The position numbers and the translations under genes were made by a program. A stretch of DNA of 64,000 bases from Planctomycetota bacterium (GTDB lineage: Bacteria; Planctomycetota; UBA8108; SXIK01), in assembly GCA_965223265.1 (NCBI GenBank), contig OZ244999.1:704001-768000 (forward strand), in the 5' to 3' direction. Under the pieces are notes generated by a model, which worked only from the letters and a program-made list of their open reading frames with translations, had not been told where the DNA came from and made no database searches. This document shows, piece after piece, positions 1 to 64,000 of this stretch (position 1 is the first letter of the stretch; each line of letters begins with the position of its first letter).

Positions 1-3000
1 CCGACGTTGCTCGTGATCGACGACTTCGATCGACTTGGACGCAACGACCAGCTCATCGTCGAGCTACTCATTGAACGCATGAGGATCCAGGCGGACGCTC
101 ATAGGCCGCAAGCGCCGCGCCTGGCGGTTTGTCTGGCGATGGACAGTCGCGCTGCTCGCGCCAACGACTTCGCGGTCTGGTGGAACCGCCTCGATCGTTT
201 GGCATGGGTGGCGCAGCTTGAGCTCGAGCCGTGGCCAGAAGCGGACGTGGCTCGATACCTTGACCGCGCGCTGGCACCGGCGCACACCACTGGGATTCTT
301 GGGGCGCAGTTATGCCGCTGCGCTGGTGGCAATCCGGGCCGGGTGCGCCAGACTCTCGAAGAGCTGTACCGGCACGGCGAGCTGAGGATGGAGCGCGGTG
401 AGTGGAGATGGGAGAGCCGAAAGCCTGGTGAGTTTCCTCCCCTTCCCAGTGCGGCCGACGACTTTGGCAGCGCGTGGTCTGACTTGTCAGCTGGCGCGCA
501 AGATATCCTTCTCGTCGCTGCACTCTGGGGCGAGCTAGGGCGCTCTCTCGACGGCACTATACTGTGCGAAATCCTCGCGGTCGATCCGGCCACCGTGAGT
601 GCGCACCTAAGAGCCATTCGTGCCGCCGACGTGCTTGATAGCGCGACGCTTCGCTTGCCTGACGGCGCCGTGGGAACATTCTGGGCAGCTGCCGAGACGT
701 CGAATACCGCCGTTTCTGCAGGGGGCGGCGACTCGCTCTCAGCGATATGTGTCGATCTGCGCCGACTCGAGCGCGTGCGCATCCTTAGACGCGCTGGGGC
801 AACCCGGCGTCAGCGTCTTCGCCGCGCCATCGCAGGAACGGCGACCCCCACGCCGACGCTTGAGATCGAATGGCAACGGCTGCGCATCCGCGTCCCGCTG
901 CAAGTCGGCGGTTGCGATGCGCGGCTCGATGGGCGGCTGGCACACGGTGGCGCGGCAGGAGCGTCTCAGGTTGAGGCGTGGATCACAATGGCTGACGCTG
1001 CAAGTCAGCGCGGCGATCGGTTTCTCCATCGACTGTTGGCCTATAGTGCACAGCAGCTGCCACAAGCACACCTGTCGCGTGCTCGAATCGCGCATGCGCT
1101 CGGCAGTCGACTGCATGCGCTTGGGCTTTACCGCAAGGCGCGCTCGGTGTTGGTGCAGTGCGTTCAGGCCTGCGATGCGGCAGCCAAAGACGATCCGAGT
1201 GCGAACGTCGTGACGGAGGCCGCACAAGCCACCATCGAGCTTGCGGAAGGAGCGGTGCTCCTTGGGGATCTCGACGCGGCTGGCGAATACCTCGATAGTC
1301 TTGCAGTCGAGCCTGGGGCGGCGGCCGGTTCGGCTGGCGATCGCGATGGGGCACGGGTCGAGTACTGCAGGGGACTTCTGGCGTACCGCTGTGGGAACTT
1401 TGACAGTGCGTTCTTGATCGCGTGCCGTGGGCTCGAGCGCTACCAAGGCGATCTTCGTCTGATGAATCTTCGCGCCAACGCCGCGATGGCCTGCGGTGAT
1501 CTCACCGGCGCGGCGACTACTTTGGCGGCGGCGGTCGCAGCACCAGTCAAACAGGAATCTGCCGCGTGGGCCGCGACTCTCGCCAACTACGCGCGGTGTC
1601 TTACCCGAACTGGGCGAGCAGATGAATCGGTAGCAGTGCATCGACGCGCTGTGAAAGTGCTGCAGAAAGCCGGGCGATCGCTCTTCGCAGCCAAGGTGCG
1701 CGCTAATCTTGGGGTGACACTCCGGCGGCGCGGATGCTACGAAGAATGTGAGACGTGCTTTCGGCAAAGCCTGCGAGCGCTTCGCGAAGCCGGCGAGCGC
1801 CTCGGCACCGCCACACTTGAGGCAAACTTGGGCATCCTCGCTGTTGAGCTGGGTCTGTACGGCACTGCCACGCGACATTTCGCAGCTGCCGAACAGGTCG
1901 TCGAGACGCATTCGATCGATGGCGCGGCCGTGATCGGCCAGCCCGTTTGCGTGGAATCCCGGGCGATCGCGGCTTTCGAGCTCGGCCAAGAGTCGACGCT
2001 ACAGGCGCTGCTTGCACGGCGCGGAGGCATCGGGGACGGGAGAGACACCAGTGATGCCTTGACCGAAACGCTGCGACTCGAGCTGCGACTGTGGCGCGGT
2101 GGATACGACGATGGAAGCGTACTCTTGAACATGGCCTCAACGCAGACGATTCGTGAGCAGGACTGCATCTTTTGGGCCGAGTTGGCGTGGTTCTCTGCTG
2201 CCGCGAACGCACTCGTGCCTGGCAAGAGGTCTGCCGTGGATCAACGTCTCGTCTCTCTAGGTCGTGGGCGTGCCGTTGAGGCCCTACAGTCGCTCGGCGC
2301 GACTTCAGACCGCGCTAGGTTTTTCTACGACATAATGACCGCAGCGAAAGATCCGCTTGTCCTTAAGGCTGAGGGGGCTGCTGCGGATTTGGGGCAGCGA
2401 GCAGCGGCAACACCACTGCGTTTGGTTCGGGTGCAGGCTTTCACCATGTTGGCGAGGCATGCGCCGCGAGCTGACGATCGGTCTCGCGCCAGGACGCGAC
2501 TGCGTGGGGTTCTCGACGAGATCGTTTTCGATTGTCCCGTCGAGGCGCGTAGTTTTCTGCGCGACAGAGCAGATTTCAAGGAGGCTTTAGCCGTGACAGC
2601 GGAACCTGACATTTCTTCTCAGCGGGGGCAAGAGGCCCGCGAGATTCTCAGACACGTCTTTCAGCTGAACCGTGAAGTGCTCAAGGAGAGCCGGCTCGAA
2701 TCGCTGCTGCGAAAAATTGTCGACGTCGCGGCCGAGTTGACAAACGCCGAGCGCGGATTCCTTGTCATGCGCCGGCGTGGTCGCCTCAGAATTCTTGCGG
2801 CGCGTTCTCACGGCAAGAGCATCGACGATCCGGAGTCGCAGATGAGCCGGACGCTTGTAGATCGAACCCTCGCGGACGGAAGTTCTCGGTTGGCGACCGA
2901 TGCGCGCGCGGACGTGTCGCTTCGTTCCATTGCGAGTGTCGAGGAATTGGGTCTACAGTCAGTCATCTGTGTCCCGTTGGTCGCCAAACGTGCTCGAGTA

Positions 3001-4176
3001 CTTGGTGCGCTCTATCTCGACAATCCATTCGAGCGCGGGGTTTTTACTGCCGAAGACCTCGAGCTCGCGGAGAGCTTTTCAGCGCAGGCGGCACTTGCGT
3101 GGGCGGCCGCGCAGCGGCGACAACAGACGGCCGGGCTTCTACGTGAGCTTCGTGGCGTCAACAAGCGCCTGGAGTATCAAGTCCGTACGGCGCGTCGGGC
3201 TCTGGTGCACTCGGCAAGAAGCGAGCATTCGCGGCGCGTCGGGATCGTGGGTCAAAGCGCGGCCCACTCGCGCGTCATGCAACTGGCGGAAGCGGTGGCG
3301 CCAACGTCGATCACCGTACTGGTCACCGGGGAGAGCGGCACGGGAAAGGAGCTGATCGCGCGGCAGATTCACGCACTCTCGGAGCGAAGTGCTCGACCGT
3401 TTGTGGCCGAAAATTGTGCCGCGCTACCGGAGACGCTACTCGAAAGCGCGTTGTTCGGGCATGTGCGCGGCGCGTTCACCGGCGCCGAAAGTGACGCGCC
3501 GGGACTGTTCGCGATGGCGGAAGGCGGAACGCTATTTCTTGACGAGGTCGGCGAGTTGTCGCCACCGCTTCAGTCGAGGCTCCTGCGTGTTCTTCAGGAG
3601 CGTGAGGTGAGGCCGCTCGGTGCGCGCGAAGCCAAGCCGATCGACGTCCGAGTGATCGCGGCGACCCGCCGCAACATCCACCAGGAGATCGCCTCCGGAG
3701 GCTTTCGCGAAGATCTGTACTATCGACTTCAGGGTGCCGAGATCCACGTGCCGCCGCTAAGGGAGCGGCCGGAGGACATCCCGGTCCTGGTCGAGCACCT
3801 CCTCGCCAAGGAAGCGAAAGGCGCCAGCACAAAAAGTGTGAGCGTCGAGACGATGGATAGACTCTGTGCCTATTCCTGGCCGGGAAACGTCCGCGAGCTC
3901 GAGAACGAGGTGCGACGGTTGTCTCTCCTCTGTCCGATGCCGGTGATCGAGGCCGAGTACCTTTCCCCGCACGTGCGCGAGGGCAGAACCGGATTTCCAT
4001 CGAACGCGTCGGACGCGGAACGAGAAGTGCGTCCTCTCCGTTTAGTGGAGAGAGAGGCGATCCTTCACGCGCTGTCGCAGTTCGACGGACATCGAGGTCG
4101 AGTGGCGAACGCCCTCGGAATATCGCGGTCGACGCTCTACGTTAAGTTGAAGGAAATCGGCTACGACGGCACATGA
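1..4176 (+). CDS. Large sigma-54-dependent transcriptional activator (5'-truncated): AAA/NTPase remnant, TPR region, GAF, sigma-54 AAA+ and Fis-type HTH
   Basis: Walker [15 protein letters not shown] loop, [20 protein letters not shown]-terminal [14 protein letters not shown]; GAF-like [11 protein letters not shown]...GALYLD; frame open at the window edge. Confidence 0.9.
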
Positions 4177-4509
4177 CCCCGGCTCAGCGACTTTCAGTCG
4201 GGCCTGGAATTGCCTGAGCCGGCGTCGAGGCCCGCGTCAAGCCTAGCCTCGAGTTTGGCCATTTCGCGCCGGCCTGGCCGGACGAGTTTCACGGGGGTTC
4301 CGAGGCCCTTTCGACTTTTTCGTACCCTGAGAACCCTTGTGCCCATTCAAAAACTCCTGTCCGGCCCTTCGGGGAACGCCAGGAGCGCCGATGCCTGCGT
4401 CACTCCTCCGCCACGACCCGAGCGGGATCGCGCCCGAGTCGTTCCTTGGCCTCGACGCTCCTGGCGCTGGCAGGCTCGACGCGAAGGGCCAAACTCGAAG
4501 TGACGAAGC

Positions 4510-6771
4510 ATGCGGAGCTGGGACTCTTATCGCGGCTGCTACCCGTTGCGTTGTTCAGATGAATTGACGGTCACGATTCTTTTTTTACACTCTGCCAGAT
4601 GGCTGTATCATGGACGCCGAAGGTTTCAGGTTGAACTCTACAGGTGGGTCGTGAGCAAAGAGCAGTGCCACCCACAGAATCATTTGCGGCACGGTCGTTC
4701 GCGGCTCAGTTTTTTTCCGAGCGTCGCGATCGCGCTTGTCGCTGGATGGACTAGCGCAGCGGTTGATTTCGCGGGACTCTTGGCGAGCGAGGGCACGTCC
4801 GATGAGCCCCTGACTCTGTTCGTCGGCGAAACTCTCGACCGTAACGACGCCGTTGTTCCCGCGTGGGCACGCGTGCGTCTGCTCGCGGCGCGCGGCCAGG
4901 AGAGTATCGAAGTCGAGGCGGCGTTGGCGGTCTCGACATGGTTCGATCTGGGCGAGGTCAGGGCGGCTCGACCAAATCTTCTGCACCTCGATCCAGAGGC
5001 GCGACTGATTCGCAGTGACCGTGACCGCGATGAAGCCGCCCTGCCACAACTCTCCCTCATCGACGGTAGGCAGCTGATCGCGTTCGCTACAGCCGAGCGA
5101 AGTGGTCTCGCCATCCTCGGACCGGATGGCGCCCAAATCTTGGTCGAGGGTGAGCCGGAGCGCTTCGTCCCGACTGGTCGCGGCGTGCAGCTGTCGACGA
5201 ATGGCGAACGTGTTGCATGGCTGATCTCCGGTGCCGATAGTCGTCCGGAGATCGTCACCGTTCTTCTCGCCTCGCGTTTGCCGCTGGTCTCCATCTCGGC
5301 TCTCTCGAGTAGTATGGTTTCGTTCGTCGACGGTTCATTGGCCCTCACCGATACGTCGGTCTATGCAACAACGGCAGATGCGTCGGGCGCTTTCTTCGTT
5401 GCCCGCTATTCTGCCGATTCCGACGGACGGATGGCGGTGACTGGCGAGATCGTTGCGGGACCGTTCGTCGACGTTGAGCCCTATCCAGCTGTGGGCCGCG
5501 ACGTGCTCGCTATGATCGCGGCGACAGCACCTGATTCTCGAGACGTGTACATCGTCCGCGACCGCGAGAGCGCCGCCGTCAACGTGACCAACTCTCCGGC
5601 GCAATACTCGGCGAATCGGGCTGACCTTCAGCGATTGGCGGTTTCGGATGCGGGCGAATTCGTCGCCTATAGCATTCGCTCCGGCGGCAGCAACGAGTTG
5701 TTTCTGCACGCACTTGATCCTGGCACTTCGACGATCGAGCGTTTTCATGTCACTGCCGATGAGCGCTTTAACCCGTATATCGATCAAGAAATCTGGGTTT
5801 TCTTCGGCGCCGACGACCGGCTCTATTTTGCCGGTGGTCATGACCTCGGGAGTTTGGATGTCTACGCTTTGGACCCTCGTCATCCCTTCCCCGTCAATCT
5901 GACCCAGTCGACCGGGAATGACCTACCACCGTTTCTCAAGGGATCGCTTGCGATTTCGGACATGCTGGTGGACGACAGCAGCGTTCTCGTTGCCGCGAGT
6001 GGGTTCGGCGGCGCTGGTACCGGAGTCGTTGGTATCGAAGTGGAAACGGGCGCGACTTTCTTTGAGGCTTTCGAGGGCCAGGCGGCCTCTCTGTCGACGG
6101 TCGGCGCCACGGCTTTCTTCGAAGTCGTTGCCATTGACGGCGTCCGTTCTCTGTATGCTCTGACAGCTGGAGAAGCTCCGGTGCTGATTTCGCGCTCGAC
6201 GAATCCAGCTCGAGTGATTGCGACGACGCTCGAGCGAATCTACTTCGCTGTTCCCGGAGTCGGGTTGATCGCTTTCGGGCCCAGAGCGAGATCGGTGCGG
6301 CTGCACGAAAACGGCGAAGTGTTTCCGGCCGGCGCCCTGACGGCGGATGGGCGTTATCTCTTTTTTGGCGCTGCGGTCCCCGATGCGGGCGCATCGCAGT
6401 ACTTTCTTCTAGACGTTCAGACCGGCGGAGTTGTGCCGTTCGCCTCACACGCGGCGCCAGCACAGATCGTCGGAGTTGCAGGTTGTCTCCCGCCTCAGGC
6501 GAAAGAGTTCCTGCGCGGGGATGCCAACCGTGACGATGTTGTCGATGTTTCCGACGCCATTCTGGCGCTGAATTTTCTCTTCGTCGAAAATACCAATCTG
6601 GTGAGCTGCCTTGACGCTGCGGACGCGAACGACAGCGGTGGGGTGGACATCTCGGACCCCATCGCCGTCCTAGGGTTCCTATTCGTCGGCAACGGCGCGC
6701 TGCCTCATCCCTACCCTGAGCCAGGCGAAGATCCGACTCCGGACGAACTCGGTTGCCTCTTGCGGCCGTAA
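4510..6771 (+). CDS. Secreted beta-propeller-like protein with C-terminal dockerin-like domain (true start probably downstream of 4510)
   Basis: Hydrophobic signal-like segment; C-terminal FLRGDANRDDVVDVSDAI...CLDAADANDSGGVDISD...GEDPTPDELGC. Confidence 0.75.
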   Translation: MRSWDSYRGCYPLRCSDELTVTILFLHSARWLYHGRRRFQVELYRWVVSKEQCHPQNHLRHGRSRLSFFPSVAIALVAGWTSAAVDFAGLLASEGTSDEPLTLFVGETLDRNDAVVPAWARVRLLAARGQESIEVEAALAVSTWFDLGEVRAARPNLLHLDPEARLIRSDRDRDEAALPQLSLIDGRQLIAFATAERSGLAILGPDGAQILVEGEPERFVPTGRGVQLSTNGERVAWLISGADSRPEIVTVLLASRLPLVSISALSSSMVSFVDGSLALTDTSVYATTADASGAFFVARYSADSDGRMAVTGEIVAGPFVDVEPYPAVGRDVLAMIAATAPDSRDVYIVRDRESAAVNVTNSPAQYSANRADLQRLAVSDAGEFVAYSIRSGGSNELFLHALDPGTSTIERFHVTADERFNPYIDQEIWVFFGADDRLYFAGGHDLGSLDVYALDPRHPFPVNLTQSTGNDLPPFLKGSLAISDMLVDDSSVLVAASGFGGAGTGVVGIEVETGATFFEAFEGQAASLSTVGATAFFEVVAIDGVRSLYALTAGEAPVLISRSTNPARVIATTLERIYFAVPGVGLIAFGPRARSVRLHENGEVFPAGALTADGRYLFFGAAVPDAGASQYFLLDVQTGGVVPFASHAAPAQIVGVAGCLPPQAKEFLRGDANRDDVVDVSDAILALNFLFVENTNLVSCLDAADANDSGGVDISDPIAVLGFLFVGNGALPHPYPEPGEDPTPDELGCLLRP

Positions 6772-6796
6772 GGTTCGTCAGCGATGTCTTTCGATA

Positions 6797-9337
6797 CTAT
6801 CCCAAAGCGCGTCGCAGTCTACGGCAGCCGCGTTCAACCGCGTCCGCATCCGATTCCGTCGGCTCTTGCTCACCGTAGAACATTCGGTAGAAGACGCGAT
6901 GAACCTGGAGAAAGTCCTTCTCGAGTTCGGGGCGCGACCGGACAACGCGGCGAGCATGCTCGATTGGAGTCTGGTGGGGACGACGATGGCTGCGAGTGAG
7001 TTCGAGGATTCGCTGTAGCTGGTAGTATGCGGTTAGAATCCGTCCGCGCGGATCTGAGGTAAAGATTGGCTCAGCCTCGAGCGTCGTCAAGCCGCCGATG
7101 CGGTCCAGGTCTTCTTCCTCGTCCTCTTCTTCCTCGTCCTCTCCTGGCTTCTTCTTGGGCGGGCGTAGATGGAAGAGTGTCACAAGTCCGATCAGCAGGA
7201 TGGCGAGAACGATCAGCGAGGCGCGGAAGTATGTTCGCAGCGTATCCGGCAATGTGAAGTGCCGCACGCGGCGCAACCGCGGCGACTCCCCCGTCGAGAC
7301 ATAGCTGCTCTCTGAATCGGCTTCACCCCGGTCGCGGTCGAGTATCATCGCGTACGACTCGTCACTCAACTCGGAAGGACGCTCAACCTCAATGACGAAT
7401 GGCTTGAACTCGCTCGCTCGCTGCTCGCCGTCAGGCTCGAGGAACGGGGCTACGTCTGCCGGCTGCCCCTGGTCTTGTTCTTCTCCGGTCGCCGCGAGGC
7501 CGTCAGCGCGTTCGGTCCCAGCGTCGGGTTGGCTCGCCCCGTCCGCAGCGTCTCGACCGCCGGGAGCATCGCCAGCCGCAAGATCCGCTCGCAAATCGGT
7601 AACGCTCGGTTGACCCAGATCGGTGGGGGCGTCGATGGAATCTACCCACGTGGTCGGGTCAACCGGAATCCAACCTCTCTCTGGGTCAGCAACCTCAACC
7701 CAAGCATGGGCGGTTTCGTTGAGTATCAAAAACTGATTCGTTGATTCGTCATGTCGACCGCCGATGAATCCGACCGCGAGTCGCGTTGGGATTTTGACCG
7801 ACCTCAAGAGGAGCGCTGTTGCCGTCGAGAAGTACGTGCAGTTCCCCAGGCGCGTCTCTTCCATGAACCTATAGAGAGCGTTCTCACGGTGTTTCCACTT
7901 GGCTTGGTTCGAATATGCGAAATCGTTCGAGAAGTAGGCGCGAAGTGCCGCGAGGTTTGCCGTTGCTGGCGCGTTGGCATCGAGAACGCGGTCCGCGACG
8001 CCTTGGAGGTCGATGCCCACTTCGGTGACGGACGGGACGGCGAGGTAGCGCGCGTCGATCGATTCAAGATCGCGGCGCGACGCGAGGGACGTCAAGCCGG
8101 CGGGGGCGTGCTCGATGGCGTAAACGGAGCTCGAGCTAAGAGGGGGGACTGGGAATACGTCGCTACCTGGCTGGCTGAGTTCGTACTGACTGATGCCGGC
8201 AGCGTGAATCGATGTTGTGTTATATGGAATAACGAACGACTGAAACACCGGAGTGGTGACGGTGACGTCGAACACGTGATTCTCGGGCGCTTTGTCCTCG
8301 TACCTGTACTCTCCGGACCACTTGTGGATCGTTTTGAGGCCAGGTTCCTCCCACGCTTCGGTCGCCGGGTCATACGTCGAGAACGTGAGGCCCTTCCAGA
8401 GTGTGTCTCGAGGCGGTGGCCACGGCGCCTTTCCGTCCCGTGACCACAAACCCAAAACGACGCCGCGAGTCAGATCGGGTTTCGAGAGATCTTTCAGGTT
8501 CACGCGGTAGGTGAACTCTCTGGCGACCGGGCTATTCGATGATTCATCTCGGCTTTCTTCGTCGAACAACGGTGCTGCTTGGCCGCCTCGACCACTGAAT
8601 GCCGGTCGATTCCGGTGGGGCTCGACCCTCGCGCCGAGACGGCGGTGTAGAGTGTCGCGCGTGCTCGCTTGTCTGGGCACCGTCGGGAATCGGCCGTTTC
8701 CTATGACCAAGGCCACACCGATGAAAACGAATGCCGCACAGCATGCTCCCACGAGTGCGACAACGCGTGTGTTTTGAAGGTTGAACGGCGAGTTCTGGCG
8801 GGCACGAAAGACGTTGTGATACATGTGGCGTATGGACGCCGAGAGAAACAGCGCGAACAAAAACAACGGCACCCAGAGCTGCGAGTGTGGTTGCCCTGCT
8901 TTGATCGCCAACATCATCGAGGCGCAGGTGAAGAGGTCGAAAAGTCGGTAGAAAGGGGGTTTGGAAAGAGCGAAACCACTACCCCATGCGAGAACGAGCA
9001 CAAGGGTTAGCAGTTCGTCGACAGAGCGCTCTGGCTGGAGTGATTGGATGAGATCCCATCCGGTGGCCATGAGGAGTCCGACGAGCGCGATGATGCCGCC
9101 ATACAGACCAACCGACATCAACAGACTGGACGGCTTGCCTAAGTGACAGAGAATCTTGGCTGAGGCACGCGGAAAACAAGACCAGGCAACGAGCAGAAGG
9201 ACCTCGACCGTCGCCGCGCTTGCCTCGAGGGCCGCGGTAGCGAACAGAATGGTCGTGGAGATGACGACGAGGTCCGCAGCGAGAAGTGCTAATTCGGTGC
9301 GCAACTTCGAGACGTATGAATCAACGAAGAGCCTCAT
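6797..9337 (-). CDS. Membrane transglutaminase-like protein (DUF3488/TgpA-type, C-terminal DUF4129-like)
   Basis: Catalytic motifs GNCTYFSTA, HAWVEV, VDPT; N-terminal TM helices; ATG at 9337 overlaps the DUF58 stop (ATGA). Confidence 0.85.
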   Translation of the reverse strand: MRLFVDSYVSKLRTELALLAADLVVISTTILFATAALEASAATVEVLLLVAWSCFPRASAKILCHLGKPSSLLMSVGLYGGIIALVGLLMATGWDLIQSLQPERSVDELLTLVLVLAWGSGFALSKPPFYRLFDLFTCASMMLAIKAGQPHSQLWVPLFLFALFLSASIRHMYHNVFRARQNSPFNLQNTRVVALVGACCAAFVFIGVALVIGNGRFPTVPRQASTRDTLHRRLGARVEPHRNRPAFSGRGGQAAPLFDEESRDESSNSPVAREFTYRVNLKDLSKPDLTRGVVLGLWSRDGKAPWPPPRDTLWKGLTFSTYDPATEAWEEPGLKTIHKWSGEYRYEDKAPENHVFDVTVTTPVFQSFVIPYNTTSIHAAGISQYELSQPGSDVFPVPPLSSSSVYAIEHAPAGLTSLASRRDLESIDARYLAVPSVTEVGIDLQGVADRVLDANAPATANLAALRAYFSNDFAYSNQAKWKHRENALYRFMEETRLGNCTYFSTATALLLRSVKIPTRLAVGFIGGRHDESTNQFLILNETAHAWVEVADPERGWIPVDPTTWVDSIDAPTDLGQPSVTDLRADLAAGDAPGGRDAADGASQPDAGTERADGLAATGEEQDQGQPADVAPFLEPDGEQRASEFKPFVIEVERPSELSDESYAMILDRDRGEADSESSYVSTGESPRLRRVRHFTLPDTLRTYFRASLIVLAILLIGLVTLFHLRPPKKKPGEDEEEEDEEEDLDRIGGLTTLEAEPIFTSDPRGRILTAYYQLQRILELTRSHRRPHQTPIEHARRVVRSRPELEKDFLQVHRVFYRMFYGEQEPTESDADAVERGCRRLRRALG

Positions 9338-10608
9338 GTGGAGGCCCTCACCGGACTGGCGAACACGCTCGGAAGGTGCGCCGCGCAAGGCACCACGTAG
9401 ATGTCGATCCCTTGTGCCCCATGGCGCTGGATAAAGCTGTCGATGTCATCAGCGTCCGGGTCGCGGTCGTAGACGCTGCGAAAACTCGTGTCGTCGAAGA
9501 CCACCAGGATGATACGGACGCCTCGCCTTCCGAGAGCTTGCACCTGCTCGTTGAAACTATCGGAAGAGCGCAGATAAGGACTCACCATAATCACCAGCGT
9601 CGCGCCGGTCGATATCTCGCCTGCCCGTACTTCAAGGAGCGCATCGAGTCGTGTCGAGCCGTCCGGTTTCAAAGGCACGAGTAGGTCAAGCAGACGGTGG
9701 AGTTGAGCACTGCCAGTTCCGATGGGTAGGCTGACGTCGCTCTTACCGTGTGCGAACATACTAACGCGGTGCCCGAGCTCCAGCGCCTTGGCGGCGAGCG
9801 CCGCGGTGATCTTGATCGAATGCTCCATGCTTGAGCCGCGCCCGATGCCAATGAGCGCATACCGGTAGAGATCGACGACAAGGTAAAGGTCGCCGACCGC
9901 ATTGCGAGCGAATTCGCGCACCACGGGATATCCGAGGTGAGCGGTCAGTGGCCAGTGCAGGCGGCGGAACGGGTCGCCTTGGCGATATTCACGGACGCTA
10001 AAAAACTCGTTACTACTGCCGATTTTTGTCTGCGCCACGTAGTCCTCGATGAGTGACAGCACGTGACCTTGTTTGTCATGCACACCGAATAGATCGAAGT
10101 GGGGATACACTTTCAGTTTTTGATCGCCTGAGAGAACCGTCTTGCGTCGTTCGAACCAGCCGAAAGGGTCGGACACGGAAATGACGGCCGGGCCGAGCGC
10201 GTAGTACCCTCGCGGCAACAGGCAGGCGCCTCGATACGTGCGTTCGACCGTCTCGCCGGGTCGTACACGCATGGGGAACACAAGTTCGCGACTCGACCCG
10301 AGCTCGGGAGTGAACGACTCGAGAACGCGCGGCTGAAACACCGGCAGGCGAGATCGGTTTTCGAGCGTTAGTCTCAGCTCGATCGTGTCGCCTTCGAAGG
10401 CGCTGGTTGGGGCGAAGCGTTCGAGTCTCAAACCACTCAGACTCTTTCGGACGGCCCACAGACTAACCAGCGGCACAACAACTATGGCAGCACCGAACGG
10501 GATCATCAGCGGTGAGTCGAAGACCGTGCCGTGGGCGATCGCCAAGATGCCGACGAGAACGAGCGGCAATCCCGACCCGCAGTTATTTCGGAGCTTGCGT
10601 ACCGACAT
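9334..10608 (-). CDS. DUF58 domain protein (vWA-like)
   Basis: EFFSVREYRQGDPFRRLHWPLTA motif; position between MoxR and transglutaminase. Confidence 0.9.
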   Translation of the reverse strand: MSVRKLRNNCGSGLPLVLVGILAIAHGTVFDSPLMIPFGAAIVVVPLVSLWAVRKSLSGLRLERFAPTSAFEGDTIELRLTLENRSRLPVFQPRVLESFTPELGSSRELVFPMRVRPGETVERTYRGACLLPRGYYALGPAVISVSDPFGWFERRKTVLSGDQKLKVYPHFDLFGVHDKQGHVLSLIEDYVAQTKIGSSNEFFSVREYRQGDPFRRLHWPLTAHLGYPVVREFARNAVGDLYLVVDLYRYALIGIGRGSSMEHSIKITAALAAKALELGHRVSMFAHGKSDVSLPIGTGSAQLHRLLDLLVPLKPDGSTRLDALLEVRAGEISTGATLVIMVSPYLRSSDSFNEQVQALGRRGVRIILVVFDDTSFRSVYDRDPDADDIDSFIQRHGAQGIDIYVVPCAAHLPSVFASPVRAST

Positions 10609-11545
10609 GAGGCTGCGGCAGGGTGGGGACAGGGATTTCGTTGAGGATGCGTTGAATCACTTGATCTTTCGTCGCGCCTGTGTATTCCACGTGCGAGTCG
10701 AGCAAAACACGATGCGCCAGAACCGGTATGGCGACTCGCTTGACGGAATCGGGCGAGACGAACGGCAAGCCGTGCAGCATGGAGTGCGCTTGTGCCGCTC
10801 GCATCAGTGCCAAGCCGCCACGTGGACTGACGCCTAAGCGGGTCTCCCGCGTTTGCCGAGTGGCGCTGACGAGATCAAGGATGTACTTCTGAACCTCGAG
10901 GCCGACGTGGATGTTTCGGGCCTTTTCTTGCAGTCGCACGACGTCGTTGCCGCGTAGCACCGGCTCGATGGAGTCGATGGGGTGTTCCCGAACCTGCGCT
11001 TTGAGGATTTCGAGCTCGTGTTCCTCGTCGGGATAGCCCAGCGCGATGCGCATAAGGAAGCGATCCAGCTGCGCCTCGGGAAGCGGGTAGGTCCCGTCGA
11101 GCTCTATGGGGTTTTGCGTCGCGATGACGAAGAACGGCTTCGATAGCGATCGCGTCGTCCCGTCGACCGAGACTTGGCGCTCTTCCATGCACTCGAGCAG
11201 GCTTGACTGGGTGCGCGGTGACGTACGATTGATCTCATCGGCGAGGAGGACGTTCGTGAACACGGGACCGGGAAAGAACTCAAACTCCTGCCGACCTGGA
11301 GCGAAGACCGTCACCCCGGTCACGTCCGACGGTAAGAGGTCAGGAGTGAACTGGATCCTTTTGAAGACGACATCGATGGATCGCGCGATGGCGCGGGCTA
11401 GCATCGTTTTGCCAAGCCCTGGAGCATCCTCGATGAGAAGGTGTCCCTCGGCCAGCAGCACCGTTAGAGCCAACTTGATGGCGTCGTCTTTTCCAACAAT
11501 GACGCGGCGAACGTTTTCGAAAAGTGCAGCGAGTTGAGGTTCCAA
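10583..11545 (-). CDS. moxR: MoxR-family AAA+ ATPase
   Basis: EDAPGLGKT, RIQFTPDLLPSD, LLADEINR, ATQNPIE, YPLPEAQLDRF. Confidence 0.95.
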   Translation of the reverse strand: MEPQLAALFENVRRVIVGKDDAIKLALTVLLAEGHLLIEDAPGLGKTMLARAIARSIDVVFKRIQFTPDLLPSDVTGVTVFAPGRQEFEFFPGPVFTNVLLADEINRTSPRTQSSLLECMEERQVSVDGTTRSLSKPFFVIATQNPIELDGTYPLPEAQLDRFLMRIALGYPDEEHELEILKAQVREHPIDSIEPVLRGNDVVRLQEKARNIHVGLEVQKYILDLVSATRQTRETRLGVSPRGGLALMRAAQAHSMLHGLPFVSPDSVKRVAIPVLAHRVLLDSHVEYTGATKDQVIQRILNEIPVPTLPQPHVGTQAPK

Positions 11546-11790
11546 GTTTGACGACCGTTACGCAGTGCCCAGTGTTTTCGCTCATCCGTCGTACTCCTGC
11601 TCCGAGTCTGACGCGGACCGGTATGCAGGAGTCCGGCCGAGTCAACACGAAGCGACGCGCCTCCCGAACGACTCGATTGGCTGGCCTCTCGATATTCTTC
11701 GAGCTGAGCCGAGATGAGGGTATCGGTTCAACTTCGTTTATAAGGCAGGACGGACGACGAAGCCAGAAGGAGCAGGCGGTCAACGTACCA

Positions 11791-13302
11791 TCAGACGTTG
11801 AATTCGACGCCTTGGGCGAGTGGCAGTTGGTCGCCGTAGTTGATCGTGCAGGTCTGGCGACGCATGTACGTTTTCCAAGCGTCGGAGCCCGCCTCGCGTC
11901 CCCCGCCGGTCTCTTTTTCCCCACCGAACGCCCCGCCGATCTCGGCGCCACTCGTACCGAGGTTGACGTTGGCGATGCCGCAGTCGCTGCCCGCCACGGA
12001 GAGGAATTTCTCTGCCCGCTGTTGGGAGGACGTGAAGATACTTGACGAGAGTCCTTGGCGGACGCCGTTGTGAACCGCGATGGCCTCGTCAAAGTCTTTG
12101 ACGCGCAGCACGTAGAGAATCGGGGCGAACGTCTCTTCTTGAACGATCGGCATGTCGACAGTCGCCCTCACGACGGTCGGCTCGACGTAGTGCCCAGGTC
12201 TATCGAGACGTCGGCCACCGCAGAGGACATCTCCCCCTTGCGTTTGGATCGAGCCAATCGCGGCCTCGAAGGTGGCGACAGCCTCGGCATCGATGAGCGG
12301 ACCGAGAAGTGTCCTCGGATCGAGGGGATCGCCGACCGGAATCGAGCGAAACGCTTCGATGACCCGGCCCTCCATTTCGTCGGCGATGGATTCTTCAACG
12401 ATCAAGCGGCGGGTGGTCGTACATCGCTGGCCGGCGGTGCCCGCGGCACCGAAGGTGACGGCCCTCAGTGCTAGATCGATGTTCGCGTCGGCGAGCACAA
12501 TCGCCGCGTTGTTGCCGCCAAGTTCCAAAAGGGAGCGCGCGAGTCGTTTGGCAACGACCTCACTGACCGCGAATCCCATGCGGCAGCTCCCAGTGGCGCT
12601 GATCAACGGGAAGGTCGGGTCGGCGGCTAAGCGCATGCCGAGTTCCTTGCCGCCCGTGACCAGACTGAAAACGGCGCTCCAGTCGTCTTCGGCGAGCACG
12701 TTGTCGACGATCCGCGTCACAGCGAGCGCACTGAGCGGCGTCTTCTCAGACGGCTTCCAAACCACGGTGTCGCCACAGACCGCTGCGATCATGGCATTCC
12801 ACGCCCACACCGCGACCGGAAAGTTGAACGCGGTGATCACGCCGACGGGGCCGAGAGGATGCCACTGCTCGAACATACGGTGCTGCGGGCGCTCGCTGGG
12901 AAGAGTCGAGCCGCCGAAGGAGCGTGAGAGGCCGACAGCATAGTCGGCGATGTCGATCATCTCTTGCACTTCGCCTTCCGCCTCCGTGAGGATCTTGCCA
13001 CATTCCGCGCTGACGAGGCGCGCCAAACTCTCTTTGTGCTCGCGAAGTGCCGCCGCGATACGCCGCACGTATTCGCCACGCTGAGGGGCGGGAAGAGAAC
13101 GCCAGCGCTTGAAGGTCGACACACTCTGATGCGTTACCTCGCGGTACTCTTCAGCCGTTGTTTGGCGAACATCCCCCAGCTTTTCTTCGTCGCCCGGCGC
13201 GAACGACGAGATCGCGACAGAGGATGGACTCGAGGTCCAGCGTCCGAGAAAAGTTCCTGCGGCAATCGTCTCACGGTCCAGTCCGCACCCGGTGAGATCC
13301 AT
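11791..13302 (-). CDS. Aldehyde dehydrogenase, ALDH7/piperideine-6-carboxylate dehydrogenase-like
   Basis: ITAFNFPVAVW, LELGGNN, GQRCTT, EETFAP, GAFGGEKETGGGREAGSD; GAGGAG RBS before ATG 13302. Confidence 0.92.
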   Translation of the reverse strand: MDLTGCGLDRETIAAGTFLGRWTSSPSSVAISSFAPGDEEKLGDVRQTTAEEYREVTHQSVSTFKRWRSLPAPQRGEYVRRIAAALREHKESLARLVSAECGKILTEAEGEVQEMIDIADYAVGLSRSFGGSTLPSERPQHRMFEQWHPLGPVGVITAFNFPVAVWAWNAMIAAVCGDTVVWKPSEKTPLSALAVTRIVDNVLAEDDWSAVFSLVTGGKELGMRLAADPTFPLISATGSCRMGFAVSEVVAKRLARSLLELGGNNAAIVLADANIDLALRAVTFGAAGTAGQRCTTTRRLIVEESIADEMEGRVIEAFRSIPVGDPLDPRTLLGPLIDAEAVATFEAAIGSIQTQGGDVLCGGRRLDRPGHYVEPTVVRATVDMPIVQEETFAPILYVLRVKDFDEAIAVHNGVRQGLSSSIFTSSQQRAEKFLSVAGSDCGIANVNLGTSGAEIGGAFGGEKETGGGREAGSDAWKTYMRRQTCTINYGDQLPLAQGVEFNV

Positions 13303-13475
13303 CGCTTCACTCCTCGGCATGGGGATTTCTGTCAAAAGGCGCCTCGAGTTTAGGTTATGATGGGGCGATTCCCACGACAACTCACAGTGCGAGCTTGCTG
13401 CACCTCGCGCTGTCCGGCGGTGCGCTGACGACCGAAAGGCTTCGTCTTCGGCGTCATGTTTTTTCGGAGGCTTTC

Positions 13476-14009
13476 GTGTTATTAACGAGCCTTTTAATCT
13501 TTTTTGTTTGTGTTTTGCCATTTTTGGAGCTGTTTGCTGTTCTTTATCTCGCGCACAGCCTTCCGATGCCAGTTTTGGCCGCCTGGCTGACGGGGACTGC
13601 GCTGGGCGGGTTCGTACTCCTCGCGGTGTCGATCAGGTCGCGTGAAGGCTTGAAGACAACGCACCTCACGACCCGTGCGGCGAGCTCGACTCTGCCGTTG
13701 ATTACCGACAGCAACGCGAAGATTTTTGCCGGGTTTCTGCTGTTTTTGCCTGGACCCGTGAGCGACGCCATCGCGATCACGTTGCTCGTGCCCTCGACAC
13801 GGGTTGTCGGCGACCAGATTCTTCGCCGGTCGATCCGAAAGATCGTCAGAAGCAAGGGAGAAGAAGAGGCTTACGAAATCGTGTCGACGTCGACAGCGAG
13901 CCGCGATACGGCTCCCCGGCGGATCCCGCGAGGTCGAGGCCGAGCGATCGCGCGCCCAACGCCGGTTCACGACGCGGATTTTGAGGTGGGATCGGATCGA
14001 TCGTCTTAA
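13476..14009 (+). CDS. fxsA: FxsA-family membrane protein
   Basis: LPFLEL...TALGG and AGFLLFLPGPVSD motifs; GGAGG RBS before GTG 13476. Confidence 0.75.
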   Translation: MLLTSLLIFFVCVLPFLELFAVLYLAHSLPMPVLAAWLTGTALGGFVLLAVSIRSREGLKTTHLTTRAASSTLPLITDSNAKIFAGFLLFLPGPVSDAIAITLLVPSTRVVGDQILRRSIRKIVRSKGEEEAYEIVSTSTASRDTAPRRIPRGRGRAIARPTPVHDADFEVGSDRSS

Positions 14010-14215
14010 TCGTTCTGGTATAGAGGCTTACGAATTCCCCTGGGTGGCAAATCAGTCCCCTTGGGCGAAAATTCTATGCTTTTATCTGCGTCTCGGTTAA
14101 TTTGTCAGGATTGGCGCGTTCGACCAAGACCGCGCATCTCCCTGCCCCAGGCGCCCATGATCACGGTGGATGATGTGGATGATGATGGGCGCGTCCACCT
14201 ATCAGTCCCGCTGGC

Positions 14216-16438
14216 GTGTCTATGAAGTCGGTTGTTCCAAAACTGGCCAAGCTCGTACAGGAAGACGACTTGAGTCTTCGTGCGGCCGCGATCAAGGTGA
14301 TCTCGGCGCTTGGGATTTCGTCGCCTGCGATCGTCAAGGCGCTCGGATCGTGCCTCAGCGAGCCGCACGAGGAGCTGCAGCTGGCCGCCCTGCACGGATT
14401 AGCGCGGCTGGGGCCCAATGATTGCATCGGGCAGGTCGTGCCGCTAGTGCTCGTCGGCGGCAAGGTCCGCGAGAAAGCGGTCCAGGTGCTCGAGGGCGCC
14501 GGGCCACGGGCGATTCCGCATCTAACGAAACTGTATGCCGATGCGGATTTTCACGGCCGCCGGGCGACGATCGGTACGCTGGCGCGCATCGGTGGACCGG
14601 TGGCCATCCGCTTCATGCTCAAGATCCTTCCGGACGAGTCGTTCGAACTGCAGAAGTACTTGATCGTCCAGATTTCCGAGTCGATCGACCGCCTGAGCCA
14701 GTCTGGCCAGGCAACGATCTATCCCCTGGTCAGTCGTCTCGCCGGCCGCAACGCGGCCCCTCAGGTGCTGATGGCCGCCGCGATTCTCCTCGGACATTTC
14801 ACCAGCAAGCCGCTGACGGTGCGAGCTCGGCAGACTCTCCGCAGCTTGGCGGCGGAGAAGAATCCAGTCGAGGTGAGGCGCTACGCCATGGTGTCGTTCG
14901 CCCGACTGTCGCAAGGGGTGAAGTTGACGACGCCGGAAATTCAGTTTGTCCGCAAGGCGCTGTGTGACGAGGACTGGTACAACGTCGCCCAGTATGCGCT
15001 GGCGGTGTTTAAGACCCTGCCGATTCCCAAGAAGGACCGGCTGCAGATCATCGATCTTCTCAAGACGACACCACACTTTTCGGTTCACGTTTACGTCTTC
15101 GAACGACTGGAAACGATGAATCGACCGGATGTGGCTTCCGCGATTATCCCCTTCTTGGCTGACGGCCGATTTCGGGTGCGCGAAGCAGCTGAGTCTGCGC
15201 TCAAGAAGATGCCCTCAGCCATGGACAATCTTCTGTCCATGCTGATGGACACCTCTGACTTGGAAGTAACGCAACGCATCAATTCGGTCTTGCGGGATTT
15301 TCCGCCGGAGGTGCAGCGCAAACATCTCGACAAGGCGTGCAAGCGTTTGCTGGCGCTTTATGAAGACAACGATCCCCACTACGAAGCATTCTTGGAATTC
15401 GTTCGAGCCGTCGACTCAGAGCCGCTGCGCAAGATGGTGTACGATCGAGTGGCGACGCTGAAGTCGAGGCGTCGAGGCGATCGTTGGCATCGGATTCTGC
15501 GCAACCTGCAACTCCTTTGGGATCATCACCTGATCGATGCGGAAGGGCGGTACCTGTTGGGGCTCGCCTCTCTCCACGTCAATTCGAAGGAACTGGCGCC
15601 GGCGGCGCGCCGGAACCACCTCGGGCTGAAGGTGCTGCGCGCGCTGATCTACGACGATCCGAATCAGCTGATCCGGCGGCTGCGCGCCGAGAAGGAGTTG
15701 ACCCCCGCAGACTTCTACTTCCTCGGGTTTCACTTCTCGGAGGAAGGTGGGGCCATGAGGCCATTTGGCGTCGCTATGCTGCGGCACGTCACGAAGAAAT
15801 TCCCCAAGAACAAAATCGCTCCGTCGGCGGAACGCAAGTTGGCTCTGCAGGTTGCGCTCATGGAGGAAGAGGAAGCCGAAGCGGCCGAGAGCGCCCGCCG
15901 AGCCGAGGCGCGTGCGGCGCGCCGCGCTGGCGGTGAGCGCAAATCGGAGGCCGGCGCCAAGAAGAAGCCTGCTTCCAGCGGCGATGCGGGGGCGTCAAAG
16001 CGATCCAAAGCGGCTGCGAAGAAGAGGACAGACGCGACGAAGAAATCCTCAGCCAAGAAGAAGGTTGCGGGAACGAAGAAGAAACCCGCGGCGAAGAAAA
16101 GCGCCAAGAAGAAAGCACCCACCAAGAAGAAGACGACCAAGAAGAAGTCCGGAAGCGCTAAGAAGGCCACGAAGAAGAAGGCCACGAAGAAGAAGGCCAC
16201 GAAGAAGAAGGCCACGAAGAAGAAGGCCACGAAGAAGAAGGCCACGAAGAAGAAGGCCCCGACGCGCAAGAAGTCGATCTCCAAGAAGCCGACGAAGAGC
16301 AAGAAGCCTCGATCCGGCGGCAAGACGAAGACGAAGGGCAAGTCCCGCTCGCGCGCGGCGGCTGGGCGCAAGGTCGGCTCGCGGAAAAAGACAGCCGCGA
16401 CAGGCCGCGGCAGCCTGCGGGCGCGGCCCGGGCGCTGA
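14216..16438 (+). CDS. HEAT-repeat protein with long K/A/T-rich histone-H1-like C-terminal tail
   Basis: HEAT-like units (LRAAAIKVISALG, FRVREAAESALKKM); tail with (ATKKK)6. Confidence 0.8.
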   Translation: MSMKSVVPKLAKLVQEDDLSLRAAAIKVISALGISSPAIVKALGSCLSEPHEELQLAALHGLARLGPNDCIGQVVPLVLVGGKVREKAVQVLEGAGPRAIPHLTKLYADADFHGRRATIGTLARIGGPVAIRFMLKILPDESFELQKYLIVQISESIDRLSQSGQATIYPLVSRLAGRNAAPQVLMAAAILLGHFTSKPLTVRARQTLRSLAAEKNPVEVRRYAMVSFARLSQGVKLTTPEIQFVRKALCDEDWYNVAQYALAVFKTLPIPKKDRLQIIDLLKTTPHFSVHVYVFERLETMNRPDVASAIIPFLADGRFRVREAAESALKKMPSAMDNLLSMLMDTSDLEVTQRINSVLRDFPPEVQRKHLDKACKRLLALYEDNDPHYEAFLEFVRAVDSEPLRKMVYDRVATLKSRRRGDRWHRILRNLQLLWDHHLIDAEGRYLLGLASLHVNSKELAPAARRNHLGLKVLRALIYDDPNQLIRRLRAEKELTPADFYFLGFHFSEEGGAMRPFGVAMLRHVTKKFPKNKIAPSAERKLALQVALMEEEEAEAAESARRAEARAARRAGGERKSEAGAKKKPASSGDAGASKRSKAAAKKRTDATKKSSAKKKVAGTKKKPAAKKSAKKKAPTKKKTTKKKSGSAKKATKKKATKKKATKKKATKKKATKKKATKKKAPTRKKSISKKPTKSKKPRSGGKTKTKGKSRSRAAAGRKVGSRKKTAATGRGSLRARPGR
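16166..16255 (+). repeat. Coding tandem repeat, 6 x GCCACGAAGAAGAAG (ATKKK)
   Basis: Six perfect 15-bp units read directly. Confidence 0.95.
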
Positions 16439-16658
16439 TATCGCGGTGACGGGGTGGAGGCGGGGCCCGAGCCTCGACCTGTCCTCATTGGCGAGCTTCA
16501 CTGCGCCGTTTTCTCAACGGGAATTGTTTGATTAAGATCAACAATTCTCCTATGGTCAAGCCGGTGAGATTGGCCACCCTGCGGCGGCTCCTCGCAGCGC
16601 CTGCGGCCCCGCCAAATGGTCTTCAACGGGCAACTGTTCGAATGAGTGAGGGCTCGCC

Positions 16659-18383
16659 ATGTTCTCGTTCGCTTCCGGCTCGTCACGCGGTCCTTTGTCA
16701 CGCAGCGCTCCGCTTCTCTTCGTCGCATTCCTTCCGCACCTGTTCTTGCCATCGGTTGCAGCCGGTCGCGAAGTCACCGTGCTGCACGTCGATGCTGCGA
16801 GTGGGGTCGACTCGCCCGAGCGCGGAGGCGATGCGGCGCAGCCATTCGCGTCGCTTCGTTACGCTCTCGCCTTCGCCGAATCATCAGGGGCCGACGATAT
16901 CGAATTGCGCTTAGCGAGTGGAATCTACGATCACGGAGTGGAACGGTTTCCGATCCGCTTCGAAGGGGGGCTTCGAGCGGTTCGTGTCCGAGCGCCGCAC
17001 GGCGAGGTCCTGTTTCGGTCGGAGTCGGCCGCGCTGCGAGGGAGGGTTCCGCTCTTCGTCGCCGACGCTCTCCTGCTGACTGCGAGTCAGTTTGAGGTTT
17101 CGTTCCACGATGTCCGTTTTGACGGCGGAGTCACGGCGCTGCGCGTTAACGGCAATTCTGGCGTCTCAATGGCGGTCGAGCTCGAAGACTGTGGGTTTTC
17201 GAGTCAGCTTGGCGGCGCGGTCGAGATCGCGCTCGGTCGCGAGGCAACCGCGCAGCTCGACGTTGTCGGTTGCACGTTTCGCGGCAGTTACGGCGGTGTC
17301 CATTTGGAAGCGGCGCTTTCGGCCTCGGTCGACGTTATTGTCGAGCGCTGCAGTTTCGACGCGCTGGGTGCGTTCGGCATTTCGTCACTCCTTGGCGCTG
17401 GAGTATCGCTTCACATCGATCCACGGGCAAGTCTCGACGTGCGTGTCGAGCGCAGTTTGTTTCGGCGTTTGTCGGCGGGCGTTTTGCTAACGACGTCAGA
17501 GCCGGAAGGTCAGGCTGACGAGGGCGGGTTTGTTGACCTCGCAGTTGTGAACAACGTCGTCGAGGATGTGACCAACGGTGCGTACTTCAGTCTTTGGCCT
17601 CACCACGCCACCTCTCTTCTGATCGCGAACAACACCTTCGCACGCGTGGGCGGTTTCGCGATTTATCATGACAACTTGGAGCAATTACGCGCCGAGGACT
17701 TAGTCGACGGGATCAGCTGGACGTTCGCCAATAACATCTGCGTTGCGTTTGAGCAAGACTCTGAGTTCGACGTCGAGATTGGTTCGGATGCGGGCGTCCA
17801 GCCATTCCCCGCGGGAGTCATCGTGCGTCACAATCTTCTTCAGAAAAGTCGCCTGGGAGCCGCACGACAGGATGGAAACCTCAGCTGGGACAGTGAGCTC
17901 GCTGCGCTGTTCGTCGATTACACGGCAGGGGACTATCACTTGCGTCCCGGCACCGCCGCGATCGATAGCGGCAACAATTCTGACGTGGTCGATTCCGTAG
18001 ACTTTGCTGGTGGCTGCCGCCTCGGCAGCGCCATTTGTGGGGTTTTTGGAGACGCCGTCGAATACGTCGTGGACCGCGGCGCGTTCGAGCACGCACTTTT
18101 CTGCGACTCCGAGCCGGCGCACTTTCTTCGTGGGGACTGCAATAGCGGACAGGACGTTGACATCGCCGACGCGATCACTTCGTTCAACTACCTATTCGTA
18201 GGCAACACGTTTCCAACTTGTCTCGATGCGTGTGACACCGACGACAACGGGGGAATCGACATCTCCGATGGGATTGCGCTGCTCAACTTTCTCTTCGTTG
18301 AAGGAGGTGCGGTGATCCCCGATCCCGGGATCTATACGGCCGGTCAGGATCCCTCGCCGGATTGTTTGACGCTTTGCAAGTAG
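16659..18383 (+). CDS. Secreted right-handed beta-helix protein with C-terminal dockerin-like domain
   Basis: Signal peptide; HVDAASGVD...PFASLRYAL start; GDYHLRPGTAAIDSG; FLRGDCNSGQDVDIADAI...CLDACDTDDNGGIDISD. Confidence 0.8.
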   Translation: MFSFASGSSRGPLSRSAPLLFVAFLPHLFLPSVAAGREVTVLHVDAASGVDSPERGGDAAQPFASLRYALAFAESSGADDIELRLASGIYDHGVERFPIRFEGGLRAVRVRAPHGEVLFRSESAALRGRVPLFVADALLLTASQFEVSFHDVRFDGGVTALRVNGNSGVSMAVELEDCGFSSQLGGAVEIALGREATAQLDVVGCTFRGSYGGVHLEAALSASVDVIVERCSFDALGAFGISSLLGAGVSLHIDPRASLDVRVERSLFRRLSAGVLLTTSEPEGQADEGGFVDLAVVNNVVEDVTNGAYFSLWPHHATSLLIANNTFARVGGFAIYHDNLEQLRAEDLVDGISWTFANNICVAFEQDSEFDVEIGSDAGVQPFPAGVIVRHNLLQKSRLGAARQDGNLSWDSELAALFVDYTAGDYHLRPGTAAIDSGNNSDVVDSVDFAGGCRLGSAICGVFGDAVEYVVDRGAFEHALFCDSEPAHFLRGDCNSGQDVDIADAITSFNYLFVGNTFPTCLDACDTDDNGGIDISDGIALLNFLFVEGGAVIPDPGIYTAGQDPSPDCLTLCK

Positions 18384-18895
18384 TGCGCGAAGATTTCGAG
18401 TCCGTCCGGGACGAACGGCCACTCTTCGATCCTCTTCATCAGTTCGTCGAGGGTGAAGTAGGCTCCCCAGTCGACTTCCGACGCTTGGTGGCGGATCTTT
18501 CCGTCCCAGACAGCCGAATACACAGCGACCCAGCTGCGGTTGTGAGCCCCCCAATAAAGGTGTCGGAATAAGAAGCGTGGCTCGACTCCAGCGATGCCAA
18601 GTTCTTCGTCGATTTCCCGTGCAGCGGCAGCCTCGTACGTCTCGCCACTCGTGACGACACCGCCAACAAACATGTCGTACATGCCCGGGAAGACGTCCTT
18701 GGACTGTGTCCGTCGATGGACGTAGATTTCGCCGGCACTATTAGTGCAGAGGATGCCGACGCCGCGGTGGAGAAGGTTTTGAGTTCGCACCTCGCGACGA
18801 GTGGTTTGTCGAATGATGTTGTTGCTCCGGTCCACCTCGTCAACGAGCTCGTTCGCCGGATCTTGCGGTGAATCCTCGTGATGCAGCCCTGACAT
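18344..18895 (-). CDS. NUDIX hydrolase (YfcD/Idi-like)
   Basis: Nudix box GGVVTSGETYEAAAAREIDEELGI; HRRTQSKDVFPG; AAGGAG RBS; 3' end overlaps the convergent gene by 40 bp. Confidence 0.9.
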   Translation of the reverse strand: MSGLHHEDSPQDPANELVDEVDRSNNIIRQTTRREVRTQNLLHRGVGILCTNSAGEIYVHRRTQSKDVFPGMYDMFVGGVVTSGETYEAAAAREIDEELGIAGVEPRFLFRHLYWGAHNRSWVAVYSAVWDGKIRHQASEVDWGAYFTLDELMKRIEEWPFVPDGLEIFAHYLQSVKQSGEGS

Positions 18896-19149
18896 GGTAC
18901 TTCTCCTTCGCTGCCTGTCGTCAAGCATGGGTCGACTCGCATTCTACGGCGCTCCACTATCCGTTGCGTGCCTCGCATCTGGGCTTTCGCCGTGATTGAC
19001 TGCGGCGCCGACGCAGACCTCCTTACTCTCGACGGCTAGCCGTTGCAAGGATGCTTCCCCCTCGTTCGTCGCGTCGGTATGATGTCCGCCACCTCGTGGC
19101 ATCAGATCCAGATCGTACGAGTGTGTCCATGTCCAACGTGGAGGGCTGC

Positions 19150-19863
19150 ATGAAAGTCTCGGAGTCGCCTCAGCTCGCTTGGTCCGGCTTCACGCCGGAT
19201 TTGTTTCAGGGAGCGCAGGTGCGTTTGGCCGTCAGCGACCGCGGCATCGCGCGTCTTGAGCTGGCTCGTGTCGACGCGGCTGCTGTGGGCGAGGCCGGTC
19301 CGATCAACGGCGCCGCGCCAGCGGCTGAGCCGTTGGTGGTAGTGAAGGCAAAGGGAGGTCCCGAGGCGCGGACCGCTGTGCCTGCGATGGCGACTCGGTT
19401 CGAGTCGCAGCGTGGCGAGCTCGGGAATCTCCCGCCTTCGCAGTCGCAGCTCCTCCGCGACGCGACAAACGAACTCGAGAGTTATTTCGCTGGCGACCTG
19501 CGTTGCTTCAAGGTGCCGATCGACTTCGACGACCAAGGTTCTTCCTTTCAGAGGCGCGTGTGGCGAGCGCTTCTCGACATTCCATACGGTGAGCTGACGA
19601 CCTACGGCGAGATCGCCGCTGCGCTCGGTAAGCCGGGGGCGGCGCGCGCCGTCGGAGGTGCCGTCGGTGCGAATCCGATCCCAGTCATCGTGCCGTGTCA
19701 CCGCGTGGTCGGCGCTGACCGATCGCTCACCGGGTTCTCATGCGGGCTGTCGTTCAAGGAAACCCTCCTTCAGCTTGAGGGCGTGCGTCTCAGTGCGCTA
19801 CCGAGTCGCAGTCGTGAAACTGTCGGCGATGAGGCGCTGCGGCGGCGTCGCAAGTGTTTGTAG
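19150..19863 (+). CDS. ogt: Methylated-DNA-protein-cysteine S-methyltransferase
   Basis: FQRRVWRAL..IPYG, ARAVGGAVGANP, active-site PCHRV. Confidence 0.92.
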   Translation: MKVSESPQLAWSGFTPDLFQGAQVRLAVSDRGIARLELARVDAAAVGEAGPINGAAPAAEPLVVVKAKGGPEARTAVPAMATRFESQRGELGNLPPSQSQLLRDATNELESYFAGDLRCFKVPIDFDDQGSSFQRRVWRALLDIPYGELTTYGEIAAALGKPGAARAVGGAVGANPIPVIVPCHRVVGADRSLTGFSCGLSFKETLLQLEGVRLSALPSRSRETVGDEALRRRRKCL

Positions 19864-19950
19864 GAAGGTGACGGGCACGATTTCGACGCTACGGATATGG
19901 CGCGGTTCGTGGTCTTTCTGACGTGTCTTCTGGCCTGACACGCGTCGCTT

Positions 19951-20180
19951 CATTGCAAACGCAGGAGACTTCACCCGCCGCTCGTGCAGCGGGCGCGGAG
20001 ATTCAGAGACAGATTCAGATTCGGAGACAGAGACGGATTCAGCTTCAGTTTCAGATTCAGAGACAGACACAGAGACAGCTTCAGAGACAGAGACAGCGAC
20101 AGCGACAGATTCAGAGACAGAGACAGCTTCAGATTACAGATTCAGAAGTAGAGTACTCGTACACCCGCGCCCACGCGCAT
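19951..20180. repeat. 46-bp conserved motif followed by a degenerate hexamer array (GATTCA/GAGACA/GCTTCA) and a short CACGCC-type tail
   Basis: Motif is 36/46 identical to 45498-45543; about 25 hexamer units at 19999-20150; lies between convergent genes. Confidence 0.85.
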
Positions 20181-20307
20181 GGGCGCGTACCGAGCTGCCG
20201 TGGCCGAGCGCGAAGCGCCCGAAGCGACACTCGAGCGCCTCTGCGACGTCCGTTGACGCTCGCGGTCGCTGCGACAGCAGTCACGGGAGCGCTGGGCCAC
20301 AGCGACC

Positions 20308-21282
20308 TTATCCGACTCCCCGCGTCGAGTCCGCTGCGACGAGGTCTTTCTTGAAGACGTCGTAGTGGAGGCTTTCTGCCGCGCCGAGCAGCGATCGGTA
20401 GTATTCCGCCGGTCCGATCCAGGAAATCACCGCGGTGGAGGAGGTCGCTCCTGCGCCGATGTCAGCCAGTGCTTTCTTGAGCAGTGCGACACCGATGCGG
20501 CGACCGCGATAGTCTGGCAGCGTCGCCATCGGGCCGAACGCGTTGGCGGCCCACAATCGACTGACGGCGAAGGCAGCGAGCCGGTTGCCGTCGAGCGCTA
20601 GCCAGACGCTCGCGCCGCTGCCGTAGCCAAGCGCAAACGTCAACTCTGTGGCCCAGGTCGGCGACAGTGCTGCCGCTTGTGGCACCACCTGCAGGATGTC
20701 TTCGTCGGCGCTGTCAGGGTGTGCCCGCCGAAGCGTCAGGCCGCCGGACGCCAAACGGTCGACGTCGGCGTCGGTAGCGGCCGTGAACGAACTATCGCGC
20801 AGTGTGTTCAGCGGCAGGGTCATGCTGCTGCGAACCATCTGGACTGTGTAGCCCGCTGCCTCGATGAACCTGGCCAACCGCTGACGCCGTTTCGGAACCC
20901 CCGGAAGGAGATAGACAGGAGCTGCACCGCCGAAAGTCACGGCGTCACAACCGCGGCTCTTGAGTTCTGACTCGAGGCGTCCCAAAAGGCTCAGGGCGAG
21001 TTCCGTCCTTCCTTGCCGCTCGAGCTCGCGGATGTGGAACAGTTTGATGTGTCCTGTGCTCGCTTCGCCCGCACGTGGCGCGAGCTTTCGAGGCACAGCC
21101 GCTGCAGCTGCGACGAGTTCTCGTCCATCGCTCACGCCGAAACGAAGTTCCGGCGCCGCGTCGGGGTCATCGAAGAGATTGCGAGTGAGATAATCGCGGT
21201 CGAGCTCTAACTCAGAAAAATCGTGTCGCACAAGGTCGAGGACTTGGTCGACGTGCTGCGGAGTCAGTGTGAACGTCTTCAC
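20308..21282 (-). CDS. GNAT-family N-acetyltransferase (tandem GNAT)
   Basis: FGPMATLPDYRGRRIGVALL acetyl-CoA motif; degenerate N-terminal copy. Confidence 0.8.
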   Translation of the reverse strand: MKTFTLTPQHVDQVLDLVRHDFSELELDRDYLTRNLFDDPDAAPELRFGVSDGRELVAAAAAVPRKLAPRAGEASTGHIKLFHIRELERQGRTELALSLLGRLESELKSRGCDAVTFGGAAPVYLLPGVPKRRQRLARFIEAAGYTVQMVRSSMTLPLNTLRDSSFTAATDADVDRLASGGLTLRRAHPDSADEDILQVVPQAAALSPTWATELTFALGYGSGASVWLALDGNRLAAFAVSRLWAANAFGPMATLPDYRGRRIGVALLKKALADIGAGATSSTAVISWIGPAEYYRSLLGAAESLHYDVFKKDLVAADSTRGVG

Positions 21283-21295
21283 GGCGGAGAGGGTC

Positions 21296-24058
21296 TCATT
21301 TGGCCTCGAGCCACGAATCGCCGAACGCGACGTCGACCTTCAAAGCGACAGTGAGCTCGATCGCATTTTCCATCTCGCTGCGTACGAGTTGAGCCATTCT
21401 CTGAACATCCTTCTTCGGTGATTCCAAAACGAGTTCGTCATGCACCTGAATGAGAAGAACGAGGGGCAAGGACTCGGAGAGGATGCGGCGGTGAAGCCGT
21501 ACCATCGCCACTTTGATAATGTCGGCGGCGGTGCCCTGAACAACTGTGTTGATCGCGAGGCGTTCTCCGAGCGCCCGCCGCATGCGATTGCGCGAGTAGA
21601 TTTCCGGGATCGGCCTATGTCGGCCAAGAAGCGTCGATACCTTGCCGCTCTCCTGTGCATCTGAAACACATCGATCCATGAACTCGACGATGCCACGGTA
21701 ACGCTTCTTGTAGGCATCGATGAAGTCGGCGGCTTGGCGTCGCGGAATCCCCAGGGTGTTGGCCAGGCCGAAAGCGCCTTGTCCATAAATGATTCCGAAG
21801 TTGATGGCTTTGGCCCGCGTGCGTTCCTCACGTGTGACGTCTTCAATCGCGACACCTGCAACCTGCGCCGCGACGGCGGCGTGAATGTCTTGGTCGTTGC
21901 GGAACGCCTCAATGAGATTCTCGTCTTGGGAAAAGTGCGCGAGCACGCGCAGTTCAATTTGAGAGTAGTCGGCGACGATCAGAGCGTCATCTGCTGTCGA
22001 CGGCACGAACGCTCTACGGATTTCCCTACCTTGCTCGGTACGAATCGGTATGTTCTGTATGTTCGGATCCGACGAGGAAAGCCGACCAGTCGCAGTGACG
22101 GTCTGATGGAAGCTTGCGTGGAGTCTGCCTGTCTTGGGCGAGACGAGCTGCGGTAGTGGATCGACGTAGGTGCCGCGGAGTTTTGCCAGCTCGCGATACT
22201 CGAGCACGAGCTGCGGCAAAGGATGGTCGGATTCAGCAGCGAGCACGCGGAGAACCTCGGCGTCTGTGCTGCGTCCGGTTTTCGTCTTCTTCACTACCCG
22301 AAGTCCGAGCTCGTCAAAAAGAACGGCGCTGAGCTGCTTGGGGGAATCGATGACAAATTCGTGCCCCGCAGCTTCCTGGACTCTCGCCTTTAGAGATTCG
22401 ATTCTTTCGGCCATAGAATCGCTGATCGATCTGAGCAGCTGCGTATCGAGCTTGACGCCGGCCGACTCCATCGCAGCAAGAACCTCGACGAGAGGAACCT
22501 CGACGTCGTAGTAGAGCGACTTCATCGGCGACGCGTCGATGAGCGGCTTCAGGAGCTCATAGAGTCGCCACGTGATCTCGGCGTCCTCGGCCGCGTAGTC
22601 GGTGAGTTCTTGTGGGTTTGCTTCGAGAAGCGTCGTTTGATGTTTTCCTTTGCCGATCAGTGTCGAGATCGGGATGGTTTCATGGCCAAGAAGATCCTTC
22701 GCAAGATCATCCATGCCATGGCCGCGGCGTTCGGGGTGAAGCAGATAGGAGGCCACCATGGTGTCAAAGTGGACACCACGCACAGCGATGCCTACCGTTC
22801 TCAACACTTGCACGTCATATTTTAGGTTCTGGCCGCATTTCTTGATGGAGGCGTCTTCGAGAAACGGTTTCAAGCGTGCCAGTGTTTCCTGAAACGGTAA
22901 GGTCTTACCCAGGTGTGAGCGCAGCGGTAGGTAGTAGGCGTCACCCGTGGCCCAGGAAAAAGAGAGACCGACAAGCTCGCAATCGACTGGGCGCAGAGAG
23001 GTCGTTTCCGTATCGAACGCGAACACCTTCTGTCGGGAGAGCGCTGCGACGAATTCCTCGAACGCCGCAGGAGTAACGACGGCGGTGTAAGATCCCGGCG
23101 TTGTCTTGGTCATGCCTGTGGCACCGTCGCGCTCGGTCGCGCCTTCGGCTCCAGGGGAGTCGACGACCGGAGCGTCTGGCGTGCTGGCAGAGTCGTTACC
23201 CGCGGCCAAAGTGTCGAGCTGCGTAAGAATTCGATTCAATCCGAGTTCCTTGAGGAGCGGCCGCAGCTTTTCGGAGGCAAGTGGTCGCCGTTCGCACGCT
23301 TGCAGATCGAATTCGACCGGGACGTCCCGTCGGAGTGTGACCAGGTCTCGCGTTGTCTCCAGCTGGTCACGAAACGCCAAGACGTTCTCGCGCATCTTTG
23401 GCGTGAGTTCATCTGCGTGCTCTATGACCGCCGCAGCCGAGCCGTATTTCGCGAGCAGCGCTACTGCCTTCTTGACACCGACGAGGTGGATGCCTGGGAC
23501 GTTGTCGGTCTTGTCGCCGGTGAGTGTTTGGATCTCCACGGCCAGCTCCGGACCGAAACCATGTTTGGCGCGCAATCCCTCGTCGTCGAGGACCTCGCCC
23601 GTCACAGGGTCCCATAGGTGCACGTTGCGGTTGAGCAGCTGATAGAGATCCTTGTCCTTACTCACTATGGACAGCTCGACGTCCACGCCGGCGAGCTTCT
23701 CCGCGATGGTGGCTATGACGTCATCCGCCTCATACCCTGGCACACGGAACAGCGGGATGCCAAGCAGCTCGATCACCTCGACGATGCGTTCGATCTGCGG
23801 TGCAAGATCTTCTGGAGCCTCGTCTCGCGTCGCTTTGTAGTCCGCGTCAATTTCACGACGAAACGTCGTCGCATCGCTGACGTCCATGGCGACAGCAAAG
23901 TAATCGGGGCGCTGTTCGCGCAAAATCGATAGGAGCATCTGCGTAAAGATGTGAGTCGCCTTGACAGGCTCGCCCGCAGGAGAGGTGAGCGGCTGGAACG
24001 GGGCGTAGTACGCCCGAAAGATTTGCGCGTGTCCGTCGATGAGAAAGAAGCGCTTCAA
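21296..24058 (-). CDS. polA: DNA polymerase I
   Basis: LIDGH 5'-exonuclease, FDTETT 3'-exonuclease, TGRLSSSDPNIQNIP, ADYSQIELR, KAINFGIIYG, QVHDEL. Confidence 0.98.
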   Translation of the reverse strand: MKRFFLIDGHAQIFRAYYAPFQPLTSPAGEPVKATHIFTQMLLSILREQRPDYFAVAMDVSDATTFRREIDADYKATRDEAPEDLAPQIERIVEVIELLGIPLFRVPGYEADDVIATIAEKLAGVDVELSIVSKDKDLYQLLNRNVHLWDPVTGEVLDDEGLRAKHGFGPELAVEIQTLTGDKTDNVPGIHLVGVKKAVALLAKYGSAAAVIEHADELTPKMRENVLAFRDQLETTRDLVTLRRDVPVEFDLQACERRPLASEKLRPLLKELGLNRILTQLDTLAAGNDSASTPDAPVVDSPGAEGATERDGATGMTKTTPGSYTAVVTPAAFEEFVAALSRQKVFAFDTETTSLRPVDCELVGLSFSWATGDAYYLPLRSHLGKTLPFQETLARLKPFLEDASIKKCGQNLKYDVQVLRTVGIAVRGVHFDTMVASYLLHPERRGHGMDDLAKDLLGHETIPISTLIGKGKHQTTLLEANPQELTDYAAEDAEITWRLYELLKPLIDASPMKSLYYDVEVPLVEVLAAMESAGVKLDTQLLRSISDSMAERIESLKARVQEAAGHEFVIDSPKQLSAVLFDELGLRVVKKTKTGRSTDAEVLRVLAAESDHPLPQLVLEYRELAKLRGTYVDPLPQLVSPKTGRLHASFHQTVTATGRLSSSDPNIQNIPIRTEQGREIRRAFVPSTADDALIVADYSQIELRVLAHFSQDENLIEAFRNDQDIHAAVAAQVAGVAIEDVTREERTRAKAINFGIIYGQGAFGLANTLGIPRRQAADFIDAYKKRYRGIVEFMDRCVSDAQESGKVSTLLGRHRPIPEIYSRNRMRRALGERLAINTVVQGTAADIIKVAMVRLHRRILSESLPLVLLIQVHDELVLESPKKDVQRMAQLVRSEMENAIELTVALKVDVAFGDSWLEAK

Positions 24059-24220
24059 AACTCAACACCTCGCTCTACTTGCACGCGTACTGCGCTACCA
24101 CCTCGTTCGATCTGCGCTTGCCGTGTCGACACCTGTGGCACCGAGGACGACCTCGCACGCCGCGCGACATTCGTTGACCACCAAGCCGTGGGATCATAGC
24201 ACGAAGGATTCGGTTGTGAG

Positions 24221-25582
24221 TTGATTTTTGTTGCGCTTGTGCTTACGCTTCGCCGCAGAGAACGGTTGTGTTCGGCACCTCGTTGTGTGGCAACGCTTCG
24301 AACTCGAGTTTCGCGCCTTGGTCCCTCGCAAGAATCCGTTACGCGTGATCCTGTGAACATTGCTGCCGTCGTGCCTGCGACAGCTTGCCTCGTTTTGATC
24401 ATCGGCAGCGTCGGGTTGTTGAGCGGTTGTCAGCACGAGCCTGCACCAACGATGACAGGGCTGGAGGTGTTGGCGGCGGAGAATTTCGAGGCGCTACGTG
24501 GCCGCCGCGTCGCCGTCGTCACCAATCAGACGGGTGTCGACGGTGACTTGCGAGGTCTCACCGAGCTCATTGCAGCCGCGCCCCATGTGCAGCTCGTCGC
24601 CTTGTTCTCTCCTGAGCACGGGTTTCGCGGCGCGGCAGCCGCAGGTGCTCACGTCGCCGATGGGCGCGAAGCCGCGACTGCTGTGCCGGTCTATAGCCTC
24701 TACGGGAAGGTGCGGCGACCCACGAGCGACATGCTCACAGGGGTCGATGTGGTTCTCTTCGATATTCAGGACGTCGGTGTGCGGACGTACACGTATCTCG
24801 CGACGCTCAAGGAGGTCCTCTACGCTGCCGCCGCGAACGGGGTTGAAGTGTGGGTACTGGACCGGCCAGTGCCGATCGGCGGCGAAACGATCGAGGGGCC
24901 TGTGTCGAGGGCAGAGTTCGAATCGTTCGTAGCGCCGCATCCAGTCGCGCTTCGTCACGGCATGACGGCGGGTGAATTCGCGCGCATGCTGAACGACGAG
25001 CGAAGAATCGGCGCCGATCTCAGGGTCGTGCGAATGAGTGGATATCGGCGCGGCGCGCAGTGCTCTGAAGACGGCAAGTGGATCGCACCATCGCCGAACA
25101 TCCCCACGCGTCGCTCCGCGTTCGCGTACGCCGCTACGGTACTGGTTGAGGGGACGAATCTCAGCGAAGGGCGCGGCACGACTCGACCGTTCGAGCTGAT
25201 CGGCGCTCCGTGGCTCGACGGCGTTGCTCTCGCGCAGCAGTTGAACGCGCTGCGTTTGCCCGGGTGCCGGTTTCGAGCCGTGACGTTTCGTCCTTGGTTT
25301 TCGAAGTATCGCGGTGAGGATTGCGAGGGCGTGCAGCTGCACATCGATGCACCGCAGCGATTCCGTGCCGCCGAGGTTGCGGTCGCGCTGTTGTCCTCCG
25401 TGCAGCGGTTACATCCAGACGAGTTCGAATTCGATGCGGATCGTTTCGACCGCCTCGCCGGTTCGTCGGCGCTTCGAACGATGGTCGTGTCGGGGGAGGT
25501 GTGGCGCAAAATCGCCGCGTCGTGGAGCGCAGATCTTGATGCCTTCCGCGCACGTCGCGCACGGTTTTTGCTTTATCAATGA
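24221..25582 (+). CDS. namZ: Exo-beta-N-acetylmuramidase NamZ family (DUF1343), probable lipoprotein; true start likely near 24352
   Basis: VTNQTG, FSPEHG, FDIQDVGVRTYTY, LDRP, RHGMTAGE, PSPNIP, SEGRGTTRPFE; lipobox LLSGC. Confidence 0.9.
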   Translation: MIFVALVLTLRRRERLCSAPRCVATLRTRVSRLGPSQESVTRDPVNIAAVVPATACLVLIIGSVGLLSGCQHEPAPTMTGLEVLAAENFEALRGRRVAVVTNQTGVDGDLRGLTELIAAAPHVQLVALFSPEHGFRGAAAAGAHVADGREAATAVPVYSLYGKVRRPTSDMLTGVDVVLFDIQDVGVRTYTYLATLKEVLYAAAANGVEVWVLDRPVPIGGETIEGPVSRAEFESFVAPHPVALRHGMTAGEFARMLNDERRIGADLRVVRMSGYRRGAQCSEDGKWIAPSPNIPTRRSAFAYAATVLVEGTNLSEGRGTTRPFELIGAPWLDGVALAQQLNALRLPGCRFRAVTFRPWFSKYRGEDCEGVQLHIDAPQRFRAAEVAVALLSSVQRLHPDEFEFDADRFDRLAGSSALRTMVVSGEVWRKIAASWSADLDAFRARRARFLLYQ

Positions 25583-25625
25583 GCGGCGACAACGCAGTGA
25601 GCCGTGTCGTGACCGCCACATCGAG

Positions 25626-26831
25626 CTAGCGATCGTCGTAAATCACGAGGTTGTCGCGGTGAATAAACTCTACGACGTCGCGCCCTGACTCGGTGCTCAC
25701 CTCTTCCGACGTTTTGCCAACGAGCGACTGAGCCGCCGCAGCATCGTAGTTGGCGACGCCGCGACCAATCTCCTCGCCGCCTCCGGTAGCGAGTGTCACG
25801 ATTTCACCTTCACGAAAGCTTCCTTCAATGCTGACAACGCCGGCGAAGAGCAGACTCGAAGCGCGCGCGGTGAGGGCTTCTTCGGCGCCGCGGTTGACAG
25901 TAACACGGCCAGTAGGTATCGAGGCATAGGCGAGCCAGCGTTTGCGGCTTGTCAGACGCTGTTTCGGTAGAAAGAGCGTGCCGACTTCATCTCCGGCAAG
26001 CACCCGCGCCACAACCCCCGGGCGGTGCCCGCTCGCAATGACGGCAAGGCCGCCTGACGCTAACGCGATGCGAATGGAGTCAAGCTTGCTGCTCATTCCA
26101 CCGCGACCACGGTGTTTGCCGAAACTCGCCATCGATTCAATCTCAGCGTTGATTTCTTCGACGACCGATAGCGGCCCGGAATGCGCGTCACCGCTGCTCT
26201 CCGCGTCTTCTGTGTAGTTTCGATAGAGCCCCTCGACGTCCGTCAGAAGGATCAGCAACTCGGCGTTGAGTTTCGACATGACCTGTGCAGAGAGGCGATC
26301 GTTGTCACCGAACACGCCTCGTGCGCCGCGCAGATTCGTTGGCGATTGAATCTCACTGGTGGAGACAGTGTCGTTTTCGTTGACCACCGGAATGACGCGT
26401 TCGCCGAGCAAATGCTCAAGAGTATTGCGGAGATTCAGGTACCGGGCGCGGTTCGCGAGGTCGTCCTCTGTGAGAAGTACTTGAGCCATCGACACTCCCC
26501 AGCGCTCGAATGCCTGCTCGTACGTCGACATCAGACGAATCTGGCCGACGGCGGCGCACGCCTGCAGCGCGGGAAGGTCGCTCGGCTTGGTCTGAATTCC
26601 GAGCCGGTGCATGCCCATGCTGATCGCTCCCGACGACACGACGATGATCTGCAGGCCACGGCGGTGAAGTTCGACGATGTCCTCGATCAAGGAGTGAAAT
26701 CGCCCCATCGCCATCTCTCCGTCGTGGCGCGTCAGGACGTTCGTTCCCACTTTGACGACGACGCGCCGGATTCCCGCCATCAGCTCGGTTCGGCTTGCGG
26801 CGTTCGGGGGCGTTGGAGGCTTGCGAGTCAT
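25626..26831 (-). CDS. proB: Glutamate 5-kinase with PUA domain
   Basis: VVKVGT, VSSGAI, AAVGQ, NENDTV, FGDND, GGMSSK, C-terminal IHRDNL. Confidence 0.95.
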   Translation of the reverse strand: MTRKPPTPPNAASRTELMAGIRRVVVKVGTNVLTRHDGEMAMGRFHSLIEDIVELHRRGLQIIVVSSGAISMGMHRLGIQTKPSDLPALQACAAVGQIRLMSTYEQAFERWGVSMAQVLLTEDDLANRARYLNLRNTLEHLLGERVIPVVNENDTVSTSEIQSPTNLRGARGVFGDNDRLSAQVMSKLNAELLILLTDVEGLYRNYTEDAESSGDAHSGPLSVVEEINAEIESMASFGKHRGRGGMSSKLDSIRIALASGGLAVIASGHRPGVVARVLAGDEVGTLFLPKQRLTSRKRWLAYASIPTGRVTVNRGAEEALTARASSLLFAGVVSIEGSFREGEIVTLATGGGEEIGRGVANYDAAAAQSLVGKTSEEVSTESGRDVVEFIHRDNLVIYDDR

Positions 26832-27450
26832 ATGGGTTCCGCGGCGGTGGCGATGACACATGGAAACGTTGGATTGTAGCACCACCGTCGTCGCTGACCA
26901 GCGGCGAAAACTTTGGCCGCGCTGGGCGCCGGAGTCGCCCTTGCCGCGTTCGTCAGCCCACACGACTTCGCTTTTTATTGGGGGCTCCAGGCAGGCGCAG
27001 CTTGACCCGACGACAAGTCACAGCGTTTCGTCGAGGACGGCTCCACGGTCCGAAGGCACCGCCGTTTGTGGCCACGCGGCCAGCCGATTCTCCGCGCGCT
27101 CTTCAGCGACCCGGACTTTCGCGGTAGGGCCGGGAAAGGCGCAACCATCGACGATTCCGAACTGCGCTCACGAGCTGGGGGGCTCGCTCGTGAGAGGACC
27201 GGTGGGCTTGGGTCGAAGACGGATTCCGAACAGCGAGTCGCTGCTCGTCGCTCGAAATCGCCGTATGGCTGCTTCTTGCTTCAGATCTCGGAAGGGCGAT
27301 CGATTCCACTCCAGAAATCAGTTAGTACTTTTACTTTCTATCTGTCACCGTTTTGTCACGAGCCGAGAAACTTTTTTCACGCTCGTACCGACACCATTTG
27401 CTCGGTGGGATCGACCGCAAGTGCCTGATCGGGGAAGAGTTCGGCGCCGG

Positions 27451-27732
27451 TCACTGCCGCTCGTTGAGCGGTGTTTGCGGCTCGGTGATGACTGGGTGTT
27501 TGGGAGCTTCTAGGGCGTTGTCGGCGATGTAGAAACGCCATCGCTCGGGGACGTCGTCGTGCGAGAAGATGGCTGATACCGGACACTCCGGCACGCACAC
27601 CGCACAGTCAATGCAGACGTCGGGGTGGATGTACAACATGCGCTGCGCGGCGTGGAAGCAGTCCACTGGGCACACGGCGACGCAGTCCGTGTAGCGACAG
27701 TCGAGGCAAGGTTCACAAACGACGTGTGGCAT
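27451..27732 (-). CDS. fdxA: Ferredoxin (FdxA-like dicluster)
   Basis: CxxCxxxDCVAVCPVDCF and CIDCAVCVPECP motifs. Confidence 0.9.
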   Translation of the reverse strand: MPHVVCEPCLDCRYTDCVAVCPVDCFHAAQRMLYIHPDVCIDCAVCVPECPVSAIFSHDDVPERWRFYIADNALEAPKHPVITEPQTPLNERQ

Positions 27733-27934
27733 GAGGGCGATCGTACCACGTCCGTGTCAGGTCGTCCGAGTTAGCTCGCATTTCTCACAAGGTTCCTACT
27801 GCGGCACCGTAAGTCGCGCTTTCGTCCTCCCTCCTCGGTCGGACTCAATGGTCGAATCGCAAAGCCTTCCTTGCCACGACACGACTTGCGGCACGTCGCT
27901 ACGAAATCTTGTGAGAAATGCGGGCCTAGCCTAG

Positions 27935-28113
27935 CAGCCCGTTGAAAAAAGTCATTCGGCCGAAGAAACTGGCCTCTTCACGCCCAGCTCGACCGCGTCA
28001 ATACTCGCCATCAGAATCGAAAGAAGAGGGCCCGAAGATTGCCTCCGTTTGCCGCAGCCGATCTGGACGCGAAGAGACCAGTTTTCGGCTCGAAGCACTT
28101 TTTCAACAGGCTG
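27935..28113. mobile_element. MITE copy 1: palindromic, IS5-like ends, CTAG target duplication
   Basis: CTAG|CAGCCCGTTGAAAAA ... TTTTTCAACAGGCTG|CTAG (CTAG at 27931-27934 and 28114-28117); second copy at 53514. Confidence 0.85.
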
Positions 28114-28395
28114 CTAGCCGCTCAAGCGTTCTTTGTGCAGCGACGAACTCAGTGGGCTGCGCGAGGTTGAACGCACACGCCAGCACTCGACCGCCATTTG
28201 CTGCAGTAAAGAGACGACGTCGGAGACGTGCGCGTTCTGCGTTTTCGTCAACACCCACGAACCGTCGGGCTGCTGCGTGACGATGTCCTCGCACTGCGGG
28301 CAAAGATAGAACAGATATTCGCTACCGTCGCTGACGACCTGAGCGCTGGCGCGTAGCCGACAGGAGCAGCCGGGGCATTTGGGCTTCTGGGTCAT
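28114..28395 (-). CDS. Small zinc-ribbon protein (two CxxC)
   Basis: MTQKPKCPGC...YLCPQC; GAGG upstream; stop TAG lies in the MITE CTAG. Confidence 0.5.
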   Translation of the reverse strand: MTQKPKCPGCSCRLRASAQVVSDGSEYLFYLCPQCEDIVTQQPDGSWVLTKTQNAHVSDVVSLLQQMAVECWRVRSTSRSPLSSSLHKERLSG

Positions 28396-28898
28396 CCGAA
28401 AATCCTCGTCGTGGCGTTCGTGTACAGTTGCCCGCATCCTCGCGTCGAACGTCGAGCGTCGTGGCGGCAACGAGGCGCGACGGGCGCCGCCCAAGAAGAA
28501 TACGATGATCCGTCGCGCGGCGTCGGCCGAACTTGCCGCCGAGGTGCTGAATGCGTCGTCTGGCCGCGCGGATTTACCGCACATTGCCCCTTGTTTCGGG
28601 GTTGGATTCGTCTAAAATCAGCTGCTTCCGCGCTCTCGCGGTCAGCTCTCATCGAGAGCTAATGATCGCCGCCCGCGTTCGGTTGCGTCGCCTGAGGAAC
28701 CGTTGGCGGCCTCGAACTTCGCGGTGCGGTGGCGGTGCTGTAATCGGCGCTGTAGAAGAGTGCGCGAGGCGCAGGAAAAGAAGAGCGGAGAATGAGGTCT
28801 CACGACTCGGCGCCGCTGCCTCGAGAGTCGTCGTCATGCACGACGGCAAGACCTGTCGAATCAACCGCCTCTGAAAGAGAATACGAGAAAGGACACTT

Positions 28899-31868
28899 AT
28901 GGCACGGAAGCACAAGTATGTTTACTCCTTCGGTGGCGGAAAAGCTGAGGGACAGGGCTCGATGCGGGAGCTGCTCGGCGGCAAGGGCGCGAACCTCGCT
29001 GAGATGGCTGGGCACCCGCGGCTACGATTACCTGTGCCTCCGGGTTTCACGATCTCCACTGAGGTGTGCTCATACTACTATGCTCACCGTCGCCGTTACC
29101 CGACCGAATTGAAGTCTCAGGTCGAGGCGGCCGTCAAGCGCGTTGCGCGCGTCATCGGCAGGAAATTTGGCGATCCGAAGAATCCGCTCCTTTGGTCCGT
29201 GCGATCAGGAGCTCGCGTCTCCATGCCTGGAATGATGGAGACGGTTCTCAACATCGGTTTGACTTCCAAGACGATCCCCGGACTCGTTGCGCAGACGGGC
29301 GGCAACGAGCGGTTTGTGTACGATGCCTACCGCCGGCTGATCACCATGTACTCGGACGTCGTAATGGAGAAGGCCGCTGGCATCGAGCCGGAGGAAGGCA
29401 AGGGAGTCCGTCGACTGCTCGACGTGCACCTTGAGTCGCGTAAGCGATCCATCGGGGTCGAGGAAGATACCGACCTCAGCGCCGTCGATTTGAAGCAACT
29501 GTGCGACGAGTACAAGGTGATGGTGCGCGACGTTCTCGGCAAGCCCTTCCCTGACAACGCTGAGCGCCAACTTTGGGGGGCGATTGGAGCTGTCTTCGCA
29601 TCGTGGAACGGCAAACGCGCGATCGCCTACCGCAATATCGAATCCATCCCTCACGAGTGGGGTACCGCGGTCAACGTTCAGTCCATGGTGTTCGGCAACA
29701 TGGGCGAGGACTGTGCCACGGGCGTGGCGTTCACCCGCGACCCCGGTACCGGCTCCAAGTTCTTCTACGGCGAATACCTCATCAACGCCCAGGGTGAGGA
29801 TGTCGTTGCGGGAATCCGAACGCCATCGCCGATCAATGCTGCTTCCGCTGGCGATCAGAACAGTGACCAGATTACGCTCGAAGAGGTGATGCCGAAGGCG
29901 TATCGCCAGCTCAACGCGATCCAGAAACGACTCGAGAAGCACTATCGTGACATGCAGGACATTGAGTTCACGATAGAGCGCGGACACCTGTACATGCTGC
30001 AGTGCCGCGTCGGTAAGCGGAATGGCCGTGCAGCCGTCAAAATGGCCGTGGATATGGTGCGCGAACGCCTGATCAAGCCGAACGAGGCGATCATGCGTGT
30101 GACCGCGAGTCAGCTCGACGAGCTTCTGCATCCGATCTTGGATCCACAGGTGGAGCGAGAGACCACACCGGTGGCGAAGGGGTTGCCAGCAGGCCCGGGC
30201 GGCGCCTGCGGTTCGATTGTATTCACTGCCGACGCTGCCGTGCGCGAGTACGCCCGTGGCAAGGACGTGATTCTGGTTCGCGACGAAACCAACCCGGAAG
30301 ACGTGGAAGGAATGCGAGCCTCACAGGCGATCCTTACGTCGCGTGGTGGTATGACGTCGCATGCGGCGCTTGTGGCGCGAGGTTGGGGGAAGTGCTGCAT
30401 CGTCGGCTGTGGGAGCGCGGACGTCGACGTCGAAGGCAAGACGATGACTGTGGGCGGTCGTGTCTTTCGTGAAGGGGACGAGCTGAGCCTGAACGGCAGC
30501 AGCGGCGTCGTCTATGCGGGCCGTCTGCCCATGGTCGACGCGACGACAAATGACACGACGTTGAATGCGTTTCTTGCGCTGTGTGACAAGCTGCGTCGGC
30601 TCAAGGTGCGCGCCAACGCCGACACCACTGAGGACGCCGAGCGAGCGCGTGCGTTCGGGGCGGAAGGGATCGGCCTCTTCCGGACTGAGCACATGTTCTA
30701 CGGCGAGAACTCCGACGTGCCCCTGCAGATCCTCCGCAAGATGATTTTCGCGCAGGATGCGGATTCTCGCCGCAGCGCTTTGGCGGAGCTTTTTCCGTAC
30801 GTCAAGAACGACGTGCAGGCGACGCTCGCGGCAATGGACGGTCATCCGGTGACGATTCGTCTGCTCGATCCACCGCTGCACGAATTCGTTCCGCACGACT
30901 TGGAGAAGCTTCGCGGGCTCGCAGACGAGATTGGCATCTCTCTTGACGAGGCGCGCAGGCGTGCAGATGCTCTCCGTGAGTCGAATCCGATGATGGGGCA
31001 TCGCGGCGTCCGCCTTGGCATCACTTTTCCCGAGGTGACGGAGATGCAGGTGCGTGCCATCTTCGAGGCGGCTGCCGAGCTGCTGGCGCGGAAGCAAAAA
31101 GTTTTCCCTGAGATCATGGTGCCGGTCGTAGTGACGTCGAAGGAGCTCGAGATGAAGTACGAGCTCATCACGCGCGTCTACAAAGAGGTATTGGTCTCGA
31201 AGGCGATCAAGAAGATCCCGCATCTCGTTGGCACGATGGTCGAGATTCCTCGTGCCGCTCTAGCGGCCGGGGAGCTTGCCGATCATGCCGAGTTCTTTTC
31301 GTTTGGTACGAACGATCTCACGCAGATGACATTCGGTTTCTCCCGCGACGATACCGGCGCGTTCCTGCCCGATTACATCGCGCGTGGAATTCTGCCGAAC
31401 GACCCGTTCCAGGTACTGGATCAAAAGCGCGTCGGAGAGCTCGTCCGAATTGGCATCGAGCGCGGTCGAGCGACGCGACCGAAGTTGAAGGTCGGCATCT
31501 GCGGTGAACACGGTGGGGATCCCGAGTCGGTGCGTTTTTTCCACAACGCTGGCATGGACTACGTCTCCTGTTCGCCGTTTCGCATTCCGATCGCACGCCT
31601 CGCGTCGGCTCAGGCGGTTGTCGAGGCAGCAAGAGACAGCAAGGCCTCCGCTTCCAAGTCTCGCGCGAAGCCGCGCAAGAAGACAAAGAAAGCGGCTTCA
31701 AAAACGAAAACCAAGACGAGCCGCAAGACGAGCAAGGCCAAGAAAAAGCGTCCGGTGACGTCAGCACGTGCACGTGCGACGGCACGCGTGGTAGCGAAGA
31801 AGAGCAAGAACGGCGCCCGCAAGAGCGGGAAGAAAGGACGCAAGCGGGCGGTCGTGAAATCGCGCTGA
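28899..31868 (+). CDS. ppdK: Pyruvate phosphate dikinase with basic C-terminal extension
   Basis: LGGKGANLAEM, SVRSGARVSMPGMM, GGMTSHAA (phospho-His), SFGTNDLTQ, GICGEHGG. Confidence 0.97.
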   Translation: MARKHKYVYSFGGGKAEGQGSMRELLGGKGANLAEMAGHPRLRLPVPPGFTISTEVCSYYYAHRRRYPTELKSQVEAAVKRVARVIGRKFGDPKNPLLWSVRSGARVSMPGMMETVLNIGLTSKTIPGLVAQTGGNERFVYDAYRRLITMYSDVVMEKAAGIEPEEGKGVRRLLDVHLESRKRSIGVEEDTDLSAVDLKQLCDEYKVMVRDVLGKPFPDNAERQLWGAIGAVFASWNGKRAIAYRNIESIPHEWGTAVNVQSMVFGNMGEDCATGVAFTRDPGTGSKFFYGEYLINAQGEDVVAGIRTPSPINAASAGDQNSDQITLEEVMPKAYRQLNAIQKRLEKHYRDMQDIEFTIERGHLYMLQCRVGKRNGRAAVKMAVDMVRERLIKPNEAIMRVTASQLDELLHPILDPQVERETTPVAKGLPAGPGGACGSIVFTADAAVREYARGKDVILVRDETNPEDVEGMRASQAILTSRGGMTSHAALVARGWGKCCIVGCGSADVDVEGKTMTVGGRVFREGDELSLNGSSGVVYAGRLPMVDATTNDTTLNAFLALCDKLRRLKVRANADTTEDAERARAFGAEGIGLFRTEHMFYGENSDVPLQILRKMIFAQDADSRRSALAELFPYVKNDVQATLAAMDGHPVTIRLLDPPLHEFVPHDLEKLRGLADEIGISLDEARRRADALRESNPMMGHRGVRLGITFPEVTEMQVRAIFEAAAELLARKQKVFPEIMVPVVVTSKELEMKYELITRVYKEVLVSKAIKKIPHLVGTMVEIPRAALAAGELADHAEFFSFGTNDLTQMTFGFSRDDTGAFLPDYIARGILPNDPFQVLDQKRVGELVRIGIERGRATRPKLKVGICGEHGGDPESVRFFHNAGMDYVSCSPFRIPIARLASAQAVVEAARDSKASASKSRAKPRKKTKKAASKTKTKTSRKTSKAKKKRPVTSARARATARVVAKKSKNGARKSGKKGRKRAVVKSR

Positions 31869-32333
31869 CTGGCTGCTGCCGCGACTCCCTGCGCTCCTCA
31901 AAAAGCGAACGACTTGGCGTGGGCCGCCACCCGAGCTTCAGTGCCGAGAAGCGAGGCGAGTCGCACGTCGGCTGGGGCGACAGTCAGCCGAGAGCGAGAA
32001 ACGGCCTCAGCGGGCGACGGACAGCGGATCGTTATCGGCCTCGAAAGCTCTCTCCTGTCGTGAATCCCGGTGCGTGGCAGGCTCGGTTCGGTTGCCCCGT
32101 GCGCGACGCCCCGGTATTCTACTGAGGTGAGTCTATCGGCTTATTGGCTCTGAATTGGAGCCGCTGAGTCTTGGTCCAGCCGCCCTCTCTGCGGTTTTCG
32201 GACTGGCGCGCCGGCTGCCGCTGAAGGCGGGTGCGTCGGAGATTCACCGACAGTCGTCGTTTTCCTCTTTAGTCACTCCTCATCTATGCGACGCCGCGTT
32301 CTCAAGCGGTCGTCGCAAGCGGGCTATCGCTTC

Positions 32334-34343
32334 ATGGCTTCGGATAAGGAAGAACGGTCTCCCGAGGACTCCGCGGGAGGCGGCCAGCTGCACCGATTTC
32401 TCGATCGTCTCCCGTGGGAGAAAACTCTCATCTGGGGATTGATCCTGCTCGCGGTTTATCAGCTGCGCAGCTTCTTTTTCCTCATCTTCATGACGTTTCT
32501 TATTAGCTACTGCTTAAGAAGCATCGCCATGTGGCTGCAGAGGTTGATCTCGCCTACGCGCGAGCGACTGTGGCTCGAACGCCTGCTGACGATCGGCTGC
32601 TTCGTGTTCCTTCTTTTCGGACTCGTCGAGCTCGGCTTCTATCTTGGACCGCGACTGCGCGACCAGGGAGAGAAGCTGATCGACCGCGTGTCGCGAATGG
32701 ATCCCGGAAAGCAACTGACGGAGGTGCTGAGCGACACTCTTGGCCCTGTCCTCTTTCGCTTGAAATACGGCGATGACGACGATGAACGCTACAAGGAGGC
32801 GTTCGCTGAGTTCAGAAAGACGGGACTGCGAGTTGTTGAGTTTCAGGAGTTCGACGACCTGCGTGACAGTTTGCAGGAGAAGTTCAATCTTCAGGTGGAG
32901 CGCGAAGCCGCGCGTCAGATCGAGGATGACATCTCGGGCGCGCGTCAACCGAAGCCGGATTACGAAAGCTGGTTCAGCACGGTCAAGGCTCCAGAGATTT
33001 TCGAGAGCGATCAGGACCGCTGGCTGAGCGCGGCACGTGCCAGTCACCAGGCGAAACGGCTCCTTAACAAAGAACTTCCGGAGTTTGACAAGGTCAGCGA
33101 GGAAGGAGTTGAAGCCGCTGTGAACGAGGAGATCGTCAGAAGCTGGCTCGCTGACGACGACCGAGCGCTGGGTACTCAATCCGAATGGAAGACGTATCTC
33201 ATCGAGACGCGCACCAAGGAATTGCTAGCAACTGCCGAGAACGAGGCGAAGTTCAAGGAGTATTTTGAAACCGAGCGAAGCGAGAATCCTGATCGCATCC
33301 CGTACGACTATCCGCACTATATCGAGTTGCGCAAGGCATTCGATGATGGCAAAGAAGCGTTTTCTAACTACCTCCAGAGCGTCGACCATCTAACCGAAGT
33401 GGTCGACGAGGAGGAGCTTCTGCGGAAGCAACAGGAAGACTTTCGTTCGTCCGAACAGTACGCCTTGACTCAAGAGTGGCAAGACGGTCAAGGGCCGCTC
33501 GCGAGCACGATCAAGCAGGCGATTGCCGAGTACACTCCGGATGTTGATTGGGCGCGGAGTTTTTTCACGGAAGCTTTCAAAGTGCCCATGGCGCTCGCGT
33601 GGTCGTTACTACTCAGCCTTTTCATCACACTCGACTTCACGCGCATTCGAAACGGAGTGCAGCGCCTGAAGGATAGCCGCCTACGAAAGTTCTACCTTGA
33701 GATCGCGCCAAGCCTCACGAGTTTCGGCCGGCTCATTGGGCGGGCGTTTTTGGCGCAGGGGGCGATTGCGATCTGCAACACACTGCTGACCTATGCGGCG
33801 ATCAAGCTTCTGGGAATTCAGAACGAGGTTTTTCTCTGCGCGATTGTTTTCGTCTGCAGCTTCATTCCAGTTCTCGGCGTCGTTCTGTCGAGTGTGCCGA
33901 TCGCCGTCGTCGCTGTCGTCCAACCGGACGGGAGTCTGATCCTAGCGGTTAAGGCGATCATCGCCATTCTGGTCATCCACTTTATTGAGACGAGCCTCCT
34001 GAACCCGAAGATCATCGGCGATATGCTCCACTTGCACCCCGTGATGGTCCTCGCGGTGCTCTTCGTCGGACAACACTTTTTTGGTGTTTGGGGACTCCTG
34101 CTGGGGGTGCCTGTCGCAGTTTATATCATACGCTTCGTCATTCTCGACGAGGGCATTCCGGGTCTGATTCCACGCGAGCCATCGAAGGGCACTCATAGTC
34201 GTAGTCCACCTCCTTCGCGCGCTCAGGAGGTCACCGACTCTAAGGTGGCGGAGCCCACCCACGAGCCCGCCGCGCGCTCCGGCCAGGTCCTTGCCCTTAT
34301 GGGCCGGGAGAGTAGCGGCGAGGGGAGTTCGGACGCGCCGTAA
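32334..34343 (+). CDS. AI-2E family transporter with large soluble insertion
   Basis: SFIPVLG, IETSLLNPKIIGDMLHLHPV, GVWGLLLGVP; long acidic hydrophilic middle. Confidence 0.85.
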   Translation: MASDKEERSPEDSAGGGQLHRFLDRLPWEKTLIWGLILLAVYQLRSFFFLIFMTFLISYCLRSIAMWLQRLISPTRERLWLERLLTIGCFVFLLFGLVELGFYLGPRLRDQGEKLIDRVSRMDPGKQLTEVLSDTLGPVLFRLKYGDDDDERYKEAFAEFRKTGLRVVEFQEFDDLRDSLQEKFNLQVEREAARQIEDDISGARQPKPDYESWFSTVKAPEIFESDQDRWLSAARASHQAKRLLNKELPEFDKVSEEGVEAAVNEEIVRSWLADDDRALGTQSEWKTYLIETRTKELLATAENEAKFKEYFETERSENPDRIPYDYPHYIELRKAFDDGKEAFSNYLQSVDHLTEVVDEEELLRKQQEDFRSSEQYALTQEWQDGQGPLASTIKQAIAEYTPDVDWARSFFTEAFKVPMALAWSLLLSLFITLDFTRIRNGVQRLKDSRLRKFYLEIAPSLTSFGRLIGRAFLAQGAIAICNTLLTYAAIKLLGIQNEVFLCAIVFVCSFIPVLGVVLSSVPIAVVAVVQPDGSLILAVKAIIAILVIHFIETSLLNPKIIGDMLHLHPVMVLAVLFVGQHFFGVWGLLLGVPVAVYIIRFVILDEGIPGLIPREPSKGTHSRSPPPSRAQEVTDSKVAEPTHEPAARSGQVLALMGRESSGEGSSDAP

Positions 34344-34606
34344 CTGGTCCAAAAGAGCCTGCGGCAGCGTGGCTGGGTTTTCCGGTGAGCTCCGTGGCGC
34401 ACTGGGCTTGCGGCTTCCTCGATGCACGATCCCGCCTGTGAGCCGGTTCGTCTTGAGCGGGCTATTGAGCCGGTGGCCTACGTCTGGGGCTGGAGGGTGC
34501 AGGACCTCCTGACGCGGACGAGGTTATCTGCGCTCACTCGCGTCTACTGGCCTCCCCTTTTCTGCCCAGTGGTCAAGTCTCGCCCCTTCTCAGCCGACCC
34601 ATAAGG
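34295..34606 (-). mobile_element. Candidate non-autonomous IS110/IS1111-derived element carrying only a structured RNA
   Basis: Inverted ends CCTTATGGGCCGG (34295-34307) and CCGACCCATAAGG (34594-34606) resemble the IS110 ends; multi-stem interior closed by ACTGGGC/GCCCAGT. Confidence 0.5.
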
Positions 34607-34696
34607 TAGTAGATTCTGTCGACGGCTGCACCGCGATTGAGTTGGCGGCTCAGCGACGCTCGTTTTTTCGGACCAGGTTCGAGGCCAAGAGCCGAC

Positions 34697-35836
34697 ATGC
34701 CAAGAGAGTCTTCCTCGAGCCCTAGCGAGAGCGGGGCGCCTCAGCACTCCACGACAGATCGTGGAGATTCGTCCCGGCCATCGGGTGCGTGGCGCAAGGT
34801 CACCTCTCAGCTCTCCCGCCTGCCAGGAGTCGAGCAGCTACGTCGGCTCTTCGGAGGCTCTAAGGACGCGGCAGAGCAGGCACCTGCCGGGAGACGCAGA
34901 CGGGCTACCCGTCTGACCTCTACGTCTGATCCCGATGCTCCAACGCGCGTTTCGTCAAGTGATCCGGCCCAACAAGAGCAACTAGTGCTGGTTGCGGTCA
35001 ATCCGCATCGCGCCTACGTTCATTGGCAGTTGGCCGAATCCGAAGTCGAACGGACGCGTGAGCGTTTGCGCGATTTCGCTCCCGGCTTCGTGTTGCGGAC
35101 GCACGACGTGACCGACGTGGAGTTCGACGGCACGAACTCTCGCAGTCGGTTCGACTTGAGCGTGGATCAGATCGCGGGGTCACACTATCTCGAGTTCAAA
35201 GAACACGCTGTCACCATTTTTTGTGAGCTCGGTCTGCGATCGGCGCGCGGAGAGTTCGTTGCCTTGGCGCATTCGAACGTACTGGTGCTCCCGCGTGCGG
35301 TCGAAAGCAGCGATGAAACCGAGCGCAGTCTTCGGGTCAACCGAAGCCGATCGGTCCTTTGGCAGGCGCGCCAGGCGCCCTTAGGTCGTTCGGTCGTGAC
35401 GTCGGGCGTGCCGGTCGCGGAAGCGGCGGTTGATCCGGACGTCGCCTACGTGGATTGGGACGCACCGCCCCGGGAGGCGTCGGCACAAGACGTGCGGACA
35501 CCCCTTGTTTTCGGGTTGTCGTCGCTCTCCGGCGTTGGATTGAGCTCTGGAGAGCTGAACGGAGATCGTGGCGGCGAGCGATCATCCACTGGCGCACACG
35601 GCGTTCCGAGTTCTGGCTCGCTCGCTTCGTGGTCTCGTCAGGAGGAAGATCGAAGCGCCCATCATGACGGTGAGATTCAAGCCGACCTCGTGGTGTACGG
35701 ACGCGGTGTACCCAAAGCTGACTTGGAGATCGCAGGTGTCCGCGTGCCGATCAAGAACGTACCGGTCAGGGCCGACGGAACATTCGAGTTGCGTGTCGCG
35801 CTCCCCAGTTCTTCGCTCGACGACGCGAAACGGTAG
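34697..35836 (+). CDS. DUF4912 domain protein
   Basis: LVAVNPHRAYVHWQL, LRTHDVT, ALAHSN, ADLVVYG...VRADGTF; adjacent to a GH57 branching enzyme. Confidence 0.8.
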   Translation: MPRESSSSPSESGAPQHSTTDRGDSSRPSGAWRKVTSQLSRLPGVEQLRRLFGGSKDAAEQAPAGRRRRATRLTSTSDPDAPTRVSSSDPAQQEQLVLVAVNPHRAYVHWQLAESEVERTRERLRDFAPGFVLRTHDVTDVEFDGTNSRSRFDLSVDQIAGSHYLEFKEHAVTIFCELGLRSARGEFVALAHSNVLVLPRAVESSDETERSLRVNRSRSVLWQARQAPLGRSVVTSGVPVAEAAVDPDVAYVDWDAPPREASAQDVRTPLVFGLSSLSGVGLSSGELNGDRGGERSSTGAHGVPSSGSLASWSRQEEDRSAHHDGEIQADLVVYGRGVPKADLEIAGVRVPIKNVPVRADGTFELRVALPSSSLDDAKR

Positions 35837-35865
35837 CGACAAGCGTGCCCACACGGCGAGCATAG

Positions 35866-38800
35866 ATGAGGAAGAACGCTCTCGGCTATTTGACGCTGGT
35901 GCTGCACGCGCACCTGCCCTTCGTCCGTGACCCGCGCCACGACAGGTTTCTAGAAGAAAACTGGCTTTTCGAGGCGCTCACCGAGACGTACCTGCCGCTC
36001 CTCATGATGTTCGACGGGTTGATACGTGACCGCGTCGACTTTCGTCTGGCGATGACGCTCACCCCAACTCTCGTCTCGATGCTCGACGACGAGCTCCTGC
36101 GCGAGCGTTTTGAGCGACGGCTTGGCGAGCTCATTGAACTCAGCGAGAAAGAGACGCAGCGGCTCGGTAGCGAGCCTGAGCTGTACGAGCTCGCGAGTTT
36201 CTACCACGATCGACTCCGCGCTCAGGGCGCATTCTATCGCGACCGATGTCAGCGCGACGTCACCGGGGCTTTCCGGCGGCTTCAGGACAGCGGACGGGTC
36301 GAGATCTTGACGTCAGCGGCGACGCACGGATTCCTGCCAATCCTGCGGCATGAACCCGCCGCGGTGCGCGGCCAAATTGCCGTGGCTGTCGACCACTACT
36401 GCGACCGTTTCGGTCGGCAACCGGAAGGTATCTGGCTCCCCGAATGCGGTTATTATCCTGGACTGGACGAGACGCTTCGCGACGTCGGAATTCGCTACTT
36501 CTTCGTCGAGAGTCACGCGCTCCTTCACGGCAGTTCTAGACCGAAGTACGGCGTCTACTCTCCGACCGTTTGTGAGTCTGGAGTTGCAACCTTCGCTCGC
36601 GATCCGGAGTGTGCGAAACAGGTGTGGAGTGTCAAAGAGGGCTTTCCTGGCGCTCCGGACTATCGAGAGTTCTACCGAGACATTGGTTTTGACCTGCCAC
36701 TGGATTATGTCGGTCCGTACATTGCCCCTGATAGCGTTCGTATTCAGACCGGATTGAAGTACTACAGGGTCACCGGCGATACCGACGCCAAAGAACCATA
36801 CGTCCGTGCGCGCGCCCTGAGGCAGGTCGAGGAGCACGCTGAACTCTTCTGCAGATGGCGTTGTGAGCAGATGGAATGGCTCGCAGGGCAGATGGACCGG
36901 CGCCCGGTGATTGTCGCCCCTTACGACGCAGAGCTCTTCGGGCATTGGTGGTTCGAAGGGCCGGAGTGGTTGGATGCACTGCTTCGACGCGTCGCGCAGA
37001 CCGGCGAAAAGCTCATGACAGCGACACCGTCTGAGTATCTCGCGGAATACCCAGAAGCTCAGGTCGTCACGCCTGAGGCTTCGAGTTGGGGAGCGGGCGG
37101 ATACAGCGAAGTGTGGATCAATCCAGACAACGACTGGATCGTACCGCGCGTACTGCGAGCGTCGCGCGAGCTGGCGCAGCTTTCGTTTGTCCACACCGGC
37201 GCCCAAGGAAGGGTTCGACGTGTACTCAATCAAGCGAGTCGAGAACTTCTGCTCGCCCAGTCGAGCGATTGGGCGTTCATCATCCGCAATCGAACTGCAG
37301 CTGAGTATGCCGCTCAGCGTGTCAACGAACACCTTGAGAACTTTGAAACGCTTATCGAGCCAATCGGGTCGGTGGGTAGCGGAGAACTGTTCGACGAGTC
37401 TCGCTTCGCGGCGATCGAAGCTCGCAACAATCTCTTCCCGGACATCGATTTCGAGCACTTCGCGGAACAGCGTGAGCGCCCCTCATATGCAGTCAGCAGT
37501 CGACCGCTGCACATCGCATTTTTGGCGGCGGAGGCCGCCCCGTTTGTCAAGGTTGGTGGGCTTGGCGATGTCGCTGCCGCGTTGCCGCCGGCGCTTGCAG
37601 AGTGGGGGCGCCGGGTGACAGTGGTGTTGCCAGGGTATCGCGCGATCGATCGCGACAAGCATAAGGTCAAACCTCTTGCCGGTGGCCTTCGAGTCCCGGT
37701 GGGCGGCCGTGACGTGGAGTTCGAGCTGCTTGAAGCGGCCTCGCCCGCAGAGGGGGTGCGCGTCATCCTTGTCGGCCAGGATGAATACTTTTCTCGCGAT
37801 GGTGTCTACGTTGATCCGATCAGTGGCGAAGAGTATCCAGACAGCGCCGAGCGATTTGTTTTCTTCACGCGGGCGGCGCTGGAGGCCCTTCGTGAGCTGG
37901 GACACCGAGTTGACGTGGTTCACAGTCACGATCATCAGACAGCGCTGGCATCGGCCTATGTGAAGTTTCACTATCGCGATGATCCCGTTGTCGGGCTCGC
38001 AGCATGCGTCTATACACTTCACAATTTGGGCTATCAGGGCGACTACGATGCAAGCGCGTTGGAACTTGCAGGTTTCGGCCTCGACCAGTTCTATCCCGGC
38101 AGCGATTTCGAGCACCATGGCCGCGTCAACTTCATGAAGCTCGGGATCCAATTCGCTGACAAAGTGAATACCGTGAGCGAGAACTACGCACGGGAAATCC
38201 GCACCGACGAGTCGCTTGGCGCCGGGCTCCGTTCCGTGCTCGAAGCGCGTGGGGAAGACTTCCAAGGGATTCTCAACGGTATCGACGTTGACACTTGGGA
38301 CCCAGCCAAGGATCCGTTCCTTCCGCACAGCTACAGTGCGGATGTCCTGGACGGAAAGCAGGCATGTAAGATCGAGTTAATGGATGCCTCGGGCCTTGAT
38401 CGTCCGAACGGTGGTGTTCCACTCGTTGGTATGGTCACACGCCTCGTAGACCAGAAGGGGCTTGACCTTGTGGAGGAAGCGTTGCCGCAAATGCTTGAAC
38501 TTGGGATCCAGCTCGTCGTGCTTGGCACGGGGATCCCGCGCTACGAGGAGTATCTCCGCCAGGTGGCAGAGCAGAATGCCGGCGTCGTGGCGGCGTTGAT
38601 CAAATTCGACAATCGCCTCGCGCATCTGATCGAAGCGGGGTCGGACATGTTTCTCATGCCGTCACTCTACGAACCGTGTGGGCTCAACCAGATGTACAGC
38701 CTGCGCTACGGTAGCGTTCCGGTCGTTCGCGCCACAGGAGGATTGGCCGACACGGTGATCGACAGTGACGCCCATCCGGCACGAGGTGTTGGCTTTACGT

Positions 38801-38979
38801 TTTCCCCCTACACCGCGGCCGCGATGGTCGACGCTCTCGCACGGGCGGTCAGGGCGTATCACGAGGCCGAGCGTTGGCGAGAGATTCAACGTCGCGGCAT
38901 GACGCGGGACTACTCGTGGGGAGTGTCAGCGCTCAAATACGTCGATCTGTACGCTGACGCGTTGAGGACACGGACCTGA
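35866..38979 (+). CDS. glgA: Fusion: GH57 1,4-alpha-glucan branching enzyme (with DUF1957) plus GT5 glycogen synthase
   Basis: GH57: LHAHLPFV, WLPEC, PYDAELFGHWWFEG, LAQSSDW. GT5: KVGGLGDV, HSHDHQ, HNLGYQG, RLVDQKG, MPSLYEPCGL. Single uninterrupted ORF. Confidence 0.92.
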   Translation: MRKNALGYLTLVLHAHLPFVRDPRHDRFLEENWLFEALTETYLPLLMMFDGLIRDRVDFRLAMTLTPTLVSMLDDELLRERFERRLGELIELSEKETQRLGSEPELYELASFYHDRLRAQGAFYRDRCQRDVTGAFRRLQDSGRVEILTSAATHGFLPILRHEPAAVRGQIAVAVDHYCDRFGRQPEGIWLPECGYYPGLDETLRDVGIRYFFVESHALLHGSSRPKYGVYSPTVCESGVATFARDPECAKQVWSVKEGFPGAPDYREFYRDIGFDLPLDYVGPYIAPDSVRIQTGLKYYRVTGDTDAKEPYVRARALRQVEEHAELFCRWRCEQMEWLAGQMDRRPVIVAPYDAELFGHWWFEGPEWLDALLRRVAQTGEKLMTATPSEYLAEYPEAQVVTPEASSWGAGGYSEVWINPDNDWIVPRVLRASRELAQLSFVHTGAQGRVRRVLNQASRELLLAQSSDWAFIIRNRTAAEYAAQRVNEHLENFETLIEPIGSVGSGELFDESRFAAIEARNNLFPDIDFEHFAEQRERPSYAVSSRPLHIAFLAAEAAPFVKVGGLGDVAAALPPALAEWGRRVTVVLPGYRAIDRDKHKVKPLAGGLRVPVGGRDVEFELLEAASPAEGVRVILVGQDEYFSRDGVYVDPISGEEYPDSAERFVFFTRAALEALRELGHRVDVVHSHDHQTALASAYVKFHYRDDPVVGLAACVYTLHNLGYQGDYDASALELAGFGLDQFYPGSDFEHHGRVNFMKLGIQFADKVNTVSENYAREIRTDESLGAGLRSVLEARGEDFQGILNGIDVDTWDPAKDPFLPHSYSADVLDGKQACKIELMDASGLDRPNGGVPLVGMVTRLVDQKGLDLVEEALPQMLELGIQLVVLGTGIPRYEEYLRQVAEQNAGVVAALIKFDNRLAHLIEAGSDMFLMPSLYEPCGLNQMYSLRYGSVPVVRATGGLADTVIDSDAHPARGVGFTFSPYTAAAMVDALARAVRAYHEAERWREIQRRGMTRDYSWGVSALKYVDLYADALRTRT

Positions 38980-39155
38980 GCCGGGAGCGCGCAGCGACGC
39001 GAATCACCGCTCCACCGTTTGTAGGGGGGCTCTCTCGACTCGGTGGTCCGTACCCGCGCCGGAGTCGGTCTGCGTCCCCATTGCTGCAAGAGAGAAGCGC
39101 TTCACGCGATGACTTCGCCGCGCCCGTCGAGAGGGTGTGTGGTGCCCTAGGTCCA

Positions 39156-39505
39156 TGCGCGATTGCGATGGCGTGCGGGCGTGGGTGTCCATGACGGTGG
39201 GTGTGGGCAGACCAGCGCTCGGTGTGTGAGTCAGTCCCGACAGTTGCACAAGTTTTTGCAGGAAGGGCTCAGAAACCCTTTCCCTGAGGTTCGATCGGCA
39301 GTTGAGGGACGTCGTGGCGGACCACGTTTGGTGAGGTTGACGGTGTGCCGTGTTCCCCCTCGCCCACGCACACCCACACGCAAACTCTCACTCAGTCGCA
39401 ATCGCGCACGGTCTTAAGGTGCGTCTCTTTTGCAACGTTGGGGTCAGTCTCAGTCTCTGCCTCCGCCTCCGTTTCTGTTTCCGCCTCCGTTTCTGTCTCC
39501 GCCTC
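39156..39505. repeat. Inverted hexamer-array region (GCGTGG/GGTGTG vs CACGCA/CACACG) followed by a TCTGCC/TCCGCC/TCTGTT array that is the IS110 insertion site
   Basis: TGCGCGATTGCGA (39156-39168) is the exact reverse complement of 39396-39408; pyrimidine hexamers at 39444-39505 resume at 41161. Confidence 0.75.
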
Positions 39506-39556
39506 AGAAACTATGGGCCGTCCTCGTGTACCATAGTCTTTTTTAGGAGTGAAGAG

Positions 39557-40684
39557 ATGGCAACAAGAACGACCCAGGGACAGCTTACCGACATGAGCGA
39601 AGTTCTTCACGTGGCAATTGACGTTGGCAACACAACGTGGAAGCTCGTCAGCGGTGTTGCGGGGAGCCGGCCGCGCTGCAGGACGGTCGAGGCGGGAAAC
39701 CTTGCGGAGTTTCAGGAAGAGCTCTCGAAAGCCAAGGCGCGCTTGCGCCTTTCGCCGCAAGCTGAGGTGGTGAGCTGCTACGAAGCTGGCCGCGATGGAT
39801 TCTGGCTGCACCGTTGGCTCGTAGACAGTGGGATCCACAACGCCGTCATTGACCCGGCTAGCTGCGAGGTCGATCAGCGCGCCAAGCGTCAAAAGACCGA
39901 TCGCCTCGACGGAGAGAAGATGCTCGATCTTTTGATCCGTCACCACGGCTCGTCGCGCAGCCCACTGCGCGTTGTCAACGTGCCGAGCGTGCAGATCGAG
40001 GACGAGCGCCGCCTGCCAAGAGAGCGTCAGCGCCTTGTCAAGGATCGCACTCGGCACATCAATCGCCTCAAGGACATGTTGATCAAGTTCGGCATCCGCG
40101 CCCGCCTCAAGAAGCTGCCTGAAATCATCGACACGTTACGCGGCCCCGATGGATCTGCGATCCCCCCGCATGCCAAGGCAGGCATGCTACGCGAGCACGC
40201 TCGGCTGCAGCTTGTCGAAGAGCAAATCGCTGAGATTGAGGCCGAGACTCTCGAAACGCTCACCAACTCGCCGGAGGCCTGCAAGAAAGTCGGCAAGCTC
40301 AACAGCCTGCGCGGCATCGGCATGTACACTGCCGCAACGCTCTACTACGAGTTCTTCTGGCGTAAGTTCAACAATCGCCGTGAAATCGGAGCCCTGGCAG
40401 GAATGGTGAGCGTTCCCTGGCGCAGTGACAACATCAAACGCGAGCAAGGAATCAGCAAAGCTGGCAACGGGCGTGTACGCACACTCATGGTTCAGGCTGC
40501 CTGGAACTGGCTGCGCTTTCAGCCACAGAGCCAGCTATCTCAATGGTTCTGCCAGCGCTATGGGCCAGGCACCAAGCGCTCGCGCAAGGCGGGAATCGTC
40601 GCCTTAGCCAGAAAGCTGCTCATTTCGCTCTGGCGATTCCTCAGCACTGACGTACCACCTCCGTTGGCACGGCTCAGTTCCTAA
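39557..40684 (+). CDS. IS110-family DEDD recombinase/transposase
   Basis: AIDVG, CYEAG, KTDRLDG (DEDD); LRGIG; PWRSD catalytic Ser; GISKAGNGRVRTLMVQAAW; AGGAG RBS. Confidence 0.95.
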   Translation: MATRTTQGQLTDMSEVLHVAIDVGNTTWKLVSGVAGSRPRCRTVEAGNLAEFQEELSKAKARLRLSPQAEVVSCYEAGRDGFWLHRWLVDSGIHNAVIDPASCEVDQRAKRQKTDRLDGEKMLDLLIRHHGSSRSPLRVVNVPSVQIEDERRLPRERQRLVKDRTRHINRLKDMLIKFGIRARLKKLPEIIDTLRGPDGSAIPPHAKAGMLREHARLQLVEEQIAEIEAETLETLTNSPEACKKVGKLNSLRGIGMYTAATLYYEFFWRKFNNRREIGALAGMVSVPWRSDNIKREQGISKAGNGRVRTLMVQAAWNWLRFQPQSQLSQWFCQRYGPGTKRSRKAGIVALARKLLISLWRFLSTDVPPPLARLSS

Positions 40685-40759
40685 TTCGATGACCAGCAAC
40701 AGGCTCAACACACCAACCCAACTCAAACGGAGGGACCTGCAGGGCTGACTCGGATTCTT

Positions 40760-40920
40760 GGCCGACTGTAGGACGCGTTCGAGCAGAGGCTGGGCTGGCT
40801 TTCCAAGCCGCCGTGCTTCTCAGAAGGAACCGTCCTTGTCGGTTCGCCTGCCGCGATGCGAACGCAGTATCAGGTGATCCGCCAGAGAGCGGACACGCAT
40901 AGGAGTTGGCCGCGAGGCGC
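40760..40920 (+). ncRNA. Candidate bridge/seek RNA: two stem-flanked internal loops
   Basis: Loop 1 stems CCGAC/GTCGG, AGGACG/CGTCCT, GTTC/GAAC; loop 2 stems CGCCT/AGGCG, TCCGC/GCGGA; loop sequences match target and donor ends. Confidence 0.7.
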
Positions 40921-41200
40921 TTTGCCGCCCCGGCGCTCAGAGCGAACCGAACACTTGGCTTCTTTACCGCCAGCCCAAAGACAACACAGCACTACTACGA
41001 AAATGATCTCTCCCGCGTGCGGTACCTTCCGGGCTGCACAGAGCCCGGGGGCGCTCTACCCGCCGCCCCCCGGACCCCCAGGCAACCCAACTGCCCCACG
41101 TCGGATTGAAGACAATCAAGAAAAGAAAGCTCCCCCGTTGACAACAGTCGGACCATAGGTGCCTCTGCCTCTGCGCCTCTGGTCTCCTTTTTCCCCGTAG

Positions 41201-41854
41201 CTACTTCAACCCGTTCGTCTCTTTAAACGTTCGCCAGTTTTGTTTCAGCTCGAGGAACGAGCTGATATCCGGCGCCAGCAGGAAAGGATTCGTCGCTTTT
41301 TCAAGCGCCACGGTCGATGCCGGGCGGCAGCCGTAGTCGTGTCCCGGCCAAACGGTCGTGTCGTCCGGCACTTCCTTGAGCACGCGCTGCAGGCTGTCGT
41401 ACTCTTGCCGTGCTGCGGCTTCCGTTGCTGTACCACCGATTTTGCCGACGAAAATCAAGTCTCCTGTGATGGCAACGCGTTCAGCTGGCAGGTGGAGCAA
41501 GATGTGGTCATCGGCATGGCCTGGAACATGAAGAACGCGCACTCGGAGCGATCCGATGTCGATGATCTCACCGTCGGAGAGTGGCTTCTGAGGCGCACTT
41601 TGAGCTTCCTTCCACGCAGCAAGAGGCGCGCCTGTTAGTTCGCGCGCCGCGTCGTTCCCGTTGATATGATCTGGGTGGCCATGGGTGTTGACGACGCAAG
41701 CGACATCGAGTGACTGCGCTCGGGTGCGCTCGACGACAGCTTCGGGAGCGTACGACGGGTCGATGATCATCGCGACGCCCGCCTCCCGGTCTCCAAGTAC
41801 GTACGCGAAATTCCGATCGCCGCCGGTACGGATCTGCTCGAACACGAAGCGCAT
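41201..41854 (-). CDS. Metallo-beta-lactamase fold hydrolase (glyoxalase II-like)
   Basis: THGHPDH, PGHADD, TGDLIF, PGHDY. Confidence 0.9.
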   Translation of the reverse strand: MRFVFEQIRTGGDRNFAYVLGDREAGVAMIIDPSYAPEAVVERTRAQSLDVACVVNTHGHPDHINGNDAARELTGAPLAAWKEAQSAPQKPLSDGEIIDIGSLRVRVLHVPGHADDHILLHLPAERVAITGDLIFVGKIGGTATEAAARQEYDSLQRVLKEVPDDTTVWPGHDYGCRPASTVALEKATNPFLLAPDISSFLELKQNWRTFKETNGLK

Positions 41855-42120
41855 GTCGTCTCCTCTCATGGGATTGCTGCTGGCGCGTTATAACGCGATG
41901 GGGCACGGTCCTCTCACATGCGACAGACACTCGCGTGATGGAAGCTTGCCGCACTCTGGACGATTGATGTGGACTTGGTCTTGCACGAGGCGACAATGAC
42001 GGATGCTCTTGCCTGCGAAGGCACGCACAGCGACAGGACGACGCGCCGCTCTTCGGCCGCTGGCGCCAATCAAATCATGTGGACAGATCGAACGATCATA
42101 TTGAAAGGAACGACACGGCG

Positions 42121-43125
42121 ATGTCTACCCTCCGCTTTCTCAATGGGATTGTTTTTGTGGGGACGTTTGTTGTGACTTCAATCTGCGCCGCGTCGCAGTT
42201 GCCGGCAGACGAGAAGCCCATTCGACTTGGTATCATTGGGCTCGATACGTCCCATGTGATCCATTTCACCCGCATTCTGAATGATACGGAGTCCGAGGAT
42301 CACGTCGCCGGCGCGCGGGTCGTAGCGGCGTTCAAAGGCGGCAGTCCCGACGTCGAAGCGAGCGCGACACGGGTCGACAAGTTCACGCAGCAGCTAAAGC
42401 AGGAATTCGGTGTTGAGATCGTCCCGGACATCCCGACTCTCTGCAGCAAAGTGGATGGGATCCTTCTCGAGAGCGTCGATGGACGTCCTCATCTCGAACA
42501 ACTCCGACCTGTGATCGCAGCGCGCAAGCCCGTTTTTATCGACAAGCCGCTGGCAGGCAGCTGGGAAGACTGCCAGGCGATTGTGCGACTCGTCAAGGAA
42601 AGTGGCGTCCCGTGCTTTAGTTCGTCGAGCCTGCGCTATTATCCGAGCCTTGTCGCCTTGCAGAATGATGGCGAGATCGGTGACATCTTGGGATGTGAAG
42701 CGTTTTCACCGGCATATAAAGAACCGCACCACCCGGATCTCTATTGGTATGGCGTCCATGGCGTCGAAATCCTCTTCACGCTGATGGGGCCTGGGTGCAA
42801 GCAGGTGTCGCGCGTTGCGACCCCAGATTGCGATGTCGTTGTCGGTGTCTGGGACGACGGTCGCGTTGGGACGTACCGGGGTTTGCGCAAAGGCCGGATG
42901 GCCTACGGCGCTCGTGTCTTCGGGACGAAAGCCATTAAAGGATCGGATGGCTTTTCGGGTAATTATCGACCGCTCGTTCAGGAGATCGTTAAGTTCTTCC
43001 GTACAGGAGTTGCTCCCGTGTCGATGGATGAGACGCTTGAGCTCTTTGCCTTCATGAGCGCTGCGGATGAGAGCCGCCGGCGCAACGGCGCTGTAGTGAA
43101 ATTGTCTGAGTTGATGACACGTTGA
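42121..43125 (+). CDS. Gfo/Idh/MocA-family oxidoreductase with signal peptide
   Basis: IGLDTSH, ESVDGRPH, FIDKPLA, SSSSLRY, WYGVHGVE. Confidence 0.85.
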   Translation: MSTLRFLNGIVFVGTFVVTSICAASQLPADEKPIRLGIIGLDTSHVIHFTRILNDTESEDHVAGARVVAAFKGGSPDVEASATRVDKFTQQLKQEFGVEIVPDIPTLCSKVDGILLESVDGRPHLEQLRPVIAARKPVFIDKPLAGSWEDCQAIVRLVKESGVPCFSSSSLRYYPSLVALQNDGEIGDILGCEAFSPAYKEPHHPDLYWYGVHGVEILFTLMGPGCKQVSRVATPDCDVVVGVWDDGRVGTYRGLRKGRMAYGARVFGTKAIKGSDGFSGNYRPLVQEIVKFFRTGVAPVSMDETLELFAFMSAADESRRRNGAVVKLSELMTR

Positions 43126-43141
43126 TGACGGAGTCGCCGAA

Positions 43142-45337
43142 ATGGAACTACTCATGACTTACCAAACGCGGAGCAAGGCTCTTCACCCGGCAACCTCGCT
43201 GGCGGCCGTGTTGACGCTGACACTTGTGGCGGCGGAGGTTCGTGCCGCCGGTCTGGATTGGACTTTCCCGTCCGGAAGTTGGCAGGTCGAAGGTGGTGCG
43301 CTCGTCGGCGACGGAACCGTTGAAGCTGCAGTTGCCGAGAGTGCGGGGAATTGGCAGTCGTTTGTTCTTAAGTTCGTTGCTCGGTTTCGCAGCGAAGCTC
43401 CGAAAGGGCGTTTCTCCGTCAGCTTCGGCGAGTCATCGCGGGCGCTTGTCAACGTTCACGCGGTGACCTTTGAACCACGCGCGGATGAGCTTCGTGTCGA
43501 GTACGTCGCTACGGGACACGGAGGTAGAACGATGCGCGGTCGGGGACGGTGGGTCCCACTCGCCAAAGAGCAGGACGTGCAAGTTGAGCTGCTCGTCGGT
43601 GGCGGACGTCTGCAGTTGCGTCTTGACGGTGAGCTCGCCGTCAACAGTGCTTTTGCTGCCGATGTGTCACCAAGTGGTCTTGCGCTCAAGGTCTCTAAGG
43701 CGCGAGTTGGGTTTCACGCCTTGGACGTCCAACCGCTCTCAAGGGAGGTGCTCGGTGAGCTTGCCGTCGGCAAGCGCCCGAATCACCGCTTTGTCGTCAT
43801 CGCGCATCGCGGCGCCTCTGCTCAGGCGCCGGAGAACACGCTGGCGGCGCTGCGCCTGGCCGCCGAGAGAGGGGCACAAGCGTGTGAATTCGATGTTCAC
43901 GCCACGCTCGACGGTGAAGTGGTGCTGATGCACGACAAGACTGTCGGCCGCACCACAGACTTCGCACAGGTGTTCAAGTCGGAGAAAGAAGGACACGTCG
44001 ATAAGCTAACTCTTGCTCAGCTTCGCCAGCTCGACGCCGGGCAGTGGAAGGGCAAGGAGTATCGCGGTGAACGCGTTCCCACCCTTGCTGAGGCGCTCGA
44101 GTTTTTGAGGGGCAAGATGACCCCGATCGTCGAGATCAAGCCGGGGGGAATTGGCATCGAGGTCGCCAAGGCGATCAAAGAGGCGAACATGGAAGCGGAA
44201 GTTTTCGTGCAGAGTTTCTCACCGCAAGCCATTCGCGATGTTCGTAGCGAGCTGCCGGGCGTGCCGACAGGGCTTCTCATCGGTGCTGACGATGAGGTCG
44301 ACCCCGTGGCGCGAGCCCGAGGTCACGTCGAGCGCGCGCGAGCCGCAGGTGCCAGTGCGGTCGTCTGCCACTTCTCGAACGTCAGCCCAGAGTATCTTGA
44401 GTCGGTACAGAGACGTGCGATGGCGGTTTGGGTGTATACCGTGGACGACGCCGCGATCGTGGCCATGCTTCGAGACATGGGCATCGATGGCATCATCACG
44501 AATGTCCCACGGCGAACCTTGGACGTCCGGTCGCGCCCGAGTGAGGATTCCGTAGCCGTGACCGGCGGGCTCGGAGTCCCTCCGGACGGCGGCGGTGAGG
44601 ATCCGGTGCTCGCAGAAGTCGACGAAGACATCGATCTGGACGGCACCGATTTGGAGGGAGCCTTTGGAAGCGTCACGATCGACGACGGCGAGGTCGAGGT
44701 CGTCGAGTTGGCTCGATTCTATTCGGAGGCAGTGGACTTGCCTCTCGTCGTCGAGGCCAGCGACGCGGAGTTGACCAGCACGGTAACAGTCGCCGCTGCG
44801 ATTCGCGACGCGGATCCGAGTGTCGTTCAGGAGCTCTTGGCGCAGAACGGGTTTGATCTCGAGGAGCGACGTCTGGCAAGTGGGCTGCAGCTGGTCATGC
44901 TGCGAGGGTCGAGCGCACGCGCGGCCGGGCGGCGTCTCGTGCCCGAGCCGATTGTGTCGGTGGGCACCGCGAGCGGAACTTCACACGAGCGCGAAGGTCC
45001 GTCGGAGGGTCGCTCGGCGCAAGTTGGAACCGCCAGCGAGGCAGGTGAAGGACTCGCCTACGGCGGCTTTCACGTCGTCGAGATTCCACCGATTCTCTTA
45101 GCCCAGACGCGCTTGGAGCGGCGCATGGGGGTGGTTGTGAGGAAGCATAAGGAGCGGGCGTTCGCTCCCGGTTCGCTGGGAGATGTGGTGCGTGACTACG
45201 ACGTCGTCACCCGCGTCGGTCGCCGCTCCATTCGCTCGCCCGCCGACTTTGTGCGCCGGGTGGAGGAGAAGCGCGGAAGCTATCAGATCGAGCTGTTGCG
45301 GAAGGGACGCAGCTACATTCTCGGTGTGCGGCCTTAG
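43142..45337 (+). CDS. Secreted glycerophosphodiester phosphodiesterase with N-terminal beta-sandwich (DUF1080-like) and C-terminal PDZ-like domain
   Basis: IAHRGAS..APENTL, EFDVH, LMHD, VEIK, WVYTVD, DGIITN; C-terminal DYDVVTRVG...IELLRKGR. Confidence 0.8.
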   Translation: MELLMTYQTRSKALHPATSLAAVLTLTLVAAEVRAAGLDWTFPSGSWQVEGGALVGDGTVEAAVAESAGNWQSFVLKFVARFRSEAPKGRFSVSFGESSRALVNVHAVTFEPRADELRVEYVATGHGGRTMRGRGRWVPLAKEQDVQVELLVGGGRLQLRLDGELAVNSAFAADVSPSGLALKVSKARVGFHALDVQPLSREVLGELAVGKRPNHRFVVIAHRGASAQAPENTLAALRLAAERGAQACEFDVHATLDGEVVLMHDKTVGRTTDFAQVFKSEKEGHVDKLTLAQLRQLDAGQWKGKEYRGERVPTLAEALEFLRGKMTPIVEIKPGGIGIEVAKAIKEANMEAEVFVQSFSPQAIRDVRSELPGVPTGLLIGADDEVDPVARARGHVERARAAGASAVVCHFSNVSPEYLESVQRRAMAVWVYTVDDAAIVAMLRDMGIDGIITNVPRRTLDVRSRPSEDSVAVTGGLGVPPDGGGEDPVLAEVDEDIDLDGTDLEGAFGSVTIDDGEVEVVELARFYSEAVDLPLVVEASDAELTSTVTVAAAIRDADPSVVQELLAQNGFDLEERRLASGLQLVMLRGSSARAAGRRLVPEPIVSVGTASGTSHEREGPSEGRSAQVGTASEAGEGLAYGGFHVVEIPPILLAQTRLERRMGVVVRKHKERAFAPGSLGDVVRDYDVVTRVGRRSIRSPADFVRRVEEKRGSYQIELLRKGRSYILGVRP

Positions 45338-45485
45338 GCGACGGAGGTAGCGACAGAGGCGGAGACGGAGACAGAGACGAAAAGCCCGCCGCACACGAGA
45401 ACGCCCACGCCCACGCCCACGCCCACGCCCACGCCCACGCCCACGCAATCGCAATCGCAATCGCAATCGCAATCGTTCACGCCCA
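45338..45485. repeat. Bipartite hexamer array: GAGACG/GAGGCG block, then ACGCCC x7 and ATCGCA block
   Basis: Read directly; begins at the GDPD stop codon. Confidence 0.9.
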
Positions 45486-45557
45486 CTGGCGCAGCCTCAT
45501 CGGAAACGCAAGGGATTGCGCCCGCCGCGAGCGCAGCGGGCGCATGGGCTCGCACGC

Positions 45558-45881
45558 TCAGCGAGTCAGCCCGCGAAGAAGCGCGAGAAGACGATCAAGC
45601 GTCTCAAGAGGCGTCGTGACGTCGTCGCCTCTCAGATCGCCCCAGGCCAGAGCCAGTCGTAGCGCGGTCTCGACCTCGCGCGCACTGCCGCGCGCGACGC
45701 GAAAGAGGTGCTGGCGATCTTTCCCAGCGCGCTCGGCGCCTTCCGAGAGGTTGAGCGCCACCGAAGAAGCAGCGCGCCGAAGCTGCCGATGCAGATCGGG
45801 ATCGAGCCGCCGAAGCCGCGCCAAAGGAATTCGCAAATCGCCAATCAAAGCGAGACTGACATCGAGAGCGATGAAACGCAT
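45558..45881 (-). CDS. Four-helix-bundle protein (23S rRNA IVP / Avd-like), 107 aa
   Basis: DLHRQLRRAASSVALNLSEG, FRVARGSAREV family motifs. Confidence 0.88.
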   Translation of the reverse strand: MRFIALDVSLALIGDLRIPLARLRRLDPDLHRQLRRAASSVALNLSEGAERAGKDRQHLFRVARGSAREVETALRLALAWGDLRGDDVTTPLETLDRLLALLRGLTR

Positions 45882-45960
45882 GTGAAGCCTCCGCAGAAAA
45901 GGTGAGTCGAAAGCCCGCCACGTCCGGGCGGCGGTACTGCACCCCCCAACGCGGAGCGGA

Positions 45961-46015
45961 GGGGCAGTCAAGGGCGCGAAGCGCCGAGCGGAGCGAGGGC
46001 ACCCTTGACTGCCCC
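45961..46015. repeat. Perfect 14-bp inverted repeat upstream of the four-helix-bundle gene
   Basis: GGGGCAGTCAAGGG (45961-45974) / CCCTTGACTGCCCC (46002-46015); TTGACT on both strands. Confidence 0.9.
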
Positions 46016-46065
46016 GAGCACCGCGTACACTCGACAATGACCGCCGCCGTACGGTAACCCCTGCT

Positions 46066-46258
46066 ACAGATTCAGAGACAGAGGCAGCATCAGAAGCAGA
46101 TACCGATCCAGAGACGGAGACGGGCTGCACACGCCCACGCTCACGCAAACGCTCACGCACACGCACACGCACACGCACACGCACACGCACACGCACACGC
46201 AAACGCACACGCCCACGCACACGCACACGCACACGCACACGCACACGCTCACGCAAAC
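46066..46258. repeat. Bipartite hexamer array: GATTCA/GAGACA/GAGGCA block, then about 21 CACACG/CTCACG/CAAACG units
   Basis: Read directly. Confidence 0.9.
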
Positions 46259-46304
46259 AGGCGACTCGGACCCGCGCGAACTTGGCCGCCCGTCTGTTCT
46301 TCAG

Positions 46305-48755
46305 TCACTCCTTCTGAGCGCTGAACTCGGCCAGGATTTCTTTCAACGCGCGCTCCGTGCGCGGAGAGGCCCCGGCCAGCTCTTGCTTGATCGCGTCACG
46401 TGCCATCGGTGTCGCTCGCGCGATGTAGCTCAGCGCGATGGCCGCCGTCTCTCGGACGTTCGGCACTCGGTCTTCGAGTGCTTTGGCCAGCTGTGGGACG
46501 GCGTTGATCGCGTCGATGCCTAAGTGACCCAAACTGTTGGCTGCCGCTTCTCTCACTTCCCACGCCGCGTCACCTGTCACCATTGGGGCGACCGAGTTCA
46601 ACAGTTCGACCGCCATCGCCGGTGCGTCGCCGAGGAGTGATACTGCATGTCGACGCAGTCTTGTCTCCGGTGCTTTGAGAGCGTCACGAAACAGTTGCGC
46701 GGACTGGGGTGCCTTCGATTCTGCCAAGATGAGGCACTCGAGTAGCGTCGAGCGCACTTTGAGCGAGCCGGTGGGAAAAGACGCGGTGAGGACGTTCAGC
46801 GGTTTGTCCGAGCGCTGCAGGAGGCGTGCGATCGCGTTGCGCATGACCAACACCGCTGAGTCTGCCGCGCCATCGATTCGCCGCGATAGTGCCGCCGTCG
46901 CCGCCTCTGCTTCCGCCCCGATCTCGCCAAGCGCCAGGGCGATGTTCTCCTGGACAGTAGCGTCGGTTTCGACTTCTAAGATCTTCAAGAGTGCTGGAAC
47001 GGCAGGCGCCGCGTGTTCGCCGCCATGAGCGAGCGCGAGGGCAGCGCGGTGACGAACAGGGGAATTTCCGGTCGACTCGACAGCTGCGATGAGTTGCTTC
47101 ACGAAGTCGCTTTGGATGCCTTGGTCGCCGTGGATCTTGATTGTCGATCCGAGTGCCTGCGCCGCTACTTTAGCGACTTCGGAATCCTCGTCCGCCAGTC
47201 GCTCGAGCAGCGCGGGTGTTAGCTGCGTCACCGTCAGAGATTCCGCCACAATCAGGCGCTCGGACGCGAATGCCGCGGCGAGCCTCGTCTCCGATGCTGC
47301 ATCGCTGAGAGCGGTCACGAGCGGTGTTGTGTCTCCAGCGATTCCGGCGGCGCTGACCAGTGCGTTTTGAGCTCTCTTTGGTGGAGCCTGCTTCAAGTCT
47401 TTGGTGTAGGACTTGAATGCGTTCGGCGACCTGTGTGCGACGTTCTCGAGTGCGAGTTTCGCTGCCACATGAACGACATCGTCGTCCGGTTCCGACAGCG
47501 TCGCCACGAGAAGGGCGATCGTCTGGTATGCTGGCCCTCGGATGGAACCGAGTGTTTTCGCAGCCTCGGCACGCACCACGGCGTCGTCGTCTTTGAGGCG
47601 GCCGAGAACGGACGCGAACGCGGACGCGGAGCCATCACCGCGGCGGGCGACGCATTCCATCATCGCGCGGCGCACCGCTGGCGAGGGATCGAACACGTGG
47701 GTCAGGAGTTCCGACGAGAGTTTGCCATAGCGACGGCTGAAGACTTCCACTGCCCGCAGCCGAAAGGTCTCGGAGGCGCCTTCGAAACGATCCAGAATCG
47801 CGGATTCCGCCCACTGGCCAACGAGAACCGCAACAACGGTGTCGGCGATTTCAGGGAAGTCGGTGTCGAGAAGTGACACGAGACGGGGGAGGGCCGGATG
47901 TGCGGCGTCGCCCATGGGGTGGAGAGCGCGGGCTGCGGCAGCTCGCACTTTCGGCTCCGGGTCGTCGAGCTGCATCACGAGTCTTGGAGCGGCGGCGTCC
48001 GCGTCCAGACCTAAGACGCCGACAACGCGACACACTTCGACTCGGACTCGGGCCGTCGGGTGATCGAGCCCTTCGAGCAAGACGTCAAGGGACGCTGGAG
48101 CTTCATGGAAGGCAGCGACCAAGATGCGGTGGGGCAAATCGATCGCCCAACGGTCAGTCACGCCGGTGGGTGGGGCGATCGCCTCGTTGCCGGAGGGATC
48201 TGGGGCGCTGAGTTCTCGGTGGAACTTTGGATCGTCAAGACGCTCGACGACGTCGGTCATCAACTGCGGCGACTCGGCCGCAACGGGTGCGACGATTTCG
48301 ACAAGGTCATACACCTCGTCAGCGCTGCGGAAGATCCCACCACGAACGAGCCCCAAGATTCCGTCGCCGCGCTCTGCGGCGACAGCCGCGACAACTCTGA
48401 AGGCTCGAGCTCGCAGCCGCTCTTCGTCCTCGCGCTCGAGCAGCAGGATGCCTCGTTCGACAGAAAAAGGACTGAGACTTGCGAAGTGGCGTGGGCCGAA
48501 CGCCTCAAAAAGCTGCGTCCAAAGCTCTTCGTTCGTCGTCGCGTGAAAGAGTAGCTTGTCGACGGCGCGGCGTGATCCAAGGCTGCCAAGCTGCTCCGCG
48601 GCGTCGATCGTGCGGCCGTCGTCAGTCGATCCGAGCTGGCGCAGGTACCAGGCTTCGAGCAGATATCGGTGGCCAACGACCGCACTGACAACGAGCGCTA
48701 AGAGAGTTGCCGCGACGGTCCAGAGGACGACAGCACGAGTCCGACGCTGCTTCAT
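46305..48755 (-). CDS. Membrane-anchored HEAT-repeat protein
   Basis: N-terminal TM helix; repeated LxDxxxxVRxxAAxALG units. Confidence 0.85.
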   Translation of the reverse strand: MKQRRTRAVVLWTVAATLLALVVSAVVGHRYLLEAWYLRQLGSTDDGRTIDAAEQLGSLGSRRAVDKLLFHATTNEELWTQLFEAFGPRHFASLSPFSVERGILLLEREDEERLRARAFRVVAAVAAERGDGILGLVRGGIFRSADEVYDLVEIVAPVAAESPQLMTDVVERLDDPKFHRELSAPDPSGNEAIAPPTGVTDRWAIDLPHRILVAAFHEAPASLDVLLEGLDHPTARVRVEVCRVVGVLGLDADAAAPRLVMQLDDPEPKVRAAAARALHPMGDAAHPALPRLVSLLDTDFPEIADTVVAVLVGQWAESAILDRFEGASETFRLRAVEVFSRRYGKLSSELLTHVFDPSPAVRRAMMECVARRGDGSASAFASVLGRLKDDDAVVRAEAAKTLGSIRGPAYQTIALLVATLSEPDDDVVHVAAKLALENVAHRSPNAFKSYTKDLKQAPPKRAQNALVSAAGIAGDTTPLVTALSDAASETRLAAAFASERLIVAESLTVTQLTPALLERLADEDSEVAKVAAQALGSTIKIHGDQGIQSDFVKQLIAAVESTGNSPVRHRAALALAHGGEHAAPAVPALLKILEVETDATVQENIALALGEIGAEAEAATAALSRRIDGAADSAVLVMRNAIARLLQRSDKPLNVLTASFPTGSLKVRSTLLECLILAESKAPQSAQLFRDALKAPETRLRRHAVSLLGDAPAMAVELLNSVAPMVTGDAAWEVREAAANSLGHLGIDAINAVPQLAKALEDRVPNVRETAAIALSYIARATPMARDAIKQELAGASPRTERALKEILAEFSAQKE

Positions 48756-48852
48756 AGAATCCCTCGTGGGGCGGAGGTTCCAACCGAAGCTCGACGAATT
48801 CAGTATAACTTGAATACGGTGCTGTCGCTCTCTGTGCCTTCGCGGCGGAGAG

Positions 48853-50523
48853 TCAGGCTTCCACCGGACCCTCGGTTCCGCCCGTGAATTTCTCATCCTC
48901 GGCGGCGTGTCCGACCAACACTTCGGCCTTGTAACCGCCGCGCGCCTTGAAGTAGAGGATGAGAAGCAAATACCCAATGAACATGATGACCGGGAAGATC
49001 GCCATATTTGCTAGGGCGCCTTGATTGCTCTTGTTACGTGCGGCGGCGATTTCGGCGTTTACGGTGTTGGCCTCGGCTTCAGGGAGCGCCTTCACCGCGT
49101 CGGCGAGTTTGTCGTCTGAAATTGCGTCGTAGGCGATGATTTCGTAGATATCCCGACTCTCAAGAGTGGTCAATTTGCCCTCTTGGATGAGACCAGGAAC
49201 CTTCTGCGCGGCCTCTGACTCAACAACCGCATCGATCTGTTTCTGAGCTTGAAGCGACCCGATGTAAGGAAACCCAAGCGTACCAACCGCTAGCATTCCG
49301 ATGCCGCTGATCGCATTGAGAGTCAGGGCACCACCCTTAGGTGTTTGCTCAGAGACCACGCCGAGCATGGTCGGCCAGAAGAACGTCTTGCCGACACCAT
49401 ACAGAGTTGCCGCGGCGAAGATCATCGCAAACCCCGCCGCTGTCGACAAGGTGACCAATCCGACGATTGCCAGAATCGTGCTGATCGCCAATAGGCCGAG
49501 TGGCGAAAGTGAGTGCACGATGGGCCCGGCGAAGAAACGCAGCACCATCATGATCGCCGACGTGTAGACGAGGACCCATCCAGGATGCCAATCCGATAGC
49601 ACGCCTTCCATGATAGCGGTGATCCAACCGTCAGTACCGATTTCGGTGGTCGCGAGCGGCATCATGATCAGCACGAGGACGAACATGAGTCCACGCCCGA
49701 GCGCGCGCGTGTAAAGCCCGAAACCAACGACGATGGCGACTCCAATCGCGATGAAAACGCCTTTCTGCGCTCCCGAAAGCTCGCCCCCGCCGGAGAAGAA
49801 ATCCATGAGCTGCAGTGTCACCAGGAAGCCGACGATGGCTGCGCCAAGGATTCCAAACTCGGAAAGCATTTCGCGATAGCTGACGCCCGAGGCAACGCGT
49901 TCCTGCACTGGGAATCTGAGTGGAATCAGCATTAGGAAGTAGATCACCGCAGGAATTGCGATGATTCCCACTTTGATCCACCAATCAGTGATTTCTAACT
50001 TGTCCAAAGAGATCGTTAAGATTCCGGCGAAAACCAACCCTCCGGGCCAACCAGCATGAAGAATGTTGAGCCACTTGGTCTTTTCACGATGGAACATCGT
50101 AGCGACCACCGGGTTGATGAACGCTTCGACCGTTCCATTGCCGAGGCCGAGAATTAAGCTGCCCCAGTAAAGAAGGTTGTAAGCGAGGTCGACGTTCTGG
50201 GTTTCCCCATGCGAGACGAAGTAGGCGCTGACTCCCATCACCGCCCAGATCGTATGGCCGAGAAAGGCCATGATCATCGCGACCTTGTAGCCGATCCGAT
50301 CGATGAAGAGGCTGAAGCCGATGATGCTGACCGCGAACGGCCAGATGCCAATTCCGGCCAGGCGTCCCGCTTGTGCCGGATCGAGGTCAAACTCCTCGGC
50401 CCACGTATTGATGAGAAACATGCGGGCGATGAAGCCGAACGCGGTGGTGATGAGGGCTAAGAAACAGCCCCAGAAAAGAAGCTGGTCGTGGGAGGTCAGG
50501 CGGTCGTTGCTCGCCTCGTTCAT
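48853..50523 (-). CDS. MFS transporter
   Basis: About 12-14 TM helices; [31 protein letters not shown]. Confidence 0.85.
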
Positions 50524-50721
50524 TGTGCGTACTCCAACAGATCCGGAGATTTTACAGGGAGACCCGTGGCGCCCAGTGTCGCCCCGCGACGACACCACGC
50601 CTGCCTTTCACAACACTTCTTTTCAGGAAGGCTGCGAGGCTACTCTGGAGCCGAATTCATGTCAAGGCACGCAGAGCCTCTCGAGGTCGATGGCCGCGCC
50701 CCCAAGGCTTGAAGAGGTCTT

Positions 50722-51867
50722 TCACTGCTTCCGATAACCGCCCGAACCTCGGCTTCGCGCCTCTCCGGACTCGTCCAGGCGTGCCTGGCGGCGGTTTTCT
50801 TCCGTGCGGCGGCGGAGTCGCTCGAGCGGGCGCTCCAGGCTCGCCGGAAGCTGCGCTTCGAATCGCATTCGCTGGCCACCGTCGGGGTGGGGGAGCTCAA
50901 GACATGCGGCGTGGAGCGCGATGTGCTCGAAGCCGTAGGACTCACGAAAACGACGGTTGGTCTCCCTCTTGCCGTAGTCTCCGTCGCCGACGAGCGGATG
51001 TCCCAGCGACGCCATGTGCGCGCGGATCTGGTGCGTGCGGCCGCTCTCAGTGCGTACATCGAGGAGGGTTGCGCTCCATAGCCATTCGCGCACTTCGAAA
51101 TGCGTCAGCGCGGCCTGCATCTTGCCAGCGAGCTGGCGGCGCTGCGACTTGCCCTTGATGGCGACGAAACGGTAGACGCCGCTTGGAAGGCGTTCCTGGT
51201 GGATCGGGTACTCGATGCGACCCCCTGACTTGCGCAGCCGGCCGGCGACGAGAGCCGTGTAGGTCTTCTTCGCGAGGTGAGACCTGAACACCGCCTCGAG
51301 CGCTGTAGCCGCCGCACGCGTCTTGGCGACAACGATGACGCCGCTCGTGCCGCGGTCGAGACGGTGTGCGAAACCAGGCTCGTAGGGCGAGTCGGGACTG
51401 AACGCCTCTGGCAAGTGCGCCTTGACTAGATCGAGAAGCGTGTCGCCGCCGTGGTGCTTTGGTCCCGGGTGAACGACGAGCCCGACCGGTTTGTTCAGCA
51501 CCAGGAGCGCGTCATCTTCGAAGATGACGCGAAAGTTCTTGCGAAAGTGACCGCTCTCTCGCCGACGCGCAGCACGTCGCGCCGGCTCGTCGCTCGGGAG
51601 CGTGTAGCCGCTCAGATCGTCGCGGATCTCCACCCTCTGGCCGCCGCGGAGGCGGTCGCTGGCTTCAGCGCGGCGACGGTCGACGGTGATGCGTTTCTTA
51701 CGCAGCAGCTTGAACACCACGCCGATCGGCAGCTTCGCAAAGCGTTTCTTAACGAAACGATCGAGCCGCGAGCCGTCGTCGTCGTCGCCGATGTGAAAGA
51801 CGAGAGGCAGCCGCGGTCTCGCCGTCGCCTCACGTGGTGGTGATGAGGGGGTGTCTTCTGAGGGCAT
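50722..51867 (-). CDS. RluA-family pseudouridine synthase with S4 domain (RluC-like)
   Basis: RLDRF, LNKPVGLVVH, HRLDRGTSG, GRTHQIRAH, GDGDYG, LHA. Confidence 0.93.
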   Translation of the reverse strand: MPSEDTPSSPPREATARPRLPLVFHIGDDDDGSRLDRFVKKRFAKLPIGVVFKLLRKKRITVDRRRAEASDRLRGGQRVEIRDDLSGYTLPSDEPARRAARRRESGHFRKNFRVIFEDDALLVLNKPVGLVVHPGPKHHGGDTLLDLVKAHLPEAFSPDSPYEPGFAHRLDRGTSGVIVVAKTRAAATALEAVFRSHLAKKTYTALVAGRLRKSGGRIEYPIHQERLPSGVYRFVAIKGKSQRRQLAGKMQAALTHFEVREWLWSATLLDVRTESGRTHQIRAHMASLGHPLVGDGDYGKRETNRRFRESYGFEHIALHAACLELPHPDGGQRMRFEAQLPASLERPLERLRRRTEENRRQARLDESGEARSRGSGGYRKQ

Positions 51868-51973
51868 TGCGCTTCGCGATGTGGCGCTCGTCGATGTTGT
51901 GGGGCATGGTAGCTGAACAGGCCATCCAACAGGCTGTTGAACGGGTTGCTAACTTCTCAACGTCGGCCGCCCA

Positions 51974-52477
51974 TCACGATGCCGCAGCATCGTCGTCCTC
52001 CTCCCAGGCGGCTGTGTCGCCAACCTGGATGGATCCACCGACGAGGACTTCGCAGTAGATGCCGCCCCGCCAGTCGGGGTCCATCGCCTGCTGCAATCCT
52101 GGAAACGTTTTCTCCATGAGGCCGCACGGACGCGTCTCGCCGTTAACGCGCAGCTGGCACGCGCCGATGCGCAGCATTCGACCACGAGTATCTGCGAGGC
52201 GTAGCCCGTGAACCATGAGGTTGGCGCGCCGCGCACTGGGATCGAGATCTGCTCCGAGCTCAGCCATCATCTCGCGCCACGCCTCGGCGGCGATGATCGT
52301 CACTTGGCGTTTTCCGCCGCGGTCCGCGTTGCCCTCGATGCCACTACCGGCCTCGAGAGTTGCCGACTCGACCTGATCCATCACGCCGCTTTTAGCGCGC
52401 TTGACCCAGATGGCTTCTAATCCAGCAGCAGCCACTTCAAATCCTCCGGGAGAATGTCGTGATTCTATCGGCGCCAC
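51974..52477 (-). CDS. MOSC domain protein
   Basis: RQVTII, RRANL, TRPC, GGSIQVGD. Confidence 0.85.
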   Translation of the reverse strand: MAPIESRHSPGGFEVAAAGLEAIWVKRAKSGVMDQVESATLEAGSGIEGNADRGGKRQVTIIAAEAWREMMAELGADLDPSARRANLMVHGLRLADTRGRMLRIGACQLRVNGETRPCGLMEKTFPGLQQAMDPDWRGGIYCEVLVGGSIQVGDTAAWEEDDDAAAS

Positions 52478-52537
52478 ACCGACGTATCCATCTCCGAGCG
52501 CCGTCGAAACGCGCTGAGTGCTACGGCGCGGGCGTGA

Positions 52538-53326
52538 TCAGAAACGTTCGGTCCAGGAACGCGCACCGTACTTCTCTCGAATCAACTCGTCGAGATCAAA
52601 GTCGACGGAGGCGACTCCATCGTCGGGCGACTGTGTGGTCCACGCCGCAGCGATCCGCCCCTTGATGGTGTCAACGGGCAGCGGCACGTTACGGCAGAAG
52701 TCCCGGTGGGTTCGCGAACGCCGGTACTCCGGGGATCGAGGTGGGGGTTTGAGGTAGCGTTCGACGAGCTCCAGATCGAAGTCGTAGAGGATCGTGCCAT
52801 GATGGAGTAGGGCGTGTCGCGTGCGTTTTTGTGCGTTACCGGAGATCTTTCGATCGCCGAGGATCAAATCTGACGTTCCCGCTAGGGCGACGCTCGGATC
52901 GAGTTGTGCAGGCGAGAGGGAGAGGTCGCCGAGCCGATCCGCCACGGTCGTGAGTATCGATCGGTAACTGGCCGTCAGGTCGCGGAGCTCTGGCCGACGG
53001 GCGAGCGAAAGGACCAGAGAAAAATTGAGGCATCCAGGGCCTTGGAGGACCGTGCCGCCGCCCGAAGCCCGCCGCAAGATCGGGATGCCGTCACGGCGAC
53101 ACGCGGGCACGTCAGCCTCCTCGTGAAATCGCCCCGCCACTCCAAGAACGACGAAGTGCGCCGGGCTCTCCCAAAAGCGTATGTATTCGCACTGCGCGCA
53201 GGACTCCGGGGCGGCGAATCGCTCTTCTGCTGCGCGCAGTAGTGCCTCGTCGTAGGCGAGGTTCTCTTCGGGGCAGGTGAATGTTCGGTCGAGTAGCCGC
53301 GCTGCTGCGGTGTTGGGTTCTCTCAT
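52538..53326 (-). CDS. Lipoate-protein ligase family (LplA/LipM-like)
   Basis: NLAYDEALL, RRASGGGTV, KISGNAQ, HHGTIL. Confidence 0.9.
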   Translation of the reverse strand: MREPNTAAARLLDRTFTCPEENLAYDEALLRAAEERFAAPESCAQCEYIRFWESPAHFVVLGVAGRFHEEADVPACRRDGIPILRRASGGGTVLQGPGCLNFSLVLSLARRPELRDLTASYRSILTTVADRLGDLSLSPAQLDPSVALAGTSDLILGDRKISGNAQKRTRHALLHHGTILYDFDLELVERYLKPPPRSPEYRRSRTHRDFCRNVPLPVDTIKGRIAAAWTTQSPDDGVASVDFDLDELIREKYGARSWTERF

Positions 53327-53513
53327 CGCGGCGATTCGCTCGAGTTTACCTGTCGTGAGGCTTGTGCACGACCGATCGTGCTGTCGCCGGACCGATCGCT
53401 TCGCCGGCGGGCGGGTCCGGCACGGTATTTGTGTGCGCTGATTGGGCTGCGTTCTCCGTGAAGCAGGGCTTGGGCTGTCCCACTCGAGGGATAAACTTGA
53501 AGTAAGGCTCTAG

Positions 53514-53672
53514 CAGCCCGTTGAAAAAGTCATTCGGCCGAGAAACTGGCCTCTTCACGCCCAGATCGACCGCGGCGAGCCTCGAAAATCTCGGAGATTA
53601 CCTACGTTCGCCGCGGTCGATCTGGACGCGAAGCGACCAGTTTTCGACTCGAAGCACTTTTTCAACAGGCTG
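53514..53672. mobile_element. MITE copy 2: palindromic, CTAG target duplication
   Basis: CTAG at 53510-53513 and 53673-53676; same ends and arms as 27935-28113. Confidence 0.88.
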
Positions 53673-53897
53673 CTAGCATCCGTGTGCGCCGTCGTGCTAC
53701 CGCCGGCCTCAGTTCACTGCCGGCAAAGCAACTCGCGACCGCCAGCAGTCATGCGCTGCAATTTACCCCTTTGCGCCGGCGTCCTCAAATCCTCAGTGAC
53801 GTCGGTCAGCTCGCACGTCATCGACTCTCCTCGGCGTCCTCTCCGGCACCGCCCTTCCTTCCTCTTCCCCATTCCCTCTTCCCCCTTGCTCTGCGTC

Positions 53898-55076
53898 ATG
53901 AGCTCCCTTCCCGCAAGCCGTCGATCTTTTCGGTTCGCGCCGCCTTTGAGTCGCTTGAGTGGCGTCGCCGGCCACGCGTGTGCGACTGCCGTGCTTGCAG
54001 TCTGCTGCATGGGGACGTTCTTCTGCCCACTCCAGGCGCAGGAGGAATTCATCATGGCGGGTGAGTCAGAGGTCGACAGCCCCGCCGACCGGACGTACGG
54101 GGGCGACCGAATCGACGACGTCACGACCGAAGCATCGTCTCCGCCACGAGTCTTCGGACCGCTACCGCTACGCTCTCTCGCCGGGTTGGCGCTGATCTTT
54201 CATCAACCGGTCGGCGAGCGCGCGACGACTCTCGAAGCTGGCCGATGGCGCTTCTCCACCCACCTTCACTACGCGGCGATCGAGGACGAAGGTATCGTCG
54301 ACGAAGTGTCTGTGATGCTCGACGGTGAACTCCTGCGCTGGGAGCTGCAGTCGGAGTTTGGTATCTCGGACCGTTTGCAGATGACGTTCACTCTGCCGTT
54401 CGTCCATACGACAGGGGGATTCCTTGACGATATCATCGACGACTTTCACTCAGCCACAGGCTTAGAGCGATCCGGCTCGGAATTCAGAAACGCCTTCGTA
54501 CAGCGGATTTCCCGCGGCGACGAAGTTGCCTACGCGGTTGACGAGAATGAGTTCACTATCTCCGATCTCTCCATCCAGTTTAAGTATCGAGTGTTTTCAG
54601 AAGATGAAGCACCGGTCGCCGTCGCGACGCGGGTCAGCATCGAACTGCCGACCGGCAACAGCCAGAAGAGTCTTGGAAGTGGCGGTGTCGACGCAGGAAT
54701 CGGCGTCCTCTTGGAGAAGAACTGGGAGAAGTTCAGCGTGTTTTTGAGCGGCGACTACCTTTTCTATCAGCGACCGAATCAGTTCAAGGCAGCGTCTCTG
54801 CAGCTTGAGGATTTCGTCTTCGCCTCGACGGCATCCGTTGAGTGGCGCCCGCGCCCTTGGTGGGCTTTGAACGTCCAGGTCGACTATCTCTCGAACGCGG
54901 TACGCAGCACGGACGTCGGCGAGCTCGAGCAGGACCAGCTCACCGCGTCGCTCGGACTGTCCGTCGCGCTGAGTGACCATTCGACGCTACGCTTAGCGTT
55001 TACCGAAGATCTGACCGGTGCGGCGACCGCGGATATCGCGTTCTACCTTGGGTTGATCTGGGAGCCTGGAGGTTGA
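53898..55076 (+). CDS. DUF3187-like outer-membrane beta-barrel protein (start uncertain)
   Basis: LDGELLR, GGFLDDIIDDFH, ELPTG..LGSGGVD; amphipathic beta strands. Confidence 0.65.
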   Translation: MSSLPASRRSFRFAPPLSRLSGVAGHACATAVLAVCCMGTFFCPLQAQEEFIMAGESEVDSPADRTYGGDRIDDVTTEASSPPRVFGPLPLRSLAGLALIFHQPVGERATTLEAGRWRFSTHLHYAAIEDEGIVDEVSVMLDGELLRWELQSEFGISDRLQMTFTLPFVHTTGGFLDDIIDDFHSATGLERSGSEFRNAFVQRISRGDEVAYAVDENEFTISDLSIQFKYRVFSEDEAPVAVATRVSIELPTGNSQKSLGSGGVDAGIGVLLEKNWEKFSVFLSGDYLFYQRPNQFKAASLQLEDFVFASTASVEWRPRPWWALNVQVDYLSNAVRSTDVGELEQDQLTASLGLSVALSDHSTLRLAFTEDLTGAATADIAFYLGLIWEPGG

Positions 55077-55100
55077 TGCACCGGCGGCGCGGGGAGTGTA

Positions 55101-55200
55101 AGGCAGAGGCAGAGTCGCCCACGCGAACGCTCACGCTCACGCCCACCCTCATGCGAACGCAAAACGCCGGCGAAGATCAAACGCAGTCCGACTCAGACCC
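55101..55200. repeat. Short bipartite hexamer array (GAGGCA, then CCCACG/CTCACG)
   Basis: AGGCAGAGGCAGAGTCGCCCACGCGAACGCTCACGCTCACGCCCACC. Confidence 0.65.
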
Positions 55201-55544
55201 CGACGCCGCGTCGGCTCGCCCGCGGTGCGGCGCTTTGCGACTCGTTCGCGCAGGCGACAGCGGCTCGGCTCGGGACGTTGCGACGATGAAGGTCGTTGAA
55301 GTACACCCCAACGCCTGTCAAAAAAATGACGGCAAGAAACGCCTTCGGCTCGGTGAATAGCACGCCATTAGCGACATTCGAACCGCGGCGCCAATGATCA
55401 CGTACAGTGAAGTACGCTCCGCGTGCCGCCACGTCTCAAACGCCGCTACTGACGCACTCTTCACCGTTCTTACTCGCCATTTTTCTGCGGCGTTGGGGTA
55501 CACTGTCAAAACGTCTCAGAGTTGATCGCGGGAAGGAGGGCTGA

Positions 55545-56540
55545 ATGCTCGTTCGTGTTCGTCGCGCTTGGGAATCGGTCGCGCCCTGCGAGACCTCGGA
55601 GTCGGCATACTACTCACGTCGGCGATTCATCGGCATGGCTGCGGGAGCAGGACTGGCGGCAGTCGGCATGGGGGACTCATCGACATGGACGAGCGAGGAG
55701 CCTGCGCACGCCAAAGAGGACGATTCCGTTCGCGACGTGGACGCGCCGGCAAAGCAAAAGACGCGACAGCTTTACCCAGCCCCACGCAACGAGAAGTTCA
55801 AGCTCGATCGCGCCATGACGCTTGAAGGGATCGCCACGGCGTACAACAACTTTTATGAGTTTTCGTTTGGCAAAACGGCTGTCGCTGCGCTGGCGCAAAA
55901 GAAGGTGACGACGCCGTGGAGTGTCGAGGTCGCTGGCCTTGTCGCTAAGCCGCGACGATTCGACGTCAGCGATCTCGTGCGCCGGATCGAACTCGAAGAA
56001 CGCCTCTACCGCTTTCGATGCGTGGAAACGTGGGCGATGGCTGTGCCGTGGACGGGGTTCCCTCTGGCCAAGCTTCTCAAGTTGGTTGAACCCTTGGGTT
56101 CGGCGAAATTCGTCCGCTTTGTTACGTTTCACAACCCCGAATGGGGCGACGGATTCAAGGACGATACGTATCCTTGGCCTTACTTCGAGGCGCTCACGAT
56201 TGAAGAAGCCATGAACGAGATGACATTGCTCGCCACCGGGCTCTACGGTAAGCCCTTGCCGAAACAGAATGGCGCGCCGGTGAGGCTTGTGGTGCCCTGG
56301 AAGTATGGTTTCAAGAGTATTAAGTCGATCGTTCGCGTCGAGCTCACGGAGAAGCAGCCGCCAACGTTTTGGAGCCAGGTCGTCCCACACGAGTACAAGT
56401 TTGAGGCGAATGTGGATCCGGCCGTACCGCATCCACGCTGGTCGCAAGCACGCGAACGGATGATCGGTACGAACGAGGTGCGCCCGACGTTGCCATACAA
56501 CGGCTACAGTGAACAGGTAGCGCACCTCTACAAGAAGTGA
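55545..56540 (+). CDS. msrP: Protein-methionine-sulfoxide reductase catalytic subunit
   Basis: Tat motif SRRRFI; YNNFYEF, YRFRCVETW, QNGAPVRLVVPWKYGFKSIKSI, HPRWSQA. Confidence 0.95.
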   Translation: MLVRVRRAWESVAPCETSESAYYSRRRFIGMAAGAGLAAVGMGDSSTWTSEEPAHAKEDDSVRDVDAPAKQKTRQLYPAPRNEKFKLDRAMTLEGIATAYNNFYEFSFGKTAVAALAQKKVTTPWSVEVAGLVAKPRRFDVSDLVRRIELEERLYRFRCVETWAMAVPWTGFPLAKLLKLVEPLGSAKFVRFVTFHNPEWGDGFKDDTYPWPYFEALTIEEAMNEMTLLATGLYGKPLPKQNGAPVRLVVPWKYGFKSIKSIVRVELTEKQPPTFWSQVVPHEYKFEANVDPAVPHPRWSQARERMIGTNEVRPTLPYNGYSEQVAHLYKK

Positions 56541-56576
56541 GCGAAGCCATGAGCCAGCGAGTCTTCTGCACGTGGG

Positions 56577-58868
56577 TCACTCGAGTGGTGACGTCAAGAA
56601 GTCGTCTGGTAGGTGTGCGGCCAGCGCCGCCTTGATTTCCGCTGCGACACCTCGCTCAAGGATGGCTTTTGCGTCCTTTTTGAGGGGCCGGACATCTGAC
56701 GATGCAAGAAGGCGTTTCGTCTCTGGAATCGCTCCCGGTGCGACGCTGAGCGCGTCGATTCCAAGTGCCACGAGCAACAGCGCCAGAGTTGGCACGCTGG
56801 CGATTTCTCCGCACAGACTGACAGCGACGCCTCGGTCCGCGGCGGCGCCGATGACGCGGTCGATTGCACGCAGCACGGCCGGGTGGTAGGGGTCGTCATC
56901 GCTCGCTGCCTTTTCGTTCTCGCGATCGACGGCAAGATAGAACTGCGTTAGATCGTTGGAGCCGATCGACAAGTAATCGACCTCGCTGACAATGTCCGAG
57001 ATGATCTCGACTGCCCCGGGCACCTCGATCATGGCTCCCAGGCGAGGTGGGCGCTCGACCGGCGCGTCCTGCAGTGCGTCGAAGATAAGCTCCTTCGTCC
57101 GGCGCAGTTCAGTCAGCGAACCGACCATGGGAATCAAGATCTGCAGTCGTTGACCGTCTGCTGCTCTGGCGAAAGCGCGTACTTGGCGCTGAAGGATTTC
57201 TGGGTGTCGCAGAAGAAGGCGAAGGGATCTGTAGCCGCGGAACGGATTGCGGTCGGCCTGCAGGGTGTTACCTGGCATGAGCTTGTCACCGCCGAGATCA
57301 AGCAAGCGAAACCAAACGTCGTCGAAGTAGTCGAAGACCTTTGTATACGTGCGGGCTTGTTCTTCCTCGTCCGGGATGCCTTCGCGAACTAGGAAAGGGA
57401 ACTCCGTTCGAAAGAGGCCGACACCTTCCGCACCGTGATCGCGAGCCATCTTGAGGTCGGCCGTGAGACTGATGTTGGCGAGGACCCGAACCCTGCTACC
57501 ATCTTGTGTGCGCGCAGGAACATGGCTGAACTTAAGAGCGATGCTGCGCTCCGCCGTCACTCTCTCGAGTTTCTTTTCGTAGTCGCGCAGGGTCGTTGCT
57601 GTTGGCGAAAGGATCACCTTGCCAGTGTCGCCGTCGACGATGAGCGTGCTTCCCGTCGAGATGGAGCCGAGCGCACTGTCGAGACCACTCACCGCGGGGA
57701 TTCCGAGCGAGCGCGCCAGCAGGGCGCCGTGTGACGTCGAGCCGCCATGCACTGTGATGAGCCCACGCGCGCCTTCGGCCTTGAGTTCAACGACAAGGGA
57801 AGGCGCCAGGCCGGTGGAGACGACGATCTTGTCGGCTTTCGTCGACTCGTCTGCCACGCCGCTCGCGAGATGGCTCACCAGCCGTGTCCGCAGGTCGATG
57901 ATGTCCTCGACGCGCTCCTGCAGATATGGATCGGTCACTCCCCGCAGTTTGGCTGCGAACTGCTCGAGTGCCGCGTAGACCGCGATAGGCGCTGCGATAC
58001 CCTCCGCGATCGAGCGCTCTATGCGCTCGTGGATGACCGGGTCGTTAAGGAGAAGAAGGTGCGACGAAAAGATCAGCGCGTGCTCGTCGTCGGTCTCGCG
58101 CCGAGCGGCCACCTGCAATTTAGAGACTTCTTCCAGCGTTTTTCGAAAGGCCTCTTTGACATAAGACCGCTCCGTGTCCGCTCCCTCGAAAGGACGATCG
58201 AGCAGGTCCAAGTGCACGTCGCCGGATCCACACACCAGAGCGCTCCCGATCGCGATGCCCGGAGCGATGGCCGTGCCATCGAGAACGACTTCACCGCTGG
58301 CGAGCGGTTTGCTGCCTTTCCATGTCCCACTTTGCCACTCACGCACCTCAACGAGGTAGTTCGCACCTTCATGCCCTCGGTCGAGGGCGTCGATGAGTCG
58401 AGCGTTTTCAACGATCCCAACCAACTGGGCCGCAATGGTTGTCAGTGTGTGAACATCGTGTTCGGAATAGGTGCGTTCTTCGCGTGTCTGCACCACCAGA
58501 GCGCCGACCGGACGCGCTCGAATGGCGAGCGGGACGCCGAGGAACGAATGGAACTCTTCTTCTTGAGTTTCGGGGAAGTAGCGATACCCGGGGTGCGCCG
58601 CCGCATCTTCGACCGCCAGAGACCTGAGTTGCTCAACAACGATGCCTGTGAGCCCTTCTCCTGACTCGAGACTGACCTTGCCGAGCGCTTCTTGAGCCAG
58701 ACCGTGCGTGGCGCGGAGCTCGAGTTTGTGGGTGTGTGGGTCGAGAAGGTAGATCGACGCCACGTCGGTCTGCATTTCCTCGGCGACGAGTTGCACCGTT
58801 TGGTTCAAGATGTCGCCCAGCGAATGCGACTTCTGGATCACCATCGAGAGTCGATGAGGCAAACTCAT
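56577..58868 (-). CDS. ptsP: Phosphoenolpyruvate-protein phosphotransferase with N-terminal GAF (EI-Ntr)
   Basis: GAF domain; GGSTSHGALLARSLGIP (phospho-His), GLFRTEF, SIGSNDLTQF, SLCGE. Confidence 0.92.
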   Translation of the reverse strand: MSLPHRLSMVIQKSHSLGDILNQTVQLVAEEMQTDVASIYLLDPHTHKLELRATHGLAQEALGKVSLESGEGLTGIVVEQLRSLAVEDAAAHPGYRYFPETQEEEFHSFLGVPLAIRARPVGALVVQTREERTYSEHDVHTLTTIAAQLVGIVENARLIDALDRGHEGANYLVEVREWQSGTWKGSKPLASGEVVLDGTAIAPGIAIGSALVCGSGDVHLDLLDRPFEGADTERSYVKEAFRKTLEEVSKLQVAARRETDDEHALIFSSHLLLLNDPVIHERIERSIAEGIAAPIAVYAALEQFAAKLRGVTDPYLQERVEDIIDLRTRLVSHLASGVADESTKADKIVVSTGLAPSLVVELKAEGARGLITVHGGSTSHGALLARSLGIPAVSGLDSALGSISTGSTLIVDGDTGKVILSPTATTLRDYEKKLERVTAERSIALKFSHVPARTQDGSRVRVLANISLTADLKMARDHGAEGVGLFRTEFPFLVREGIPDEEEQARTYTKVFDYFDDVWFRLLDLGGDKLMPGNTLQADRNPFRGYRSLRLLLRHPEILQRQVRAFARAADGQRLQILIPMVGSLTELRRTKELIFDALQDAPVERPPRLGAMIEVPGAVEIISDIVSEVDYLSIGSNDLTQFYLAVDRENEKAASDDDPYHPAVLRAIDRVIGAAADRGVAVSLCGEIASVPTLALLLVALGIDALSVAPGAIPETKRLLASSDVRPLKKDAKAILERGVAAEIKAALAAHLPDDFLTSPLE

Positions 58869-59416
58869 GGTTCGTTCACCACGTTGAGGACTTGCTTCAT
58901 CCTTCTGCCCGGTTCGTCCCAGTCAATGCGGACTGGTTCGATCCCACGAGACTGGTACGCTCGAAAGAGGTACCGATGCACTCTTTCTGCTTCGGCCGGA
59001 GTGTCCGTGCGTGTGGTCGTTGGCGTGTACTCAGGGCTTAGCTCAAGAAAGAAAACGGTGCGATAGCGTGCTTTCGCCTCGAGCCAAGCGCTCTCGAGCT
59101 CAGGAAATGGACTCAAGCCAGCAAGCTGTAGGTAGCCGAAGTGGTCGCCGACACCGCGATCAACGAAGATAGGGCGAGGATTTTCACCGTGCTCGGCAAC
59201 GGCGGTTCTCTCGCGCTCGAGTTGAGTGGTGAGGACGAGTTGTTGAAACTTCTCGGTGCCGCGCTCGAGGCCGCTCGTCTGGATCACATCAGATGCCGCT
59301 TCGCGCACCGTCCGAAACCCTGCTGCTGCAAGAGCCTCGAGGAGCGTCGTCTTTCCAGCGCACGGGCCACCGGTCAATACGCAGAGGGGGCGGTTTCGGG
59401 TTGGTTGTTCGTCCAT
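58865..59416 (-). CDS. AAA_28-like P-loop NTPase/kinase
   Basis: LTGGPCAGKTT, FVDRG; ATGA overlap with ptsP. Confidence 0.8.
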   Translation of the reverse strand: MDEQPTRNRPLCVLTGGPCAGKTTLLEALAAAGFRTVREAASDVIQTSGLERGTEKFQQLVLTTQLERERTAVAEHGENPRPIFVDRGVGDHFGYLQLAGLSPFPELESAWLEAKARYRTVFFLELSPEYTPTTTRTDTPAEAERVHRYLFRAYQSRGIEPVRIDWDEPGRRMKQVLNVVNEP

Positions 59417-59582
59417 GGGGGTTCACTCTCGATCAGCGCCAGCCCCGCATCGCTTCGACGCGGCGTTGCCGACGCACCGATCTCAACACGTCGAAACGGC
59501 TGTCGAGCAGCTACCGCAGTTTGGACGTGAGGCGCCGGGCATTTGACTTTCGGCGGACTACGCCCGTCGGTGCTCTGTCTCT

Positions 59583-59987
59583 TCACCTCGATCTGAGCGA
59601 ATAGTTCAGCACGTGCGGCAGATGCCCGGTTTTGTCGACCAGGGGGACGACTTCAGCGCGAGGGCGCTTGGCGAGAAGATTGCTCTGCTCGGCTATGAGT
59701 GTCCACTCAAGGGCTGTTGTCGACAAGCTGAACTCCTGCGCCAGTCGCTCGGTGTCGCGACGGGACAAGATTTTTGCTCCGACGACGCGTTCTAACTCCT
59801 CTGGAAGCCCCCGGATGACCTGTGGATACTCTGGTTCATCGGCACACAGGTGCATTTCCAGCGTCTTGTAGGGGCGGCGAATGCCGGCGAGGGACGCAGC
59901 CTCGATCCAGAGCGCGCGAACGAGCTCGTGTTCGACCGCCCAGTCGACCAGCGAATCGACGATTTCGTCCAGCGCCTCGATCTTCAT
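59583..59987 (-). CDS. Hypothetical protein, possibly a degenerate nucleotidyltransferase fold
   Basis: Coding-like composition; VRALWIEAASLAG...YKTLEMHL and PLVDKTG patterns. Confidence 0.55.
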   Translation of the reverse strand: MKIEALDEIVDSLVDWAVEHELVRALWIEAASLAGIRRPYKTLEMHLCADEPEYPQVIRGLPEELERVVGAKILSRRDTERLAQEFSLSTTALEWTLIAEQSNLLAKRPRAEVVPLVDKTGHLPHVLNYSLRSR

Positions 59988-60061
59988 TCCGTAAGCGGTA
60001 TCCAGTGTTCAATCGAGTGGGGGAGGGAACGACGAGCCCAGCGCTCGCGGTGACACACTCA

Positions 60062-60970
60062 TCACGACTTCGGGCTGCGATATCTTTCCGAGTTCGCCTT
60101 CAAGAATCCCCACTCCTCGTCGGTGAGGCTATCCGCACCTTCGGTGGAGATCTTTTCGAGCAACTCCTCGATCCGCCGTGAGATCGCTGCGACCTCCGGC
60201 GACGAGGAGGTTTCGTTGGCGTTCAGCTCTCCGGGGTCGCCAGCGGAACTTCTGACGGCCACCCGCGTTCGCGACAACCGAGGGCGTTTGACGCGGCGAC
60301 TCCAGCGCCTGGCAGACCACAGTCGACTCAAACGCAAATCAAAGCGATAGTGGAGGAATCCGTAGGCCGCACCGGAGAGGTGAGCGAAGCGTGCGACGTC
60401 ATCTTTCTCGCTCCCGATGAGCGCGGCGAGCAGATTGACGGCGACCAAGAACAGGCACAGAGTCCAGACAGGCGCACTGAAGAAGAACAGCAAGATTTCG
60501 CGGTGGGGGTCCATCATCGTGAAGATCACCACCAAGGCGAGCACTGCACCGGACGCACCGACCACGGTCGTGCGGGTGTCGCCTTTGAGCTGGAGCACTG
60601 CGAGCTCGCCCAAGATGGCGACGGCGCCGGCGACGAGGAAGAGCGCCATGAAATCGCGTCTGCCGTACATGCGCTCGACTTCGCGTCCGAAAAAAAAGAG
60701 GAGGAGCATGTTCATCGCGAGATGGAATGCGTCCTCGAGATCGTGCACGAAGTTCGCAGTGAAGGGACGCCAGATTTGTAGGCTGCCGAACACGGTGTTA
60801 GCCGACGCGCCCAGAACCTCCTGCAGGGGGCTTCCCTCGTCGGACGTGAAGATCTCAACGAGCCAAAGCACCACACTCGCGATGATGATGATGCCGACCG
60901 CGGTGCGCGTCCAAGCCTTGAACTGCGCATTGCCGTCTGAGCGGTAATAGTCGCGATCGTGAATTGCCAT
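60062..60970 (-). CDS. Rhomboid intramembrane serine protease with C-terminal DUF6576-like tail
   Basis: WRPFTANFVH, HLAMNM, GASGA, AHLSG; IEELLEKISTEGADSLTDEE. Confidence 0.9.
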   Translation of the reverse strand: MAIHDRDYYRSDGNAQFKAWTRTAVGIIIIASVVLWLVEIFTSDEGSPLQEVLGASANTVFGSLQIWRPFTANFVHDLEDAFHLAMNMLLLFFFGREVERMYGRRDFMALFLVAGAVAILGELAVLQLKGDTRTTVVGASGAVLALVVIFTMMDPHREILLFFFSAPVWTLCLFLVAVNLLAALIGSEKDDVARFAHLSGAAYGFLHYRFDLRLSRLWSARRWSRRVKRPRLSRTRVAVRSSAGDPGELNANETSSSPEVAAISRRIEELLEKISTEGADSLTDEEWGFLKANSERYRSPKS

Positions 60971-60985
60971 GCTGGTTTGTTTGGG

Positions 60986-61090
60986 TTGTCCTACGTCGCC
61001 ATGTTCTATGCTGCGATGTTCTATGCTGCGATGTTCTATGCTGCGATGTTCTACGTCGTGATGTCCTGCCGCAATGTCCTACTCCCACGA
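60986..61090. repeat. 15-bp tandem repeat (ATGTTCTATGCTGCG x3 perfect, plus degenerate flanking copies)
   Basis: Perfect units at 61001, 61016, 61031; degenerate units at 60986, 61046, 61061. Confidence 0.9.
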
Positions 61091-61273
61091 TGTGTGGCGA
61101 CATTCTCTTCTAGTTTTATCGTCCGTGCGCGGCGCAATTTCAAGTCCTGCTTTGACCTCGGAAGCGTGCAGGGCACCCCGGCCCGTACACCATCACTCCT
61201 CTCGGGGATGGGCGGTCGGCTCGCCTGTTAGGTTCCGGCGCCTCAACCCCCGAGTCGAATGGCCCTTTAATCC

Positions 61274-62080
61274 TTATTGACGTCGCCGCCAAGGCTCGTA
61301 ACGGCGGTAGCGGCCCATGCGATCTGTGCGTGGAATGACTTGCTGCGCCGGGCTGCGTAGACGGTGGATCCGCCTCAAGAGGAACGCGAACCCGACACCC
61401 ACGACGAATCCGCCGATATGGGCCCACCATGCCACACCGGCAGCGCCGCTGCTCAGAGCGCCCTGAAAGAGCTGTAGGAGAAACCATATTCCGAGAAAGA
61501 CAAACGCGGGGAGGACGACAATATCGACGTAGAAGAAAATCGGGATCAGCGTCAAGACCGTGGCGCGTGGGTAGAGCACGAAATACGCACCCATGACTCC
61601 TGCGATCGCTCCACTGGCGCCGATGGTCGGCACTGGTGACGACGCATTGGTCAACAAGTGAACAGCGCTGGCTGCAACTCCGGAGGCGAGATAGAAGAAC
61701 GAATAACCAAAGTGCCCCAAGCGATCCTCGACGTTGTCGCCGAAAATGAAGAGGAACCACATGTTGCCAAGAAAGTGGAGCACGCCGCCGTGAAGAAAGA
61801 TGCAGGTCAGCAGCGTGAGCCACGGAGGCACCGCGCTCGGTTCAGCGATCCTCTGCACGCGGACAGGACCCAGTTCACGATGATGAACGACTCCGTCAAC
61901 GACAACGGACGCTTCGGGGTTGAAAACTCGTTGAGGGATCATCCCGTAGCGCTCGACGAGCTCATGGCCATCACCGCCACCGGCGAGCTGGAGCCCGAAG
62001 ACGCCAGTCGTCACGGCGATCAGCACGTAGTTGACGATCGCCGGTCGGGACGTTTTGACGTTGTCGCGCAGTGGAATCAT
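61274..62080 (-). CDS. Rhomboid intramembrane serine protease
   Basis: MIPLRD, FLHGG..HFLGNM, GDNVEDRLG, GASGAIAG, AHIGGF. Confidence 0.93.
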   Translation of the reverse strand: MIPLRDNVKTSRPAIVNYVLIAVTTGVFGLQLAGGGDGHELVERYGMIPQRVFNPEASVVVDGVVHHRELGPVRVQRIAEPSAVPPWLTLLTCIFLHGGVLHFLGNMWFLFIFGDNVEDRLGHFGYSFFYLASGVAASAVHLLTNASSPVPTIGASGAIAGVMGAYFVLYPRATVLTLIPIFFYVDIVVLPAFVFLGIWFLLQLFQGALSSGAAGVAWWAHIGGFVVGVGFAFLLRRIHRLRSPAQQVIPRTDRMGRYRRYEPWRRRQ

Positions 62081-62349
62081 GAGGGTTGATCTTCGAGCTT
62101 GACCATTTTGCCCCGACCCGGCCGAACGAGTCTACCGCGACCCCGCGGCCTCTTGGACTTTTTGCGACCCCAGAAGATCGCGTGCAGGTTCACAAAACCC
62201 TGTGCGGTCCTTCGGCGAACGTTCTCCATGATCTGAAGTGTTAGAACCTTTTTGCGTTGGTGCGTGCCCGTGATTGCGGTCTACTATTGCCATCGTCCTT
62301 GTCGTTCGCAGCCGTACATCATACGTTTCCCCGTTGACTTTGCACGACG

Positions 62350-62742
62350 ATGCAGACCGAGTTTTCCTTTCAGCTGCCTCACGGATACGTCGACCCGGAT
62401 GGCAAGGTCCATGCTGACGGTGTGATGCGTTTGGCGCGCGCCGGTGACGAAGTGTTGCTGCTCGAGGATCCGCGAGTGCAGAGTAACCGCGCCTATCTCG
62501 TCGTACTTCTCATGGCGCGAGTTCTTGTGCGGCTCGGCACGCTCGAAGGTGATGAGATCACGGAACAATGCATCGAAGGTCTCTTTTCCGCCGACCTTGC
62601 ATACTTGCAACGCTTTTACCGAAGAATCAACGGCTTGGACGCAGCGCCGGACCGTGTCTGCTGTCCGCAGTGCCAGCATCAGTTTGAGCTCAAGCACGAG
62701 GTCGATTCGATGCCATCCAGCGCGCCGGACACGCGACCGTAA
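62350..62742 (+). CDS. Phage tail-assembly-chaperone-like protein of the type found in contractile injection system loci
   Basis: QTEFSFQLPHGYVD, GVMRLA..DE, DPRVQSNRAYL, LFSADLAYLQ.FY.RIN, C-terminal CPQC. Confidence 0.7.
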   Translation: MQTEFSFQLPHGYVDPDGKVHADGVMRLARAGDEVLLLEDPRVQSNRAYLVVLLMARVLVRLGTLEGDEITEQCIEGLFSADLAYLQRFYRRINGLDAAPDRVCCPQCQHQFELKHEVDSMPSSAPDTRP

Positions 62743-62804
62743 CGCAGCGCCACGTTCGGCTCTGGTCTCCCGATTTCCTTTCTCGGGTTCGCTCGTCGAC
62801 ACTA

Positions 62805-62852
62805 TAGCCCACGCCCACGCGCAAACGGTCACGCCCGAAAACGCCCGCCACA
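62805..62852. repeat. Short CACGCC-type hexamer array between convergent genes
   Basis: GCCCACGCCCACGCGCAAACGGTCACGCCCGAAAACGCCC. Confidence 0.55.
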
Positions 62853-62871
62853 GTCGGAGAGTCGAAAAGCG

Positions 62872-64000
62872 CTAGCGCCCCAAACGCTGCAGCATCGCGC
62901 TACGGACGGTGCGCAGGCTTCGACGCGTGTTGATGTAGAAGTAGCGAATCCATGACCAGCCTTGCGACTGCAGTGGGTCCAGCGCGATTTCAGCGTCGGC
63001 ATGGCTCGCGTCTTGAGTGTTGGCCGGGGCATCAAAGCCCTGCAGCAGCGGCTCAATGTTCGGAGCGGGAGGCAGCAGTGAGGCGACGTGATCGAGGGCC
63101 GTCCGCGCCATGCGGGCGCTCGCGACAACGAACGCGTCGACTGTTTCGGGATCTGACAAAGCAGCCAGATAGCCCTCGAAGAGCTCGAGATCTCCCTCCA
63201 TGCGATGCGTCGAGCGCACGAGCATTTCAAGCCCTCGCTGCGCCTCCGGCCGGACTCCGCACTGGCGCATCTCGAGCGCCGTAATGAATTCCCGTCGGAC
63301 CTCCTTCAGGCTCCGCTTCCACTCGGCAAGCTGCGTCGCATCGACCGCGCCGGCATCGATCTGGTGCCAAATCGTCTTGTAGTGATTCACGGCCGTGTGC
63401 ACCGATCCGGCCCACGCGTTCGCAAGTTCGGACAGGCCGCTCAGTCCGCGTGCGACCGCCTGAGCGGCCGGCAACTCAGGCGAGTAGTACCAGCGCAGGG
63501 CCGCTGCCATCGCTTGCTCCGGTACGTAGTCGTGGGTGTTCCAAGCGTAAGCCATGGCCGTCGCGGCCGCTGCCGCATAGGCGTCGAGCGGGCGTGCAGA
63601 GTTCAGATAGTAGCCGCGCACTTCTTTGCCGAAGTCGCTCGGGCGCGCGGTGAGCGGGAAGGGCCAGAGTGCACCGTGCCGGTAGTCGTTGATCTGTTCG
63701 TTATCGAAGAAGATAGGTTTGCGGCCGACGAGGTCGGTGAACTCGCTCTTCAGATCTTGCTGGTAGACCCCTGGGTGCCCGCCCCAAAAGTTTGCCAGGT
63801 AGACCTCGATGTCCGCCGGGAGGTCGCGGCCGTAAGTCTCGAGATAGCGGCGCTGCTCCGCGGTTTCTTCGGCGTCAGCCCGGCCACTCCATTTCGCGTT
63901 CATTTGGCCGGGGTACCAGTAAAACTGCGGACAGCAGAAGAATTCGACGCGACTCCCTGTGACTTCCTGGAGTCGAGCGTAGATCTCTCCTGCGAGCGCG
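62872..64000 (-). CDS. GH84-like beta-N-acetylglucosaminidase domain protein (5'-truncated)
   Basis: Frame open to the window edge; FFCCPQFY, LPADIEV and IFFDNEQINDY resemble GH84 FCPTEY / WDNYPVND. Confidence 0.55.
   Translation of the reverse strand, partial: ALAGEIYARLQEVTGSRVEFFCCPQFYWYPGQMNAKWSGRADAEETAEQRRYLETYGRDLPADIEVYLANFWGGHPGVYQQDLKSEFTDLVGRKPIFFDNEQINDYRHGALWPFPLTARPSDFGKEVRGYYLNSARPLDAYAAAAATAMAYAWNTHDYVPEQAMAAALRWYYSPELPAAQAVARGLSGLSELANAWAGSVHTAVNHYKTIWHQIDAGAVDATQLAEWKRSLKEVRREFITALEMRQCGVRPEAQRGLEMLVRSTHRMEGDLELFEGYLAALSDPETVDAFVVASARMARTALDHVASLLPPAPNIEPLLQGFDAPANTQDASHADAEIALDPLQSQGWSWIRYFYINTRRSLRTVRSAMLQRLGR

Follow-up and report, generated by a model that had tools for sequence, protein, structure and literature searches.

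An insertion sequence, IS-A, lies on the plus strand of the window (the whole 64,000-nt stretch of DNA analysed) at 39506-41159, embedded in an array of degenerate hexamers (Table 1); its extent of 1654 bp was set by contigs that carry the empty allele. The encoded transposase matches Pfam PF02371 (E 3.6e-14) and PF01548 (E 4.1e-10), with E76, D115, D118 and a G298-I299-(S300)-K301-(A302)-G303 block invariant across 26 aligned homologues, and it combines the DEDD N-terminal domain with the C-terminal Tnp domain bearing an S/T-G motif that define the IS110 family. Non-coding DNA amounts to 475 nt 3' of the gene (40685-41159) and 51 nt 5' of it (39506-39556). The subterminal inverted repeats CTATGGGCCG (39511-39520) and CGGACCATAG (41149-41158) are complementary at 9 of 10 positions, leaving terminal extensions of 5 nt (left) and 1 nt (right); CTATGAAGGGC and GCCCTCATAG are their equivalents in relatives, whose ends were defined from guide matches, a search for exact-match inverted repeats being too noisy. 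Insertion is site- and orientation-specific and occurs without duplication, as in the IS1111 group.

Table 1. Positions of IS-A, its flanks and the elements of its predicted RNA (window coordinates).
Feature	Position	Strand	Description
Left target flank	39441-39505	+	GYCTCY/GTTTCY units, ending ...CCGCCTC; TRF 39456-39505; left side of the empty allele stops at 39505
Whole element IS-A	39506-41159	+	AGAAACTATGG...GGACCATAGG; ends common to 8 copies; skip of 1654 in X1, X2
Left end	39506-39520	+	AG (39506-39507) at the family AG-core position; CTATGGGCCG, subterminal inverted repeat
Transposase gene	39557-40684	+	375 aa; DEDD/RuvC-like N-domain and IS116/IS110/IS902 C-domain (Pfam)
Stem-loop 1 (predicted target-binding loop)	40771-40835	+	Outer helix 40771-40780/40827-40835; inner hairpin 40793-40812
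5' strand guide AGCAGAGGCU	40782-40791	+	GCAGAGGC (40783-40790) complementary to top-strand GCCTCTGC, 41161-41168
3' strand guide CUUCUC-AGAA	40816-40825	+	CUC, last bases of left flank; AGAA, element bases 1-4
Second domain	40841-40948	+	Long-range helix GGUUCG (40841-40846)/CGAACC (40943-40948); helices 3-6
Predicted donor-loop 5' strand AACGCAGUAUCAG	40861-40873	+	AGUAUC, complementary to 5/6 bases of left end GAAACT
Predicted donor-loop 3' strand GCAUAGGAGUUG	40897-40908	+	CAUAGG-AG (CAUAGGAG), equal to right end CATAGG followed by the AG of the element
Tandemly duplicated segment	41002-41089	+	89 nt extra in 3/8 copies; single in the window copy
Right end	41138-41159	+	TTGACA (41138-41143), then 16 nt to the end; CGGACCATAG, subterminal inverted repeat
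Right target flank	41160-41183	+	TG (family core position, from target), then CCTCTGCCTCTGC..., hexamer array

Copies, flanks and an empty allele

The genome holds eight near-identical copies of IS-A with identical transposases (tblastn), which vary at four SNP columns and by one 89-nt indel; the joint of the corresponding duplication (41089 to 41002, with one intervening G) is present in runs X1 and X2. All eight lie in GYCTCY hexamer arrays in a single orientation, none at an unrelated site, and each has the right flank TG(C/T)CTCTGCC, the point of insertion being between YCTC and TG(C/T)CTCTGCC. The 12-mer CTCTGCCTCTGC occurs 60 times against about one expected (18.4 Mb over two strands), and 83 degenerate target sites in the genome are free and 8 occupied. 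A second, unrelated IS1111-type element, IS-B, occupies the same arrays on the opposite strand.

The empty allele of the window locus is represented by a 4409-nt contig from runs X1 and X2 in which 39505 is fused straight to 41160: 1654 nt, with ends AG..GG, are skipped, the joint has no letters in common and duplication is absent. This evidence is drawn from contigs, not raw reads, and the contig agrees with the window without mismatch across 141 and 241 nt. In X3 (from the sample of X2) and X4 (from that of X1), contigs lead out of the right flank and into the element. Empty and occupied alleles thus coexist in the sequenced material, which suggests that IS-A is mobile there and, if so, makes the predictions below testable at the bench.

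The preliminary description had rightly pointed to GCCTC at both junctions (39501-39505 and 41161-41165), and had read it as a possible 5-nt core common to donor and target that would be duplicated on insertion, with a circle junction CATAGGT-GCCTC-AGAAACT. Indeed, GCCTC (seven copies) or GTCTC (one copy, alike on both sides) borders all eight copies, and the target-loop strands are mutually complementary over ~6 bases in the MFE fold. The empty allele, however, retains both GCCTC units around a joint without common letters. It points to a simple 1654-bp insertion and reads GCCTC-TGCCTC, whereas the in-phase GTCTCC-GCCTC array that removal of the element was said to restore is one hexamer short. 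Between the skip of 1654 that was seen and the 1660 expected from a 5-nt core lies exactly one repeat unit, a discrepancy that slippage by a hexamer could in principle mimic, hiding such a core. The GTCTC copy is equally accounted for by a GTCTCT-GTCTCT target. The presence of GCCTC on either side follows from the periodicity of the array and is not an insertion product. We also considered and rejected a crossover inside the CTC or TC of GCCTC, for which the GTCTC copy would require a matching mutation of the element end and which the empty allele also contradicts.

Five of the eight copies form one tandem cluster (genome 487256-496009) in which 1743- and 1654-bp variants alternate and a 53-nt spacer is seen twice. 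Because of this alternation and the repeated spacer, duplication of a two-copy unit within the cluster is suggested by its sequence, and the clustered copies do not count as independent events. The same arrangement lends itself to a broader account in which the copies spread mostly via recombination, slippage or segmental duplication in or between arrays and any match to an RNA is incidental. This we consider very unlikely: the three dispersed copies have array flanks that differ and yet the exact same junction, empty and occupied alleles coexist at the window locus, and guides covary with flanks across the family, in unrelated hosts.

A conserved RNA downstream of the transposase gene

Distantly related transposase genes have a structured RNA on their 3' side in 126 of 147 cases (127 of 148 counting IS-A). 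The profile of this RNA, built without the IS-A row, matches the window at 40744-41024 (E 3e-38) and the genome at the eight copies only, and an Rfam scan of 39300-41400 with E up to 1 matched no family. Over 27 pairs and 27 sequences, 94.9% of cells were paired, as compared to 87.6% in shuffled and at most 46.2% in slid alignments. Compensatory changes were seen in 15 pairs versus 7.3 expected, and none of 500 shuffles reached the observed values. RNAalifold on the whole nhmmer alignment returned almost no structure, the helices emerging from alignment blocks and from an independent alignment made with MAFFT. When the non-coding region was folded as a single sequence (z-scores -0.73 and -0.99), the two guide strands paired together, and these folds were excluded from the evidence.

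The RNA comprises two parts. In stem-loop 1, helices 1 and 2 have 96.3% and 93.8% of cells paired, with compensatory changes in 2/6 and 4/6 pairs, respectively. The second domain holds three hairpins (40852-40860, 40874-40896 and 40909-40936) inside a long-range helix that the MAFFT alignment did not recover and that is drawn from duplex energies (-12.9 kcal/mol with its own partner vs -10.6 with swapped partners) and compensatory examples. Of the two similar internal loops described earlier, loop 1 is a true internal loop with compensated helices, but the strands of loop 2 flank a hairpin in a multi-helix junction. The RNA is presumably expressed, and it would be bound by the transposase. With 126 further loci, the family is large and aligns well, and guide positions can be read in it directly from the flanks.

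Guides of the target loop and the flanking arrays

The loop sequences lie where they had first been placed: GCAGAGGC at 40783-40790, TCTC at 40818-40821, AGTATC at 40866-40871 and CATAGG at 40898-40903. In the target loop, the guide complementary to the top strand is 5' of that complementary to the bottom strand. The match of IS-A to the array is 8/8 on the right (register -1), with U40791 opposite T41160, where relatives would have A. On the left, the RNA matches the last 3-4 bases of the flank (CCTC): the last bases agree at 3/3 and UCUC of the 3' guide fits with one rU:dG wobble, making for a short guide of three exact bases plus the wobble, with 4/7 left-flank positions matched. The register, thought unusual at first, is shared by 13 of 47 well-matched family members. 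The 8-mer complementarity is above chance because it falls on those columns of the alignment that the family's guide occupies, no search window being needed.

Across the family, guides follow the flanks of their own element. On the right the mean match is 6.65/8 (3.34 when permuted), 27 of 60 unique guides reaching 8/8, and on the left 3.84/7 (1.81 when permuted); none of 2000 permutations reached the observed match on either side, and the covariation of loop 1 with targets across homologues, which the preliminary description had put forward as a check, is thereby borne out. Identity of the 3' guide to flank positions -1, -2 and -3 is 93, 84 and 69%, and to element bases 1-4 it is 100, 100, 98 and 86%. 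A change of AGAU to AGAA in the RNA goes with left-end AGAA in 2/2 loci, a covariation that is weak since seven loci pair RNA AGAA with left-end AGAT. Given that family guides covary with flanks and that IS-A follows the family rule, comparison of the sequences supports RNA-programmed targeting of the hexamer microsatellite.

Either the protein or some unusual DNA structure adopted by the polypyrimidine array might instead set the target, the RNA having another role such as transposase regulation, and the short left guide and one mismatched core position would be in keeping with this. We hold it to be even less probable than spread by duplication, because the variable loop strands follow each element's own flanks (0/2000 permutations) and experiments have established that seek and bridge RNAs of this family type determine the target (PMC11187229, PMC11208160).

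From the Pfam domains and the conserved, covarying RNA, as already proposed in the preliminary description, and from the insertion behaviour, we take IS-A to be an insertion sequence of the IS110 family, IS1111 type, that is active and carries a predicted 3' RNA of the bridge/seek type, and give this explanation as a whole a probability of about 0.85. Its target loop would read both strands of YCTC-TG-CCTCTGC, which recurs in GYCTCY arrays, its 5' strand GCAGAGGC pairing with top-strand bases on the right-hand side of the insertion site. Two further strands, AGUAUC and CAUAGGAG, match the abutted element ends, and the DEDD/serine recombinase would then join the 1654-bp circle, always in the same orientation and without duplication, to ...GCCTC on its left and TGCCTC... 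on its right. The circular intermediate and the order of strand exchange are presumptive.

Element ends, core position and known systems

The two donor-loop strands had been proposed to match the element ends, and the 3' strand bears this out: an RNA that reads ATAG(G)AG accompanies a right end of CATAG(G) in 3/3 loci (L087, L088 and IS-A), and the other 75 have A in both. The left-end half, on the 5' strand, is the weaker one, matching at 5/6 bases; the family has AGUAU against left end ATACT, and compensatory change between this strand and the left end was not seen. Left ends are AGATAC, AGATGC or AGATCC in 73/75 family loci and AGAAAC in IS-A. On the right, TTGAC is present in 73/78 loci, and in 46/78, IS-A among them, 16 nt separate the TTGACA hexamer from the element end.

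These features also bear on the 5-nt core. By family homology the core position comes directly after CATAG and one further base, which sets the end of IS-A at CATAGG; the sequence of the RNA strand is CAUAGG-AG rather than CAUAGGUG; and a circle containing GCCTC would space TTGACA and GAAACT by 23 nt, compared to 17 nt (TTGACA-17-GAAACT) in the plain abutment CATAGG-AGAAAC. Taken with the empty allele, this leaves a shared 5-nt core unlikely. A circle junction CATAGG-AGAAAC, in contrast, fits the family geometry and the RNA CAUAGGAG strand and is the predicted one. No circle joint was seen in the run contigs, and in linear IS-A no promoter-like site was found.

At the family AG-core position the element carries AG and the target TG, departing from the identical core of the IS621 paradigm, and in every insertion product AG stands at the left junction and TG at the right one. 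After CATAG, relatives read AAG in 74/78 loci, and one uninterrupted paralogous site (L160) is flank-AG-flank. Both target-loop strands keep AG-type bases, and the TG of the array leaves one position mismatched on both; the lone AG 12-mer of the genome, CTCAGCCTCTGC, is unoccupied. Donor AG facing target TG would be a tolerated mismatch. More tentatively, we suggest that IS-A may routinely use such a non-identical core, that the microsatellite may act as a self-renewing landing pad on which tandem clusters grow, and that at least two unrelated IS1111-type lineages may have converged there. If this were true, either exchange of one strand alone fixes the outcome or the true overlap is a single G. 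IS-A offers a natural test case for how much identity is needed at the core position, with a bearing on off-target rules in bridge editing.

Elements with seekRNAs in the IS1111 group include ISEc11, ISPa11, ISKpn4 and ISPst6 (Siddiquee et al. 2024, PMC11187229). IS-A resembles the group in its DEDD transposase, long downstream non-coding region, subterminal inverted repeats and duplication-free insertion, as well as in guide order, with overlap at the insertion point (PMC11187229). Its transposase of 375 aa is longer than the 330-350 aa of the tight IS1111 cluster (PMC11187229), a comparison of lengths with no tree placement. As in the bridge RNA of IS621/IS110, there are two loops, with one strand per DNA strand (PMC11208160, PMC13626964). 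In IS621, however, the RNA is in the left end and 5' loop strands read the bottom strand, whereas in IS-A it is in the right end with strand order reversed; an identical CT core is at both boundaries of IS621, whereas element AG meets target TG here; and the donor strands of IS-A are in a multi-helix junction, unlike those of IS621 (PMC11208160, PMC13626964). In IS621/IS110 the core is inside both guides and the circle junction reconstitutes a promoter (Durrant et al. 2024, PMC11208160), and additional 'handshake' base pairing involves the exchanged strand (PMC11208160; Hiraizumi et al. 2026, PMC13626964).

The target of IS-A differs from those of the IS1111 elements above in being a hexanucleotide microsatellite instead of a REP, attC or transposon end. 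The REP-targeting ISPpu9 likewise lands in a multi-copy intergenic repeat (PMC12288879), and ISPpu10 is named among the IS110-family elements (PMC11208160). REP is an imperfect palindrome with a single site per unit, whereas in the microsatellite a site recurs with every unit or every second unit and, unlike in REP, sites are regenerated on both sides of the insert, which fits the five-copy tandem cluster. ISPpu10 and ISPa11 are both said to target REP. IS492 is reportedly flanked by the 5-bp sequence CTTGT. This apparent 5-bp end repeat resembles that of IS-A, which is a property of the array rather than an insertion product; for IS492, duplication is visible in the target logo (PMC11187229). 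A search by title and abstract of mostly open-access literature for IS110/IS1111 elements with microsatellite or tandem-repeat targets returned nothing relevant, although Supplementary Table 5 and the data of Durrant et al. or the target logos of Siddiquee et al. may include this family or targets of this kind. Hexamer arrays are a new class of target, but the mechanism itself is already known; IS-A adds a microsatellite to the targets that RNA-guided IS110/IS1111 recombinases are known to use in nature, and targeting of arrays would explain the tandem insertion-sequence clusters in this genome's hexamer arrays.

Relatives of IS-A were found in none of 3 genomes of the same family and in 3 of 400 other genomes sampled from the phylum (E 1e-40), and a metagenome scan with a single transposase protein as query gave none above 48% identity. 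Proteins with 56-74% identity (P0001-P0004) were also seen, at the protein level.

IS-A copies and the hexamer arrays

The window forms bases 704001-768000 of a single host contig of 9,179,496 bp (60.8% G+C). IS-A, an IS110/IS1111-type element of 1654 bp, lies between a hexamer array ending at 39505 and another starting at 41160, with non-coding parts of 51 nt upstream and 475 nt downstream of its gene, whose product is assigned to the two Pfam families that define IS110-type transposases. BLAST and tblastn found eight copies in the genome, with identical transposases and variation at four SNP columns; three of them also carry an 89-nt tandem duplication. The segment doubled in these three corresponds to window 41002-41089, between the conserved RNA described below and the right end, and the joint of the duplication was also found in contigs of the public sequencing runs X1 and X2. 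A single array holds five copies in head-to-tail order, with hexamer spacers of 53, 71, 53 and 35 nt. Because the 89-nt-longer and short variants take turns along this array, the cluster probably arose in part by duplication of a two-copy unit rather than by five separate insertions; at least two insertions plus that duplication probably account for the whole.

Features of IS-A, its RNA and IS-B (W, window; G, genome contig G000:C1)
Feature	Coordinates	Strand	Remarks
IS-A transposase gene	W 39557-40684	+	sole long gene, 375 aa; PF01548 E 4.1e-10, PF02371 E 3.6e-14
Stem-loop 1	W 40771-40780 with 40827-40835 (outer helix); 40793-40812 (inner hairpin)		large internal loop between
Second domain	W 40841-40846 with 40943-40948		closed by GGUUCG/CGAACC; contains three hairpins
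Dispersed IS-A copies (3)	genome 743506, 5868346, 906241		
IS-A cluster	G 487256-496009		5 copies head to tail, one array; L002, L003, L006-L008
IS-B	G 402107-403772, 5606457-5608185, 5870050-5871720		last partly in L004 and L038

All eight copies are oriented alike with respect to the array strand and share the junctions ...[C/T]CTC^AGAAAC...CATAGG^TG[C/T]CTCTGCC (^, junction). The genome has 53 strict GYCTCY runs (Y = C or T) of four or more units, at 45 loci, the 12-mer CTCTGCCTCTGC occurs 60 times versus ~1 expected, and degenerate target sites comprise 83 free and 8 occupied ones.

By genome-wide count, the minus strand carries most GYCTCY arrays up to ~2.1 Mb and again beyond 8.3 Mb, the plus strand carries those at ~3.0-5.9 Mb, and the two are mixed at 7.4-7.7 Mb, an orientation that may follow the replichores. 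A conserved core of ~45 nt (...CACGGTCTTAAGGCGCGTCTCTTTTGCAACGTTGGGGTC) occurs at window 39371-39441 and at ten further sites in the genome (among them 779185, 5482653, 7451171 and 9142258). Hexamer arrays adjoin it on both sides, of CACNCN type on the left and of GYCTCY or CAGAGN type on the right, and the arrays are therefore part of a composite repeat unit. In the window, this core has a run depth several-fold higher than its flank. Intergenic six-base arrays of several kinds are abundant in the genome; further ones in the window lie at 19999-20146, 45401-45475 and 46127-46255, with units AGATTC/CAGAGA, ACGCCC/CGCAAT and GCACAC. Two isolated solo right ends correspond to the terminal 70-120 nt of IS-A, one with 92% identity (G000:C1 6414614-6414687, adjoining an array of 30-nt period) and the other with 81% (5827833-5827942).

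A conserved RNA with target-matching guides

Transposase relatives of IS-A at 47-51% identity number in the thousands (E < 1e-30 in 7999 of 8000 scored candidates). From 80 loci in genome records and 80 in metagenome contigs we kept 148 downstream regions of at least 300 nt without N, IS-A among them, and iterative nhmmer seeded with the IS-A non-coding region recovered a conserved segment in 127. The profile built from the other 126 rows, without IS-A, matches window 40744-41024 (E 3e-38), and its matches in the genome are confined to the eight IS-A copies; Rfam gave no match to the IS-A RNA region. Applied to 27 sequences aligned independently with MAFFT, RNAalifold predicted 27 pairs in six helices. 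Paired cells reached 94.9% compared to 87.6% when shuffled and at most 46.2% with partners slid, and compensatory changes occurred at 15 pairs compared to 7.3 expected, values attained by none of 500 shuffles. Support for the long-range GGUUCG/CGAACC helix consists of compensatory examples and duplex energies. The preliminary description had recognised two similar internal loops, with motif coordinates that all proved correct on checking the sequence; this holds for loop 1, the target loop in stem-loop 1, and is only approximate for 'loop 2', whose strands flank the middle hairpin of the second domain.

Guides and flanks were compared by anchoring on the conserved family ends, AGAT(A/G/C)C(T/C)ATG... 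on the left and ...CATAGAAG on the right. The 5' strand of loop 1 is the base-by-base complement of the 7-9 nt after the right end, along a diagonal that falls from 84% to 58-68%. The 3' strand equals the last left-flank bases (93, 84 and 69% identity at -1, -2 and -3) and continues as AGAU, matching element bases 1-4 (identity 100, 100, 98 and 86%). With one row per distinct guide and mismatched locus pairs as control, the right-side score was 6.65/8 versus 3.34 (27 of 60 guides perfect) and the left-side score 3.84/7 versus 1.81. Loop 1 thus covaries with targets across homologues, own flanks being matched beyond all 2000 permutations on right and left alike. The guide that pairs with the top strand precedes the other, the order reported for IS1111 seekRNAs and opposite to that of IS110/IS621 (PMC11187229; PMC11208160).

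The IS-A guide GCAGAGGC (40783-40790) falls in the family guide columns and pairs at 8/8 bases with 41161-41168; one rG:dT wobble is needed at the GTCTC-flanked copy. CUC (40819-40821), or UCUC with one rU:dG wobble, is the end of the left flank, and AGAA (40822-40825) the first four bases of IS-A. The register, in which the final base of the guide is paired to the core-position G and followed by U, had been thought unusual. It is not, being used by 13 of the 47 family members having at least 6/8 matches, nine of these 13 also having UG at that place. IS-A therefore follows the family rule, and the RNA-guided targeting of arrays that had been proposed is supported, with array junctions in one orientation at every copy.

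Empty allele, core position and predicted circle junction

A 4409-nt contig in X1 and X2 matches 39365-39505 and resumes at 41160, a skip of 1654 (ends AG..GG) with no mismatches on either side and no letters fitting both, and the empty site reads ...CCGCCTC^TGCCTCTGCC... As contigs of X3 (from the sample of X2) and X4 (from that of X1) pass from the right flank into IS-A, empty and occupied alleles coexist. GCCTC, present on both sides of the window copy (another copy has GTCTC on both), had been taken for a shared 5-nt core. The insertion is instead a plain 1654-bp addition without duplication, and the repeated GCCTC is array periodicity. With a 5-nt core the skip should be 1660, longer by exactly one repeat unit, a difference that a hexamer slip could mask; such a core is nevertheless unlikely, given independent points to the contrary, among them the donor strand of the RNA, the family ends and the TTGAC spacing.

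The family donor strand GGAUAGAAGG has the sequence of the right end, CATAGA, followed by AG; that of IS-A is GCAUAGGAG and its right end CATAGG. G at this RNA position is otherwise found only in L087 and L088, two relatives that both have CATAGG, and the other 75 loci have A in both RNA and right end. The left-end half of the donor-loop match is weaker: the 5' strand AGUAUC complements five of six left-end bases, with no compensatory change.

In relatives, the element begins with AG and the right junction is CATAGA-AG in 74 of 78 loci. Since one uninterrupted paralogue of the repeated target at locus L160 reads left flank-AG-right flank, AG appears, on this single example, to be their shared core. 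At the core position of IS-A the element has AG and the target TG; in 8/8 copies the left junction has AG and the right TG, and AG-type bases are kept on both target-loop RNA strands. Either a mismatch may be tolerated at the first base of the core or the effective overlap may be a single base. Just one 12-mer in the genome has AG (CTCAGCCTCTGC); it is unoccupied and not part of an array.

No circle junction was seen in public-run contigs; by abutment it should read CATAGG^AGAAAC, and not CATAGGT-GCCTC-AGAAACT as earlier proposed. Of 78 loci, 73 carry a TTGAC hexamer in their right end, and in 46, IS-A included, 16 nt separate it from the end of the element; abutted IS-A ends give TTGACA-17 nt-GAAACT (GATACT in most relatives). 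The junction earlier proposed would space the two by 23 nt, and the RNA strand reads CAUAGG-AG. Linear IS-A has no promoter-like site; junction promoters are described for ISEc11, ISEc21 and IS621 (PMC11187229; PMC13626964).

The preliminary description was thus largely right in its observation and right in its main interpretation, its inferences on core, register and circle junction being unsupported. Mechanism and family are already known, IS-A being an IS1111-type element with a seek/bridge RNA. New are the target class, a hexanucleotide microsatellite, the tandem cluster as its consequence, and the non-identical core position; searching the openly accessible literature by title and abstract brought up no IS110/IS1111 element described as targeting microsatellites.

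Other elements beside short repeats

IS-B, a second IS1111-type element of ~1666-1671 bp (four left and seven right ends counted), has a transposase only ~25% identical to that of IS-A and is inserted into the same hexamer arrays, with the other strand as its target: ...GGAGA^TGGGATGAGAAGG...CTCATGGAAGG^CAGAGAC. In one place an IS-B and an IS-A copy are 49 nt apart. The 3' region of IS-B has TCTCTG and, further 3', GACGGAG, right and left flank matches in IS1111 order. A third IS110-family gene (G000:C1 2060395-2061255, 28% identical to IS-A) has a left end, ATGGGATGAGAAGGCCAATCC, similar to IS-B, its element being inserted after GCAAACGAAGCAAACGAAGA near CACGCA/CACTCC arrays.

Relatives in other hosts also lie beside short tandem repeats. 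L083 (~2330-2400) is immediately after (GAAACCT)n, but its left guide agrees with no more than the two final bases of the flank, too little to establish the repeat as its target; L156 and L200 are near (GGTGAAG/GGTGAAAGA)n, in their upstream parts. Upstream in L156, a solo right-end-like piece, GCCTCATAGAA, sits inside a REP-like palindromic target ~21 nt before the left end of the full element.
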